This document shows, piece after piece, positions 1 through 64,000 of a stretch of DNA of 64,000 bases. Source of the stretch: Botryllus schlosseri (lineage: Eukaryota). The DNA is taken from contig CM119371.1 of the NCBI GenBank assembly GCA_051294905.1, positions 5,458,001-5,522,000 on the forward strand, written 5' to 3'. Below the pieces are notes generated by a model. That model had not been told where the DNA came from. It did not search any database and saw only the letters and a list, made by a program, of their open reading frames with translations. The first letter of the stretch is position 1. Each line of letters opens with the position of its first letter. Both the position numbers and the translations under genes were made by a program.

Positions 1-377
1 GTTTACACAACAACTTTCAAGGTGGATATGTACAATGGCAGCTCACTACCATGAAGCAAGCAGATAGCCTATAGAAGTGGTCTTTGTAAAAGTTTTCCCA
101 TTGCACGAATGCAGCCTTTGAATCTCCCTGTCATTGAAGCTGTACCGTCTGATCCCACGACAGCTAGGTTTTTGCAGAGTTCGGCGTCGGAAATAAACTC
201 ATATGTTGCTTTTGCCAAAACACGACCTTTTCCATTGGAAGGTGACAAGTGAGAGAGGTAATACTCACCTCGTTCTCCTACTAAAACAATATGTTCCTCC
301 AGCTCTGTTTTCAAAGAGCATTTTCCAGTGGTTGCCTCAACCTGCACGTCAGGATCTGCTGTTATGTACCTATCCAT
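1..377 (-). mobile_element. Degenerate hAT-superfamily (hATm-like) transposase fragment
   Basis: Reads ...AVVGSDGTASMTGRFKGCIRAMGKLLQRPLL*AICLLHGSELPL. This matches the DGTxxxTG...RPLxWxxCLLHxNELPL (CxxH) pattern of invertebrate hAT transposases. The Trp codon is mutated to TAG at 69-71. Confidence 0.72.
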
Positions 378-999
378 GAACTCTTTAGTTGGGATATTAC
401 ACTTCTAATATTTGACTCTTCCAAATCTTAGTTTGGGTCGCGAAAACCACTGCTTATAGATTGTCAGCATTAATCATATGGCCCGACAGCTTCAACGAAT
501 GTACAACGACAGTTGCCTCTTTCACGTGTATTGATGAGATAAGTAACTTCAATAAAAATCCGTGTAACAAATGTGCACCACGTATGCTTATATATCATGA
601 TAGCGCGAGACTTGCAGTAAAATACGTTCAATATTCTAAAAAACCTCAGAGACCAGAAAAAGAATGTGGTATCTGCGACATGGCACAGCTATCATTGTAC
701 CAATGCGTCTCAACGAGGTTAAACAGTGTCCGTTATCATGTCACAAATATTTCCATTTGCAGCCGATTACCCCTTTTTGTCAACTGGTTACTTGTAGGGG
801 TGGGCACAATGATTCAAGAATTAATTTTAATGATTTGATTTTAGTGGTGAGATATGATTAGATTTTTGCTGTGAAATCTAAGGATCCTCACCACTGAAAG
901 TTAATTATAAGGGAATTATAGTTTCGTACTATTTTCCGTTGCGAAACACTTTAAACCTCGATTGGTCATATCGAAGCATGGGAAATATGAGGTACGAAG

Positions 1000-2003
1000 T
1001 AGGGATGGTGTGAACGTGAGGTTCACGTTCGCGTTCTGTGTGCGAACCTCGGAAATTTAGAGGTTCGCGTTCACAACAGAACCTTGGTAGGTTCTGCACT
1101 GTGAACCTTTTGGTAAATTGTAATTTTCACTCCATTATAAGATCTTTGGCTCAAATTTATTGCATTTTAACTGCGAGCCACTCCATGCATGGTGCTGGAA
1201 GCATAAAAAATCAACGCTAAACGAGCATGCACCATGCACCTCGACAACCTTAAAAGTTTTAGTTGCTTTGTTGCAAAAATTTTCTCGGAATAACCAGCTT
1301 TCCGTTTGTGAATATTTAGTGACTCTCTGCTGTGAGCTTGACCCACAATCACACAACATCACGAGCGATATACGTAGTCAGCGAATGATGCTTATTCAAC
1401 CAATCAATGACATTGATATCGTCTTCTGATGTAAAAATCGAACGGGCGTACAGGGTCAATCTTGACTTCATATCTTTACTCTATCATTAAAACAAAATCC
1501 GTGCGATTAAGGTGCTTGCTACTGCTTGCATAACTTGTTGTTGTTTGTGGTGTCGGTAGCGAGTATAGAAATTTGAAACCCGTTGTGCACTTTGCTCAAT
1601 ATCAATGTAGCAATACTCAGACTCCGAACACATTGTCCGGTCTGGCTAAACCGTTAAGGCGTAAGCTTATATTCCTTGGTAAGTCCTCGTCGAAATTGTT
1701 GGCAAAGCGACGAAATGTATTGATTTTATGCAATTATTATATCCTTTGATTACCGCGGGTGATACATTTAGCGACGTTTAAAACGCCGATATGTACTTCA
1801 GCATTGTGGCATTATGTGGACCGAGTCTTCGCTAGGTATCATGTACATTAATATAGGCTATCACTTCATTGGAAGATAGGGTTGGAATTAGCAATATGAC
1901 GTCACGTGACGTCACGAGGTTCACGTTCGTGTTCACACAGAACCTTTCAAAAAGGTTCGCGTTCACACGAACCTGAACCTTTCAGAGGTTCACACCATCC
2001 CTA
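1000..2003. mobile_element. Non-autonomous hAT element
   Basis: TIRs TAGGGATGGTGTGAAC / GTTCACACCATCCCTA. Exact 8-bp TSD GTACGAAG (992-999, 2004-2011). Subterminal GTTCAC/GAACC motif arrays. Confidence 0.93.
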
Positions 2004-2143
2004 GTACGAAGCAACATAAGCTAGTCGCTAGTGGAAATGACACATCCGTGAAATCGTGAGCTGAACTTGGTATATCAGACGGAAGTTGAAAGTACAGAGT
2101 GAACATTTCTGCCGAAATTCCGCACACATAGTGCAAGCATGCA

Positions 2144-3151
2144 TCATCCAGAATGGCTATTAATATGAATCTTGAGAGTATCCTTCCGAAAGAATGCTTT
2201 CCCACATATATCACATCCATAATTTTCAACGCCAGCATGGATTTTCATATGTTGTTTGAGGTTACCATTCTGAGCGAATGCTTTACCACAAATATAGCAT
2301 GTAATGTTTTTGACGGGAGCATGGATATTCATATGACGCTTACGGCCATCCTTATGAGTGAATGCTTTCCCACATATATCACATTTATGGTGTCTGATAC
2401 CAGTATGCATATCCATATGACGCGATAGTTTGCTCTTCTGAATGAATGTTCTCCCACATATATCACATTCATGATTTTTAACACCAGCATGGATATCGAT
2501 ATGGTGTTTGAGGTCGAATTTCCACAAAAATGTATTCCCACATATGTCACATTTATGATTTTTGTTACCGGCATGCATGTCCATATGACGCGTGACGCTA
2601 TCCTTACGAGTGAATGCTTTCCCACATATATAATTTATGACGCCAGCATGCATATCTACATGGCGCTTGAGCGCACCTTTCTGAGTAAATGCTTTCCCAC
2701 ATATCTCACATTTCTGATCTTTGTTACCGGCATGCATATCCATGTGTGTCGAGAGGTGGCTCTTCCGAATGAATTTTTTCCCACATATATAACATTGATG
2801 ATTTTTGTTACCGGCATGCATATCCATATGCGACTTGAGGTTGCACTTATGAAAGAATGCTTTCCCACATATCTCACATTTCTGATCTTTGTTACCGGCA
2901 TGCATATCCATGTGTGTCGAGAGGTGGCTCTTCCGAATGAATTTTTTCCCACATATATAACATTGATGATTTTTGTTACCGGCATGCATATCCATATGCG
3001 ACTTGAGGTTGCACTTATGAAAGAATGCTTTCCCACATATATCACAGTTATGATTCTTGATGCCAGCATGTGAATAAGTGTTAGGCTGGCAGTCAACTTT
3101 TTGAGAGAACGGTTTCTTGGCTATATCGCATGGATGATCATTCACCTTCAT
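2144..3151 (-). CDS. Poly-C2H2 zinc-finger protein (ZNF-A): 10 intact fingers, 1 broken, degenerate N-terminal finger
   Basis: 335-aa ORF of CxxC-x12-HxxxH repeats with HAG(N/V/I)KNH linkers. Plausible splice acceptor (TTTGTTTAG, AG at 3231-3230) about 80 nt upstream of the ATG. Confidence 0.88.
   Translation of the reverse strand: MKVNDHPCDIAKKPFSQKVDCQPNTYSHAGIKNHNCDICGKAFFHKCNLKSHMDMHAGNKNHQCYICGKKFIRKSHLSTHMDMHAGNKDQKCEICGKAFFHKCNLKSHMDMHAGNKNHQCYICGKKFIRKSHLSTHMDMHAGNKDQKCEICGKAFTQKGALKRHVDMHAGVINYICGKAFTRKDSVTRHMDMHAGNKNHKCDICGNTFLWKFDLKHHIDIHAGVKNHECDICGRTFIQKSKLSRHMDMHTGIRHHKCDICGKAFTHKDGRKRHMNIHAPVKNITCYICGKAFAQNGNLKQHMKIHAGVENYGCDICGKAFFRKDTLKIHINSHSG
2688..3040. repeat. Exact 168-bp (two-finger) tandem duplication inside ZNF-A
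   Basis: AATGCTTTCCCACATAT recurs at 2688, 2856 and 3024. The two intervening units read identically. Confidence 0.92.
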
Positions 3152-3679
3152 GTGGAAGTGCTCATCACAAGTTCAGAATATGCATTTATTCATTACACCA
3201 CCTGCTATGTGTTTGAGCGTGTAATAAATCTAAACAAATTGAATCATTAAAATGTGAACAACACATTTGCAATACTTGCGTATCGGAATTTAGTAGTCAG
3301 TTTTAGTTCTAGCTGCATGTTAAGAAAAATAGGCTCCAGAACAACTATGAAAACACTGTAGTCGTTCGACATAAATTGTGATACTGGTTGCACAATGTTT
3401 TCACAGCCACTTCTGGTTAACAGACATCACTACTAACAGTGGCATATCTGCAGGTTGTTTCAGGGGTCAAAACTTCTTCCAGTACCATTCTTTCAAATGC
3501 ATTTCCATTCTGATATGATAAATATTAGTGATTTACCTTGGAACTGATCTAGTTAGTTAATTGCGGATTATTGAATGTTGACAGTTGTAAATTTAATTCT
3601 GGTTTTAAAATTTCGAAAATCAAGCGGTTTGCATATGTATGATTGCGACGTCGAGAATGATATGACTTAATCGAAAGCC

Positions 3680-4050
3680 AGGGGCAGTGCGTCTTTAACT
3701 GAGTTCGATTACGATGGTCTCCGACAGTCCAGCCGGGATCACCAACGCGGTACTTGCGTCCAACAGATCGGGTGTAAGGACCTTGCTCGTCTTCGCCCCA
3801 CGGATCAGAAGGGAAATGTACTTATCATTTCCGCGCCTTGACGCTGAGATTGGTCCTACAGATTTAGGCAAACCTATTCCATCAGATTCCAGTATGGTAA
3901 AGTAACTGAGCTCAGATACGCTGGCCTTGGTCCTGCGAAGAGTTATATTTGCATAGTAAGGAGCGGAAACCCTGCTCATTGCTCGGAATGTCAAAGTGAA
4001 GAAATTCAAACTGCCATGGGTAGACCGTGCAATAAGAAAAAGTAGAAACA
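3680..4050 (+). mobile_element. Possible decayed CR1/L2-type LINE ORF2 fragment (endonuclease end/linker)
   Basis: GC-richer island. Plus frames give GLRQ/PTR-like words followed by NVKVKKFKLPWVDRAIRK, resembling the KxKxxxPWxxxxI linker of LINE ORF2. Several stops and frameshifts. Confidence 0.35.
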
Positions 4051-4185
4051 CCTAGTTACTAACCACCAGTAATTTTTAGTGAATAGACATATCGATTTTT
4101 TTTGAGATGGAAAAAGTCTAATATCAATTTTAAAGAGATTTCAAAGTCAAAATACTGACTCACTTTGAACTTCATTACTTGCGAG

Positions 4186-4632
4186 TAGGGCTTGGTACAA
4201 TGATTGGAGTGCTCGAGTCGAGTCGAGTAGTAAGGGATGGTTCTTTTGAGTACTGTTCTAAAATCTTTGCCACTCTTTGTCACTAATAGGTAATTTATCA
4301 ACCGAGATTATAGTTTCGATACTTAGGTATCTACAGTGGAAGCTGCGAAACCTACATTGATCTATCGCATCGTACGAAACGTGCAGTACAAAGCTACGCA
4401 CGTTTGTGAAAATGACATATCTGTGAAGTCGCGATCAACCGGCAGCATTGTCACAAAGGGCAATGAAATAGGCATGATCAGCAAATTGCCATAATTATCT
4501 TGAATGAGACGCGGAACTGGAGGTGTATTTTTTGTGTTCGCAAGACAGATACATGTTTTGAATTTTATCGTCATTCATACTGAAATGACAAAATAATGAG
4601 TGATACTCGAATACTGAACTTCGCCCAACCTG
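4186..4632. mobile_element. Old MITE family copy (related copies near 795-2100 and 50600-50945)
   Basis: TAGGGCTTGG start with GAGTACTCGAG-like motifs. The internal segment GTACAAAGCTA..GAAATGACAT is shared with about 50697-50730 and 2004-2045. No TSD resolved. Confidence 0.4.
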
Positions 4633-5052
4633 CTCATGACTCGGTAGCAAATATTCGAGTCAAATTTCAAGTCATGAAATGGCCTATTCTACTTTGGAAA
4701 GCGTTGTGATTAATATCAATCCTTTATTTACTGGATTTCACTTTGTTTACGTTTTTGATATGGTTTTTCCACCAGCATTCAGTGACGTACAGTTAAAACA
4801 AATAATAGCCTAAACTGGCATGATAATTAAGGCTGGCGGAAACAGAGCACTTGAGATATACCCTATACAGAATTATACATATGCATCCACACATTATATC
4901 AAACAAATGCTGATTATATTTGATGATTTGATTCTGATTGGAAATCTAAATTTTTTTACATAATTTCCCTCGTGACTTGAGCTGAAAATAGTTACTGGTA
5001 CCTTTAATGACATGAGAGTAAAAATTTGGTGTTTAGTGCAGTGGCTCTAAAC

Positions 5053-5763
5053 CAGGGCTGGCCAACCTTTTCAGCCAACGGGCCACATTCGATTGACGAA
5101 TTATTGCGCGGCCCACTAGCCGCGCCAAGCGCGAACATTTTTTGAAATTCATAGGTCAATAATATTGTCATTTGACTATATTGCGGGCCTGTTGTATTTC
5201 GCTGGGCTAAGTTTGCGAGGACTGGGCTGGGCTATTCGGCGCATGGACATATCGATATCGAAAGATGCGACCAACATGCGTCAATCATTTCGTGCCTAGG
5301 TATCATAGTCGACGGTCTTACTGCGAGAGAAAACGCAATGTCGCATATGTTGAATGACACTTTGTCTCGTAATCGCGAATATAGTTAGACTCAATCTGAT
5401 ACATTGGGTGTTCTTCCATTTTCACATAAGGGCAACAATATTAAAAACAAGAAATCGAGTGACAACATGTTGCGCCAAGCTTGTGGAAAATTTTTACCTT
5501 TTATAAATCTACCGCAAATTATTCTGCTTTATTGTAGTGTAAGAAGATATACTAATATGTGTATGGCTGATGGATCTGTCAATGCGTCGAATCTGATATT
5601 TTAGTCATCACATCTCAAGTGTTGCGACCAGACTAATCAAATTTTTTGTTGGCCTTGCAAGTTCACAATCTGTGCAATCCATTTTTGATGATATTAGAAA
5701 TTTCGGAAATGACCTCGCGGGCCACTCAAAACCTTCGCGCGGGCCACGGGTTGGCCGGCCCTG
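5053..5763. mobile_element. Non-autonomous hAT (Charlie/Buster-like) element, family X copy 1
   Basis: TIRs CAGGGCTGGCCAAC / GTTGGCCGGCCCTG. Exact TSD CTCTAAAC. Homologous (inverted) to 21082-21987. Confidence 0.93.
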
Positions 5764-6325
5764 CTCTAAACCTTTTGACCTTTTGGTCAGGCCAAACTTG
5801 ATAACAAATGTCGTGGACCAATGAACCTTCAAATATCAAAATTAACCACAAATGTCACTACGAACAATGTATGTAACTCAAAAGTAAATACTTGAGATTT
5901 CATATTATGCTACATCTTTGATATTAGACGCGTTATATGTGGTTCTATTGAACTTTATGTAGGGCGAAGTGCGAAGTCCTGTTAAAAATTTGAACTAGAT
6001 TTTGATTATTGCCTTTCGTTTAAAAGAAATTCGACTTTGCTGTCTGCTGGATTTCATAATACTGCATATTGCTAAATTGTTATTTTGATATTTATTAAAG
6101 TTTGTTTGAAAAGTCTTCCTAGCCTTCACATATGACTGGTCTGATATGAGTTATAGTCTACCGGTAGTTTTAAACAGTTCGTACAAAATCTTCAGCATTG
6201 TGACGTATGCTAAGTCAAAATTAGATCATGAACTCATTTTACGACATGGTGCAGAAAGATAGGCTACGCCCCAAATTTATAAATCATTTTAAAATTTGTA
6301 AACTCATTTTTCTAATTGCCGTAAC

Positions 6326-6456
6326 CAGGGCTTCGGAGCAGCCGTAAATTTGATTGCTCCAGCTCCGCCTCCGGAGCTTTCTTCTATCATGGCATAGCTC
6401 CGGCTCCTGCTCCGGAGCCGCATTATTACCACTGCTCCGGCTCCAGCTCCGGCTCT
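6326..6456. mobile_element. Solo end of a hAT-type MITE with (GCTCCG)n subterminal repeats
   Basis: CAGGGCTTCGGAGC followed by GCTCCG/GCTCCA repeats. Matching end not found. Confidence 0.55.
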
Positions 6457-6484
6457 GAAAATTATTGAAGGTGTCTGTCTATAT

Positions 6485-7107
6485 CAGGGGTGGGCAACCC
6501 GCGGCCTATAAGCCAAATGTAACCGCGAGAACTTTTTAAGCCGCACGCGAGCTAATTTCCCGTTATATTATCGAAATCATGTTATATTATCGAAATTGAA
6601 TTGCTCAAATGACTAACCAAAAATATGATTAGTCTGGCCGCGACACTTGGGATGTTGATGACGAAAATGACAGTTCCGACGCATTGGCAGATCCAGGGTC
6701 CAGTCACACTTTTAGTAAAGTAGTAAAATTATTCTTCACGCTCCGCGTGTTTAATTGTCACACGATTTCTTACTTTGTAGCCTAGCCCCTCCTGAAAATG
6801 AAGCTATATTCGCAATTACGAGAGAAAGTCTTTTCGAGTTTGCGCTTGCAGGAAGATCGTCGACGATGAAATGTTGGCACAAAATGATTGTCGTATGTTA
6901 GCGGAAATCTTCGATATCGATATGTCCAGACGCCGAATAGTCCTGTCCTTGCAAAATGAGCCCAGCGGGCGCTATACAGTCGGCCCGCAATACACCCAAG
7001 CAATAATAATATTACCTCTGAAAATTTTACGCACCTTGCGCGGCTAGTGGGCAGCGCACTCGTTCGCCAATTTCATATGCCCCTCTAGCCGAAAAGGTTG
7101 CCCCCTG
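6485..7107. mobile_element. Non-autonomous hAT (Charlie/Buster-like), diverged relative of family X
   Basis: TIRs CAGGGGTGGGCAAC / GTTGCCCCCTG. Exact TSD GTCTATAT. Internal CACTTGGGATGTTGATGAC..GGCAGATCCA aligns with about 21220-21270. Confidence 0.9.
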
Positions 7108-8241
7108 GTCTATATAGATTACTAATTTACCCGTATGTTAGTCATCCATAGTAATCTAGACTTCTAGAGTCTGTCAGCCGTCAATAACATCGGATGCAGC
7201 GAAGAAGACATAGGTGCTGCAGTGCTCACTTGTGACGTCATAATGAATACTTGTCAATTGTCGATAATATCGTAGTTGCACTATAACGCACTTTACTCCA
7301 TACCGTTGCTGTGTACAGCATTAAAATTCTGATGCGGCGTTTCAACACTGGCCCTGTAATCCTTAAGATTAACCCATACAGCTCAATTCAATCAATAAAT
7401 TTGCGATTATTATTTACCTGTAACTGTAGTAAGAGCATTAAGGGCGGATATCACGACCTGATCAATAGATATTCGATTTGTACCAAATGGCCAATGGTTT
7501 GACGTTCGGTATTGGTGCACTCATTACCAGTCCATCCGGTGTCGATCAAGTTTATCGGAATATAATATTTTACCATGTTAACGATTCAAATCATCGAATT
7601 AAACACTGTGCTATATGCCCATAACGAATGAAACTATGCAGTATGCACTTTCACATTTCCAAGTCACAGTGCGAGATAATCCGGAATACAAGAGTATCAT
7701 GCATTCGTCAAGATTGAATTTACGAAACAGATGATTACAAATTGGAAATCGCGTATCAAATTGGTATTTTTTCTGTAACATAAAATACCATACCAGGTCC
7801 TGAGTAGCTCGCACCGCGACAATTGTTTGCTGAGTGTAACGGAATTTCGGGCTACTTTTCTGCCATCCCCTATTTACGCTCGAAAATCCTCGCTGGAGTG
7901 AATGACGATGATGAATTCCATTTCGCATGCATAATTGCATACTCAATAACAATGTCCAATTTCGTACTCCAATTAAAGAACTATCACGAAAGAACGAGTA
8001 TTTGCTCATCCGATTCATAGCAACGATGAGATGGAATTTTTTGGCTTGTGCTCGTCATATCGACATATGCAACGATATTATTTTCATCCTCTCTCCCATT
8101 TCGCGTATAACATAGTAATCATTATTTTCGAACCGTACAATTGGCCAACCAGGTTGTGCTGATGATGAAATTGTGTGTATGCCGAATACCCACAATATTC
8201 ACAGGCATACTTGGGATAGCGAGGTTCGGTAGCCTACTCAT

Positions 8242-10024
8242 TAGGGTTATGACTAAAAAAAAATTTTTTTGCCTGTAGCAGGAATTGATGAACATTTTGT
8301 TATAAATTAATAAAATTATAATCATTCTGTTCAAATCGAAAAAAATGTCCCGCACAAACTAACATCAATTTTCGACACTGGTCCAAATATGGAAAAAATT
8401 TAAAATTCAAAGATATTCTTTGCTACAAATTTAATCTTCAAATATATGTCCTTTTACACTTATTGTAAAGTTCATTCAACAATTTGACTTCCCTTTCTGT
8501 TATTAGCTTAGTGCCAGGGACATCTACGACGGACATATCCGACTTTCAATAGGGTTTGGGGCACTTTATCGCTGCAGGACATTCGACCGCAAAGATAGCA
8601 GCAAATAATCTTTGGTATATTCTAGAGCCTGACCGATATTGGATTTTTGGGTCGATACCGATAAAACCAATATCTCACACCTTAGCCGATAACCCCAATA
8701 CATTCAGCCGATACATATATATAAGCACATTTTCAAATCTTCAGAGGGCATTTATTTGAACATCTTTGCAGCCATTGTTATACTTGAACATGGAATGAAC
8801 TAGAAAGGCTGCATCTGGACACCTGCAAAGTGTAAGCTAAATGAAATAAATCAATATTCTCAGTCTAGCGGTCAAAGACTATAGTTTTCTGGCTTCCTTC
8901 CGCCATGTTGTGACGTCACGCGCAAAATACCGATAATTCTTTCAAAGTGTGATATCGTCTCGATATTATCGACGAACCGAAAATCGGTCGGGCTCTAGTA
9001 TATTCCATCTTTAGACATCTGGTTAGAATACCAGTCTTACTGACACGCATTTGCGATAAATAAGCATCTACAGAGTTATTCTCTATCTGGGGAAGTGGAA
9101 GTACGCAATAATGGCCCTTGAGCACCCTCTCGCATTGCGTAGAGATGGAATTTATGCCATTTGATCAGTGGTAATCTATACTATTTTCTTTGAAAGAACG
9201 GCATGTTCTGCACATGCCATAGACAAACTTGAAATCATCCCTACATCCTCGGTTTTCTAATATTTTCATCTTAAATTCGTGCTTGGTGGATTGCATCTAG
9301 TTTTCGTAGTGTTTTACCACATCATCTCCGAATTTGTAGCTGAGAGTTGAATTTCTTGAAGACGTTGGATCGAAGAACTCTAATATATGCTTTAAGAATC
9401 GATAATATGATGTTGGCAAGGGATATGAAAACCCATGCTCATCATTGCATTTCAAAGTTTCGAAACAACGCCATTCTGCCGTCCAGTATCAAGAGATGCT
9501 ATGGTGTCACATATGATATATGAGATTTTCAAATTTTCCTGTACATCATATTCTTCTAAGCGGTTTTCTAGACCGCTGAAAGTACCTAGAGTTGTTCTAC
9601 TTTCGCATTTTCGAACACCCAGTTTGATTTGTGCCAGACAAATTGAAATTATACGATATATACAGTCTACATCTAAAATCGTAATTAATAATTATTTATT
9701 AATTATTTAATATTGACTGTAAACAAGAACACGATAGGAATAATTCAATCTGGGCGATCAAAATGTACCAAAATACTATTTTAAATCTTCGCAATTGGAA
9801 TTGGGTCAGTTAAATTCAAATCAGTCGATAAATAAATTATATAGTCTGTATCTATAAAAGAAGGCCTATCCTCCATACAGTGAAAACTGGAAAATTTTTG
9901 CGCGGGAGGTTTTTGTTCAAACAGTCTCAACTTTTGTGAGTTTTGAAATCAGGACACAAAAGCTCATCATTTTTGACTACAGGACACACAAAATTTTGAA
10001 TTTTTTTTTCTAGTCATAACCCTG
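8242..10024 (-). mobile_element. hATm-like DNA transposon with decayed transposase C-terminal half
   Basis: TIRs TAGGGTTATGACTA / TAGTCATAACCCTG. Minus strand about 9630-8410 encodes, across stops and frameshifts, LEEYD..IICDTIASLDTGRQNGVV..IPCQHHIID..RDDFKFVY..IKWHK..VDVPGTKLITER. Flanks CTACTCAT/ATGTACAT are only a partial TSD. Confidence 0.8.
8623..8997. mobile_element. hAT-type MITE nested in the hATm transposase
   Basis: TIRs TAGAGCCTGACCGAT / ATCGGTCGGGCTCTA. Exact TSD GTATATTC. CCGATA motif arrays. Confidence 0.92.
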
Positions 10025-10162
10025 ATGTACATGCCCATTCAAGCTACCAAGATGGGTAAACACTTTTCCGCATATCTGACACTCATAGTTTTCGACTTCA
10101 TTATGTGTATTTTCATGTGGTTTAAAGTTACCAAGATGGGTAAACGCTTTTCTGCAGATCTG

Positions 10163-11608
10163 TCACTCATAGTTTTTGACTTCGATATGTGTAATCACAT
10201 GCGTTTTCAAGTTACTGAGATGAATAAACGCTTTTCCACAGATCTGACACGCATAGTTTTTGACTCCATTATGTGTATTTTCATGTTGTTTCAAGTTACC
10301 AAGCTGGGTAAACGCTTTTCCGCAGATCTGACAGTCATAGTTTATGACTCCGGTATGTGTATGATTGTGTCTTATGAAGACACTAAGCCGATTAAAAGCT
10401 TTTCCGCAGATCTGACACTCATAGTCTTTGACTCCGGTATGTGTATGTCCATGTGTTTTCAAGTTACCGAGATGAATAAACGCTTTTCCACAGATCTGAC
10501 ACGCATAGTTTTTGACTCCATTATGTGTATTTTCATGTTGTTTCAAGTTACTAAGCTGGGGAAATGCTTTTCCACAGATCTGACACTCATAGTTTTTGAC
10601 TCCGGTATGTGTATGTCCATGTCTTATGAAGACACTAAGCCGATTAAAAGCTTTTCCGCAGATCTGACACTCATAGTCTTTGACTCCGGTATGTGTATGT
10701 CCATGTGTTTTCAAGTTACTGAGATGAATAAAAGCTTTTCCGCAAATCTGACACTCATAGTTTTTGACTCCAGTATGTGTATTCTCATGTGTTTTCAAGT
10801 GACTGAGCTGAATAAACGCTTTTCCACAGATCTGACACGCATAGTTCTTGACTCCATTATGCGTATTTTCATGTTGTTTCAAGTTACCAAGCTGGGTAAA
10901 AGCTTTTCCGCAGATCTGACACTCATAGTCTTTGACTCCGGTATGTGTATGTTTGTGTCTTTTCAAGACACTAAGCTGATTAAAAGCTTTTCCGCAGATC
11001 TGACACTCATAGTCTTTGACTCCGGTATGTGTATTCTCATGTGTTTTCAAGTGACAGAGCTGAATAAACGCTTTTCCACAGATCTGACAAGCATAGTTTT
11101 TGATTCCATTATGTGTATTTTCATGTCGTTTCAAGTTACTAAGCCAGTTAAACGCTTTTCCGCAGATCTGACACCCATAGTTTTTGACTCCAGTATGTAT
11201 AGTTCCATGTGTTTTGAGGTCGCCAACCCGCACAAACGCTTTTCCGCAGATCAGACATCCATAGTTTTTTACTCCGGTATGTGTATTCTCATGTGTTTTC
11301 AAGTGACTGAGCTGAATAAACGCTTTTCCACAGATCTGACACGCATAGTTTTTGACTCCATTATGTGTATTTTCATGTCGTTTCAAGTTACCAAGCCGGG
11401 TGAACGCTTTTCCGCAGATCTGACATCCATAGTTTTTTACTCCAGTATGTGTATGTCCATGGCGTTTCAAGTGACCAAGCTGGATAAACATTTTTCCACA
11501 GATCTCACATTCAGTATTTTTATCTATAAGGTGGAATCGCAAGTGAGCCTTCAATCCGTCGTTACGATGGAAGCTCTTTCCACAGATCCAGCACATCTTC
11601 TTTGTCAT
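10163..11608 (-). CDS. Poly-C2H2 zinc-finger protein (ZNF-B): 17 fingers
   Basis: 481-aa ORF with 28-aa period and H(T/N)GVK(N/D)Y linkers. Acceptor TTCTGTATTTTAG (AG at 11749-11748) upstream. The ORF ends at a TGA occupying a Cys codon position, followed by two further degenerate fingers to about 10025. Confidence 0.9.
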   Translation of the reverse strand: MTKKMCWICGKSFHRNDGLKAHLRFHLIDKNTECEICGKMFIQLGHLKRHGHTHTGVKNYGCQICGKAFTRLGNLKRHENTHNGVKNYACQICGKAFIQLSHLKTHENTHTGVKNYGCLICGKAFVRVGDLKTHGTIHTGVKNYGCQICGKAFNWLSNLKRHENTHNGIKNYACQICGKAFIQLCHLKTHENTHTGVKDYECQICGKAFNQLSVLKRHKHTHTGVKDYECQICGKAFTQLGNLKQHENTHNGVKNYACQICGKAFIQLSHLKTHENTHTGVKNYECQICGKAFIHLSNLKTHGHTHTGVKDYECQICGKAFNRLSVFIRHGHTHTGVKNYECQICGKAFPQLSNLKQHENTHNGVKNYACQICGKAFIHLGNLKTHGHTHTGVKDYECQICGKAFNRLSVFIRHNHTHTGVINYDCQICGKAFTQLGNLKQHENTHNGVKNYACQICGKAFIHLSNLKTHVITHIEVKNYE

Positions 11609-12002
11609 TCTTCTGGATTATCTTTATGTTACTTTACTTCTTCAAGAATCACACATCAACCGATCTCTGCTTGAAAACGAGTATTCAACGATAGCTTGGA
11701 ATGAGTCAGTACATAGTATTATAATTCTTAAATTATAGCAACCAAGTCTAAAATACAGAAAGAATTAGCAAAATTGGAGCAGTGTGATAAATAACAATAT
11801 CCAAGAATTACAAACTTATGATCTAATAATACCAGTTTAGTAGAATTATCAGGCATTGTGATGATCGGCAACCTGACAATTCAGACGAGTACGGTAGTTA
11901 CTCATGGATGTTTCGCACATACTTTTCAGATAACAATTAGCAATAGCAATAGATCACCTGCACTAGCCAACAGAGGAATGTGTTTGACAATCTTTCGAAG
12001 AC

Positions 12003-12519
12003 CAGTGGTTCTTCAACGTTTACGACCACTACCCGAATCTGAGTGACATTACCATCTCGCGACTTAAGCCTCACTTATCGAAATGAATGCATGTCTATTG
12101 CTAGTATGCTTCACTTTTCACGGGCATGTCCGAAATGGTTAAAATGCAGACAAGCAGCTGCACACAACGGAGTTTTATGAAACATGATTAAATACAATAC
12201 CAATAATAGTCGTTGATCTCACATGAAATTCATCTTTCAGGATATTATTTATATACAACTCTACTTGATGAGCACTTCTCTACACGCGAACTAATTGCAG
12301 CCACTTCTTAAGATTAGAGTCACCATGCTTAGTCCTGTCGTTGATCTGTAAATGCCCCCGTCTCGCCTAGAAGGCTCCAAGTTGAAATTCATTTCAAGTT
12401 AATTGAACGGCTTTGCCGACAGGAAAGGCTCTGGCATCAATCCACCAAAGATGCATATGCATGAGAGGTCCACGAGGGTCGGTGGCGATACGGGAAGACA
12501 AAAAGGTCGAGAACCACCG
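12003..12519. mobile_element. Old Charlie/Buster-like hAT MITE
   Basis: Imperfect TIRs CAGTGGTTCTTCAAC / GTCGAGAACCACCG. TSD not conserved. Confidence 0.5.
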
Positions 12520-12532
12520 ATCTAATAGGAAT

Positions 12533-13254
12533 GGTTGCCGGAGAACCCGTCCCTACCAACTCGGCCCTCGGAGAACCCGGCCCTTGGAGAACCCGGCCCT
12601 CGGTGAATTCCTCGGGAAATTTAGAAATTAAGTGTATTCACAAGTATTAATATGAATTAATAAAGTAATAATGTTATTATCAACTGATTTGTCGGTCTTG
12701 TAAGGAGGTCAGGGCATGCGTGGGATATTAGGGTTGCGGGGGGGTGGGATATTAGGGTTGCTGGGGGTGGGATATTAGGGTTGCCGGGGATGGGATATTA
12801 GGGTTGCCGGGGGTGGGATATTAGGGTTGCCGGGGGTGGGATATTAGGGTTGGTGGAGGTGGGATATTAGGGTTGCCGGAGGTGGGATATTAGGGTTGGG
12901 GGAGGGGGATATTAGGGTTGGGGGAGGGGGATATTAGGGTTGGGGGAGGATATTAGGGTTAGGGTTAGGATATTAGGGTTGCCGGGGGTGGGATATTAGG
13001 GTTGGTGGAGGTGGGATATTAGGGTTGCCGGTGAATACAATATTTCCCGAGGGCTGGTTTCATATTTAATGCATTTTTAATACAAAATTGTTCGCGGGCC
13101 GCATTCTCCGAGGTCCAGAGTAGTCGAAAAACACCGTGAATACCACAACAAGTAGACCACGCGTGCTTGATATGCAAAATTACCCGAGGGCCGGGTTCTC
13201 CAAGGGCCGAGTGGGTAGGGACGGGTTCTCCAAGGGACGGGTTCTCTGGTAATC
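12533..13254. mobile_element. Unclassified non-autonomous DNA transposon (GG-terminated, 8-bp TSD) carrying a TTAGGG minisatellite
   Basis: TIRs GGTTGCCGGAGAACCCGTCCCT / AGGGACGGGTTCTCTGGTAATC. Exact TSD ATAGGAAT. Homologous to 28240-29129. Confidence 0.9.
12721..13031 (+). repeat. G-rich 21-24-bp minisatellite (GGGATATTAGGGTTGCCGGGGGT), about 14 units
   Basis: Directly visible. Includes TTAGGGTTAGGGTTAGG near 12953-12969. Confidence 0.95.
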
Positions 13255-13312
13255 ATAGGAATGTATCTCTGTTTCTTAGACGGCTCAAGTGCTTACATTA
13301 CGCAGTGCTTAC

Positions 13313-13460
13313 CTTCACCAACTTTCTTGTATAATTTAAATTGAATGAATATAGTTTATGCTTTCAAATTCTCACCGACATGTAGCTGAGTAGTGTATTG
13401 TACCATAGCAATTTGTTTCAACACCTCGAGCCTTCGTATTCGATCCTCCATTTTGACTGA
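13313..13460 (-). promoter_or_regulatory. Putative non-coding first exon/promoter of ZNF-B
   Basis: Minus-strand donor AAG|GTAAGC (13312-13307) and YY1-like CAAAATGGAGG (13455-13445). It could splice to the acceptor at 11748. Inference only. Confidence 0.4.
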
Positions 13461-13496
13461 TAATAACAGACTGTATGGCATGTAGTTATACAGTTA

Positions 13497-14433
13497 CCGT
13501 AATTTTCCATGTATAATCCGCAAAATTTACACGATTTTTTGCCCTAAAATCGGGGGGTGCGTATTATACAGGGGAACAACACGCTTGAAAAAAATCTCCC
13601 TCGATAAAAAACTTGAAATCACACCTTTCTTCATGTTTGTTTCCAATCACGCATCACTTTCAGCCATCGCGGGTAGTAATTCGTATTAAAGAGTGTGACG
13701 CGCTGCCAATTAAGGGAAGCGCGTTTCTAATTAACGAGAGCCGTGCGCACAATCACGCGATCTCCGGCTGAGTTGGTTTACCGTTTGTACGCGAGCGAAA
13801 TGAGGTCAGCAATAGAAACTCGCACGCGGCAATTCTCGCCAATTCATCGCGTCAACGACAGGCCCGAACAATCGCATATACAAGAGGCCATGTGCGCAAG
13901 ATATAATCGCTTGCGTAATCAGTCGCATCTCCAACAGAACTGTTGCGCATGACATAACCGTTAGCCTAGGCGCAATCGCATCTGTAATAGGCATCATGCT
14001 CAAGATGTCGGTTCGTTGGCCTAAACTAACTCGCCGTCGGCCTCGCAGGCTTTGGCTGCCATCTACTATCGTTTAAAGACAATACCGTTAATTGTATAAT
14101 GATTAGCAATCGCATATGTAAAAGGTCTCCTCGTGCTCAAGATGTCGTGTCGCTAGCCTGAACTATCGTGCCGCCAGCCTCGCAGGCTTTGGCTGCTATC
14201 TGCTATCGTTTAAAGACAATCCCGCTAACTGTATAATGATTAGCGATCGTCGTGTAATGACTCAACAGTGACATCGCAAAACAGAATGACATCGTATACG
14301 AAATCGGAACTATTCATGTACTGAAATGCAGGGTGCGTACTATACATGGGTACAGGCTTTTCCCCAGAATTTACATGCTATTTTAGGGTGCGTATTATAC
14401 ACGGCCGGGCGTACTATACTTGGAAAATTACGG
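13497..14433. mobile_element. Tc1/mariner (pogo/Tc2-like) non-autonomous element
   Basis: TA-CCGTAATTTTCCATGTATA ... TATACTTGGAAAATTACGG(G)-TA. GGGTGCGTATTATAC subterminal motifs. Internal duplication of about 135 bp (about 13972-14245). Confidence 0.85.
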
Positions 14434-14495
14434 GTACTCACGTATTATTTAGCAGTTCCGCGTGTTGGGGAGCGATACAATGCCTTTTTGCATGT

Positions 14496-15955
14496 ATAGT
14501 TAACTTTATATTCGTTATTTGATTCACGGATAAATGGTCATTTTGGTCAATTAATCTGTCTTTCACACAGTCAGCAAAATGTAACGACTTTTCATCACTA
14601 CTCGTAAATGAAATTCGACTTGAATCGTGACTTTACTTGAGTCACCCCCAAGATACAAATGACTTGATTTGACTCGAGTCTAAACGTGCAATGACACGAG
14701 ATGAAGCGTGACTCGAATGTAGTGACATGATTCCAACAATGGCTCTAATGCAGGTTCTAATCTAATCTGTGAAATGTGTGTATGCGCTCATTTTATTCCA
14801 TGTCTGCAGTCTGGTTTTATTGAAAATGCTACAGGAGAACTGTATCGTGTGATACGAACCAAGCTAACAGCACCCACATTTCCATAAGTATGAGAATGAG
14901 CTCTGATATGATATGAGATTAAATTGATTCAACTACCGAGTTTTCACGACTTCAGCATCAGTAACTCTATGTCTAATCTAATCTAATTGGGAAATTTGAA
15001 AAATGTGTAGCTAGCTGGCTAACTTTAAAAAGGAAGAAAGTTTTGTAGTTGTCCAAGTCTGCCCTAAACCCACTACAATAAATTTTAGCATGTTTGCCTG
15101 AAACACTTATTGGTGATGGCCATACTGTTCTGGATAGAAAAGGACACAAAGGTGGTCAATCAGTAAATCTGAATTGAGTATTAGGCTTCGAGTCAAGTTG
15201 GCTATTCGAGTATCCTTCATTGTAGCGACATAACAATAAGAAAGATGTATTAAGTACAGATATGTACCGTTTATGCAAGCACAAAGTGTATAATGACAGC
15301 TTTATATCATTATAAAGTTTTTTAGACCATAACCAAAATAGCATCGAAACTATAATTCTTGTTGGTAAGTTACTGCTTAATGGCAAGGATCATATGATTT
15401 CGATACTAATAAAAACATCCCTTATTATCCTTATCAAATCATTGAAATACTGATGCCAACTGCCCACTGCCCAGCCATAGCAATAACTATTGTAGCGCTT
15501 TTCAGATCATCTTTGGAGCTTACCAAATATTTAGCTTCGCCAGACCCAAATATAGCTTTTGGTTTGATATAGCCTAGTTAACTCTGCAACTGTGCAATAA
15601 TACAGGCTCATTAACCCGCTCAATCCAGTTTTATAGATGGAATTTCTTATCGGAAATAGTAACACATTTACACATTTTTTATAATCCAACATTTCGTACT
15701 CTACTACTTCTATGGGTTGAAATTGAGGCATATGCATCATCCAATATTTTTGTAATTTCATGTGGGAGCCAGTACAATTTCAATGAAATTCCTGATTGTT
15801 GCAAAGTTGCGACCTTAATACTCTAACAAACTTGGCAATTTCATCAACTAGGCAGTAAAATTCAAAACACAAGTGATTTTCAAACAACCCCACCAGTCAG
15901 CACACTATACACAGCCCAAATAATACAACACTGTAATAGGAGCAGGAATATTGGC
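14496..15955 (+). repeat. Segmental duplicate of 62079-64000 (region upstream of ZNF-B)
   Basis: Collinear similarity from ATAGTTAACTTTATATTCGTTAT to CTGTAATAGGAGCAGGAATATTGGC. Confidence 0.88.
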
Positions 15956-17030
15956 AGAATCCCAAATAGATATATCCTAGAACAGTAGTTCTTCCAACTT
16001 TTTGAGACTCTCCTCCTTAGTCAATATTAATACTTTTCACCACCCACTTATCAGCAAATCAAAAGGCAAGGTATTGTTGAAGCTATAATTCATTATAGCA
16101 TTGCTTCTTGACCTTTTCTAACCAACCTGATGACCCAATACAATAGTCTGCAAGACTTCGGCAAACCACAAAACCAAAATCTATCTCATTACACAACTGA
16201 TGTATTACTTTAGAATATTGGTGCGCAAAATCATCTGTGCATAAACAACAACGTGAAAATTACAAATTACAAAACCATTAATAAATGATTTTCACAGAAA
16301 AACAAAAAATATTAATGAAGATTTAGTGCAAATAAGGGCGACTTCTGCTGTGTGAGTCTGGTGTGTGTCTTGACCCCAGCGTACCTTCCCGAGACTGGCT
16401 CAGCGTGACCCTGGGGTTTGTGTGATTGAAAAAATAAAATTTGTATCATATTGTCATCATATGCTCAAATATGTATCATGGTTTGTCACTTCCACTTAAT
16501 AAGAGATAGAGCTGTGACATTTGGATTTGATGTGGTAGTTAAGGCGAAAGAAGCATGATTTGATAGTGATTTTCATGTTACATATTTTTTTAGTTACATA
16601 TTTTTTTAGTTATCTTGTTTCGTTATGCGTTATGGCTTTCAATCAATACGGGAATTGAAATATATGAATTGTCCACTTCCAGCCCAGCTTTATACCAGTA
16701 TATACAACCTGTTGGTAACTGTGACAATAGTTGAGGTTTGTAGGATATGAATGGCATTTATTGATTCAATACAGACAGCGGCCCATACCTCACCAACCCC
16801 CGGCCCATACCTCGTAGCCTATTTTTTATTTACAAAAATGATGAACTGGTACAAAATTTGATGTCACTTCCAAATACATGGATATTTTAGCTTAATTCTA
16901 CCAGTAATAGTTAGCCATATAACTGATGACCGTCTATACCGAAATTTAGGAATACTGGGCCAAGTTTGGCCAAGTTATAGCTTTGTAAGATTTGGTGGCC
17001 CATACCTACCCACTCTCCCCTACTTGGTAA

Positions 17031-20000
17031 CACTAATTGGTCTTCAAGACTTCTTTTGGTAAAAAACGATTTGAGACCAAATTTATTTAATTTTATGCTC
17101 TTGGCCCATGTCAACTTTCCGGTCTCATTTTCAAAACCACAAACCATGTTGTTTCTTGATTAGCGAAATCCGACTTGAAAACAAGACCAAAAATACTGAC
17201 ACATCAAAAAATGTCTCAAAAAGTCAGTTATGTCTTGTGCTCTTGGCCCATGTCAACTTTCCGCTCTCATTTATAAGACCACAAATCATGTCATTTCTTG
17301 ATTAGTGAAATTTGTCTTAGAAACAAGACCAAAAATACCAGTGGCGGCTCGTGACAATATCGGGTGGTGGGGCAAGGGCTGCGAGCGACTTTTATCAACA
17401 TGACGTCACAATGGCGTTTTCCAACGTAAAAAAGTAACTTTATGATGGTCACATGAATTTCCCGACAACAGTGATTTTAACTTAGGTGCCGCGAGAGGTT
17501 TGCCGGTGAGCCGCGACTTGAAGTGTGGTAACAAATGTTTTATTCATTTATTTTTAATCAAAGGAATATTTTACAAAATGTACGTGAACTAAGAATCGTC
17601 CCTATGCCACGAATCAAGTATCAGGTCATCCTTAGTAGCATGCGTTTTGATTTCATGGTAGAGTTATAGATTACGCAAATCGATAGACCCTAAAATCCGA
17701 CCGTCACCCCAAATTCGAAATCCGGATCCAGTCCGGCCAGGTAAAAATACATTGAAATCCTGCTCCTGCTCCTGAACCGGACTGTGGCCATCTCTGGTTA
17801 CGACCAGGTGATAATAGGCAACCAAAGCGGAGGCACCCGGCGTACGATTGGATCAATAGACTGGACAACTTCTAGACCTCTCATTTTCGCTCTAAAGGCA
17901 ACTGCGTAAACTACGTACGGAATAAAGATTCAATACAATTCATGTTCGCACTTGACTTGACCTGACTAATTCCAATGACTAGAACTCGAGAGATTGCGTA
18001 AGCCTAACTGGAAAGGTCAACGAGTTCGGACACATACGCAATTGTTATCTCATAGATTGGGCCTGTCATATTGAATCCAGAACATCAATTTGAATGGTAT
18101 TTGAAGAACTAAGGACAGCAGCCTCGGAACTTTGGTCTCGGAACAACGTAGGACATTTTGGCCTTGAAACTGGAGACTGTGACACAACACATACGGCTTA
18201 CTGTCTATAAGTCTGCTGCGAAATCGCCGTTGGAAAATATATTAATATATAAATACATGAATAAAAGCCGTAACTTAGTATACTGTTACAAGAAATCATC
18301 GAGAAGTAGCATACGCAATCTCATAACCCATTCCGGTATGGTACACTGTCAAAATCAATGCAAACAGACGAACACCGAACTTTGAGTAAAATAGATCGAG
18401 GAATAGGCTGATCGAATGATCAGCTGTTAGCCGACATCGAAAATGAAATAGCTATCGCAATTGACAGGGGATTGTAAGCAAATGGTTTGAAGGCCACAAT
18501 TTCACAGTGAAATGGACATTGGCGAACATAAAATTATGCGAATACTTGAATGCAAACCGAGAATCTTGGTTAGCTGTTTCATGCGATCATCGAGATATAC
18601 CATTGGAAATATCATCACCGATCTCGTTATGGAACGCAGACTATAGATTAGCACAGACCGACACCGGCTTTTGCGTGAGATCCGCAATGACGTAGGTAGG
18701 CTAAGTATCAGATCAGCGCGCATCTCTACCATACTCGACCTCGAAAACGAAATAACTGCCTCAATCATTGAGTGTCAACTTTAAGACTTGGCACCGCGTT
18801 CGATACTAAAATCAAGACATACCGTGTGAAAGCTCATGACAGATCTAGGTATGGAACATCGTTAAAATCAATAGAGACCAATAACGGCTTTTGCGTAAAT
18901 TTGTTGGCGATAAATGAAGAGTCAGCTCTTACTCGACTTTGGAAACGAAATTACCACCCACATAGTTCAGTGACAAACTTAAAACTTGTTACATCGGTCG
19001 ATACTAACACTTACCGTGCCAAATGTCATGACCGATCTCGGTATAGAACATCGTCAAAATCAATGGAGACCAATACCGGCTTTTGAGTAAAATCCGTTTG
19101 CTGTACTATGTACATGATAGATCAGCACACACTGAACTTCGGAAACGGAATTACTACCATTATCTTTAAGTAGCAAGCCTGAAACTTGGAGCAGTGTTAA
19201 ATACTACCTTCACGACATATCATACCAAGTTTCAAGAATTATCATGGTGCGAAACACCGTCAAAATCGACCTATACCAGCAAAGGTCGACTCAACGCCAT
19301 ATTACGGTAACCGAGTTCAGATATAGATACGATTGTTACATCACACCTTAGGGGCGAGTAGGCATAGTTGCCCCGGTTGCTCGGCCATTTTACGAATAGG
19401 AGAGAGTAAATCACCGTTTCTTTATTGTGCGCGGCTTTGAGAGAATAGATAGTGAAAGCTTGTTATGAGCGCTACCGGGGCAAGCCCCGGCTAGGCATTC
19501 ACAAAGCGAAAACACAGAAGAGAATTCGATTTTCGCAGAGACTTCGCTATGTATGGGCGTTTGCAAGCGAAAGCACAAGAAGAACGCGGGTTTCGCTGTG
19601 ATCTCGGTATATATTGATTGCTGTGCGTCTATAAATGGTTAAATTGTTATTGAACAGAATTTTAGGTGGGGCAATGCCCCAGTTGCCCTATAGGACGAGC
19701 CGCCACTGAAAAATACTGACACATCAAAAACTGCCTCAATAAGCTTGTTATGTCTTAGAGCTCCTGACCCATGTCAACTTTCCGGTCTCATTTTTAAGAC
19801 CACAAATCATGTTGCTACTTGATTAGCGAAATCTGTCTTGAAAACAAGACCAAAAATACTGACACATCAGAAATTGTCTCATTAAGCTAGTTACGTCTTA
19901 GAGCTCCTGACCCATGTCAACTTTCCGGTCTCATTTTTAAGACCACAAATCATGTCGTTTCTTGATTAGCGAAATTTGTCTAAAAACAAGACCAAAAATA

Positions 20001-20233
20001 CTGACACATCAAAAACTGTCTTAATACGCACAATATGTCTTATGAGATGCGTTTTATTAGTCTCATTTTTAAGACCAAATAATTGTGACGATTATATATG
20101 GTCTTAAACAGCTGAATCAGTCTCAATTTTAAGACCTCAATTCATCAGTGAGACTGAAATTGCCGAAAACGAGACCAAATCGTTCTCATTTCTTAAATTT
20201 GAGACCAAATTTGTCTAATTTTTTTTTGTAGTG
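17031..20233. mobile_element. CACTA/EnSpm-type non-autonomous element with about 142-bp internal tandem repeats
   Basis: Right end reads CACTACAAAAAAAA on the minus strand (20233). GGTCTC/GAGACC motifs. Unit CCCATGTCAACTTTCCGGTCTC..CAAGACCAAAAATACTGACACATC repeated 4 times. Left end uncertain. Confidence 0.6.
17339..19708. mobile_element. Non-autonomous hAT element nested in the CACTA repeat array
   Basis: TIRs CAGTGGCGGCTCGT / ACGAGCCGCCACTG. Exact TSD AAAAATAC interrupting one repeat unit. Confidence 0.93.
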
Positions 20234-21081
20234 CATGCAATGATATCACAGACAAAAGAGATATTAGCCTCAACTGGCAGGACAACTACGGCTGGACAAA
20301 ATCGAGAGCTTGAGTTATTCCATTCTGAATTGAGAATTAGGTTTTGAGTGGAATTAGGCATTCGAGTATCACTCATTTCGACGTCACAACAACATGAAAG
20401 GCGGGAATTTCAAAAACGAATCTTTCATGTGACCACAAAGACTACAATACCAGTTCTACTTCACAGTACAGATTATTTGGTATTTTGCGACCATACCGCT
20501 ATCCATTATATTGCAGCTTGTAACAATGCTGTGGCTTGATCATGAATTCAAAAAATGTCATTTCCTGTAATGATTGGAAAACTTCAAGTATCATATGTTT
20601 TGTATGCTGCGATTGTTGTTGATGAATTAACTTTTGTTGGCAAAGAGCGTATAATTTCCATGGTAATCAAAAATCATCTTTCACTACCTGACTCAAATCA
20701 TAAGAATTGTTAATAGAGTGATATTCCAGTTCTCAAATCATTGTGCTCAGGCTCCAGAGCTAGTATAATATCATTATCATGATTCACCATCGAGATGCTT
20801 TGACGGCGGAGTTGCGATATGCCCGTTAGGTCATCTAGTCTGTGCCCCTGTTTCTTTCTCCTCTGTGCTATTCCTGATTGGCTGAAACGGCTGACCTTTT
20901 TGTTACAAAAGTGAGCGAAATTAGAGTTCCAGCCGAAAATTTGATCTTCTTTTTAGTCAACCCGCCGGTGATTACAGTTTGTATGCATAATTTTCGGTAC
21001 ACAAAATTTGGGGGGCGATGATCGGTGTTGACCTTGAAAGGGGGCGATGGGTCGAAAAAGGTTGGGAAACACTGTCTAGAG

Positions 21082-21987
21082 CAGGGCCAGCCAACCCGTG
21101 GCCCGCGAGAAGGTTTAGAGTGGCCCGCGAAGTAATTTCCGAAATTTCTAACATCACCAAAATGGATTGCACACATTGTAAACTTGCAAGGTCAAACAAA
21201 TATTTCATTAGTGTCTGGCACTTGAGATGTGATGACTAAAATAAAAGTTCCGGCGCTTTGGCAGATCCATCAGCCAGTCACATATTGGTAGATATTCGTA
21301 CACTACAATAAAGCAGAATAATTTGCAATGGGTTTATCAAATGTAACAATTTTGGACAAGCTTCGCGCAACATGTTGTCACTTGATTTCTTGTTTTTGAT
21401 ATTGTTGCCCCTTTGTGAAAATGAAAGAACGCCTAATGTATCAGATTGAGTCTAACTATATTCGCGATTACGAGAAAAAGTGTCGTTCAACATATGCGAC
21501 CTTGCGTTTGCGCTCGAAGTAAGACCGTCGACTGTGAAACCTAGGCATAAAATAGTGACGCATTTCCTATATCCAAGTGTTGGAGGTTTTTCTCGGCTAC
21601 TCCTCGCCACCTCATCCGCGTAAGCGGTGTCTTACAAAAAGCTTAGAAGTGGGCCGTGCTGTAAGTCGGCAGTTACGGAATATAAATAAAGAATATCGAT
21701 CTGGTGTAAATGACCATAGTAGTCGACAAACACCATGAATACCTCAAAACCAACCAAGCAATTGACGCATGTTGGTCGCAGCTTTCGATATCTATATGTC
21801 CAGGCACCGCATAGCCCAGTCCTCGCAAATTTAGCCCAGCGAAATACAGCAGGCCCGCAATATAGTCAACTGACAATATTATTGACCTATGAACTTAAAA
21901 AAAGTTCGCGCTTCGCGCGGCTGGTGGCCCGCGCAATAGTTCGTCAATCGAATGTGGCCCTTTGGCTGAAAAGGTTGGTCTGCCCTG
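21082..21987. mobile_element. Non-autonomous hAT family X copy 2 (inverted relative to 5053-5763)
   Basis: TIRs CAGGGCCAGCCAAC / GTTGGTCTGCCCTG. Exact TSD GTCTAGAG. Confidence 0.93.
21564..21762 (+). mobile_element. 5'-truncated SINE inserted in family X copy 2
   Basis: Absent from copy 1. Flanked by a TGACGCAT duplication. Body matches the SINE at 28052-29226. (CAAC/CAAA)n tail. Confidence 0.8.
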
Positions 21988-22979
21988 GTCTAGAGTAATT
22001 TGCCTCTAGTATAAAACCCCTGATTCGAGAGAATCTGCAGACGGTTCAGAAACTGTTACTGATTTACTGCAGAAAGTCCAGTTCTAATTGATAGTTTCAT
22101 TGAGCGACTAGTTATATTTGGAAATTTTGTAAAATGATTTCAATTTTAGTTCTACATCAAGTTGCGTATTTTCAAAATCCAGTGCTCAGTTGATATGTAC
22201 ATGTCTGAAAAGCACTATTATCCCAATGCAAAATCCACCACATACTAAGCTATCTGAATGGGCCTGACTACAGTACTGACTGACAACTTCCCATAATACC
22301 CACCTGCCAATATCTGTGCTAATGTCGTAAGTTTGGCCAATAATGCCGCAACTGAACGATGAGCGTTAAGCAGGCAACGCGCGATTGTAAAGCTTTCGAA
22401 AGCGCCGTACAACAGTGATGAGCGGACTGTAATATTTTTCGGTCCAAGTCCGGTCCTGAAAATTTTCAATTCAGTCCTAGTCCATCCTGATCCAAAAGTA
22501 TTTTCAAAATTTACTGTCCAAGTCCGGTCCTGAAAATTTTCAATTCAGTCCTACTCCATCCTGATCCAAAAATATTTGCCAGATTCTCAGTCCAACTCCA
22601 TCCTGATCCAAAAAAATTTCAAAATATAAAGTCCAATTCTACAACTGAAAAAACAGGACATGTTAGGGCCGTTATAAACACTGCACACCCAATTCGATTC
22701 AATTCCAGCTTGTAGAAGCGAAGTTATAACACGAGAATTTTCAATATACTACAAAGTATACACATTTTTGATAGTGGCTGCCCGTCCCTACGAAGTTTTG
22801 TAAGAAATTGGTGCATTACATGTTTAATTCAATTCCAACCAATGGAAGCGTTAAATTGTGGTATTTACTGTGGGAAATTCTTTCATCAATAATTATAGCT
22901 CTACAACCCTATTTTGAACAGCTACTTGGAGGTACAGAACTTGAATATACTATTGACTGATATATTCATATGGAGATTT

Positions 22980-23142
22980 ACCCAAACATTTTCGGCAGAC
23001 ACTCATTAAGAGATAATCGTCAGCAACTAGTAGAGAATTGGAAAGAACCTTGTATATCAACAATTGTATCACAAAATATGACAGGCAAAAATATGTCATC
23101 CGAAAATATCCGGGTTCATTCCAATATGAATATACTATTCAA
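22980..23142. mobile_element. Degenerate Penelope-like pseudo-LTR fragments in inverted arrangement
   Basis: 22980-23083 matches the pLTR of 48181-48326 in minus orientation. 23094-23142 matches its 3' part in plus orientation. Confidence 0.7.
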
Positions 23143-23499
23143 CACTACACCTACACCGATTCGAATCCAACCAGTAGCATCTTTAGCCAGTAAATTTGAA
23201 AAAGAAGTTTTTCTATTCAACACTAATGTAGCCTACGGTACTTATACAAAACAAATCACTAACATATTCATTTTCAGGGGTCACTATACAAAAAACTTGC
23301 CATAGTAGTTTGTTCCATTAGCACATAAAATATTATAGCCGAATCACAATATATAGGTGAGCAACTGCTACTGCCCAAATATCTTGTGAAATACTGCCAA
23401 ATTATCTCAAGTATGCTGATGTGTTGCAATAGGCATTAAGCATTATATATATATCGACTTTTCAATTAGAGTAAAATGAAAAGGGCAATAGTTTAACTT

Positions 23500-23718
23500 T
23501 TGCATTTACGCTAATCCTCAGGGATCTTGGTTGAGGCTTCGGGTCCCCGGCGCCGCCCGGCAGATCCCAGTCTTTCTGTTGATATTGTCCAACTCGGCGA
23601 GTACGCAGTAACTTAAGGTAGTAAAGTCTTCGTCGCACTTTGCGACTTGGTCTACTCTGTTCTTTACTGCCTATACTGCGCAGCACGTCCAAGCTGTACG
23701 TAATCATGACACAATCAG
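23500..23718 (-). mobile_element. 5' end of an L2/CR1-like LINE, split by the MULE; its leader continues at about 33323-33380
   Basis: MITYSLDVLRSIG..RKVRRRL..R-rich N-terminus resembles L2-type ORF starts. Removing the MULE joins it to a leader GTCGCCGAGTGCAGACGTGT. Confidence 0.45.
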
Positions 23719-24375
23719 GGGCAACTCTAAACGGCGGAACGAGCGGACTGCGGAACTAGCGGAACTTGCGATACTAAACGGCGGACCAAGCGGAACTGCG
23801 GACCGAGCGGACCGTAACAAAATAGCTCAATACTAAATGGCGGACCGCGGAACAGCGGAACATGTAATACTAAACAGCGGACCGAGCGGAACTGCGGACC
23901 GGGCGGACCATACGAAAATAGCCCAATACTAAACGGCGGACCGCGGAACATGTAATACTAAACGGCGGGCGGAGCGGAACTGCGGACCGGCGGACTATCA
24001 CAAAATTTGCAATGTAAACGGCGGACTACGGATCAGGCGCATCTCGTAATTTTCTCAAGTTATCTTTTCCTGGACTTTGATGAAGCTTATATTTTGCTGA
24101 AAATTTTGTCAAGTAGTTTTATTTTGTCAAGTAATGTAATTCTTCAACGTCTAGTTATGAGTTACGACACAATTTTACTTTATTCCATGTCGTTTTGTAC
24201 TTTATATGTTTTGTATTTCTAAAATGCAGTTAACTTTTAATGGTCATGACATCGTAATCTGTTGACACCGGACCACAGTGTCAGTTCTATAATAGAACTT
24301 CTATAAGCAATTTCATCATTTCAAAAGACTGCAACACTGCGATACAATGAAAAGATAGGAAGTTGTCGAATAGAC

Positions 24376-24765
24376 GGGGGAGATAGCGCAGTGGTAAGCG
24401 CTCACCAATCTGGCGGACTTGATTCGATTCCGGTCCGAGGTTTATCTGGGCTCCTCTCCCCCCGCCGTTGCCGTTCTTGCGACGACAAAAAAAGCCCAGT
24501 AAAATACCCAACGAAAGGAAGCACTCACAAGGAATGGAAAGAACCAGCAGTATAAAGGGCCTCAACAAGTTCAAGATCGAAAAGAACTGCGTGACATCGG
24601 ACACTAGGCCCAGGTGGATGTCAGATTAAAAGGACCGCAACTGTATGCGTGTCGTTTGACATCGTCCTATCTGTTAATCACTTGGCATTGTGTCTTATCG
24701 CATTGTAGGCCTACATTGTGTGTGACTACAGATGATAAATATAACCCAACTATATTATCCTCTTA
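24376..24765 (+). mobile_element. tRNA-derived SINE (family 2)
   Basis: GGGGGAGA start, A box TAGCGCAGTGG (24384-24394), B box GATTCGATTCC (24421-24431), then a non-tRNA body. 3' end approximate. Confidence 0.65.
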
Positions 24766-26949
24766 TTTTCCTGGACTGCGGAAGCAGTTGTAATCAGTTT
24801 ACACCAGAATACACAGATCAAAGGTACTTCATCCCCGTGGGAAAATTAAGTCATTTTCAACTAAGACTGTGAGAACCATAAAAGAAGTTGACCAGCGTAG
24901 TAGCTGTGACATCCATAATTTGACATACCTTCAAGCACTGATTTAATGAGCCGTTCGCAGTTTCACTTTACGTTCACTTCCCAGCAAACACAGTACAGAC
25001 CAAAGATGTAGAAAAGCCGAGCCGATGTAGTAGATATTAGATCTTGGCAGGTTGTAGAAAGGGGGATTTTGTGTCGACTCAATTCAACGTCTTTTCCATG
25101 TCCTTCAATAATGTAAATATTATGTAGATGCTACAGCCTTTAAACATGGTGAGTAGAATGTAGATCCTACGTTAGAAGAAGAAGATCCTGATATAAAAAC
25201 CTGTTTTCTACCACTATGGGCTTAACCTGATCACGGCTGCGTACACACACCACATTATTTACTACATATTAATCACATTTGTGATAATTTAATTTCAAAC
25301 GAATTGGCAATAATGCCGTTGTAAAAAATAAAACGAACAAACGAATGTCTTCAGAAAGAAAGTGAAAACAGTCCTTATCATCAGGTTTCATCTTCTGATG
25401 AGCCAGTTAAATAACCAGCATGCGGCCTTTTCTTTTCAACACCCTGCAGAAATAAAATGAAAATGATGATTGATAGCTAAGACATTCGTACTGCGAAAAT
25501 GGCAGAGGTAGCGACTAACGAATGACTCCTACATTTTTTTCGCCCATACTTACTAAAATGGATTCGATTCTGAACTATTTCCACTCAAGTTTTCAAGTTT
25601 TATTATTATATTTTTTAATATTATATGACTAGAGAACTGACTTCAATCGTCACTTCTACTTGATTATCAAGATCAACGATGACTACTTCAGCACTCTTTG
25701 AAAACAGCCACTAACACAAAAAGAATTCTTGACTAAAATTTCTTCACATTCTGTCCAAAATGATCAATTCAACAATCCAAATGAATCAGTTATTTGGCAG
25801 CTAGTTGGAGAGATATATACTCAAGTCTAGAAAGTGTAATGATACTCTGCATGGAAAGCTGAAGACCTAATAATATTGTGTACAGAGAACAAAACATTTG
25901 AGTGGCGGCACTGGTATAGACATTAATAAATTATTAGAATTGACAGCAAGATAACCAGCAAGACATTAAAATGAGAATTAGTGCAGTTTCTTAGGCTGTA
26001 GTGATATTCAGCCAGTAATTGACCTAGCAGAGAGCAAAACGTTGTAAATAAAGCGAGCGAAACCTCCGACAAATGATACGATAAAACATTAGAATCGACA
26101 GTCTTACTAGAAGCAGAATAACAATCATGAGGGGTTAGAGAACAGAAGCCCGGGAAGTGACCATCAGAAATTACTGCATACTGGCCGAACAAATCCATGA
26201 CCACTAACAAATGGTCTTTCAATAGTCAATATTGATACCAAATGACACCACCCCTATTTCATAGCAACATTTAGCAAATACAGCGCTGGAGTCAACCTTA
26301 TATAAGCGCTAACCAAACGCCCATTAGTTTTCCCACCTACTACTTCGCGGATGGAAATACGCATTAAAGCGAACGGACGCGACTTGTCACACTCTTGCTA
26401 TTTCTGCTCCTTTTTTCTCTTCGTTCCTCTTCTCTGTCGCTTCCGCTTGAGGAGAGAAACAGTCGGCCGCGTTTACGGATCGTGAATTCCCGGTGGCTGA
26501 TTCTTCCTCGAATGGTCAGCACCTTGAAAATTGAGAACAATGTTGTTGCAAAATGCATGACAATTTGAAAGTTACATCATTCTAATTATTCCAGTTATGG
26601 CCGTGAATCGTTACAAGTGCGGTAACCATAAGAATTATTACTATACTTTAACTACAAATACAATATATTGTATAAAATGATTACCAATTCTTTTACGTTG
26701 ATCGAGTCCCAAATAGATGAAATATGTCAAAGAATTTGCTAAATTTTTGTATAATTTGACAGATTCCGAAATCTTCTCAAAGTGCACCTTTCAAAAATTT
26801 GATATCAAGACTCCCAACATTTTACAATTCGAAGTTGGATGGCTTTACCAATACAAGCAAACAGTTTGTATCGCAATTGACAATTATGTAGAGAACGCTG
26901 CGAGACATATGAGTAGGCCTACCCTAAAACGTTTCCCTGACATGGACAT

Positions 26950-27614
26950 TAGGGCTCTTAAAATATGACTTTTTTTCTCAAATCGTTCTGGCTACTTGAT
27001 AAAATTGTTAGGTTACCTAATTTAAGCCTAAACACAAAATTTGGTTCAATTCCAGCCAGTAACCGCTTTGCTACAGGAGAAGAAAGTTTCTATTTATTAT
27101 ATAAAAATGAATAGGTAATAAAAATTTGAAAATTTTCTGTTCACCCCATGAAAGTGTTAGGCTGTCTATAGAAACGATGCTCACCAAATTTGGTTCAATT
27201 CCAACCAGTGGAAGCGGAGATATAGCCGTCGAAAAATTTGGATTTGAATAAAATAGTATTTACGGTGACCGATTCTTTGTTTACTTATTAAAGTTGTGCT
27301 CACCGTAAGTACTATTTTATTAAAATCCAAATTTTTCGACAGCAATAACTCCGCTTCCACTGGTTGGAATTGAACCAAATTTGGTAAGCATCGTTTCTAT
27401 AGACAGCCTAACACTTTCATGGGGTGAACAGAAAATCTTCAAATTTTTATTATTCATTTTTATATAATAAATAGGAACTTTCTTCTCTTGTAGCAAAGCG
27501 GATACTGGCTGGATTTGAACCATATTTTGTTTGTAGGCTTAAATTAGGTAACCTAACAATTTTATCAAGTAGCCAGTACGATTTGAGAAAAAAAGTCATT
27601 TTTGAAGAGCCCTA
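26950..27614. mobile_element. Near-perfect palindromic MITE (hATm-like ends)
   Basis: Arms of about 320 bp (26950-27268, 27300-27614) are reverse complements around a loop of about 31 nt. TAGGGCTCTT/AAGAGCCCTA ends. Confidence 0.92.
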
Positions 27615-28051
27615 CTGTTCATGACCGTCCACGTTTAGAGTTGCATCTCAAAGATGCTAAAATAAGCCTAAATATAATCCAAGCAATACGATCGTCCACT
27701 TTGACTGACTGAATTTCTAAAAACACCTTGATAGCTTCCACATCTTACGTTTATATATACCGTCTGCTATCGGCACAACAAAGTAGGCCTATTTAAAAGT
27801 ACCAAAACAGATTCAACATACCACATCTCTTGCTTTTGCTTTCATTCGATTTTCCATCAAACTTCTTTAAATCCTCCTTTGTGGTGAGTTGCTTTGGAAT
27901 TCTCCTAGGATCAATTCCGATATCGTTTTATCATCTACAATCTATGGCGGAATAAAAGTTTCGGATAAGTTCTAAAACGAACACAATTTTCCACACAAAA
28001 GTCAATTGCCACACGAAATGCCAAATGCTACGGTCTCATTTTACAAGGTAT

Positions 28052-29226
28052 GGCGAGGAAACGTAGTGGTACGTTCCATTATAGCTAAACACCAATGAAT
28101 TGCGGGTTCGAGCGTGACACGTCGACTCCATAATTCCTACCGAAGTGTTGGCCGTTTATCTAGGCTCCTCCTCGCCATCTGATTCGCATAGCCATGTCTT
28201 AAAAAGCCTAGGAGTGGGCCGTGCTGTAAGTGGGCAGATGGTTGCCGATGCACCCGGCACTTGGTGAATTCGGCCGCACAAACTCGGCACTTGGTGAATT
28301 CGGCCCTCGAGAAATTTTGAAATGAAGTGTATTTACAGCTATTAATATGAATTATCAAACTAATAATAGTATTATCAAGTGATTCGTCAATCTTGTAAGG
28401 AGGTCAGGGCATCCGTAGATCGCGCAGTCACGGCGTGATTAGATCACGGATTGCGTAGCCACGGGAAATAACACAGCGCTCATATACCGACCACGCGCGG
28501 TCTGCTTGGAATCGATGGCATGAGTCACGGGCCTGTGTCGTGTAAGTTTTGAGAAGATGGATCTTGGCGTTGTATGTGAGATCAAAACTGTGGAACATCA
28601 AGCGGCGCTTCTTCGTTTATCGATCACGACAAGCCAGTGTTCCTCATCAACAAATGTTTCGCATGATCACGTCAAAATAAATTATTTTTTGCCTTTGGAG
28701 AGACGATTCCACTCTGGTATTAGGGTGTCTCGATAACACGGTTGAAGGATCCCAAGATTACGAGATCTACCACGAGCCACGACACGTTTAAATTTCCTTT
28801 TTGATACTGTTCATTCATACTAAATGCATTTCTAATGCGAAGGTGTTCTAGTGCCAATTCCTCCAAGGGCCGAGTTCACCAAGTGAAGAGCTTCGCGTTA
28901 TTTCCCGCAATTACGCAATCTGTGATCTAATCACGCCGTGACTGTGTGATCTACGCATGCCCTGACCCCCGTACAACATTGACAACCACTCAAAGTGCCA
29001 AGTTCACCGGCAAACATTCCAGTAACCAATCATGGTGACCGGTACCGCTACGAGATCTACCACGGCCGAATTCACCAAGTGCCGAGTTTGTGCGGCCGAA
29101 TTCACCAAGTGCCGAGTTCACTGGTAATCGGGCAGATACGGAATAATAATAATAAGAACCGGCCTGGTGTAAAATGACCAGTGTAGTCGAACCACCACCA
29201 TGAACACCACAAACAAACAAATAAAC
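28052..29226 (+). mobile_element. tRNA-derived SINE (family 1), interrupted by 28240-29129
   Basis: Degenerate A box (..CGTAGTGG), B box GGTTCGAGC (28105-28113), body shared with 21564-21762, (CAAA)n tail. Confidence 0.78.
28240..29129. mobile_element. GG-terminated 8-bp-TSD element, relative of 12533-13254
   Basis: Ends GGTTGCC / GGTAATC. Exact TSD GGGCAGAT. CGGCACTTGGTGAATTCGGCC subterminal repeats. Internal inverted repeat about 28392-28472 vs about 28897-28976. Confidence 0.9.
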
Positions 29227-31122
29227 ATCTAACATGGAAAAGAAATTACCTTTGCAGCCTTTGACAAACACAGTTACCATTGAAACCAGCAATTAAGGTC
29301 TTGTTCGAAAGCAGAATAACAACTGTTTTAGTGGACATATCAAATCAAATGTTGGAAAGTTCATGTAAAATAGCCCAAAATATTATCTTACTGTGACCAT
29401 ATTCCATCAATATGGCCTGGCTAGCCAAATTCTCTGGGCCAACATAATCAAGCTGCGTTTGGTTTCAACGATTAATAATCTTGTCACTGGATTCGAGGTA
29501 TAATTGCACTCAAATATCAAATTTTGCTCCATTAATCAACATCAAGTTGAAAATGTCCATTCTTGCACCAACTTTTATAAAATCATGAATCAGTGTTCTA
29601 CAGGAATGTATCTATATGACTTATATACCTAGAAAATTCAAGCATAAATATTATGATATACCGTAGGTATAGTTACCGGTAATTCAGATGTTTGAAGCGA
29701 ATTATAGTGGTCTAATTTCACTAAATTAGAGCGAAATGCCAGCAATATAATTGTAATCTAATTCGGAAAAACGGTTTAGCTCTAATATAACCTGGAAAAG
29801 CTGAAACTTTTCTATAGTTGTCTACACCTGTTTTGCAGAAAGTCAAACAGCTCTAGGCGTCATATACTACAGGCAATTCGAAATACCCCATAAGCTATAT
29901 GCTACTGCATATATACCTTTAACCCGCTACCTCAGTCAGTCACAATTCCTATATATTTACGGCATTTACCATACAGAAAGAGCGAACTATGCCTGGCTGC
30001 GACCTGTTGCGCGTCAAATCTTTGTATGGCGCGATGACGTAAAATTTGAATCGCCGAAATATTCTAGAAGTCACGCATCGATAATCATATTCCTAAACGT
30101 ACAACATATCACTTTTATTTAGTTATTCTCTGAATAAAACTATTAACCATTCTCGTTGAACATGCGAGATTACCGAAAGAGCGAATATATATATAATGAA
30201 GATCATATATATCAGAGGAAAACAAAACTATTCGACCTTAGAGCAACAACACGAATATACAACACCGGTGACATCCTCACGCAATAAAACGAAGGGAGAA
30301 CATTGTTTTCTAATGGATAGAACGAAGCTACCGCATGAGATCGAACAAAACCGGATAGAATTCATCGTGATTGAATGTACCGACAAAGTCATCCTTTCTA
30401 CGTATTTTAGTCGTACCCGCGAGAGATAGAAAATTTGCATTATTAGGTTAACTACCGGATATAACGAAGTCTAATGCATGAGATGGAACAACACCGAGTA
30501 TGAATTTATTCTGATTGAATATAACCACAAGACCATCCTACTACGTATTTTAGACATTCCCTCGACACTTAGAAAATCAGAACCTAATCGAGATGATCCC
30601 GGATGATCCTTTTACGGTTTTGTGTTTGCTGGGTTCGCACTTACACCTGCATGGCTTAATCTTTGAGACAAGCATATTCATCTTTGTCTGCTATTACATT
30701 TGTTCAGTCAGTCCACGATTTGCGTATGGGTAGTCTGTCGTCTGACCCGTCGTTTTCATTGAAAAATCCTTCTGGGATTTGTATACGAAGTTGTTATAAG
30801 TTAATTTCTCTTGCCAAATTATCGTGTTCGAGCAACAAAACTACTTTCTACATGTCAGAAAGTAAACAGTTCGTATTTCAACTTTAAATTAAACGGTTAA
30901 TTTTGATATAGTCCAGAAACGGAAGAGTAAGCAGATGAAAACCTACTGGCATGTTCCAAAATAAAAAGTGCTTTCTTATTTAGCTATATAGACTAAGAGC
31001 ACCATCACCGACGTGATGGAAACATCCATCGAAAAGAGAGCATCAGAGTTAGCTAGTTACATTTTATTATAATTACTACTCATGTAGAAACAATTGAATA
31101 GTATAGGCTATTCATATTGAAA

Positions 31123-31677
31123 CAGGGTTGTAACCAAGTCACAAGGCTCCGAGTCACAAGTCAATCTCACTTTTATAGTCTTGACTCGAGTCATTTTCAA
31201 TTCACCACCGAGTCAAGTCCGAGTCCAAGTCAGCGAGCAGAGGGTCGAGTCCGAGTCATGGTATTATGACTCGAGTCCGAGTCCAACTCATTGTGTTGAC
31301 TGCTCAGTTTCCAGTTGAAGTCTTGTTAAACCTACTTTTCACAACTCTACTTGGTGATATCGAATGGTTCGCATTGATAATATAAAAATTTTGCTCACTT
31401 TTAGCAATTTCTGGTCGCATTTTAGGGTACTCGTACCAATAGACGAAATCCCAATAGTGTGATTACTTTACTATTCTTCGAAATTACAATGAATTGTCGG
31501 TCTTGGCCGTCTGAGTCTCGAAACATATGACTATTGTTCGAGTCATGCGTAATGACTCGAGTCCAAGTCGAGTCAATACACAAATTGACTCGAGTCGAGT
31601 CATTTCCGTGTTTTCATAAAATGACTCGAGTCAAGTCGAGTCATCAGAAAATCAGGACTCGAGTCATTACAACTCTG
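31123..31677. mobile_element. hAT-type MITE with GACTCGAGTC arrays, inserted in the Penelope pseudo-LTR
   Basis: TIRs CAGGGTTGTAA / TTACAACTCTG. Exact TSD TATTGAAA. Confidence 0.92.
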
Positions 31678-31688
31678 TATTGAAATGA

Positions 31689-31722
31689 ACCCGAATATTT
31701 TCGGCTGACTCTCGTCAGGGGT
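31689..31722 (-). ncRNA. Minimal type I hammerhead ribozyme (Penelope pLTR)
   Basis: Minus strand reads ACCC CUGACGA G-AGUCAGC-C GAAA AUAU UC GGGU: intact core, 4-bp stem I, palindromic AAUAUU helix III. Confidence 0.75.
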
Positions 31723-32324
31723 AATCGTCAGCAACTAGTAGAGAATTCAAAAGAACAGCGTATACAATCATAACACAAAATATGACGTTACCAGCACCCT
31801 AAGCACTCCGCTAAATCAGCATGTTCCTAGATTCATTAGAACACGCTCGGTGAAAAGCTCACCCTTGACTCATCCGCTCAAGATCAAAGGCCATAAATTC
31901 TGTAATTGGCAAACACTTGCTGGATAATCCCACCTGTGCAAAAAAATTAGCGAGACGACAGATTTCGCGTACTCGGAAAGGGTCGCTCACACTTTCATTT
32001 GTGTGCCTTGGAGTCGACGTTTATCAAAATGCACCTGCCATAAGGCTGTGTCAACAAAAAGAGTTCGTGTATCATCTAAAATAGTACATTGAACGCTCTC
32101 GTATTCGACATTTCTTGCAGGTGACGTCATATTCTGTGTCACGATTGTTGATGTACGCTGTTCTTTTGAATTCGTTACTAGTTGCTGACGATTACCCCTG
32201 ACGAGTGTCAGCCGAAATTGTTCAATTGTGTATTGAAGTTCTGTACCTCCAAGAAGCTATTCAAGTAGAAACATACATGGAAATTTCCCCTCGATCAGAG
32301 ATAGTCGATAGGGCCTATATACCA

Positions 32325-32546
32325 TGTCTGTGGTGTGTTAGTAGAGTACTGCATTGCAACCAGGACATCATGTTTGGGGTATGTTTGGAGTGTGTTGGTA
32401 CTGTGTTGCAACCCGGACATCATGTCTGGGGTATGTTTGTACTGTGTTACAACTCGGACATCATGTTTGAGGAATGTTTGAGGTGTGCTCGTACTGCAGT
32501 GCAACCTGGACATCAAGTCTGGGGTATGTTTGGGGTGTGTTGGTAC
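32325..32546. repeat. Degenerate tandem repeat, about 40-52-bp units (GGACATCATGTCTGGGG..GTGTTGGTACTG)
   Basis: Four to five diverged units. Same family as the inverted array at about 42500-42740. Confidence 0.7.
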
Positions 32547-32836
32547 GGTTGCCCGACATATGAGCATGCGACACAATGGAAAACGACAGTTCAGCATGGA
32601 ACACATCAGCATCAGCATGCGTCACTTCAGCATGTGACTGTATAACCCAAAAACTTACCCTAACCCTAAACATAGCCTAACCTAACCTAGCCTAACCTAA
32701 CCTAAAGCCTAACCCTAACCCAACCATAAATCCAACCCTAACCTACCCCTAACCCGTAATTTAACCCACATGCTCATGTGTCGCATGCCGAAGTCTCGCA
32801 TGCTGTAATGTCGCATGCTCATTATGTCCACGGACC
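32547..32836. mobile_element. GG-terminated 8-bp-TSD MITE with telomere-like (CCCTAA/CCTAA)n core
   Basis: Ends GGTTGCCCGACATATGAGCATGCGACA / TGTCGCATGCTCATTATGTCCACGGACC. Exact TSD GTTGGTAC. Confidence 0.9.
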
Positions 32837-34941
32837 GTTGGTACTACATTGCCACACTTGAAGACACCCCATAGTTACCCTAGACAAGATGTCCTTATGT
32901 TCGGTATGCTCCTTATTGCCAAAATGAAAGGCACCCTTTCAGAAATTAGGAGTATTGCGACATTTGCGAGTTGCGTCTGATCCGTGGTCCGCTGTTTACA
33001 TTGTGGTCTTTGTAGTAGTCCGCTCGGTCCGCAGTTCCCCTCGTTCCGCCGTTTAGTATTGCAAGTTCCGCTAGTTCCGCGGTCCGCTCGTTCCGCCGTT
33101 TAGTATTGAGCTATTTTGTTATGGTCCGCTCGGTCCGCAGTTCCGCTCGGTCCGCCGTTTAGTATTGCAAGTTCCGCTAGTTCCGCGGTCCGCTCGTTCC
33201 GCCGTTTAGTATTGAGCTATTTTGTTATGGTCCGCTTGGTCCGCAGTTCCGCTCGGTCCGCCGTTTAGTATTACATGTTCCGCTGTTCCGCGGTCCGCCG
33301 TTTAGAGTTGCCCCACAATCAGCTAACGGAGCGAGAAATACACGTCTGCACTCGGCGACTGACTAAAGCGACTGCCCATTAAGCATTGCATTACCATCAA
33401 GCTTACTTTAGGCTGCAGAGAGAAGATTGTGCCACCACGACTTGATAGAATTCGTGCTCTTCTACTATAGGGTTGAATTCAACTCAAGTTGAATCAAGAA
33501 GTCTACAACAGCAAAAGTGGCACGAATATAGCATACGAACTAGGCAAACGTTTCCTATGGATCAGCAAACCCAGTAGTAGGCTATCTCGACTCGACCTAA
33601 ATCCATGTGTCCAGAAAGAGAAACATATGTAGTAGCCCATAGATGGCGAAGGATTGTTAACATTATACAAACAGGCTGTTGCACTTGCACCACTTGGCAC
33701 CTTGGCAGCAGATAAAGTGACCTGGACCTAATATTTCGATATGCACCTATATGCTAACATCAATTCCATATCGCTACAATTCTAACATCAAATACTTCCT
33801 TAGGTGCTCATATAAACAGCACTTGATAACCAGATCTAATGTGCTGTTAACAAATTTACACTGCTCTGGTTGAAGAAATTCGAAAGTGCCAATGTTCCCT
33901 ACGGTCATCCCTAGAAGACGGAACAGCGGAAACAGCGGAACCAACGGTGCTAACCAGCATGAAAATGTGCCAAAATTCCGTAATTTGGCTTCTAAATGCG
34001 TCAATTGGCAACACTGGCAATAATTCTTCTCTCCGGCAGCCCCTCACTTCTGGTTACGAAACCAGTGTGCCCGAGTCCGGATTTTGAAATGCTCAAAATC
34101 CAAGTCCAACCTGTTTTTTAAAAATCACAATCCTGTCCGATCCGGGTCCGACATTTTTTTTCAAAATCACAATCCGGTCCGATCCGGTACCAACGAAAAT
34201 AACCCATAATCCTGATCCTGTCCAATCCAATGCTCATCTCTGCCGTACAAACTGCCGCCTCGAAATCGCAATTGCTGACAGTCAATTCAAAAAATAACCT
34301 AACCGTTAATATCGCTGGTCAGCCCGTTTCCAACACAGATAATGCCAAATATCTCGGAGTTTTACTGGACTCGAACATGTCCTGGAAGAGTCATATTCAA
34401 TCCCTAGAAACTAAATTATCACCGAAGTGCGGCCTGTTCTACAGCCTTGGGCGCTTCATGCCAGCATGGGTTCTCCTGATACTCTTTAAATCCTTAATCC
34501 AATCGAAGTTACATTATGGCATCCTCTGTTGGGGGGCTGCCAGTAAAACTGCACTCAAGCCACTGCAGAAACTACAGCATAAAGTGCTCCGAATCATAGC
34601 TAGGGCCCCAAAGGGGCCTGGCTGCCCATCCAATAAGTCGCTGCTGAAGAGATTCGGCGTCCTAAACATAGAAGATATGCGGAAACTAGAAATCGCCAAG
34701 TTTATGTATCAGTTTCACTGCGGTCGTTGCCCCGAATATTTCAATGACTTCTTTACCTCTGAATCAAAAGCGCACAAGTACAACACACGCGCGTCCACGT
34801 CGTCCAAATATCATATGATCGACCGAAAAGATCATCGCTCCATCAAATATGCCGGACCTGATGTGTGGAACAGTATCCCGCCGGCCATCCGACAGTCGAC
34901 GAGCATGTCCACATTCAAGTCGAAATACAAGCAATTACTAC

Positions 34942-35320
34942 TGTGGAACGCCCTGCGCCCTCTCACGGTTCATACACTTTGTAAGATACAACATCATTAT
35001 GGTACATCGCCTATATCTGTATATCACGTGACTTATATCTTTCTTCTCGCAACCACGTGACTTACCATTTATCAGCTCGTGCATTTCAATTACAAACTAG
35101 ACTCATCTGCGATTTCCTACTGTATATTCCATACATATTCGACCAATATATCTATCTGAGGCAATACTGTCGTTGCATTCACGTTGAAGTTGTCAGATCC
35201 AGGACTAACGCAGGGACGTGCGTCTACTACTAAAGAGCTAAGTATATCTACCCAGCCACACATTACGTGGGACTCAGGTTACAACTCTAGCAGGTTATCA
35301 GACGCCATATCTGGTCTGCA
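34942..35320 (+). repeat. 5' LTR
   Basis: TGTGGAAC...GGTCTGCA. No difference from 41703-42081 seen by eye. Confidence 0.95.
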
Positions 35321-37762
35321 TGGTGCCAACTCGTGAGATGATTTCAGCTTCAACGAAGGACGAATCGCCTCCTACACAATTGGACTTACAACTGCTATGG
35401 AGCCATCCAGGACTTTTCCAGACTTTCACGGTAAATCCGTTTATTTGACTTCGAATTTCGGGAATGCATTTTGCAGTGAGAATGATTTATCTCACTTGGC
35501 TTTATCGGCTAGCAGCAAATTTCCTCGTTATTGCTCGATTCGTGCTTTCTATATAATTATATTAGTTGTTTGTGCTCCTATATTCAATGCTATAACATTC
35601 AGAGAACCAGATTTGAGTGATACTCTGACACTGACAAGACGTTGTTCATTGGTTTCGTTTTTATATTACGGCCTTAAAAACTATTATTTAAATCTTGACG
35701 TCTGGCTTTCTAACGAAATTATCACATCCATTCTGCGTCGGGAATTACACTGTCGGCCGCCTGATAAAATCGCTTCTCTACCCCGCGAAATCTAATAATA
35801 ACCACCGATCCACTATTCAATATTTTTATATAGAACTTCACTTTCGCACGATTAGCCTACCTGACTCGTTTACCAAACCATTTGCTTACAGTTGTTTAAT
35901 TGTTCAACAACTCCATTTCGATTTTTATTATAAATTTTGCGGTTTTCCTACCCTCATATTACCGCATAAATCACTACCAATCACCGTGGTTATTTACCAA
36001 TCTATTTTTGTTCGTTTTGTTATATTCACGGCATTTCCGTGGAACATAACTACCAATCCCATTATTTTAATTTCATAATATTCCTTTAAACCTAATTCAT
36101 ACATTACTTTCTTTTACGGTTCTAACTTCCACCTATTCATTCGTATCGCGATTTTATGTGTAATTCATGCGACATTTACTTTTGCGCGTATTTAAGCGCT
36201 GCCTTTTTAACTACCACCGTCAATGTCAATTCGATAACAATAGTGACGCGGCTTTTCGGCCGACTATAACATTGCATTCCACCGGGGTTTAATATGATAA
36301 TTCTACGGCAAATTCGGCTCTTTTTAACCGAGAATTTAGATCTCGGCTATGAACTCTTAAGATATACCAGTAGCACTGGGAATTGGGATTTTATTATTAA
36401 CTTTATTTTTCATAACGTCAATTCATCTTATGTACGCGCATTCGCATAACCTCGCTTTTGCTACAATTTCTCATAATTAGATTCGATTTTAATCACATCT
36501 TGGCGTTACTTAAAACTCAGCCTTATGCTGGAATTTGTAAATACGGAATTTGTTTCCCAATTTTTTTAAACATTGACGTCATTACATTTTTATACTAGGT
36601 CGTTGACATATTCGCTTCTAATCTTTACGTTAATAAGTACGCTTTAACACGTTGCACAATTCTTTTTTTTCCATTATTATGTCCTAGCTTAATACCTACC
36701 CGCGATAACGTAATCTGAACAATTTCAGATTTTACAACCTAGTTACATTCGATTAACGATACATATCTTTTACCCGCAATCCCATTTGGACGCAATATTA
36801 TCTAAATATCCCGTGTTATATTCTGGCAACGGACACTCCCGTTTCATATATGCTACTCCGACCTAGGAAATCAAGAATTGTTTCGGCTTATGTGTTGTGA
36901 TCCAAGGTACTTTTTTCGACCCGGGGGTATCCGAGTCTGTTCTAAAAGCGTCGGCCACGGCATTGCATACGCTGGCCCGGAACTTCCGCCCTGATCAAGC
37001 GGTTGGACGGGGTCAGTGTTGTAATTAAACTCGTGTGTCTCCAGCGCTCAGACTCGCGATATTTACGAAATCTGATACTGACGTTCACACCACGATCTGA
37101 CTCATTTCTTTGATCAACTAGGAAGTCCGTACTTACAAAAGCGTTACAGTCCATATGTATATGATATATATACTTTAATGTGAAGCACGATTCTTACTTA
37201 CGCAATTGTGCATTTCCTGTCGCGGCGTGTTTAACGGCACACGTCAATTTATTTCCGGAAACCTTTTTTATATCTGGATAGCATATGGCGCGCAGATTCA
37301 GCGATATGTCTGGATTTGTGGTATACCATGCTGTGTACATCGCTAAGGGACTTTTTTTGACATGACTGCGTGTTCGCAGCGCTAAATTCGTACATTCCAT
37401 TAGGCTACCTAACAATACAACATTTTTCGTGATTTCGGCTATTGTTATTACTTCTCTTTACATTTTTACACCCTACTTTCACGACATTACTTCTTTATAT
37501 AATTAAATGACGAATTCCCCGCGTTACGCTAAAATTGCATTCATCTTTACATGTTAATATTCCATTTCTATATACTTTTGAGCTGATCAATACACCCGGC
37601 TAACCCGACATAATTCCCATTCACTTCGAGATTCCGTACACTTTTATTAATTTCTACTTGAAAGCTCAAATTACTCACAAGGCTTATATAACCGCCTTGC
37701 GTCGCTCCGTCACGTATGGAATCGATTCAATACTTAGTACCTACCTACGCTTACATTATAGC

Positions 37763-40060
37763 CACTGGCGTAGCCAGCGAGGGGCGAAAGGGGCGATCGC
37801 CCCCCCCAAAATTTTATGAAAATTTTTCGTAAAATCAATAAATATGACATTATTTTAGGGCGGATGAATGCAACCTAAAAATTTCTTCGCGCTTCGCGCG
37901 ATTTAGTGTCTATGATCATGACTGTCTTGATTTTATTATCGGTGTCCCGAAAAAAAATCTTACGCAAATACCCACAATTGATTTTAGCTGCATTCTTAAC
38001 TATGAGAATACAACAGTACCAGTAGATACACGAGAGTAACTCAAGGTCGTCGGGTTGATTGAGTTTAGGGTTGTCAGTTCAGTATGGGGATTGGGGACTG
38101 TTAGCTCCGACAATTCCCGTTACGGGACACACGAAGACATATAAAGTAGGTTACATGCGACTCCGCAAAGTGCGCTCCCAAAATGATTGACCGACCGACG
38201 CATGTATTCGATATAGATTTTCGGGTACTTAAATGGCTGGCGCCCAATGATCCTGTCCGTGTAATCAGACTTCTCCGACATGAATGCGACTGGCACAGGA
38301 AAATATCGCCACCTCCCTTTAAAAAGTGCTAATTTGAAATCGCACGAGTCTGATCAAAGGAGTTTTGTAATTTGGTCTGGTATATATATCAGCAATTCCA
38401 ATCTCTAAACTAGCATCAATCTTTACCAGAGGTCAGCACTAAATAACCGTGCTTCAACGAAGTAATTATTAAGAATGGAATCCACTTGCTCATAACACGC
38501 ACCAATATTATTAATCAAATACTTTGATTTACTCAAAAACATGTACGCTCCGCGCGACTAGGTCCGAAATGCACACTGCTTTTCAACTGGAAGCTTCCAT
38601 AGGGTATGTGTGTGCGTGCGTCTAAGAATCGTTTGAATAAAGGGTAGTGATGAAATTGCCCATGGCAGGATGTACGGTTCTGCGAGGTGTTCCCACGGGA
38701 GAGCTTCCCTAAACTCATAAAAATCCCCCCCCCCCCCCCCGCAATAAAAAATGTAATTCTAGCTACGACCTTGTGTGTGAGAGATCTCTTGAGTGGTGAC
38801 AGCTTTCTCCGCAAGTCATGAAGTAACAGCAATAAATGACAACTGTCCCGTCCAGCGTCCACCCTATACAAACTCTAAATCAGTGGTTCTCAACCTTTTT
38901 GTCGTCGCGGACCCTCTTTGCACCTTCACGTAGGCTACCCCGGCGGACCCCCAGTTCTTATTTCAAATTTGCCTCTATTATCATGCAACCTTCATCTGTC
39001 TTGTGCAATTATTATCTGTAGGCTAGTGATAAACAACAGCGAGATGACCTTTCTTGAAAATAACACCGACTTTTTATTATTTTAAAGCGAATTCTGTAGC
39101 TGCATTTCTTGAAATACAGGGCTATGTCTTGAAAATCCACGTCGTCGATTTGATATGAACGAGTGCCGAGAATCCATTTCCACAGAGATCGGTGGTGGCG
39201 AATGTAATAATAACGCGTAACGCGTCAGACGACACATTTGGTTATGATGGCAACATATATACATGGATCAATATATCCTCCAGCCTAGTCATTTCTATCT
39301 AGCAGCTCATCGTGAAGTTATTCTGGAATAGCGGTCGGTGTATTTCATAGGAGAAAATGGATCTCGGCGTACAATTATTTCCAAAACCCCAGCAAAACAT
39401 CCCTAAACAGCAATGTGTTCGTATAAGTAGGCTATTGGCAATTAAAATGACTTTGCACGGTGGAATATTTCATCTCAGACGGCCATTCTCTGTTTATGTG
39501 AGTCCTGAACTTTCAGCAGTTATGAAGCGAAAGTGCTTCATCATCTCTCTAATTTAAAACAAACCAAAAATAGTTTATTATTATTAGGTTATCAACCATT
39601 TTGCAAATTTGGAGTTTTCGTGGATCCCTTGAAAAGGCTTTGCGGATCACCGGTTGAGAACCACTGCTCTAAATAGTCTTGCCGTGTGTTATGAACATAG
39701 TTCAAGTGTACTAGCCCTGAATGTTCGATGACACCACTTCTATCAGCTTTGCCGGTAAATCTGATAATGACAATGTATTTGCAATATGCAAGTAACAATA
39801 TAATGAACAATTTTCATTCTTAAACCAAAAATTTTTCGCGCTTCGCGCCAAAGTATTGACGTCAGAGTTTTCTACAATCACACATCACTTTATGTGAGCG
39901 GAATATATGCATAAAGATCGCGTCAGATGTTGTGTTAATCATCCAATAAGGGCCAAGACCATCGTTTTAGCCCATTTTTCCTTATCTTTAGGCGGGAGGG
40001 GCTCATTTACGTCATCGAATTTTTCGCCCCCCCCAAATATTTTTTCTGGCTACGCCCTTG
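37763..40060. mobile_element. Composite non-autonomous hAT element, copy 1 (inside the LTR element)
   Basis: TIRs CACTGGCGTAGCCAG / CTGGCTACGCCCTTG. Exact TSD ATTATAGC. Near-identical inverted copy at 58798-61090. Confidence 0.95.
38881..39666 (-). mobile_element. Charlie/Buster-type deletion derivative nested in composite copy 1
   Basis: TIRs CAGTGGTTCTCAACC / GGTTGAGAACCACTG. TSD CTCTAAAT. Remnant PNVSSDALRVIITFATTDLCGNGFSALVHIKS resembles the hAT C-terminal dimerisation motif. Confidence 0.92.
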
Positions 40061-41702
40061 ATTATAGCGTATACTCCCTATCGTATCATCCCTATCGGTG
40101 CAGATTTTCATTACTTCATATCTGGTCCGCTGAAATACAATGTGTTTATTGTATTTACCTTCTTTTTCAATTTGTCATTAGCCATTAGGCTACTTTTATT
40201 GCTATTATTATTTTCCTACTTTGTGAAATAGCCTTTTTGCTGCCGATATTGCTTTCGCATCCCAGATTCGTCGTCGTCTGCCAACGGGTCTATCGCGAAC
40301 CGCCGAAATGCTCACTACTGCACAACATTCCTCCGCTCTCCGATTCCGGCCTATGTCAACATTTCGGGACATACAAGTTCAACATGGCTTTGGTAACACC
40401 ACGTATTATACGCATTTTAAAGCCGACTTCAACAGTCGTGAAGAATATTCGCACAACAGGCGATGCGCGTTTTAACCTTGGCGGAGTGAACTAATTGGAT
40501 CTAAATACAATCGTTATTGAGCAATGAGCATTGACTGTTAATTAATCCAGGCAGGTTCGCGACCCACGGTGCACGGTTTAACTGTATATAAATAATTATT
40601 CGGTCTTCCTAAAGACTGATGGACATTTGACATTTCCATCGCGATGAATTTCCTAATCCTTGAAATATTAGCATTCATGAACTTTTTCTATTATATTATA
40701 TTAATTTTCGTCAATCGCACGTGGAAACCACGCTTCTCTTGCATGGCCGGTTATCGCGGGAACAATCCCGTAACCCGGATACCCAAAGTGGATTTTGATT
40801 GACAGACATTTCCCGCAACCTCTTCCGAGATACTGATTTGTTTTGCCTACATTTTGAGAGATACTTGCTACTTGGTTTGTATAATTTTCCCCTATTGCGG
40901 CAGACTTAACGCCGCCGCCCCCGTACCTTCTAATGTGATAATTGGTCTTCCCCGCTGTCGTGGGATTTTCGGCGGCTAACAATAACACACATCTATCCCA
41001 TTTCCCACACTAATTACCTATTCGTCATGCCGTATTCCGCGGCGCCGTTGTTTGTCATATATCGAACCGATTGTCGGCCATTTTGTATTCAATTGTATTC
41101 AATTTTTCCTTTTTCATTTTAATACAGCTTTCATAAAATTGCCTTTTACAAGCCGTTCTGGTATCTTGAACCACGTGTTTCGACTAATTTCAAAAGTAGT
41201 TTTGACTATAATATGCTCCCAAACCATACACTAGATTCCGCTTATAGGATTTTGCCTTTACAAATAACAGACACTCATTTTCGAGTTACCACCAATTCGT
41301 TCTAGCGTATGACGCATTCGCCATACCCAATGTCAATTCCTTTGTGAACATATTTTTTCTTTCATTTATTGTTCTTTTAAATAAAATACAAAAATTGCCT
41401 CAGATATAACCAATTCGCCATTTTGACTATATCTAACCTAGCCTTAACGTGTTATCAATACACTATGCGGTTTCATTGCTATCATGTTGTATAAATAGTG
41501 CGGTCATACAATATCGCATTTTAAATTGACGTTATCACCCTTCTACCAATACTTTATTAACTACACACTTCGGCCTTACCTCGTTAAACCACATGCTATG
41601 TGTTATATGTTGAAATTATTTCGTTTCGTAATCTTACTGCTATTCAATGCATGTAAATTTCATTTTCTATTGTCGCTAATCACGCCTTTTTAGCAGAGGC
41701 GA

Positions 41703-42081
41703 TGTGGAACGCCCTGCGCCCTCTCACGGTTCATACACTTTGTAAGATACAACATCATTATGGTACATCGCCTATATCTGTATATCACGTGACTTATATC
41801 TTTCTTCTCGCAACCACGTGACTTACCATTTATCAGCTCGTGCATTTCAATTACAAACTAGACTCATCTGCGATTTCCTACTGTATATTCCATACATATT
41901 CGACCAATATATCTATCTGAGGCAATACTGTCGTTGCATTCACGTTGAAGTTGTCAGATCCAGGACTAACGCAGGGACGTGCGTCTACTACTAAAGAGCT
42001 AAGTATATCTACCCAGCCACACATTACGTGGGACTCAGGTTACAACTCTAGCAGGTTATCAGACGCCATATCTGGTCTGCA
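41703..42081 (+). repeat. 3' LTR
   Basis: Direct repeat of 34942-35320, followed by TSD CTAC. Confidence 0.95.
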
Positions 42082-42407
42082 CTACTAAATAAATACAGTC
42101 CATCCTCAAGATTACCGGACCACGACTGACCTATCGATCTCGCTTCCAATGACATGCCGCCCTATTTCTTGTCGCTTTCTTTTTCTATACTGTATTCTTT
42201 ACTTTCATTCAGTGTGCATGCCTCCTCTTTACTACGCCTAGGCCAAGGTGGGTGTCCGATTCCATTGACAAATCCAAGTCGCTTCGACATCTTCCTGTCT
42301 ATTCATTGTATCGCATTTTTTGTGGTGTATTGAACTGATAAAATTGCTAATAAACCAATGATGATGATGATGATGCCAACTCCGGACCACAGGGTAGGTT
42401 CGATCAC

Positions 42408-42920
42408 GTTTACAATAAGAACAATTTTGTTCACAATAAGAACAGTCTCATGTTCACAATAACAACAGTCGCTATATTCACAATAACATCAGTCGCAGCA
42501 CCAACATATTCCCCGGACACTTTGTCAGAGTGGCAACATGGTACGAACACAACCCAGACATGAAGTACGAACACCCCCAGACACGATGTCCGAGTGTCAA
42601 CGCAGTCCGAACACACGCCAGACACGATGTCCGAGTGTCAACGCAGTCCGAACACACCCAGACACGGTGTCCGAACGCCCCCAGACATGATGTTCGAACA
42701 TGATGTCCGAACATCCTCCATACACGTTGTCCGAACTCGAACAGTCTCATGTTCACAATAAGAACAACCATGTTCACAATAAGAACAGTCTCATGTTCAC
42801 AATAAGAACAGTCTCATGTTGACAATAAGAGCAGTCATGTTCACAATAAGAACAGTCTCATGTTCACAATAGGAACAGTCATATTCACAATAAGAACAAT
42901 CTCATGTTCACAATAAGAAC
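42408..42920. repeat. Compound tandem repeat: 21-23-bp (ATGTTCACAATAAGAACAGTCTC)n flanking about 41-bp (CCAGACACGATGTCCGA..)n
   Basis: Directly visible. Probably the modular terminus of a foldback-type element. Confidence 0.8.
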
Positions 42921-43858
42921 GCATATTTATACGTGTTTTGACCTCATCAGTTGACGAAATGAATTTCAGTTAACTCAAAAAGCACATAATATATAAAGAA
43001 TATGCCACTAGTTGTCGACATTTGGCACTTTCAACGACGGCATAGATAGAACGGGTGAATGGATACTTTGTCTCAACAAATTACACCTCCTCAATCTTTT
43101 TCAACAGCCAACCCCTACATCTTGACAGCTGGCCAGTAGCAAAGTAGCCTACTTCTACTTATCGGCGTTCTCAATCCGACTTACTCGAATGTCTTCGTCT
43201 TTGCACTACTTCTCGCAACTCTAGTTACATGACATACTTTGTATTTTGAAAAGTATAACGAAATTTAGGACAAGTCTGTGAGACTATATCCCTTTTACGA
43301 GTGAATGTGTCACAAAAATTGGACAAAACACCTGTATCACGGTAACAGAATATCTTTCAAATATTGGAACTATACATAGTGTCGTCCTTTATTGTGTTCG
43401 TCCAAACAATACATATTACCATTTCGAAAATACACACCTAAGATTAACTGCTTGTAGCACACCTTAACCAAATCAGTTTTTTTCAAATACAGTAGTCACC
43501 ACACTACTTTTCAGGTATTTCCTGATCTGTTACCGCTAGTGGCTAGTATTTTTGAAATGTCTGAAAAATCGCCAGTTCTACTCGTGATTCAGTGGAAATT
43601 TACCTCGTGACTTTGATTTCTACTTCAAATCGAGTAGCAAGGTCAGACTACTTTTGACCACTCCTGCATCAAAACTGTGACGCCAAACAAAGGCTTTTGC
43701 GAAAATTCATTTCGACATCTATTTCGATAAATACTATCAGCTCGATTTACAGGAGTTGGAATATGGAAACGAACAATACATTCCTATTCAGCTTAGATGA
43801 ATAAACATGTAGAAAATATATACAGATGTATTGCTCGTTGTATTGAGCGTATCAAGAT

Positions 43859-44031
43859 TCATCTTCTAAAATCTAAAGTAGCGTCTTCAAACGTGAGTCT
43901 TTCCAGCATAAAATCTGTGTATCGCAAGCCAGCGCCAAAACTTTTGTAGGTTGTGAGGTTATTTTAGTGGTCGATGTAAGTCACGGCTTCCCTCAGAGGA
44001 CACAGAATCACTTTGGCGAGTTCCTGCTGTC
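43859..44031 (-). pseudogene. PLK1: PLK pseudo-exon: polo box 2/C-terminus
   Basis: QELAKVILCPLREAVTYIDH*NNLTTY..LERLTF, preceded by acceptor TTTTCTATCATACAG. Confidence 0.85.
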
Positions 44032-44694
44032 CTGTATGATAGAAAAGCATATATTAAAGCCCTCGCACAAGTGATCAAAGTAATCAGATATGCAAGTCAA
44101 GTAGAAGTAACTTCGTAAATTTACATGAAATTGCAAGCTTAACTAGATGGTGGTCAAAGTAGTTACCGATGCTACTCAAGTAGAGGTAACCTAGTTTACT
44201 GTCACTGAACTACAAGTAGTAAAGTTAAATTTGGTCCAAGTAGACAGGATATTTTAGCGAATCCATCATTTTCAAGTGCAATCACTTCGCTTCTACCTGT
44301 TAGAGGTGTGCAAAAATGAGCAAGCATCGTTCTTTCAGACAATGTAACAATTTCGTGAGTGGACAGTAAAATCTGAATTTTCATTGAATTTTTTTTCATA
44401 ATGAATTCGAAATTTCTAAACATCTGCCAGTTGGGATCGGGCCTATGGTGTCGATTTTTTAGGCAGCACAACAATTTCCTCAGTGAATCCCGAAATCCTG
44501 AAAGAAGATAGTTTTGAACAACCCTAGTGCTCGCTGCTCAGTAACGAAGTATATTTTCCCACTTGCACCACTGTCTCAAGTGCTCATTATTTTGAATACT
44601 TCTAGTTTGCCATTTCAGTTTTGTTTGCCAAACTAGGCTTAGAAAATCTACATTCTACATACTTTCAAATCACTACTTCTACTTGAGTAGCAAC

Positions 44695-45083
44695 CAGGGT
44701 TGTAACCAAGTGACAAGGTTCCGAGTCACAAGTCAAACTCACTTTTATAGTTTTGATTCGAGTCAAGTCGAGTCATTTTCAATTCACCCGAGTCAAGCCC
44801 GAAACCAAGTCATAGTGTTGTGACTCAAGTCCAAGTCATTATGTTCACTGTTCAGTTTTCAGCTCAATTCGGTTCAACTCACTTTTTAAACTCTGCTCGA
44901 GTGACATTGAATGGCCCGCATTTATAATATCATAATTTTCCTCAGTCGTAACAGTTTCTGGCCCTATTTTCCAATGATCAGGACTGATAGACGAAATACC
45001 AATCATGTGGTGGCTTTACCATCCTTTGAATTGACAATGAAATGTCTGTCGTGGCCGTCTTGAGCTCAAGTCATTACAACCTG
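44695..45083. mobile_element. hAT-type MITE (same family as 31123-31677) in a PLK intron
   Basis: CAGGGTTGTAA / TTACAACCTG ends. Exact TSD GTAGCAAC. Confidence 0.9.
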
Positions 45084-45442
45084 GTAGCAACGTTAACTGC
45101 TACTTGAATTAGATTTAGCGTGTCTTAAACCCCTACTTCCGCATGTAATCGAGTAGAAATCCATGTTGCTACTTCTACTTCTACAACGCTGACAGCTACT
45201 TGAAGTAGATTTGTCATGTCCTAAAACAGTTTCTTGTACTTGAGTACACCGATTAAGTGGTAGCACTTCTTTACTGACCACTTCTCATTGGTATAGGCTA
45301 TCAGTATAGAATCATCACTTGTTGTTTTACAATAAAATTGCAACAATATTATTTGGCTCACATCGATCAATCACTAGGACATGTACTTTCTTGGTTAGAG
45401 TGCTCAGGTATTGTTGGAGTGTGTAGTAGGACACTGTCACGC

Positions 45443-45517
45443 CTCTGTTGGCGCACAGAAGCATTCGCGTGCTATCGTTGAAAAGTGCTTCGTCGCCGTT
45501 GTCACATCGTGGGGAGC
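45443..45517 (-). pseudogene. PLK1: PLK pseudo-exon: polo box 1
   Basis: PRCDNGDEALFNDSTRMLL resembles PLK1 QLCDNSVGVLFNDSTRLIL. Acceptor ATATTTCAG. Confidence 0.82.
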
Positions 45518-46219
45518 CTGAAATATGAAGTGAATCAATCAAAATTCATACAATATTTTGGAGCACAAACAAACATTTCAAGCAGACTTGTACAAACTAC
45601 CAGTTGGTCAACGGTAAACTAACTGCTGGATTTCCGAGTTCTGATTTTCTAGTTGTTATAGCCAGAATTGAAGAGAGAGTAGTTTCAGTTATAGTTACTA
45701 GTTTTGAAAAGTGACTAGTTCTAGTTGCGGCAACAGTGAGCTACTCCCACTCCCATTTTCGACTTGTAGGCTACATTATGACACTATAACTACCACTCCG
45801 TCTCAATATTAGAGTCAGGTGAATAATTCGATGTACGTTCAACTCGACAATATCAATATACGTCTTGCGGGAAGAATATGACAAACTTCCATCAAACCCC
45901 TAATTTCTCAAACAGACCTGACGCAGAAACAGACGCTCTTCTCATAATGCTTCTGTGGTGTAAAAACCCCTTCTCTAGTTGCAAGTTTTGTCAAGTCAGC
46001 AATGCAGTTGCAGATTGGAAAAGTGAGCAGTTCCACTTCTAGTTTAGCTTTAAAAAAATGAGCTATTCTAGTTATAGATGAAGATTTAGCAAAGTAAGTT
46101 CTAGCTTCAGATTTTGAAGTGAGCAGTTTGAGATCTAGAGTTGAGTTTTGAAAGTGTGTAGTTCTAGCTCTAATTTTAAAATCCTGTAATTTGTACAAAT
46201 CTGATACCAAGATTTCCAG

Positions 46220-46283
46220 ACCAAATCCTGCTTTATCCGTTAAATCCACCCATTTGCTAATCGGCTGGGTCTTGTGTCTCATC
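46220..46283 (-). pseudogene. PLK1: PLK pseudo-exon: polo cap/start of polo box 1
   Basis: DETQDPA, then a deletion/frameshift, then ISKWVDLTDKAGFG. PLK1 reads EEAEDPA..VSKWVDYSDKYGLG. Confidence 0.82.
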
Positions 46284-47907
46284 AGTTGAATTAAAAAGAG
46301 TTTTGAAATACGGAAATTTACAAGTCGGCCAGGGCTAAGAATCATTTAGGTGAAGTCACACACCAGTAACAGTTGTGATGTATCTGCTCAACACGACATG
46401 GACACGGAATTCCCAATAACTTTGAATGTAAACATTTCCTTGTGAATTTTAAGATCATCACTGGTTCAGAATAATTTTGGATTCCTGGTTATCGGCCAGA
46501 ATTGCGTCAATGTCATTTTACAAACTGGATTGGAACAGGAAATGTTTGATATTTTAATCAGAGCTGACTTGGGTAACTAGAAAATTATAATCTAATTTGT
46601 GAAATGTTTCTTTGCTCTCGTTGTAATTTAATTTCTGGATTTCCTGAAAATACTACAGGAGAACTGTACCGTGCAAAGCAAATCTAGCTGTCACAGATAT
46701 TTGCATTCTCATGCCTATAAGAACAAACTATGAATTGATACGAAATGAACTTGATTAAATGTCAAATTTTCGCAATTCCAGTAATTCTAATTATAATCTA
46801 ATTTGGAGAAAAACTGTGTAGCTCTAATACTGATTTTTATCAAGTTTGAAAATAAAAACTATGAAGATATCATTCTAATTACAGTCTAATTTTAAAAAAT
46901 GTTTCACTGCAATTCTTATTCTAATATAATTCTGAAAAGGTTGAAATTTTCAAGTTGTCCAAGTCTGCCTCGGAGTCGCCGCGCCACTCATGAATTGATT
47001 TGAGCTAATACCAAATTCGGATTTCAAGTGATCAAATCTCTGATTCGTAGAAATACCCTACGCTTCAAAGAGGAAGTCTATCCGGAATGAAAACATCATA
47101 GACTACACAAAGCTTCACCCATGTTGATAGATGATAGCAAACTACTGCGTTAGATTGGTATCGATCAATATCTGAAGCTGAGCATCCGATTCTGCCATAT
47201 GTTACTGCATTATGAGTGCCGCCTCTCGCTTGTCACAAACTAGTGTCTGTGTCTCTGTATTAGCAGCACCTGTAAAATGAAACAAGAAGAATTGTTACTA
47301 GTCGAGAATAGCACCACCTTTGTGATAAGTTGGTAAAACTTCATATTAATAGTTAGAGTGTGAATTATTAGGATTCTTTAAATTTGAAGTCATACATCAT
47401 ACGTTTCCCAATTCATAACGTGATTATCAGGCATCGTCACCTACACTAAGCGTAAAATATTATTAACGAAAAATAGTTTCAATACTTCACTATGGCTATT
47501 GGAATCCTGAACCGCTGTTAGCCATATCTCAGAATCTAAAGACATGTTGCACAATATTACGAACATTCACAAAATAAAGATTTCTCTTAGTGATCAACTT
47601 GCACAATAGCTACAGAAGAGTCATGCTTCAAAAATACGAAATTATTTTGTATGTAGTGTAGCTGGCATCGTCCTTGGGGCCACGAACAATACATATGTCA
47701 CCTTTTAAAGTTATTACAACTGTTATTAACTTGATATTACGGTGTACTCGAATACTATACTGAAATCTATCAATACATTTGGATTCAAATCACCCAGGTA
47801 CTCGATTTTACCAAACCCTACAGCTTAGCAAGGTTGGGAGTATCTGTCATGTATTGTTTTCATTCAGTGTGCATACCTCTTATTCACTTCGCATAGGCTA
47901 AGGTGGG

Positions 47908-48326
47908 TATATATATATATCGACTTTCAATTAAATAATTAAATAAAAAGGACAAAAAGGGCATTTTTCCATTGCAGCGTAGTCTTGTGATGTTTTTGAA
48001 ACAGTGAAAATATGAATAAACCGGATTGATTGGCCGATATCGGATTTTGGAGTCACATACAATTCTGATACATCAGGTCGACATTCAAAAGGTATGGCAT
48101 GTAGATCAACGCTCTGTAATCGGCCTCCATGCAGAAAAAAGATTTCACTGCATCCATAAAAAACATAAAATGCCATCCACAGGTGCTGGTGACGTCATAT
48201 TTTGTGTTACGATTGTTGATACACGCTATTCTTTCGAATTCTCTACTAGTTGCTGACGATTGCCCCTGACGAGTGTCAGCCGAAAATATTCGGGTTCATT
48301 TCAATATGAATATACTATTCAATTGT
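47908..48326 (+). mobile_element. Penelope-like pseudo-LTR-containing insertion
   Basis: 48181-48326 matches the pLTR at 31090-32232. It begins with (TA)n CGACTTT, also seen at about 23445-23465. Confidence 0.7.
48262..48295 (+). ncRNA. Minimal type I hammerhead ribozyme (Penelope pLTR)
   Basis: GCCC CUGACGA G-UGUCAGC-C GAAA AUAU UC GGGU. Confidence 0.75.
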
Positions 48327-48334
48327 ATGTTGTA

Positions 48335-48517
48335 TGTATCCCAGAGACCAGGTGTCCATTTCAATCCTTTGCCCATTCTTCCCGAGAACTTCCGGGGCAA
48401 TATAGTCGGGTGTGGCTCAAAACGTGTTCTTTGTTTGGTTGTCAAGTCGGTGTTGGTAGCTAGGCCAAAATTTCAAATCTTCATCTTCATGTTGTCGTTC
48501 CGGAGGAGGTTCTCCAG
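48335..48517 (-). pseudogene. PLK1: PLK pseudo-exon 4 (activation segment), downstream copy
   Basis: LENLLRNDNMKMKI*NFGLAT..TPDYIAPEVLGKNG..EMDTWSLG. Acceptor TCTTGACAG. Confidence 0.88.
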
Positions 48518-49023
48518 CTGTCAAGACAAATCCAGTTCTAGGTTATTGATGATCGACTGACTACTGCATTTTAGTACAGTTGTTCTAGTTCTGGATGGGC
48601 ACTTAAATAAAATTAGTTTACGAACAAATAGTAAATCTTACAGCCGTTGCTAGCAATGTAGCTCAGAGTCGTCACTACTTACAGTGACGTGGCCATGGAG
48701 AGGGTTATGGGATCAAAAACCCTCTCATTTAAACTAGAAATGCTGATGACATCTCTGATATTTCTTAACCAATTTCCGCTACAGTTATTCGTACTACAAA
48801 TTATTATTAGCTAGTAGCCGTGTTCTAGTCAAGTTAGTTGTAAATATATCAGTTGTTAGTTCTAGTTGTTGCAAAGTGAATGGTGCTAGTTGAAAATTAG
48901 AATTTTGCAGAGTGAGTGGTTCTGTAGCTGTAGTTTTAATTGCGAGTTTTTAAAAGTTAGTAGTCGCAGTTCTAGTTGTGCAATGAAAATCTAGTGGTCT
49001 GGTACCACTGGAAACAATGTTGC

Positions 49024-49163
49024 CTTGAGATATCCATATGAATGAATCCAATGAATGGTTCACAATTGTGAAGATAAGCAAATCATAGCAGAATATGTTA
49101 CATGCAATAACGAGACTCTGGTTCTCTGATGATGCGCAATAATTTGTGAACTTTCAACTGCGA
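49024..49163 (-). pseudogene. PLK1: PLK pseudo-exon 3, downstream copy
   Basis: LKVHKLLRIIREPESRYCM*HILL*FAYLH..IHMD. Confidence 0.78.
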
Positions 49164-50258
49164 CAGACAACAAAACCAAAGCCCATAGGACTGATGGAAT
49201 GACAACAGCAATCTTATTTGTTCAGGACATCTAAATCAGTGGTTCGCAAACTGTTTAAGCTAGTGGGCAACAAAGAATTCAACAACTCGAGCGGACATGG
49301 GAACCTTCCAAATTAGAAACTTCATTTCATGATGCCTTTTTGATATTTGACTTGTTCTACGTAAGGCCGGGTAAAATCGAGTATCTGACTGATTTGAAAG
49401 TGAATCGTGCATAGGGCTTCGAGTCGAGCATTTGAGTATCACTTATTATGATGCCATACCAGTATGGATGATGCAGAAATTCAAATACCTACGTAGAATA
49501 CCTTTTACGCTACGGTACTACCAGGATTACAGCCTTCCACAATAGAAAATTTTTTCGAAAGTTTAATTCTCATTGATAAATTTCACTATCATTTCCGTTC
49601 AGTTCGTTGTTAATTATTTGTCCTCTTGCGGCAAGGAGCGTATCATTGCAGTACAAAAAAAATCGTTTTTTTACTACTAGACTAGATTATTAGACTTTAT
49701 TCTTAATTCAGGTTCGAGTACTCTAATCATTGTGACAAGCCGTAGTGATCTAAGTTGTGTAACTAGAAAATTATCAGCTTTTCAAAACTAGATTAAAATT
49801 AGAATTATAGCTAAACAAAATTTTTCGAATTTGACCATAATTAGAATGATAGCTACTCAAGTCTTTTCGAATTAGATTAGAATTGATATTACTTATTCCA
49901 TCAAAGAATTTGTACAAAAACCAAGTGTCAGTTCATATCAATTCCGGGCTAATTCTCATAAGCACGAGAATAGCAAATGTTTGTACACAGAGCTTGGCTC
50001 GTTGCGTACGATACAGTTCTCATGTAGCAATTTTAGGAACACCGCAAATTACATTGAAATTTAATTGTGGACGAAAAGTCATTGACAAATCAGTTTAAAA
50101 CTAGATCACCAGCATGGGTATTTGGTTCTAATAAGGTTGATTGGACACGAATTATCTAATTTTCCAAGTCTGCTAGTGATGAACCTTGCAGAGCTGATGC
50201 AATTGCGACCGCCATGGTTTGAGAGACATTACAGTTGTAACAAGGAAATGATTTTATG

Positions 50259-50375
50259 CTTCTTTGGCACAACTCAAGAACGATGTAGACAAAATCCTTG
50301 CCTTGGAAGAGTCCGTGAAATCCGACGTGCTTGTAATTCCAACTTGACACATTTTGTCTTTCTCATGATCCTTCT
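50259..50375 (-). pseudogene. PLK1: PLK pseudo-exon 2, third copy
   Basis: KHVGFHGLFQGKDFVYIVLELCQR. Donor mutated. Confidence 0.85.
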
Positions 50376-51006
50376 CTAAAATTCAGATTGGTATAAATAA
50401 CCAATCTAGTTCGGTGACGAGGAACTAACTACGTCTTCCTCTGACTAGTTCTACTTCTAATGGAGGACTTGGAAAAGTAAGTAGTTCTAGACTTGTAGTT
50501 ATAGTTGCACAACTTGGAAAGTAAGTAGTTCAATGGTTGCACAGTTTAAATTCCACTACTGTACCGTACCGGCCAACAATGTATACGATGGTAAAAAAAT
50601 GCATCAAGTTATCCAGTTAATTGTAGTTTTGATATTATTTTCCACTGTGGAAACCGTGACATTCCGATTGGTCGTATCGCAGCATACCAAACATGTAGTA
50701 CAAAGCTATGCGTTGTACTGGAAATGACATGGCGTGATTAACCGACAGCATTGTGACAAACTGCAGCGAACTAGGTGCAAACACTAAAGTATCTATAAAC
50801 TGATGTGTAACTGTCATTATACGCTTTGTGGTCGAGTAAAGGGTACGTGGTCGAACATATTTCATAATGAGTAATACTCGGATCAAATCCGAATGCTCGA
50901 TTCAGAATAGAATCACTCAGCCACACAATTTCACCCAGACCTACGTCTAAGACCCCTGCAACTACTATTCGTCAAATCACAGATCAATTTTGTTATATAA
51001 ACTCAC

Positions 51007-51178
51007 AAAACAAACCCAACGACCAGGTACCCACTTCGAAAATGTGCCCTTTTTGTCGAGAACTTCTGGTAAAAGATAGTTGGGTGTGGCCCAAAAAGTA
51101 TTCTTTCGTTTGGTCGGCTTTGGTAGCGAGTCCGACACCTTCAATCTTCCATTTTATTGTTTCGGAATAAATCTCCAG
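51007..51178 (-). pseudogene. PLK1: PLK pseudo-exon 4, upstream copy
   Basis: GLATKAD..TFWATPNYLLPEVLDKKG..FEVGTWSLG. Acceptor ATTGACAG, donor GTGAGT. Confidence 0.85.
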
Positions 51179-51442
51179 CTGTCAATACAAATCCAGTTAC
51201 ATGACTATATAGACTCGTAAAAAATTAAGAACTAGTTGGTTGATGATCAGCTAGCTACTGTTATTTTGAGTAAGTCCTAGTTCTTGTTCTAGTTGCTAGT
51301 TTAGAAAAGTGAGTAATTCTAGTTCCAGTTGCAGTTGCAAGTTTTGAACAGTGAGTACCGATAGCTCTAGTTCCAATTATGTACAGCCTAGTGAAAATAA
51401 CAGTAGTTTGTACACGTCTGGCACCACTGCAAACAATAGCAC

Positions 51443-51578
51443 CGTGATATTCGTTGTGAATGATGTGAATAATCTTACAATCGTGAAGTTGGACAACTCC
51501 AAGCAGAATCTGTTGCATGTGAAAACGAGTCTATGGTTCTGTGATGACGCGTCTTCTTTTGTAAACTTCCATCAACGA
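51443..51578 (-). pseudogene. PLK1: PLK pseudo-exon 3, upstream copy
   Basis: SLMEVYKRRRVITEP*TRFHMQQILLGVVQLHDCKIIH. Confidence 0.87.
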
Positions 51579-52352
51579 CTGATCAACAAAAATCAAATGT
51601 AATTGGATTGATAGATTGACAATATTATTTGCCGGAAAATCTAAATCAGTGGTTCGAAACCTTCTGGAGCTAGCCTGCTGGTAAAATTCAAGAACAAATT
51701 TTGCAGACCCATTGAACCGTCCAAATTAGAAAATTCATTTCAGACTGCCGTTTTGATATTATAGTTGTCATATGTAGGGAAAATTCAAGTACAATTCTGA
51801 ATACTGTATAAAGGCTTTGAGTCGAGTATTCGAGTATCACTCATCATGACATCAAAGCGGTATGAATGTGAATGAGGTGGATATTTCACATATGCACCAC
51901 AAACAAAATAATGATTCAGATTTGAGTATGGTACTCGGATCATTGTGCCAAGCCCCAGTGATCAGAGTTTCATTTTTAGTTATTCCAAACTAAATTAGAA
52001 TAAGAATTATTGCTACAATTTTTTCCAAATTCAATTACAATTGGAATTCTACATAGTACAGAAGTTCATCTCATGAGCATGAAATCCTTAATATCTGTAC
52101 ACCAAGCTTGGCTCGTTTCGCACAGCACCGTTTTCATGCAGTGTCTTCTTTAAAAGCAGAAATGTAAAATGGGAGAAACAATTGGCAAATTAGATTAAAA
52201 TTAGATTACCGGCATTTCGCTCAAGTTAATCTAATGTGACAACTAGAGTTATCTAGTTGACCCGGTCTGTCAGTAATCAACGTTACATAACTGATGGGAT
52301 TTCGACCGACAGTTTGCGACACACTGGAATTGTGACCAGGAAATGTTTTCAC

Positions 52353-52503
52353 CCTTCTTTTGCACAACTCGAGAGCGATGTAGACGAATCCTTGTCTTGG
52401 AAATATCCGTGAAATCCAACAACTTGCTTCTGATTCAAAATGCGATGGAGACTGATCTCGAGACACATTTTGTCTTTCGGATGCTCATTCACTAATAGTT
52501 TTT
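52353..52503 (-). pseudogene. PLK1: PLK pseudo-exon 2, second copy
   Basis: LLVNEHPKDKMCLEISLHRILNQKQVVGFHGYFQDKD(fs)VYIALELCKRR, followed by a GT donor. Confidence 0.9.
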
Positions 52504-52785
52504 GCAATTCAAACAAAATTGATGCCTGTAATCGAAGCGCAGCCCTTTATAGGTACACAGCTTTTGGCCCGATCTGCACTATATAGTTCTCATGTAGCAT
52601 TTTTAGGAAAACTAGAAATTAAGTTATAATTAAAATGAGAGCAAATAAATATTTCACAAATTATAATGGAATACAAGAATTATCTAGTTGTCCAAGTCTG
52701 CAGGTAATAAATATCACAGAGCTGATGATATTGTGAGCATCACCATTTGAGATAGGTTACAGTCTTATCAAGGACATGCGCGTAT

Positions 52786-52932
52786 CCTATTTGCGCAGCT
52801 CCAGTAGGACACAGTACAGTCAAAATTCGTGGTTTGAAATCCAAAGACGTACCGGTAGCCTACTTGTGATTCAAACTGCAATGGAGACGGATCTCTCATT
52901 TCGTCTTTCTAATGCTACTTGACGACCAGTGC
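52786..52932 (-). pseudogene. PLK1: PLK pseudo-exon 2, first (most decayed) copy
   Basis: ALVVK*H*KDEM..EIRLHCSLNHK..VFGFQ..VLLELRK. Acceptor TATTTTAG. Confidence 0.72.
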
Positions 52933-53460
52933 CTAAAATACACACCAAATTGAAACTTGTAATTATAGGTTATACGGTATTAATATTCGATAAGACACAT
53001 CGAAAGAATTATCGATATCTTTCCATGAGGGGCAAAAAATGTCAGCTATTTTCACGATGCCGCAAAATAGTAGTAAGGAGTCAGAACTTGTGACTGCTAG
53101 ACTAGAAAAACGGATAGCTCACAAGTGTTTAGATGTAGTCTTTTTAGTATACGTCATGATCAAACATAGCAATGCCTCTGTGAGCCTATTTTACTTTTGG
53201 AAATGTTCCCAAGCTAGATGAATATCGCGGTGATCAGTCAAAGTGGCAGCTATTGCTTTTATCGGTATCTACCGGTATTCTTAAATCCAAAATAGGTAGC
53301 GCTATAGCTATGAAAAGCATTTACAAATGGAAATTGGCAAGTTCTTGACCAATGACCATGCAAACGTTTTCAGAAAGGTATTCACAACCACTGCATTAGT
53401 GCATGCAACAAATGTTATCAGTCACACAGATTTATTATCTGTCAATAAATCCTGACTCAC

Positions 53461-53640
53461 CATTGCTACAGTCTTTCAAGCAAAAGCTTGTTCTGTTTCA
53501 ACATCAGTCATTCGAAAGCATTTTGCGAATCCGCTTTTCCCAAGAAATCGACTTCTTGTGTATGGTTTGTGAGTAGACCGTACTTCAAGATCTCTTTTGT
53601 TGGAAAGTCTACTTTTTCAGATATTATCTTCAAATCTAAT
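53461..53640 (-). pseudogene. PLK1: PLK pseudo-exon 1 (Gly-rich loop)
   Basis: PTKEI..(fs)STHKPYTRSRFLGKSGFAKCFRMTDVETEQAFA*KTVAM, followed by donor GTGAGT. 5' boundary approximate. Confidence 0.9.
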
Positions 53641-54897
53641 CCAGATAAATTTGCCAAATGAAATATCGCATATGAACACACTGCACAAAATGCCAACAAG
53701 CACTAGCAATAACGAACGTAACAAACTAACCAACAACTAACGCGATTCAATTCTGAAGCAACTCATTCTTCACTATTTTATGGGAATCAGATTAGCTTTC
53801 CACAGTAACAGCAGTACAGCAAATTTACTGGAGAATCACACAGACAGAACTAACAGAAAACGGGGAAAATTAAGCAGTTACTAGGCTGACAATGGCTGCT
53901 GGATCATCACACAAAAGAACACTGATTACGCCGATATTCAATAAATATACAGCAATAGTCATTATATATATTACGATGCTCAACAAATGTCATAATTGTC
54001 TCGCAGAGTGGCATAGTTGTCGCAAGAGGATGAGTCGCATGAAATGTTCACAAAAGATATTTGGGCTCATATAGCGATGCCGATTACTTCACATTACAGG
54101 ACAATCACTTACCGCAGCAGGCAGTGAAAATATAATGAAGTAGCTACATCATGTACATATAGAGCTGTAGCAATGCGTTTAGAGAGAGTTGATCAGTGGG
54201 CCATTTTGATGAGACAGACTATTTCAGCACAGCTAACCGTTTCAAGCGCCACATATTTCCGCATAATGTAGTTATGACGTGACATTGAAATCGCTACTTC
54301 TAGTTGTTATTCATTCAAAGTCCAAGAGATTACTGGACATTTGTGAAAGCACATACAATGAATTTCAAGTTCCCATCTTGATGGCAACAAGAAACAGCCA
54401 TTAGACAACGATAAACTGACCTGCATGAATTTTAGTTGTAAAATTTGAATACTCGGACTGTAGAGGGAGTTGCCATAGTTTCAAATTTAACAGCGCGATG
54501 GAGACGCCGGCTCCATTCTCGGCATCAGGACGTTCCGACAGTTGGGTGCAAGGGAGGCAATACAGATGAGCAAGGAAAACGCAACAAAAACACGGAAGAA
54601 GAAGATTTAAATGCCCTTCATACTGCTAACGCGAGTCTGAATACTTCACAAGTTGTCGACAGGATTTGGCGCAATGGTTTGAGTGCACGAATCAAAATCG
54701 AGTTGTTCAGAGCATATTCCGAATTAAGAGTTTATAATACAGCATGCCTGTTCGAATTAATTCAAAGCCATATTGTGTCTGATGGAACACGTCCTAGTAA
54801 ATGCTCTCTTCATTATGAACCACATTATTACATTATTTTTGATACCAGCATGCATATTAGACCGACACTTTAAGATGTTTTTCCAGATGTATATTAT

Positions 54898-56025
54898 TCA
54901 AGATTTTTGACGACAGCATGTATTCATATGTTGCATGAGTTTTCTCTTCCTGGTATATGCTGTTCCACATATGTCACAGTGATGATTCTTGACGCCAGCA
55001 TGGCTATCCACATGAAGCTTCAGGTAACTATTCCGTGTAAATGCTAATCCACATATTTCACATTTATGATTTTTGACGTCAGCATGAATTTTCAGATGAA
55101 TGTTGCAGTTGCTCTTCTGTGTGAATGCTCTGCCACATACTTCACATTTATAATTTTTATTGCCCGCATGAATATTCACATGTATCTTCAGGCTACTCTT
55201 CTGCGTGAATGCTTTACCACATATCTCACATAGATGAGTTTTAATTTCTGCATGCATATCCATATGACGCGTGAGGCTGGATTTCTCAATGAATTCTCTC
55301 CCACATACTTCACATTTATGATTCTTGATCCCGTGATGAGTTTTCATATGATGCTTGAGGCTGGACTTCTCAGTATATGCTTTCCCACATACCTCACATT
55401 TCTGATTCGTGATAGTAGTATGAGATTCCATATGATGAATAAGACCACTCTTCCTAGTGAATGCTTTTCCACATATTTCACATTCATGATTTTTCAAGTA
55501 ATCATGAACAACCATATGATTCCTGAGGTTACTCTTCCGAGAGAATGCTTTTCCACATATATCACATTCATACTTTTTCATGCCCAAATGCATATCCATA
55601 TGACACTGGAGGTAGATCTTCCGAATAAATACTTTTTGGCATATATGACATTCGTAGTTTTTGACGCCAGCGTGGGTATTCACATGGACCTGGAGGCTAC
55701 ATTTGAACGTGAAGACTTTCCCACATATATCACATTTATGGTCTTTGACGCCAGCATGGGTATTCATGTGACCCCTTAAGTGACTCTTCAAGTTATATGC
55801 TTTTCCACATATATCACATTTATGGTTTTTGATGCCGGTATGCGTATCGATGTGACGTTTGAGCTCGTTTTTCAGTAAAAATGCTTTACCACAATAACGA
55901 CATTCATGATTCTTGATGCCAGTATGTCTATTCATATGAGTACTGAGGTGGCCCTTCGTAGTAAATGCTTTCCCGCATATCTCACACTCATCAATTTTGA
56001 CGCTGTCATGCACATACATTTTCAT
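54898..56025 (-). CDS. Poly-C2H2 zinc-finger protein (ZNF-C): 12 C2H2 fingers plus a terminal CCHC-like finger
   Basis: 375-aa ORF with H(A/T)G(V/I)KNH linkers, closest in style to ZNF-A. Upstream acceptor region at about 56212 resembles that of ZNF-A. Confidence 0.9.
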   Translation of the reverse strand: MKMYVHDSVKIDECEICGKAFTTKGHLSTHMNRHTGIKNHECRYCGKAFLLKNELKRHIDTHTGIKNHKCDICGKAYNLKSHLRGHMNTHAGVKDHKCDICGKVFTFKCSLQVHVNTHAGVKNYECHICQKVFIRKIYLQCHMDMHLGMKKYECDICGKAFSRKSNLRNHMVVHDYLKNHECEICGKAFTRKSGLIHHMESHTTITNQKCEVCGKAYTEKSSLKHHMKTHHGIKNHKCEVCGREFIEKSSLTRHMDMHAEIKTHLCEICGKAFTQKSSLKIHVNIHAGNKNYKCEVCGRAFTQKSNCNIHLKIHADVKNHKCEICGLAFTRNSYLKLHVDSHAGVKNHHCDICGTAYTRKRKLMQHMNTCCRQKS

Positions 56026-58797
56026 GTTCCGAGAAAACGCTTCCTTATCACTATCGCATCGACGATCTTTGTAATCAACAGTTAGTATATTTTACTCCAT
56101 GTCGATGATCTTCACAGCTTCACAGAACGCTTTTATGACAGTAGAGATATCATCCAACCAATATCACAGGCTTTTGAACAGACATTGCTAACTCTGTTTA
56201 GCGTATAAATCCTAACTGCATGATGATATAACTACTTCTGGAATGTATGAAAGTGTAGAACTAAGCAAAGTGGACAATTAGATTGTATAGAGCAGTGGTT
56301 CTTCACCGCCGGTCCGGGGACCAGTGCCGGTTCACGACGACCTTTCTGCTGGTCCGCCAGGTATCTTAAAATTTTATACTTTAATTTCAAGATGCAAAAT
56401 GTTGAAAACTTGTCATTTTTTACGTGAAGAACACATCGAATTTAAACATATTTTGAACTCTTGAGGTAAGATTTGCCCTGGCATGATCGATTAAACTTGG
56501 ACCTGGGCATAGCATACGGCCCTTGGGCTAAATGCGGCTCGTGACGAGATTCTAACAGGCCCCAGAAAAGTATAGCCTGGAATTTAGAACATAAAACCTA
56601 CTTTGGAATACTAATGTGTGAAATAAATCCTAAGGCTGCATAAACTGAATCGGAAATGTGATCCTGTTTTCATCTGTGTTGTAAATTAGTGATTATGAAG
56701 CCTACCTATAGGTCGTACAATTTGGATTCAAAATACTGCTTGTATAGGAAAGTATACCGTAACAATTATAGACAAAAGTAACGGTTTCAGATAGTTCAAA
56801 ATTTTCTCTTGCTGTCGTTTCATCACAAATTAACCGGTCTGTGATTTATATTGTTATGACATGCGTGTTCAATCTATAAACCGTAAAACAAGTCAATCAG
56901 TGCACGTCAGCACTGAGCAGGGGTAACCCAAAAACGATGAACAGGCATATGCTAAAAATAGAGGTGGTGGCAGGAGGGTGACATTTGAAGAAGACATGAA
57001 ACACTAAATATTTGTTTACTCGAATGAGGGAAATGAGTCATTGGTGAGCAGGTACCCGTGTTTGGAGATATATTCTGAATCGGCATTATGAGGAAAATGC
57101 ACTGAAATACTAACACTCGTTGCTGGCTGAGGCCGAGAGAGCACGAATTCCGGAGCATTTGCCAGAGAAACTCTCAAAACAACGAATCTGGATTTCACGC
57201 TACAAACAGCCCGGGACCAAGACCAGCATGTAATATCCAAAATACATTTTTATGTCCCCATAAATAAAAGAGTGCAGAGAAATGTGAATTAATTGTGTTA
57301 AGAGTGATTCGTGCTTCACATGGCTTGGCATATTGTCACTTGAAGAATCAAAATATTTTTTTGGTAAATGAACTCTCACTTCCTTACAGCCTAAATTAAC
57401 ACACCCACTTAGCTAACAGCTTGTGTTAACAATGGAATTCACTGTTCTCCTTTTAGAATTAAAATACGCCACGAAATATGGTTTAAACTTTGGGCCGGGC
57501 CGGCAAACCTAATTTTTGCTTCTCACTTTGCACGCTTAAAAAACCCATTGTTCACCCTTGATTCAACTGACAGTTCAAGCCGTCTCCGGTGACAACATGC
57601 CACCGACAAGTACGAACTTAGTCGCTAAACCGCGCTGTTTACACGATCATTTTTTCGATTTATTCATTTTGTGGATGATCCCATATCGCAGTCACCAGGT
57701 GTTTTTGTGCAGCGTATTGGATTCATTGTATGACTGGCGGAAGTGGGAAATGGGCAAGGTAGCACAAGAAAGTGCTTGTTTCGACTCAGAGACGCTTCTT
57801 GTCGAAAAGAAGAATATTATTCGAGTTGTCATATTGGCGTAGTCGATTAGTTCACGGCCTTCGGCGCGAAAGACGGCAATCAACTTTCGGCGCTAGCGCA
57901 TTTATCTGAGAAAAATAATGTTACTTCGACTCAGCAGACTACTTACCGTAAAATGACATGAATTCCCCTATGAACATATTAATTACGAAGGAAACTCTCT
58001 AAACCGTCTCTCTCTAGTTACATAGTGCAAAAAAAAAACAGTTTCATGACTGGACATTAGGGCTGTTCAAAAAAAGCTTTTTCCCTGAATTTTGCTGGCT
58101 GCGTGATTCGTCGAGTTGCCTTGAAAAACGGCATACACCAAATTTTAATTCATTCCAACCAATATTCGCGGATTACGTACAGTTTGAAAATTTTTAATTT
58201 ACCAATAGATGCAAAAAAAATTGTTTTCCAATTTTTTCTGTCAACCCCATGAAATTGTTGCGCTGTCCTCAAAGACGATGCAAAACAAATTTGACTCAAT
58301 TCCAACCCGTAGAAGCAGAGTTATTTGAGTTTTTCGATGATAATTCTCAGCTTATCCACCAATCAAGGACCATATTCATCACAAGTGTTACGCAGAATAT
58401 CATTCCTTACCAAATCATGTTGGCCGGAGAGTGATACTGGTTTTGCTCTACAACTGTCGAGTTTTTAGAGAAGCAACGTAACGAATCAAACCATAAATAT
58501 CTGGCATGCTGGGCTAGAGGTGAAACCACCGATCAAATGTGATTTTCCGTAGAGCCTGCAGCTATAATCGAGCTCTCGCCAGCAGTACCTGTGATGTTGG
58601 TAGCTCTGGGTAGTTCAATTGATATGCCTAATGATTATACATCACGATTTACCTCAGTTTGACTCTTTAGTAAGCAGGGTTCATGAGTTCGTCGTAGCAG
58701 CTTCAAGGTTTCATCAAACAAAACAAGGTCAAGAGCACTCTGGTGCACTATGAATTACAAATACAGCTGCTTCACAAAAACTTTAAATACGTGACTT

Positions 58798-61090
58798 CAA
58801 GGGCGTAGCCAGAAAAAATATTTGGGGGGGGCGAAAAATTCGATGACGTAAATGAGCCCCTCCCACCTAAAGATAAGGAAAAATGGGCTAAAACGATGGT
58901 CTTGGGCCCTTATTGGATGATTAACACAACATCTGAGGCGATCTTTATTCATATATTCCGCTCATATAAAGTGATGTGTGATTGTAGAAAACTCTGACGT
59001 CAATACTTTCGCGCGAAGCGCGAAAATTTTTTGGTTAAAGAATGAAAATTGTTCATCATATTGTTACTTGCATATTGCAAATACATTGTCATTATCAGAT
59101 TTACCGGCAAAGCTGATAGAAGTGGTGTCATCGAACATTCAGGGCTAGTACACTTGAACTATGTTCATAACACACGGCAAGACTATTTAGAGCAGTGGTT
59201 CTCAACCGGTGATCCGCAAAGCCTTTTCAAGGGATCCACGAAAACTCCAAATTTGCAAAATGGTTGATAACCTAATAATAATAAACTAATTTTGGTTTGT
59301 TTTAAATTAGAGAGATGATGAAGCACTTTCGCTTCATAACTGCTGAAAGTTCAGGACTCACATAAACAGAGAAAGGCCGTCTGAGATGAAATATTCGACC
59401 GTGCAAAGTCATTTTAATTGCCAATAGCCTACTTGTACGAGCACATTGCTGTTTAGGGATGTTTTGCTGGGGTTTTGGAAATAATTCTATGCCGAGATCC
59501 ATTTTCTCCTATGAAATACGCCGACCCCTATTCCAGAATAACTTCACGATGAGCTGCTAGATAGAAATGACTAGGCTGGAGGATATATTGATCCATGTAT
59601 ATGCTGCCATCATAGCCAAATGTGTCGTCTGACAAGTTACGCGTAGTTATTACATTCGTCACCACCTATCTCTGTGGAAATGGATTCTCGGCACTCGTTC
59701 ATATCAAATCGACGACGTGGATTTTCAAGACATAGCCCAGTATTTCAAGAAATGCAGCTACAGAATTCGCTTTAAAATAATAAAAAGTCGGTGTTATTTT
59801 CAAGAAAGGTCATTTCGCTGTTGTTTATCACTAGCCTACAGATAATAATTGCACAAGACAGATGAAGGTTGCATGATAATAGAGGCAAATTTGAAATAAG
59901 AACTGGGGGTCCGCCGGGGTAGCCTACGTGAAGGTGCAAAGAGGGTCCGCGACGACAAAAAGGTTGAGAACCACTGATTTAGAGTTTGTATAGGGTGGAC
60001 GCTGGACGGGACAGTTGTCATTTATTGCTGTTACTTCATGACTTGCGGAGAAAGCTGTCACCACTCAAGAGATCTCTCACACACAAGGTCGTAGCTAGAA
60101 TTACATTTTTTATTGCGGGGGGGGGGGGAATTTTATGAGTTTGGGGAAGCTCTCCCGTGGGAACACCTCGCAGAACCGTACATCCTGCCATGGGCAATTT
60201 CATCACTACCCTTTATTCAAACGATTCTTAGACGCACGCACACACATACCCTATGGAAGCTTCCAGTTGAAAAGCAGTGTGAATATCGGACCTAGTCGCG
60301 CGGAGCGTACATGTTTTTGAGTAAATCAAAGTATTTGATCAATAATATTGGTGCGTGTATATGAGCAAGTGGATTCCATTCTTAATAATTACTTCGTTGA
60401 AGCACGGTTATTTAGTGCTGACCTCTGGTAAAGATTGATGCTAGTTTAGAGATTGGAATTGCTGATATATATACCAGACCAAATTACAAAACTCCTTTGA
60501 TCAGACTCGTGCGATTTCAAATTAGCACTTTTTAAAGGGAGGTGGCGATATTTTCCTGTGCCAGTCGCATTCATGTCGGAGAAGTGTGATTGCAGGGACA
60601 GGATCATTAGGCGCCAGCCATTTAAGTACCCGAAAATCTATATCGAATACATGCGTCGGTCGGTCAATCATTTTGGGAGCGCACTTTGCGGAGTTGCATG
60701 TAACCTACTTTATATGTCTTCGTGTGTCCCGTAACGGGAATTGTCGGAGCTAACAGTCCCCAATCCCCATACTGAACTGACAACCCTAAACTCAATCAAC
60801 CCAACGACCTTGAGTTACTCTCGTGTATCTACTGGTACTGTTGTCTTCTCATAATTAAGAATGCAGCTAAAATCAATTGTGGGTATTTGCGGAAGATTTG
60901 TTTTCGGGACACCGATAATAAAATCAAGACAGTCATGATCATGGACACTAAATCGCGCGAAGCGCGAAGAAACTTTTTAGGTTGCATTCATCTGCCCTAA
61001 AATAATGTCACATTTATTGATTTTACGAAAAATTTTCCTAAAATTTGGGGGGGCGATCGCCCCTTTCGCCCCTCGCTGGCTACGCCAGTG
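58798..61090. mobile_element. Composite non-autonomous hAT element, copy 2 (inverted)
   Basis: TIRs CAAGGGCGTAGCCAG / CTGGCTACGCCAGTG. Exact TSD CGTGACTT. Confidence 0.95.
59193..59976 (+). mobile_element. Charlie/Buster-type derivative nested in composite copy 2
   Basis: Same TIRs, same position and same TSD (ATTTAGAG) as in copy 1. Remnant LRVVITFVTTYLCGNGFSALVHIKS. Confidence 0.92.
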
Positions 61091-62078
61091 CGTGACTTGA
61101 TGGCTTATTGTGAAGGCAATCTTTGTAGCCTGCATGCCTTGTTTTCATCGAGGGAAAGCACAAAAACACGATAAGAAATATTGCAAAGGCGCTTATGCAA
61201 GTGGCGAACGAGCTTCTAGTTTCAGAGGGCGATGTCCCATGATTGAATACAAATATAAAACTTGACATTGACTCTACTGTGCCTGATCTTATCTTGTCGT
61301 AGTAGCATATATAATTGAAGTCTTAAAAGCTGTACGGGCTGGATGAATCAGCCATTTATGCTTGGCACATGTCACATTCTTGCAGCATAACGAATCATAC
61401 CCGCGAGTGCTGTCTAAGTCCTCAATGATGCCCCGGAAGAAGGTCTAAAGGCAAGCATAGACTATGCTGGTAGGACCAGCCAGAAGACTGTTCGCTTGCA
61501 TTGTTTAGTATGTCCATAATGAATCTTAGATCATTACCGGCTGCTGCACGACTAATGCTCGAATCAAACCAGACATGGACATAAAAAAGAATGTATTGAA
61601 GCGATGCGGTAGTTACATTTCTTTAGAGTCCCAATGCAAGCTACCTGGTCGGTCCACATATCTTCTGACCATACAGGATTGTGTCCTGAACCTATCGTTA
61701 TCTAGTTTTAACACTAAAAATTCAATGACCAAGTGTCTCATTTTAGTATTTAATCACCAACGTACAATACGCTTACAGAATCATCATTGTTGTTAGCGTA
61801 CTTCTTGAACTAGTAGACGCACATAATCAGCAAGCCGCCGTGGTCGTCATCATTGAAGCATATCTGATTAACCAATCAAAAGACGTGATTTCGTGATTAC
61901 TAGTCTTCTCGCCGTTCTATGGTCGCTAACACGCCCACTCTATGGCAGCTACTTTCAAATCCATTTAGAAAAATGCTAACGACTTTCCTGTAAGCTTATT
62001 GCAGGTTCATTGACGTTTTTTATCAATAATCTACAAAATGAGAAATGGAGAGATTTTTTCAAATTTTGGACAACCCTA

Positions 62079-64000
62079 ATAGTTAGCTTTATATTCGTTA
62101 TTCGATTCAGGATATCTGTTCATTTTGGTGAATTAATCTGTATTTTACATAGTCAGCAAAATGTAATGACTTTTCAGTTTACAACATCACTCTCACTTCA
62201 AAAATTCAGTTTGACTTGAGTCATGACTTGACGCGTGACTTGGCTTGACTTGATTAACATCCGAAATTGAGTGACTAGAATTGACTCGAGTCGCCTTCGA
62301 AAATCGATTGACCTGACTTGACTCGAGTCAAAATTTGCAATGACTCGAGATGACTCATGACTCGAAGGTAGAGGCTTGATCCCAACACTGGCTCAAATAC
62401 AGATTCTAATCTAATCTGTAAAAGTTTGTATACTCTCATTTTATTTCTTATCAGCTGTCTGGTTTTATTGAAAATGTTACGGGAGAACTGTACCGTGTGA
62501 AACGAGCCAGGATTGATGTACACACATTTTCATGAGTGTGAGAATGAGCTCTGAGTTGATATCAGGTTAAATTGATTCGACTACAAAGTTTTCACGAATT
62601 CCATATCAGTAACTTCAAGTCTAATCTAATTTGGAAATTTGAAAAATGTTAACTAGCGAGCTAACTTTAAAAAAGCTGAAAGCTTTCTAGTTGTCCAAGT
62701 CTGCCCTCACAAAATAAATTCTAACATGTTCACCGGAAACACTTATTGGTGATTATCATATTGTTGTGGATAGAAAAGGACCCAAACGTGGTGAATTGAT
62801 CCCCACACTGGCTACAATTGACGACAGGACTAAAATTGAAGATTTTAGAACATACTGCACACAGAGTGGACAATGCCTGATAAATCCTAGTTTTCAAATT
62901 GGTTCCATTTTTATAGGCCTCATTTCATTTTGAACTTCTGCAATCAAAACGAGATGGAAGAATTTTGTATGGCAATTTAGCATATTTATGAAAATAGTTA
63001 ATGAAAGCTATGTATATGACTTTTTGTATTCCCGGAACCATTCAATATGATTTCAACAATTTTAATTCCAATTTTATATCTTTTAACTTAGTGCCCGCAT
63101 GAGCTCCCCCATGTGTAATCAGTAGATCTGAATCGAGTATTAGGCTTCGAGTCAAGTTAGGGATTTGAGTATCCTTCATTATGATGACATAACAATACGA
63201 AAGATGTGTTAAGTTCAGATATGTACCATTTATGCGATCACGAAGTGTATAATGCCAGTTTTATACACAATAAAGATAGCTTGGTGTTTTTAGACCATAA
63301 CCATTTCATTCAATTTTTGACAACAATTCGTGTTTTAAATCCTTTCACAGAAGAAAATAGCATCGAAACTCGAATTCTCGTTGGTAAGTTACGAGTGACG
63401 AGGATCATAGGATTTCGAAACTCAAAAAAAAAAATCCCTTATTGTCCTAATCAAATCATTAAAATCTATGTGCTCACTGTCCAGCCCTAGCAATTACTAT
63501 TGTAGGATTTGTAGCGCTTTACGGATCATCTTTGGAGCTTACCAAAATTTACCATCACGGGACTCAAATATCGTTTTTGGTTTCACAAGGCGTAGTTAAC
63601 TATGCAAGACTGCAACTGTGCAATGATACAGGCTCATGAACCCGCTCAATCCAGTTTTAAAGATGGAATGTCCTATTGGAAATAGTATTATTTTTCATAA
63701 TCCAACATTTCGTACCCTGCTACTTCTATGGGTTGGAGTTGATGAATATGCATCATTCAATATTTTTGTAGACAACCTAACCATTCCATGTGGGAGCCGA
63801 TACAATTTCAATGAAACTTTTTATTGTTGTTAAAAATCAATAATTTTCTACCATATTACTTTTCGCTTAACAAACTTGGTATTTTCATCAACTAGCCAGT
63901 AAAATTTGAAAACAAAATTGATTTTCAAACAACCCCAAAAGTCTGTCTACTTTACAAAGCCCAATTATTATAACACTGTAATACGAGCAGGATCGTTGGC
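62079..64000 (+). repeat. Segmental duplicate of 14496-15955 (region upstream of ZNF-C), runs off the window
   Basis: Collinear, with an extra block of about 325 bp at about 62793-63116. Confidence 0.88.

Follow-up and report, generated by a model that had tools for sequence, protein, structure and literature searches.

A recently inserted, LARD-like LTR retrotransposon without coding signal in Botryllus schlosseri, probably mobilised in trans

LARDs carry an internal domain with a conserved RNA secondary structure. As published, they have LTRs, PBS- and PPT-type sites and an interior of several kb devoid of gag, pol and env, and they depend on a helper (PMC7215508, PMC3286476); a TRIM is a very small element of a few hundred bp (PMC3286476), and the TRIM Cassandra forms arrays of the LTR-interior-LTR-interior type (PMC7215508). 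In animals, mouse ETn and VL30 are non-coding LTR elements of ~5 kb that are insertionally active through the proteins of their helpers, MusD and MLV, respectively, VL30 being co-packaged with its helper (PMC6466679). The cqUNK families of Culex quinquefasciatus are LTR elements with PBS and TSD, and have neither coding sequence nor an identifiable master copy (PMC3286476).

The window, a 64,000-nt stretch of DNA, very probably contains a non-autonomous LTR retrotransposon, non-coding and LARD-like, that inserted recently and works like mouse ETn or VL30. Its features are collected in Table 1. The element resembles the plant LARDs in its LTRs, PBS/PPT-type sites, non-coding multi-kb interior, uniform multi-copy group and probable dependence on a helper; it differs in its animal host, its short LTRs (379 bp) and a conserved RNA structure that is weakly indicated. 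Like ETn and VL30, it is a non-coding LTR element of ~5 kb in an animal genome. It resembles the cqUNK families as an animal LTR element with PBS and TSD, non-coding and with no identifiable master; cqUNK families bear internal tandem repeats, whereas none were found within the window element.

Table 1. Features of the insertion and its flanks (window coordinates)
Feature	Position	Strand	Basis
LINE 3' fragment (C-terminal part of ORF2), left of insertion	34203..34941	+	tblastn with P0001; 246 codons open
Target-site duplication CTAC, left copy, 4 bp	34938..34941	.	sequence flanking LTR
5' LTR, 379 bp, TG..CA	34942..35320	+	100 % identity with 41703-42081
PBS-like site TGGTGCCAACTCGTGAGA	35321..35338	+	immediately 3' of 5' LTR
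Conserved PBS-leader block, ~52 nt	35321..35372	+	alignment with sister family; leader 33-mer at 54 genome places
Non-coding interior, left part	35321..37762	+	ORF listing, read-through Pfam scan, copy comparison, stop counts
Short 5' open frame, 132 codons from ATG	35397..35798	+	open in 23/28 copies; no protein-level constraint
Central segment	36829..37308	+	80-98 % identical (60-nt bins) to sister copy L071
Long imperfect RNA hairpin, candidate cis element	36947..37048	+	folding prediction, inside central segment
8-bp duplication ATTATAGC of nested insert, left copy	37755..37762	.	sequence
Nested non-autonomous hAT-like DNA transposon (putative), 2298 bp	37763..40060	.	missing from other copies compared; TIRs 13/15
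8-bp duplication ATTATAGC of nested insert, right copy	40061..40068	.	sequence
Non-coding interior, right part	40069..41702	+	ORF listing, read-through Pfam scan, copy comparison
PPT-like purine run AGCAGAGGCGA	41692..41702	+	immediately 5' of 3' LTR
3' LTR, 379 bp	41703..42081	+	100 % identity with 5' LTR
Target-site duplication CTAC, right copy, 4 bp	42082..42085	.	sequence flanking LTR
LINE frame continuation up to stop codon	42086..42129	+	right flank from TSD copy (42082) = LLNKYSPSSRLPDHD, then stop

The insertion and its surroundings

The identity of the two LTRs, noticed in an earlier note on this DNA, was confirmed, also by the genome-wide LTR query, which gave 100 % over positions 1-379 at both places; the termini are TG..CA. 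The CTAC duplication and the PBS-like and PPT-like sites, described as intact, were indeed found: the duplication flanks the element, and the two sites adjoin the inner ends of the 5' and 3' LTR, respectively. The PPT-like run was retained in all 11 family copies shown, with a related form in the sister-family element L071, and positions 7-10 of the PBS-like site differ between subfamilies; by position and sequence type both sites are present. No priming tRNA matching the PBS-like site was identified, the 64,000-nt window being free of any tRNA. Self-priming of the Tf1 type was rejected: pairing of the PBS region with the LTR of the same element reached 6-9 nt at best, with G:U pairs and at inconsistent places. 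Without its nested insert the window copy is ~4.8 kb long, compared with the few hundred bp of a TRIM, and it is not classed as one.

An 8-bp target-site duplication and short terminal inverted repeats are the marks of hAT transposons. The nested insert has such a duplication and imperfect terminal inverted repeats (13/15), and is putatively assigned as hAT-like. It is absent from 10 other family copies compared, contains no long ORF and gave no Pfam match in the read-through scan covering it. As this transposon is nested inside a copy with identical LTRs, some time of residence must have elapsed.

The element was said to split a LINE whose ORF is still open. The frame is open over 246 codons before and 15 codons after the insertion, but what is split is just a 3' LINE fragment whose RT part is missing. 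The LINE RT protein P0001, from a related locus, matched 34335-34943 only (tblastn, residues 551-751, 31 % identity); the same search found no RT portion upstream, and the left fragment gave no Pfam match. An uninterrupted LINE joint, skipping 7144 bases (7140 + 4), was present in contigs of all three DNA-type runs and in RNA reads. Since the LINE is multi-copy, this joint may come from LINE paralogues and not necessarily from an empty allele, two sources that joints cannot separate.

The interior and its supposed pol ancestry

The interior, about 3.9-4.3 kb long, is without a long ORF and T-rich, as had been reported: the longest stop-to-stop frame within the element has 152 aa (35337-35795), and the composition of the + strand is T.355, A.261, C.228 and G.156, hence also G-poor. 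No tandem repeats were found within the element, and the search for known RNA families returned only one sub-threshold match to a miRNA model (E = 0.73).

The earlier note had gone further and read the interior as a Gypsy gag-pol of ~4.1 kb, worn down by substitutions with little loss of length in a lineage that kept transposing in trans. The length is like that of a compact gag-pol, copy length is fairly uniform and the peptide strings taken as remnants stand in Gypsy order. Such ghosts exist, since ETn is tied to MusD by 'traces of retroviral homology' (PMC6466679); ETn keeps these traces together with helper-like LTRs, and the helpers of ETn and VL30 are known, whereas the window family yielded neither a helper nor a trace.

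The window copy, L034 and L071 were scanned against Pfam with read-through in six frames, and L035, L046 and L037 in the three sense frames; none of these six elements matched a retroelement domain, be it gag, protease, RT, RNase H or integrase. Short pieces at the quoted motifs were put through the Pfam scan as well, and this targeted profile search, which the note had proposed as a check, was equally free of retroelement signal. A Gypsy gag-protease and an RNase H fragment from the same genome, compared with 16 elements, produced noise only. Stops in the sense frames numbered 65, 56 and 63 per 1358 codons (72 expected), close to random frequency and with no frame spared, and the differences from the sister family showed no three-base periodicity (52/47/50, p = 0.9). 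The peptide strings themselves are present where they had been noticed, but they score no better than simulated sequence: the score of 26 of the RNase H-like string was equalled by 24 of 200 composition-matched simulations, and that of the ELRSFLGL-like string by 110 of 200.

A Ty3/Gypsy assignment calls for protease, RT, RNase H and integrase, in this order, within pol, and these domains were found in no frame scanned. The 4-bp duplication is compatible with several LTR superfamilies and hence does not decide. The interior is thus without demonstrable relation to pol, and its coding ancestry, if any, is undetectable. Because no pol or other coding signal was detected, decay through substitutions without shortening is neither shown nor excluded; an eroded Gypsy gag-pol is considered improbable.

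Among 434 singletons in 15 copies, the C>T and G>A rates were equal (0.085 each), and APOBEC-type editing was rejected. In the same set A>T was about twice T>A (45/757 vs 30/1063), and a weaker asymmetry was seen in T>C exceeding A>G (82/1063 vs 41/757). Gains and losses nearly cancel for both T and G, so the T-rich, G-poor composition appears to be at a steady state.

A family of young and diverse copies

Each genome search scored the best 40-150 candidates. The LTR query gave 349 first-look candidates, 41 of them scored as matches of 92-100 % identity, and queries with the interior yielded 90 candidates for its 5' part, 63 for the central part and 87 for the 3' part. Of the 54 genome places of the leader 33-mer, 40 are exact and 17 are units of tandem arrays, known from search tables alone; these tables place arrays repeating every ~4335 bp on two contigs. 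The arrays recall Cassandra in being formed by a non-autonomous element, although Cassandra, as a TRIM, is short and has LTRs derived from 5S, and the array units here are ~4.3 kb. The family comprises tens of interior-bearing copies in an animal genome of 495 Mb (219 contigs).

Perfect 4-bp duplications flanked 12 of the 12 copies examined, most of them different (GTAT at two loci, ACGT at two), so these copies arose by true transposition. Full-length copies measured 4.66-5.04 kb in 14 of 15 cases, the remaining one (6.27 kb) containing an extra insert. LTR pairs were identical in 7 of the 15 and 97.9-99.7 % identical in the remainder, which differ by 1-6 substitutions and at most one gap. 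The interiors of the seven youngest copies were 87-96 % identical to one another, and those of all 15 copies 81-98 %. Own coding capacity was absent from all 37 family places read, the long ORFs there belonging to nested elements, such as the 755-aa frame of L055, which is a nested LINE RT. Direct LTRs with TSD, a uniform multi-kb interior and no member with gag, pol or env make the family LARD-like.

These data bear out the contention in so far as the non-coding state was not acquired where the element now stands: 37 of 37 family places are non-coding and identical LTRs in 7 of 15 copies enclose interiors differing by 4-13 %. The proposed retrotransposition in trans also agrees with the youth, non-coding state and fairly constant length of the copies: young non-coding copies with identical LTRs and divergent interiors point to a lineage that was retrotransposing with proteins made elsewhere.

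The predicted multi-copy state of the interior was found, but no near-identical copy over its 5' and central parts. Outside itself, the window copy was matched at best at 90 % in the 5' 1508 nt and at 96 % in the central 480 nt, but at 98-99 % in the final 466-533 nt of the interior; the family copies are mosaic. Among the best-scored candidates of the 5' and central queries, the assembly contained no near-identical source copy. This fits a large pool of copies segregating in the population and would also fit an older insertion with homogenised LTRs.

A rival view, judged quite unlikely, is that the copies are old, their LTRs identical through gene conversion or assembly collapse, and the family inactive. 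In its favour are the closest relative of the window copy, just 90-96 % identical over most of the interior, and the transposon already nested in this copy. Perfect duplications in every copy examined would be unlikely after decay of several percent, and the LTR pairs of the other copies differ by a few changes at most. The LTRs of the window copy are parted by unique interior on a contig of 41.8 Mb, and short contigs of run X1 match stretches of the interior without a difference. The youth of the window copy is supported by its identical LTRs and intact duplication.

A semi-autonomous element, whose 132-codon 5' frame would encode a small Gag-like or accessory protein required in cis, is most improbable: the frame has a conserved ATG start and is open in most copies, but protein coding was rejected, since its pN/pS (0.89) is no lower than in control frames (0.85 and 0.81), it varies to the same degree at all codon positions, it has no Pfam match and the sister family has unrelated sequence at this location.

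Helper, shared signals and meaning

The sister family, represented by L071 (LTR pair 99.5 % identical), is also non-coding, and its LTRs are ~71 % identical to those of the window family. Common to both are the first 25 nt of the LTR, the PBS-leader and the hairpin-bearing central segment, of which other copies of both families have versions 76-77 % or 86-90 % identical. Diversity was lowest at 35342-35541 (pi 0.03 vs about 0.09-0.10 elsewhere in the element). The leader RNA had neither thermodynamic (z = -0.07) nor covariation support for a structure. The predicted central hairpin folded with z = -2.9, a stability reached by 1 of 200 shuffles; in 19 distinct copies 98.2 % of cells were paired, with 31 of 48 pairs invariant and only one compensated pair. 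The conserved blocks and the hairpin may act as cis elements.

An autonomous partner with the same LTR ends or PBS, suggested as a further check, was found neither by shared sequence nor among the scored domain candidates. Queries with LTR-end plus PBS, PBS, leader, LTR-start and a degenerate leader led, in the hits followed up, to non-coding family copies, truncations and the sister family; L072 was rejected as an LTR-like fragment with no ORF of at least 110 aa in 4 kb. At C11:11576858-11576992 (minus strand) the search tables place a pair of leader-like copies separated by 102 nt, with neither an LTR nor an interior match of the family listed close by. By domain, the best 150 of 1389 rve and the best 150 of 1212 RT_RNaseH_2 candidates were scored, and comparison of the tables showed just three with a listed LTR start no more than 10 kb away. 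C18:120822 was a truncated sister-family LTR abutting another Gypsy, C14:16062609 lay on the opposite strand, and C3:16793459, judged from search tables and collinearity, was apparently nested inside an LTR pair 9.1 kb apart whose first 3.4 kb are collinear with L034; this copy spans 9.5 kb (C3:16786946-16796460), and its RT_RNaseH_2 frame of 1349 aa probably belongs to the nested element. The Retrotrans_gag profile (PF03732) gave no matches and was uninformative, as the controls were likewise unmatched.

In the preferred reading, a LARD-like element mobilised in trans by a helper, full-length RNA would be made from a promoter in the 5' LTR and packaged by the Gag of an autonomous LTR element, presumably through the conserved PBS-leader and the adjoining interior up to ~150 nt from its start, with the central hairpin as a possible further signal. 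In the raw RNA run X24 (~6 % read) depth was 0-0.06 over 35505-37310. Reverse transcription would start from the site adjoining the 5' LTR and the plus strand from the purine tract, whereupon the integrase of the partner would join the TG..CA ends at a 4-bp staggered cut. Template switching among co-packaged RNAs, those of sister families included, could then generate the mosaic copies.

A more tentative suggestion is a VL30-like guild in a non-mammalian animal: two or more sister families would have endured and diversified with no sequence-related autonomous partner in the assembly, exploiting an unrelated helper by means of minimal RNA signals. Its members might be linked only by the 25-nt LTR terminus, the ~52-nt PBS-leader and a central hairpin module recombining between families.

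Genomic parasites of this kind are known, and the element opens no new category. A gene-less, young-looking LTR element need not be a decayed autonomous copy; the one in the window is rather a member of a diversified, recombining and probably helper-dependent family. Annotation should file such families under non-autonomous LTR elements instead of pressing them into Gypsy. Candidates for the minimal signals that the integrase and Gag of the helper must read are three short conserved blocks, namely the PBS-leader, the LTR terminus and the central hairpin, which provide a handle for the search for it.

The element and its insertion site

The window corresponds to C1:5458001-5522000 in a genome that comprises 495.5 Mb in 219 contigs. 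Alignment of the two LTRs of the window copy gave 100 % identity, as the earlier note had claimed, and the CTAC duplication and the PBS-like and PPT-like sites that it listed were read in the sequence at the element ends. The note had also placed the insertion in a LINE whose ORF is still open; the frame is indeed open for 246 codons before and 15 codons after the insertion, but the host sequence is the 3' end of a LINE only, and no RT domain was found upstream of this fragment. An uninterrupted form of the LINE was detected in public contigs and reads, its joint skipping exactly 7144 bases, i.e. the element plus one copy of the duplication. Since the LINE is multi-copy, this joint may come from paralogues.

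Just downstream of the LINE fragment, window positions 42396-42964 hold an array with units of about 21-23 nt, and a 41-nt repeat lies at 42513-42657; this is possibly the LINE 3' tail region. Three long frames rich in C2H2 zinc fingers (10-16 each) were found in the window at 2144-3172, 10163-11617 and 54898-56091, all on the minus strand; the element therefore sits in a zinc-finger gene cluster.

Features of the window copy (window positions)
Feature	Position	Strand	Remarks
Complete LTR element	34942-42081	+	two LTRs of 379 bp each, TG at start and CA at end; CTAC on both flanks (4-bp duplication)
PBS-like site	directly after 5' LTR	+	TGGTGCCAACTCGTGAGA
Purine run (PPT-like)	directly before 3' LTR	+	AGCAGAGGCGA
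Hairpin, about 100 nt	36947-37048	+	more stable fold than in 199 of 200 shuffles
Nested insert, 2298 bp	37763-40060		missing in 10 other copies compared

The nested insert is classed as a putative hAT-like, non-autonomous DNA transposon because it is flanked by ATTATAGC as an 8-bp duplication and has terminal inverted repeats, which are imperfect. Its summed depth in public contigs was several-fold to more than 10-fold above that of the LTR-element interior, which suggests a family more abundant than the LTR element, depth not being copy number.

Coding content and composition of the interior

The interior lacks a long ORF, as noted earlier; no stop-to-stop frame in it exceeds 152 aa. Profile scans used read-through translations in which stops were written as X, with matches considered to E = 10 or, in one scan, to E = 1. 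Six frames were covered for the window interior, L034 (a copy of our family) and L071 (a copy of the sister family), and three sense frames for the loci L035, L046 and L037. No match to RT, RNase H, integrase, protease or gag was obtained at these thresholds in the six elements or in 100-aa pieces taken at the motifs quoted in the note, and the sole matches, to F-box, TGF_beta, IBV_3B and DUF7051, were of unrelated kinds and did not reach the threshold. When a genuine Gypsy gag-protease frame and an RNase H fragment from the same genome (locus L073) were compared with 16 elements, only noise was obtained, with one exception (E = 0.018) from the frame reading into the LTR. The sense frames hold 65, 56 and 63 stops per 1358 codons vs 72 expected by composition, and the window copy differs from the sister family equally often in each of the three phases. 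The RNase H-like string scored 26 on the pattern proposed in the note, a value reached by 24 of 200 first-order Markov simulations, and the score of the second quoted string was reached in 110 of 200. The description of the interior as a pol ghost is unsupported, and the Gypsy label is likewise without support.

The short 5' frame, open in 23 of 28 copies, was rejected as a gene since its pN/pS (0.89) is no lower than in the shifted frames (0.85 and 0.81) and its variation is even over codon positions. Its first 150 nt are conserved at the nucleotide level (pi 0.03 vs 0.09).

The T-richness reported for the window interior recurs in all copies and in the sister family, the sense strand being T-rich and G-poor. 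Among 434 singleton differences the C>T rate equalled the G>A rate, the per-site rate of A>T was roughly double that of T>A, T>C somewhat exceeded A>G (small counts), and T and G were gained about as often as they were lost. This composition, on small counts, suggests a maintained state and not APOBEC-type editing.

The family and the search for a helper

With the LTR as query, the genome yielded 349 candidates at first look, and scored matches at 92-100 % numbered 41. A 33-nt piece of the 5' leader was found at 54 places (40 exact). The 37 of these read in sequence are all non-coding copies, deletion derivatives or truncations; the remaining 17 are tandem-array units known from search tables only. 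Long frames among the 37 belong only to nested elements, in the loci L055 and L047. A 5'-truncated LINE (L055:498-2762; RVT_1, E = 2e-36) lies in frame with the short 5' frame of the element, hence a chance open frame of 755 aa. L047:1390-5901 (G000 C5:3018300-3024200) is a family copy split by about 6.3 kb in which two frames, of 522 and 190 aa, are open, neither with a Pfam match; the larger is near Plavaka-type transposases (atlas score 0.93), as a lead only.

Perfect 4-bp duplications flank 12 of 12 copies examined (GTAT at two loci, ACGT at two), four further copies missed by the LTR-start pattern lying outside these 12. The LTR pairs are 100 % identical in 7 of 15 full-length copies and 97.9-99.7 % identical in the others, the comparison spanning only 306-316 nt for L045, L046 and L048. 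The family copies are true insertions, mostly young. Interiors share 87-96 % identity among the seven youngest copies and 81-98 % (median 90 %) among all 15. Identical LTR pairs combined with diverged interiors mean that several diverged, gene-less lineages were recently active and, with 37 of 37 places non-coding, this supports the claim that the lack of coding capacity did not arise at the insertion site. The reading of a long-lived non-coding lineage moved in trans was thus kept.

Head-to-tail arrays repeating about every 4335 bp appear in search tables at C12:20397516-20489488 (8 leader places) and C16:22450516-22538741 (9). They comprise blocks of opposite orientation with units resembling the L034 subfamily, and no match to the LTR-start pattern was listed in either region. 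Cassandra is a known case of tandem LTR-interior arrays (PMC7215508).

All places read that carry the family's LTR start, PBS or leader are non-coding, with no helper among them. The genome is rich in intact LTR elements, with 1389 candidates for rve and 1212 for RT_RNaseH_2, in many of which a frame of 1200-1480 aa is open. Among the best 150 of each set, a listed LTR start is found within 10 kb of three places only, none of them a convincing partner. The autonomous partner with the same LTR ends or PBS envisaged in the earlier note was thus not found among the places read or the domain places near LTR starts.

The family copy at C3:16786946-16796460 (L049 being its first 3.4 kb) has LTR starts 9136 bp apart and an RT_RNaseH_2 match in the same orientation inside a 1349-aa open frame. 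Since seven other places share the score, and six of them the frame length, an active Gypsy-type family nested in this copy is suggested. At L073 (G000 C18:117150-119649) a sister-family LTR cut short at about position 342 abuts the RNase H fragment (-) and the gag-protease frame (+), the latter of 478 aa with a CCHC knuckle.

The sister family and the mosaic origin of the window copy

A search with the initial 25 nt of the LTR found 105 genome places, including a second set of pairs about 5.1 kb apart. This sister family includes L071 (G000 C4:22513486-22519285) and no fewer than 8 other pairs, at spacings of 5.07-5.18 kb. L071 has LTRs of 362-368 bp (pair 99.5 % identical, TSD ACAT) that are only about 71 % identical to those of our family, and neither an ORF above 170 aa nor a Pfam match was found in it by six-frame read-through scan. 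Both families have in common the first 25 nt of the LTR, a PBS and leader block of about 52 nt, a related purine tract and a central segment. A degenerate leader pattern matched 65 places, of which 52 were assigned to our family and 11 to the sister family, with 2 left unassigned. Two leader-like copies 102 nt apart, at C11:11576858-11576890 and 11576960-11576992 (-), diverge from the family directly past the shared 32 nt, with no family LTR or interior match listed nearby.

In the central segment (36829-37308) the window copy is 80-98 % identical to L071 in 60-nt bins; other sister-family copies are 76-77 % identical to it, and in the hairpin part the figure for other copies of our family is 86-90 %. 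Such a patchwork indicates recombination between the two families, expected if both are packaged together. The hairpin has 98.2 % of cells paired across 19 distinct copies and 31 of 48 pairs invariant, with a compensated change in one pair only, and is a candidate cis element.

The genome-wide check of the interior established a multi-copy family, but no near-identical copy: the best non-self matches in the assembly reach 90 % in the 5' 1508 nt, 96 % in the central 480 nt and 94 % in the 3' 1634 nt (98-99 % in the last 466-533 nt), and 98 % in the LTR. Judged from these matches, the window copy is a mosaic without a close source in the assembly. The likeliest reason for the absent source is that one assembled haplotype samples only part of an insertion pool still segregating in the population. 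Alternatively, this could be an older copy with homogenised LTRs, against which the intact duplications speak.

Non-coding LTR elements retaining LTRs, PBS and PPT are well described, for instance LARDs and TRIMs in plants and MaLR in mammals (PMC3286476, PMC7215508), and 38 non-coding LTR families in Culex are given by one of these sources as having no master copy (PMC3286476). In the mouse, MusD moves ETn and MLV moves VL30 (PMC6466679). The window copy belongs to this already described kind of non-coding, helper-dependent LTR elements.
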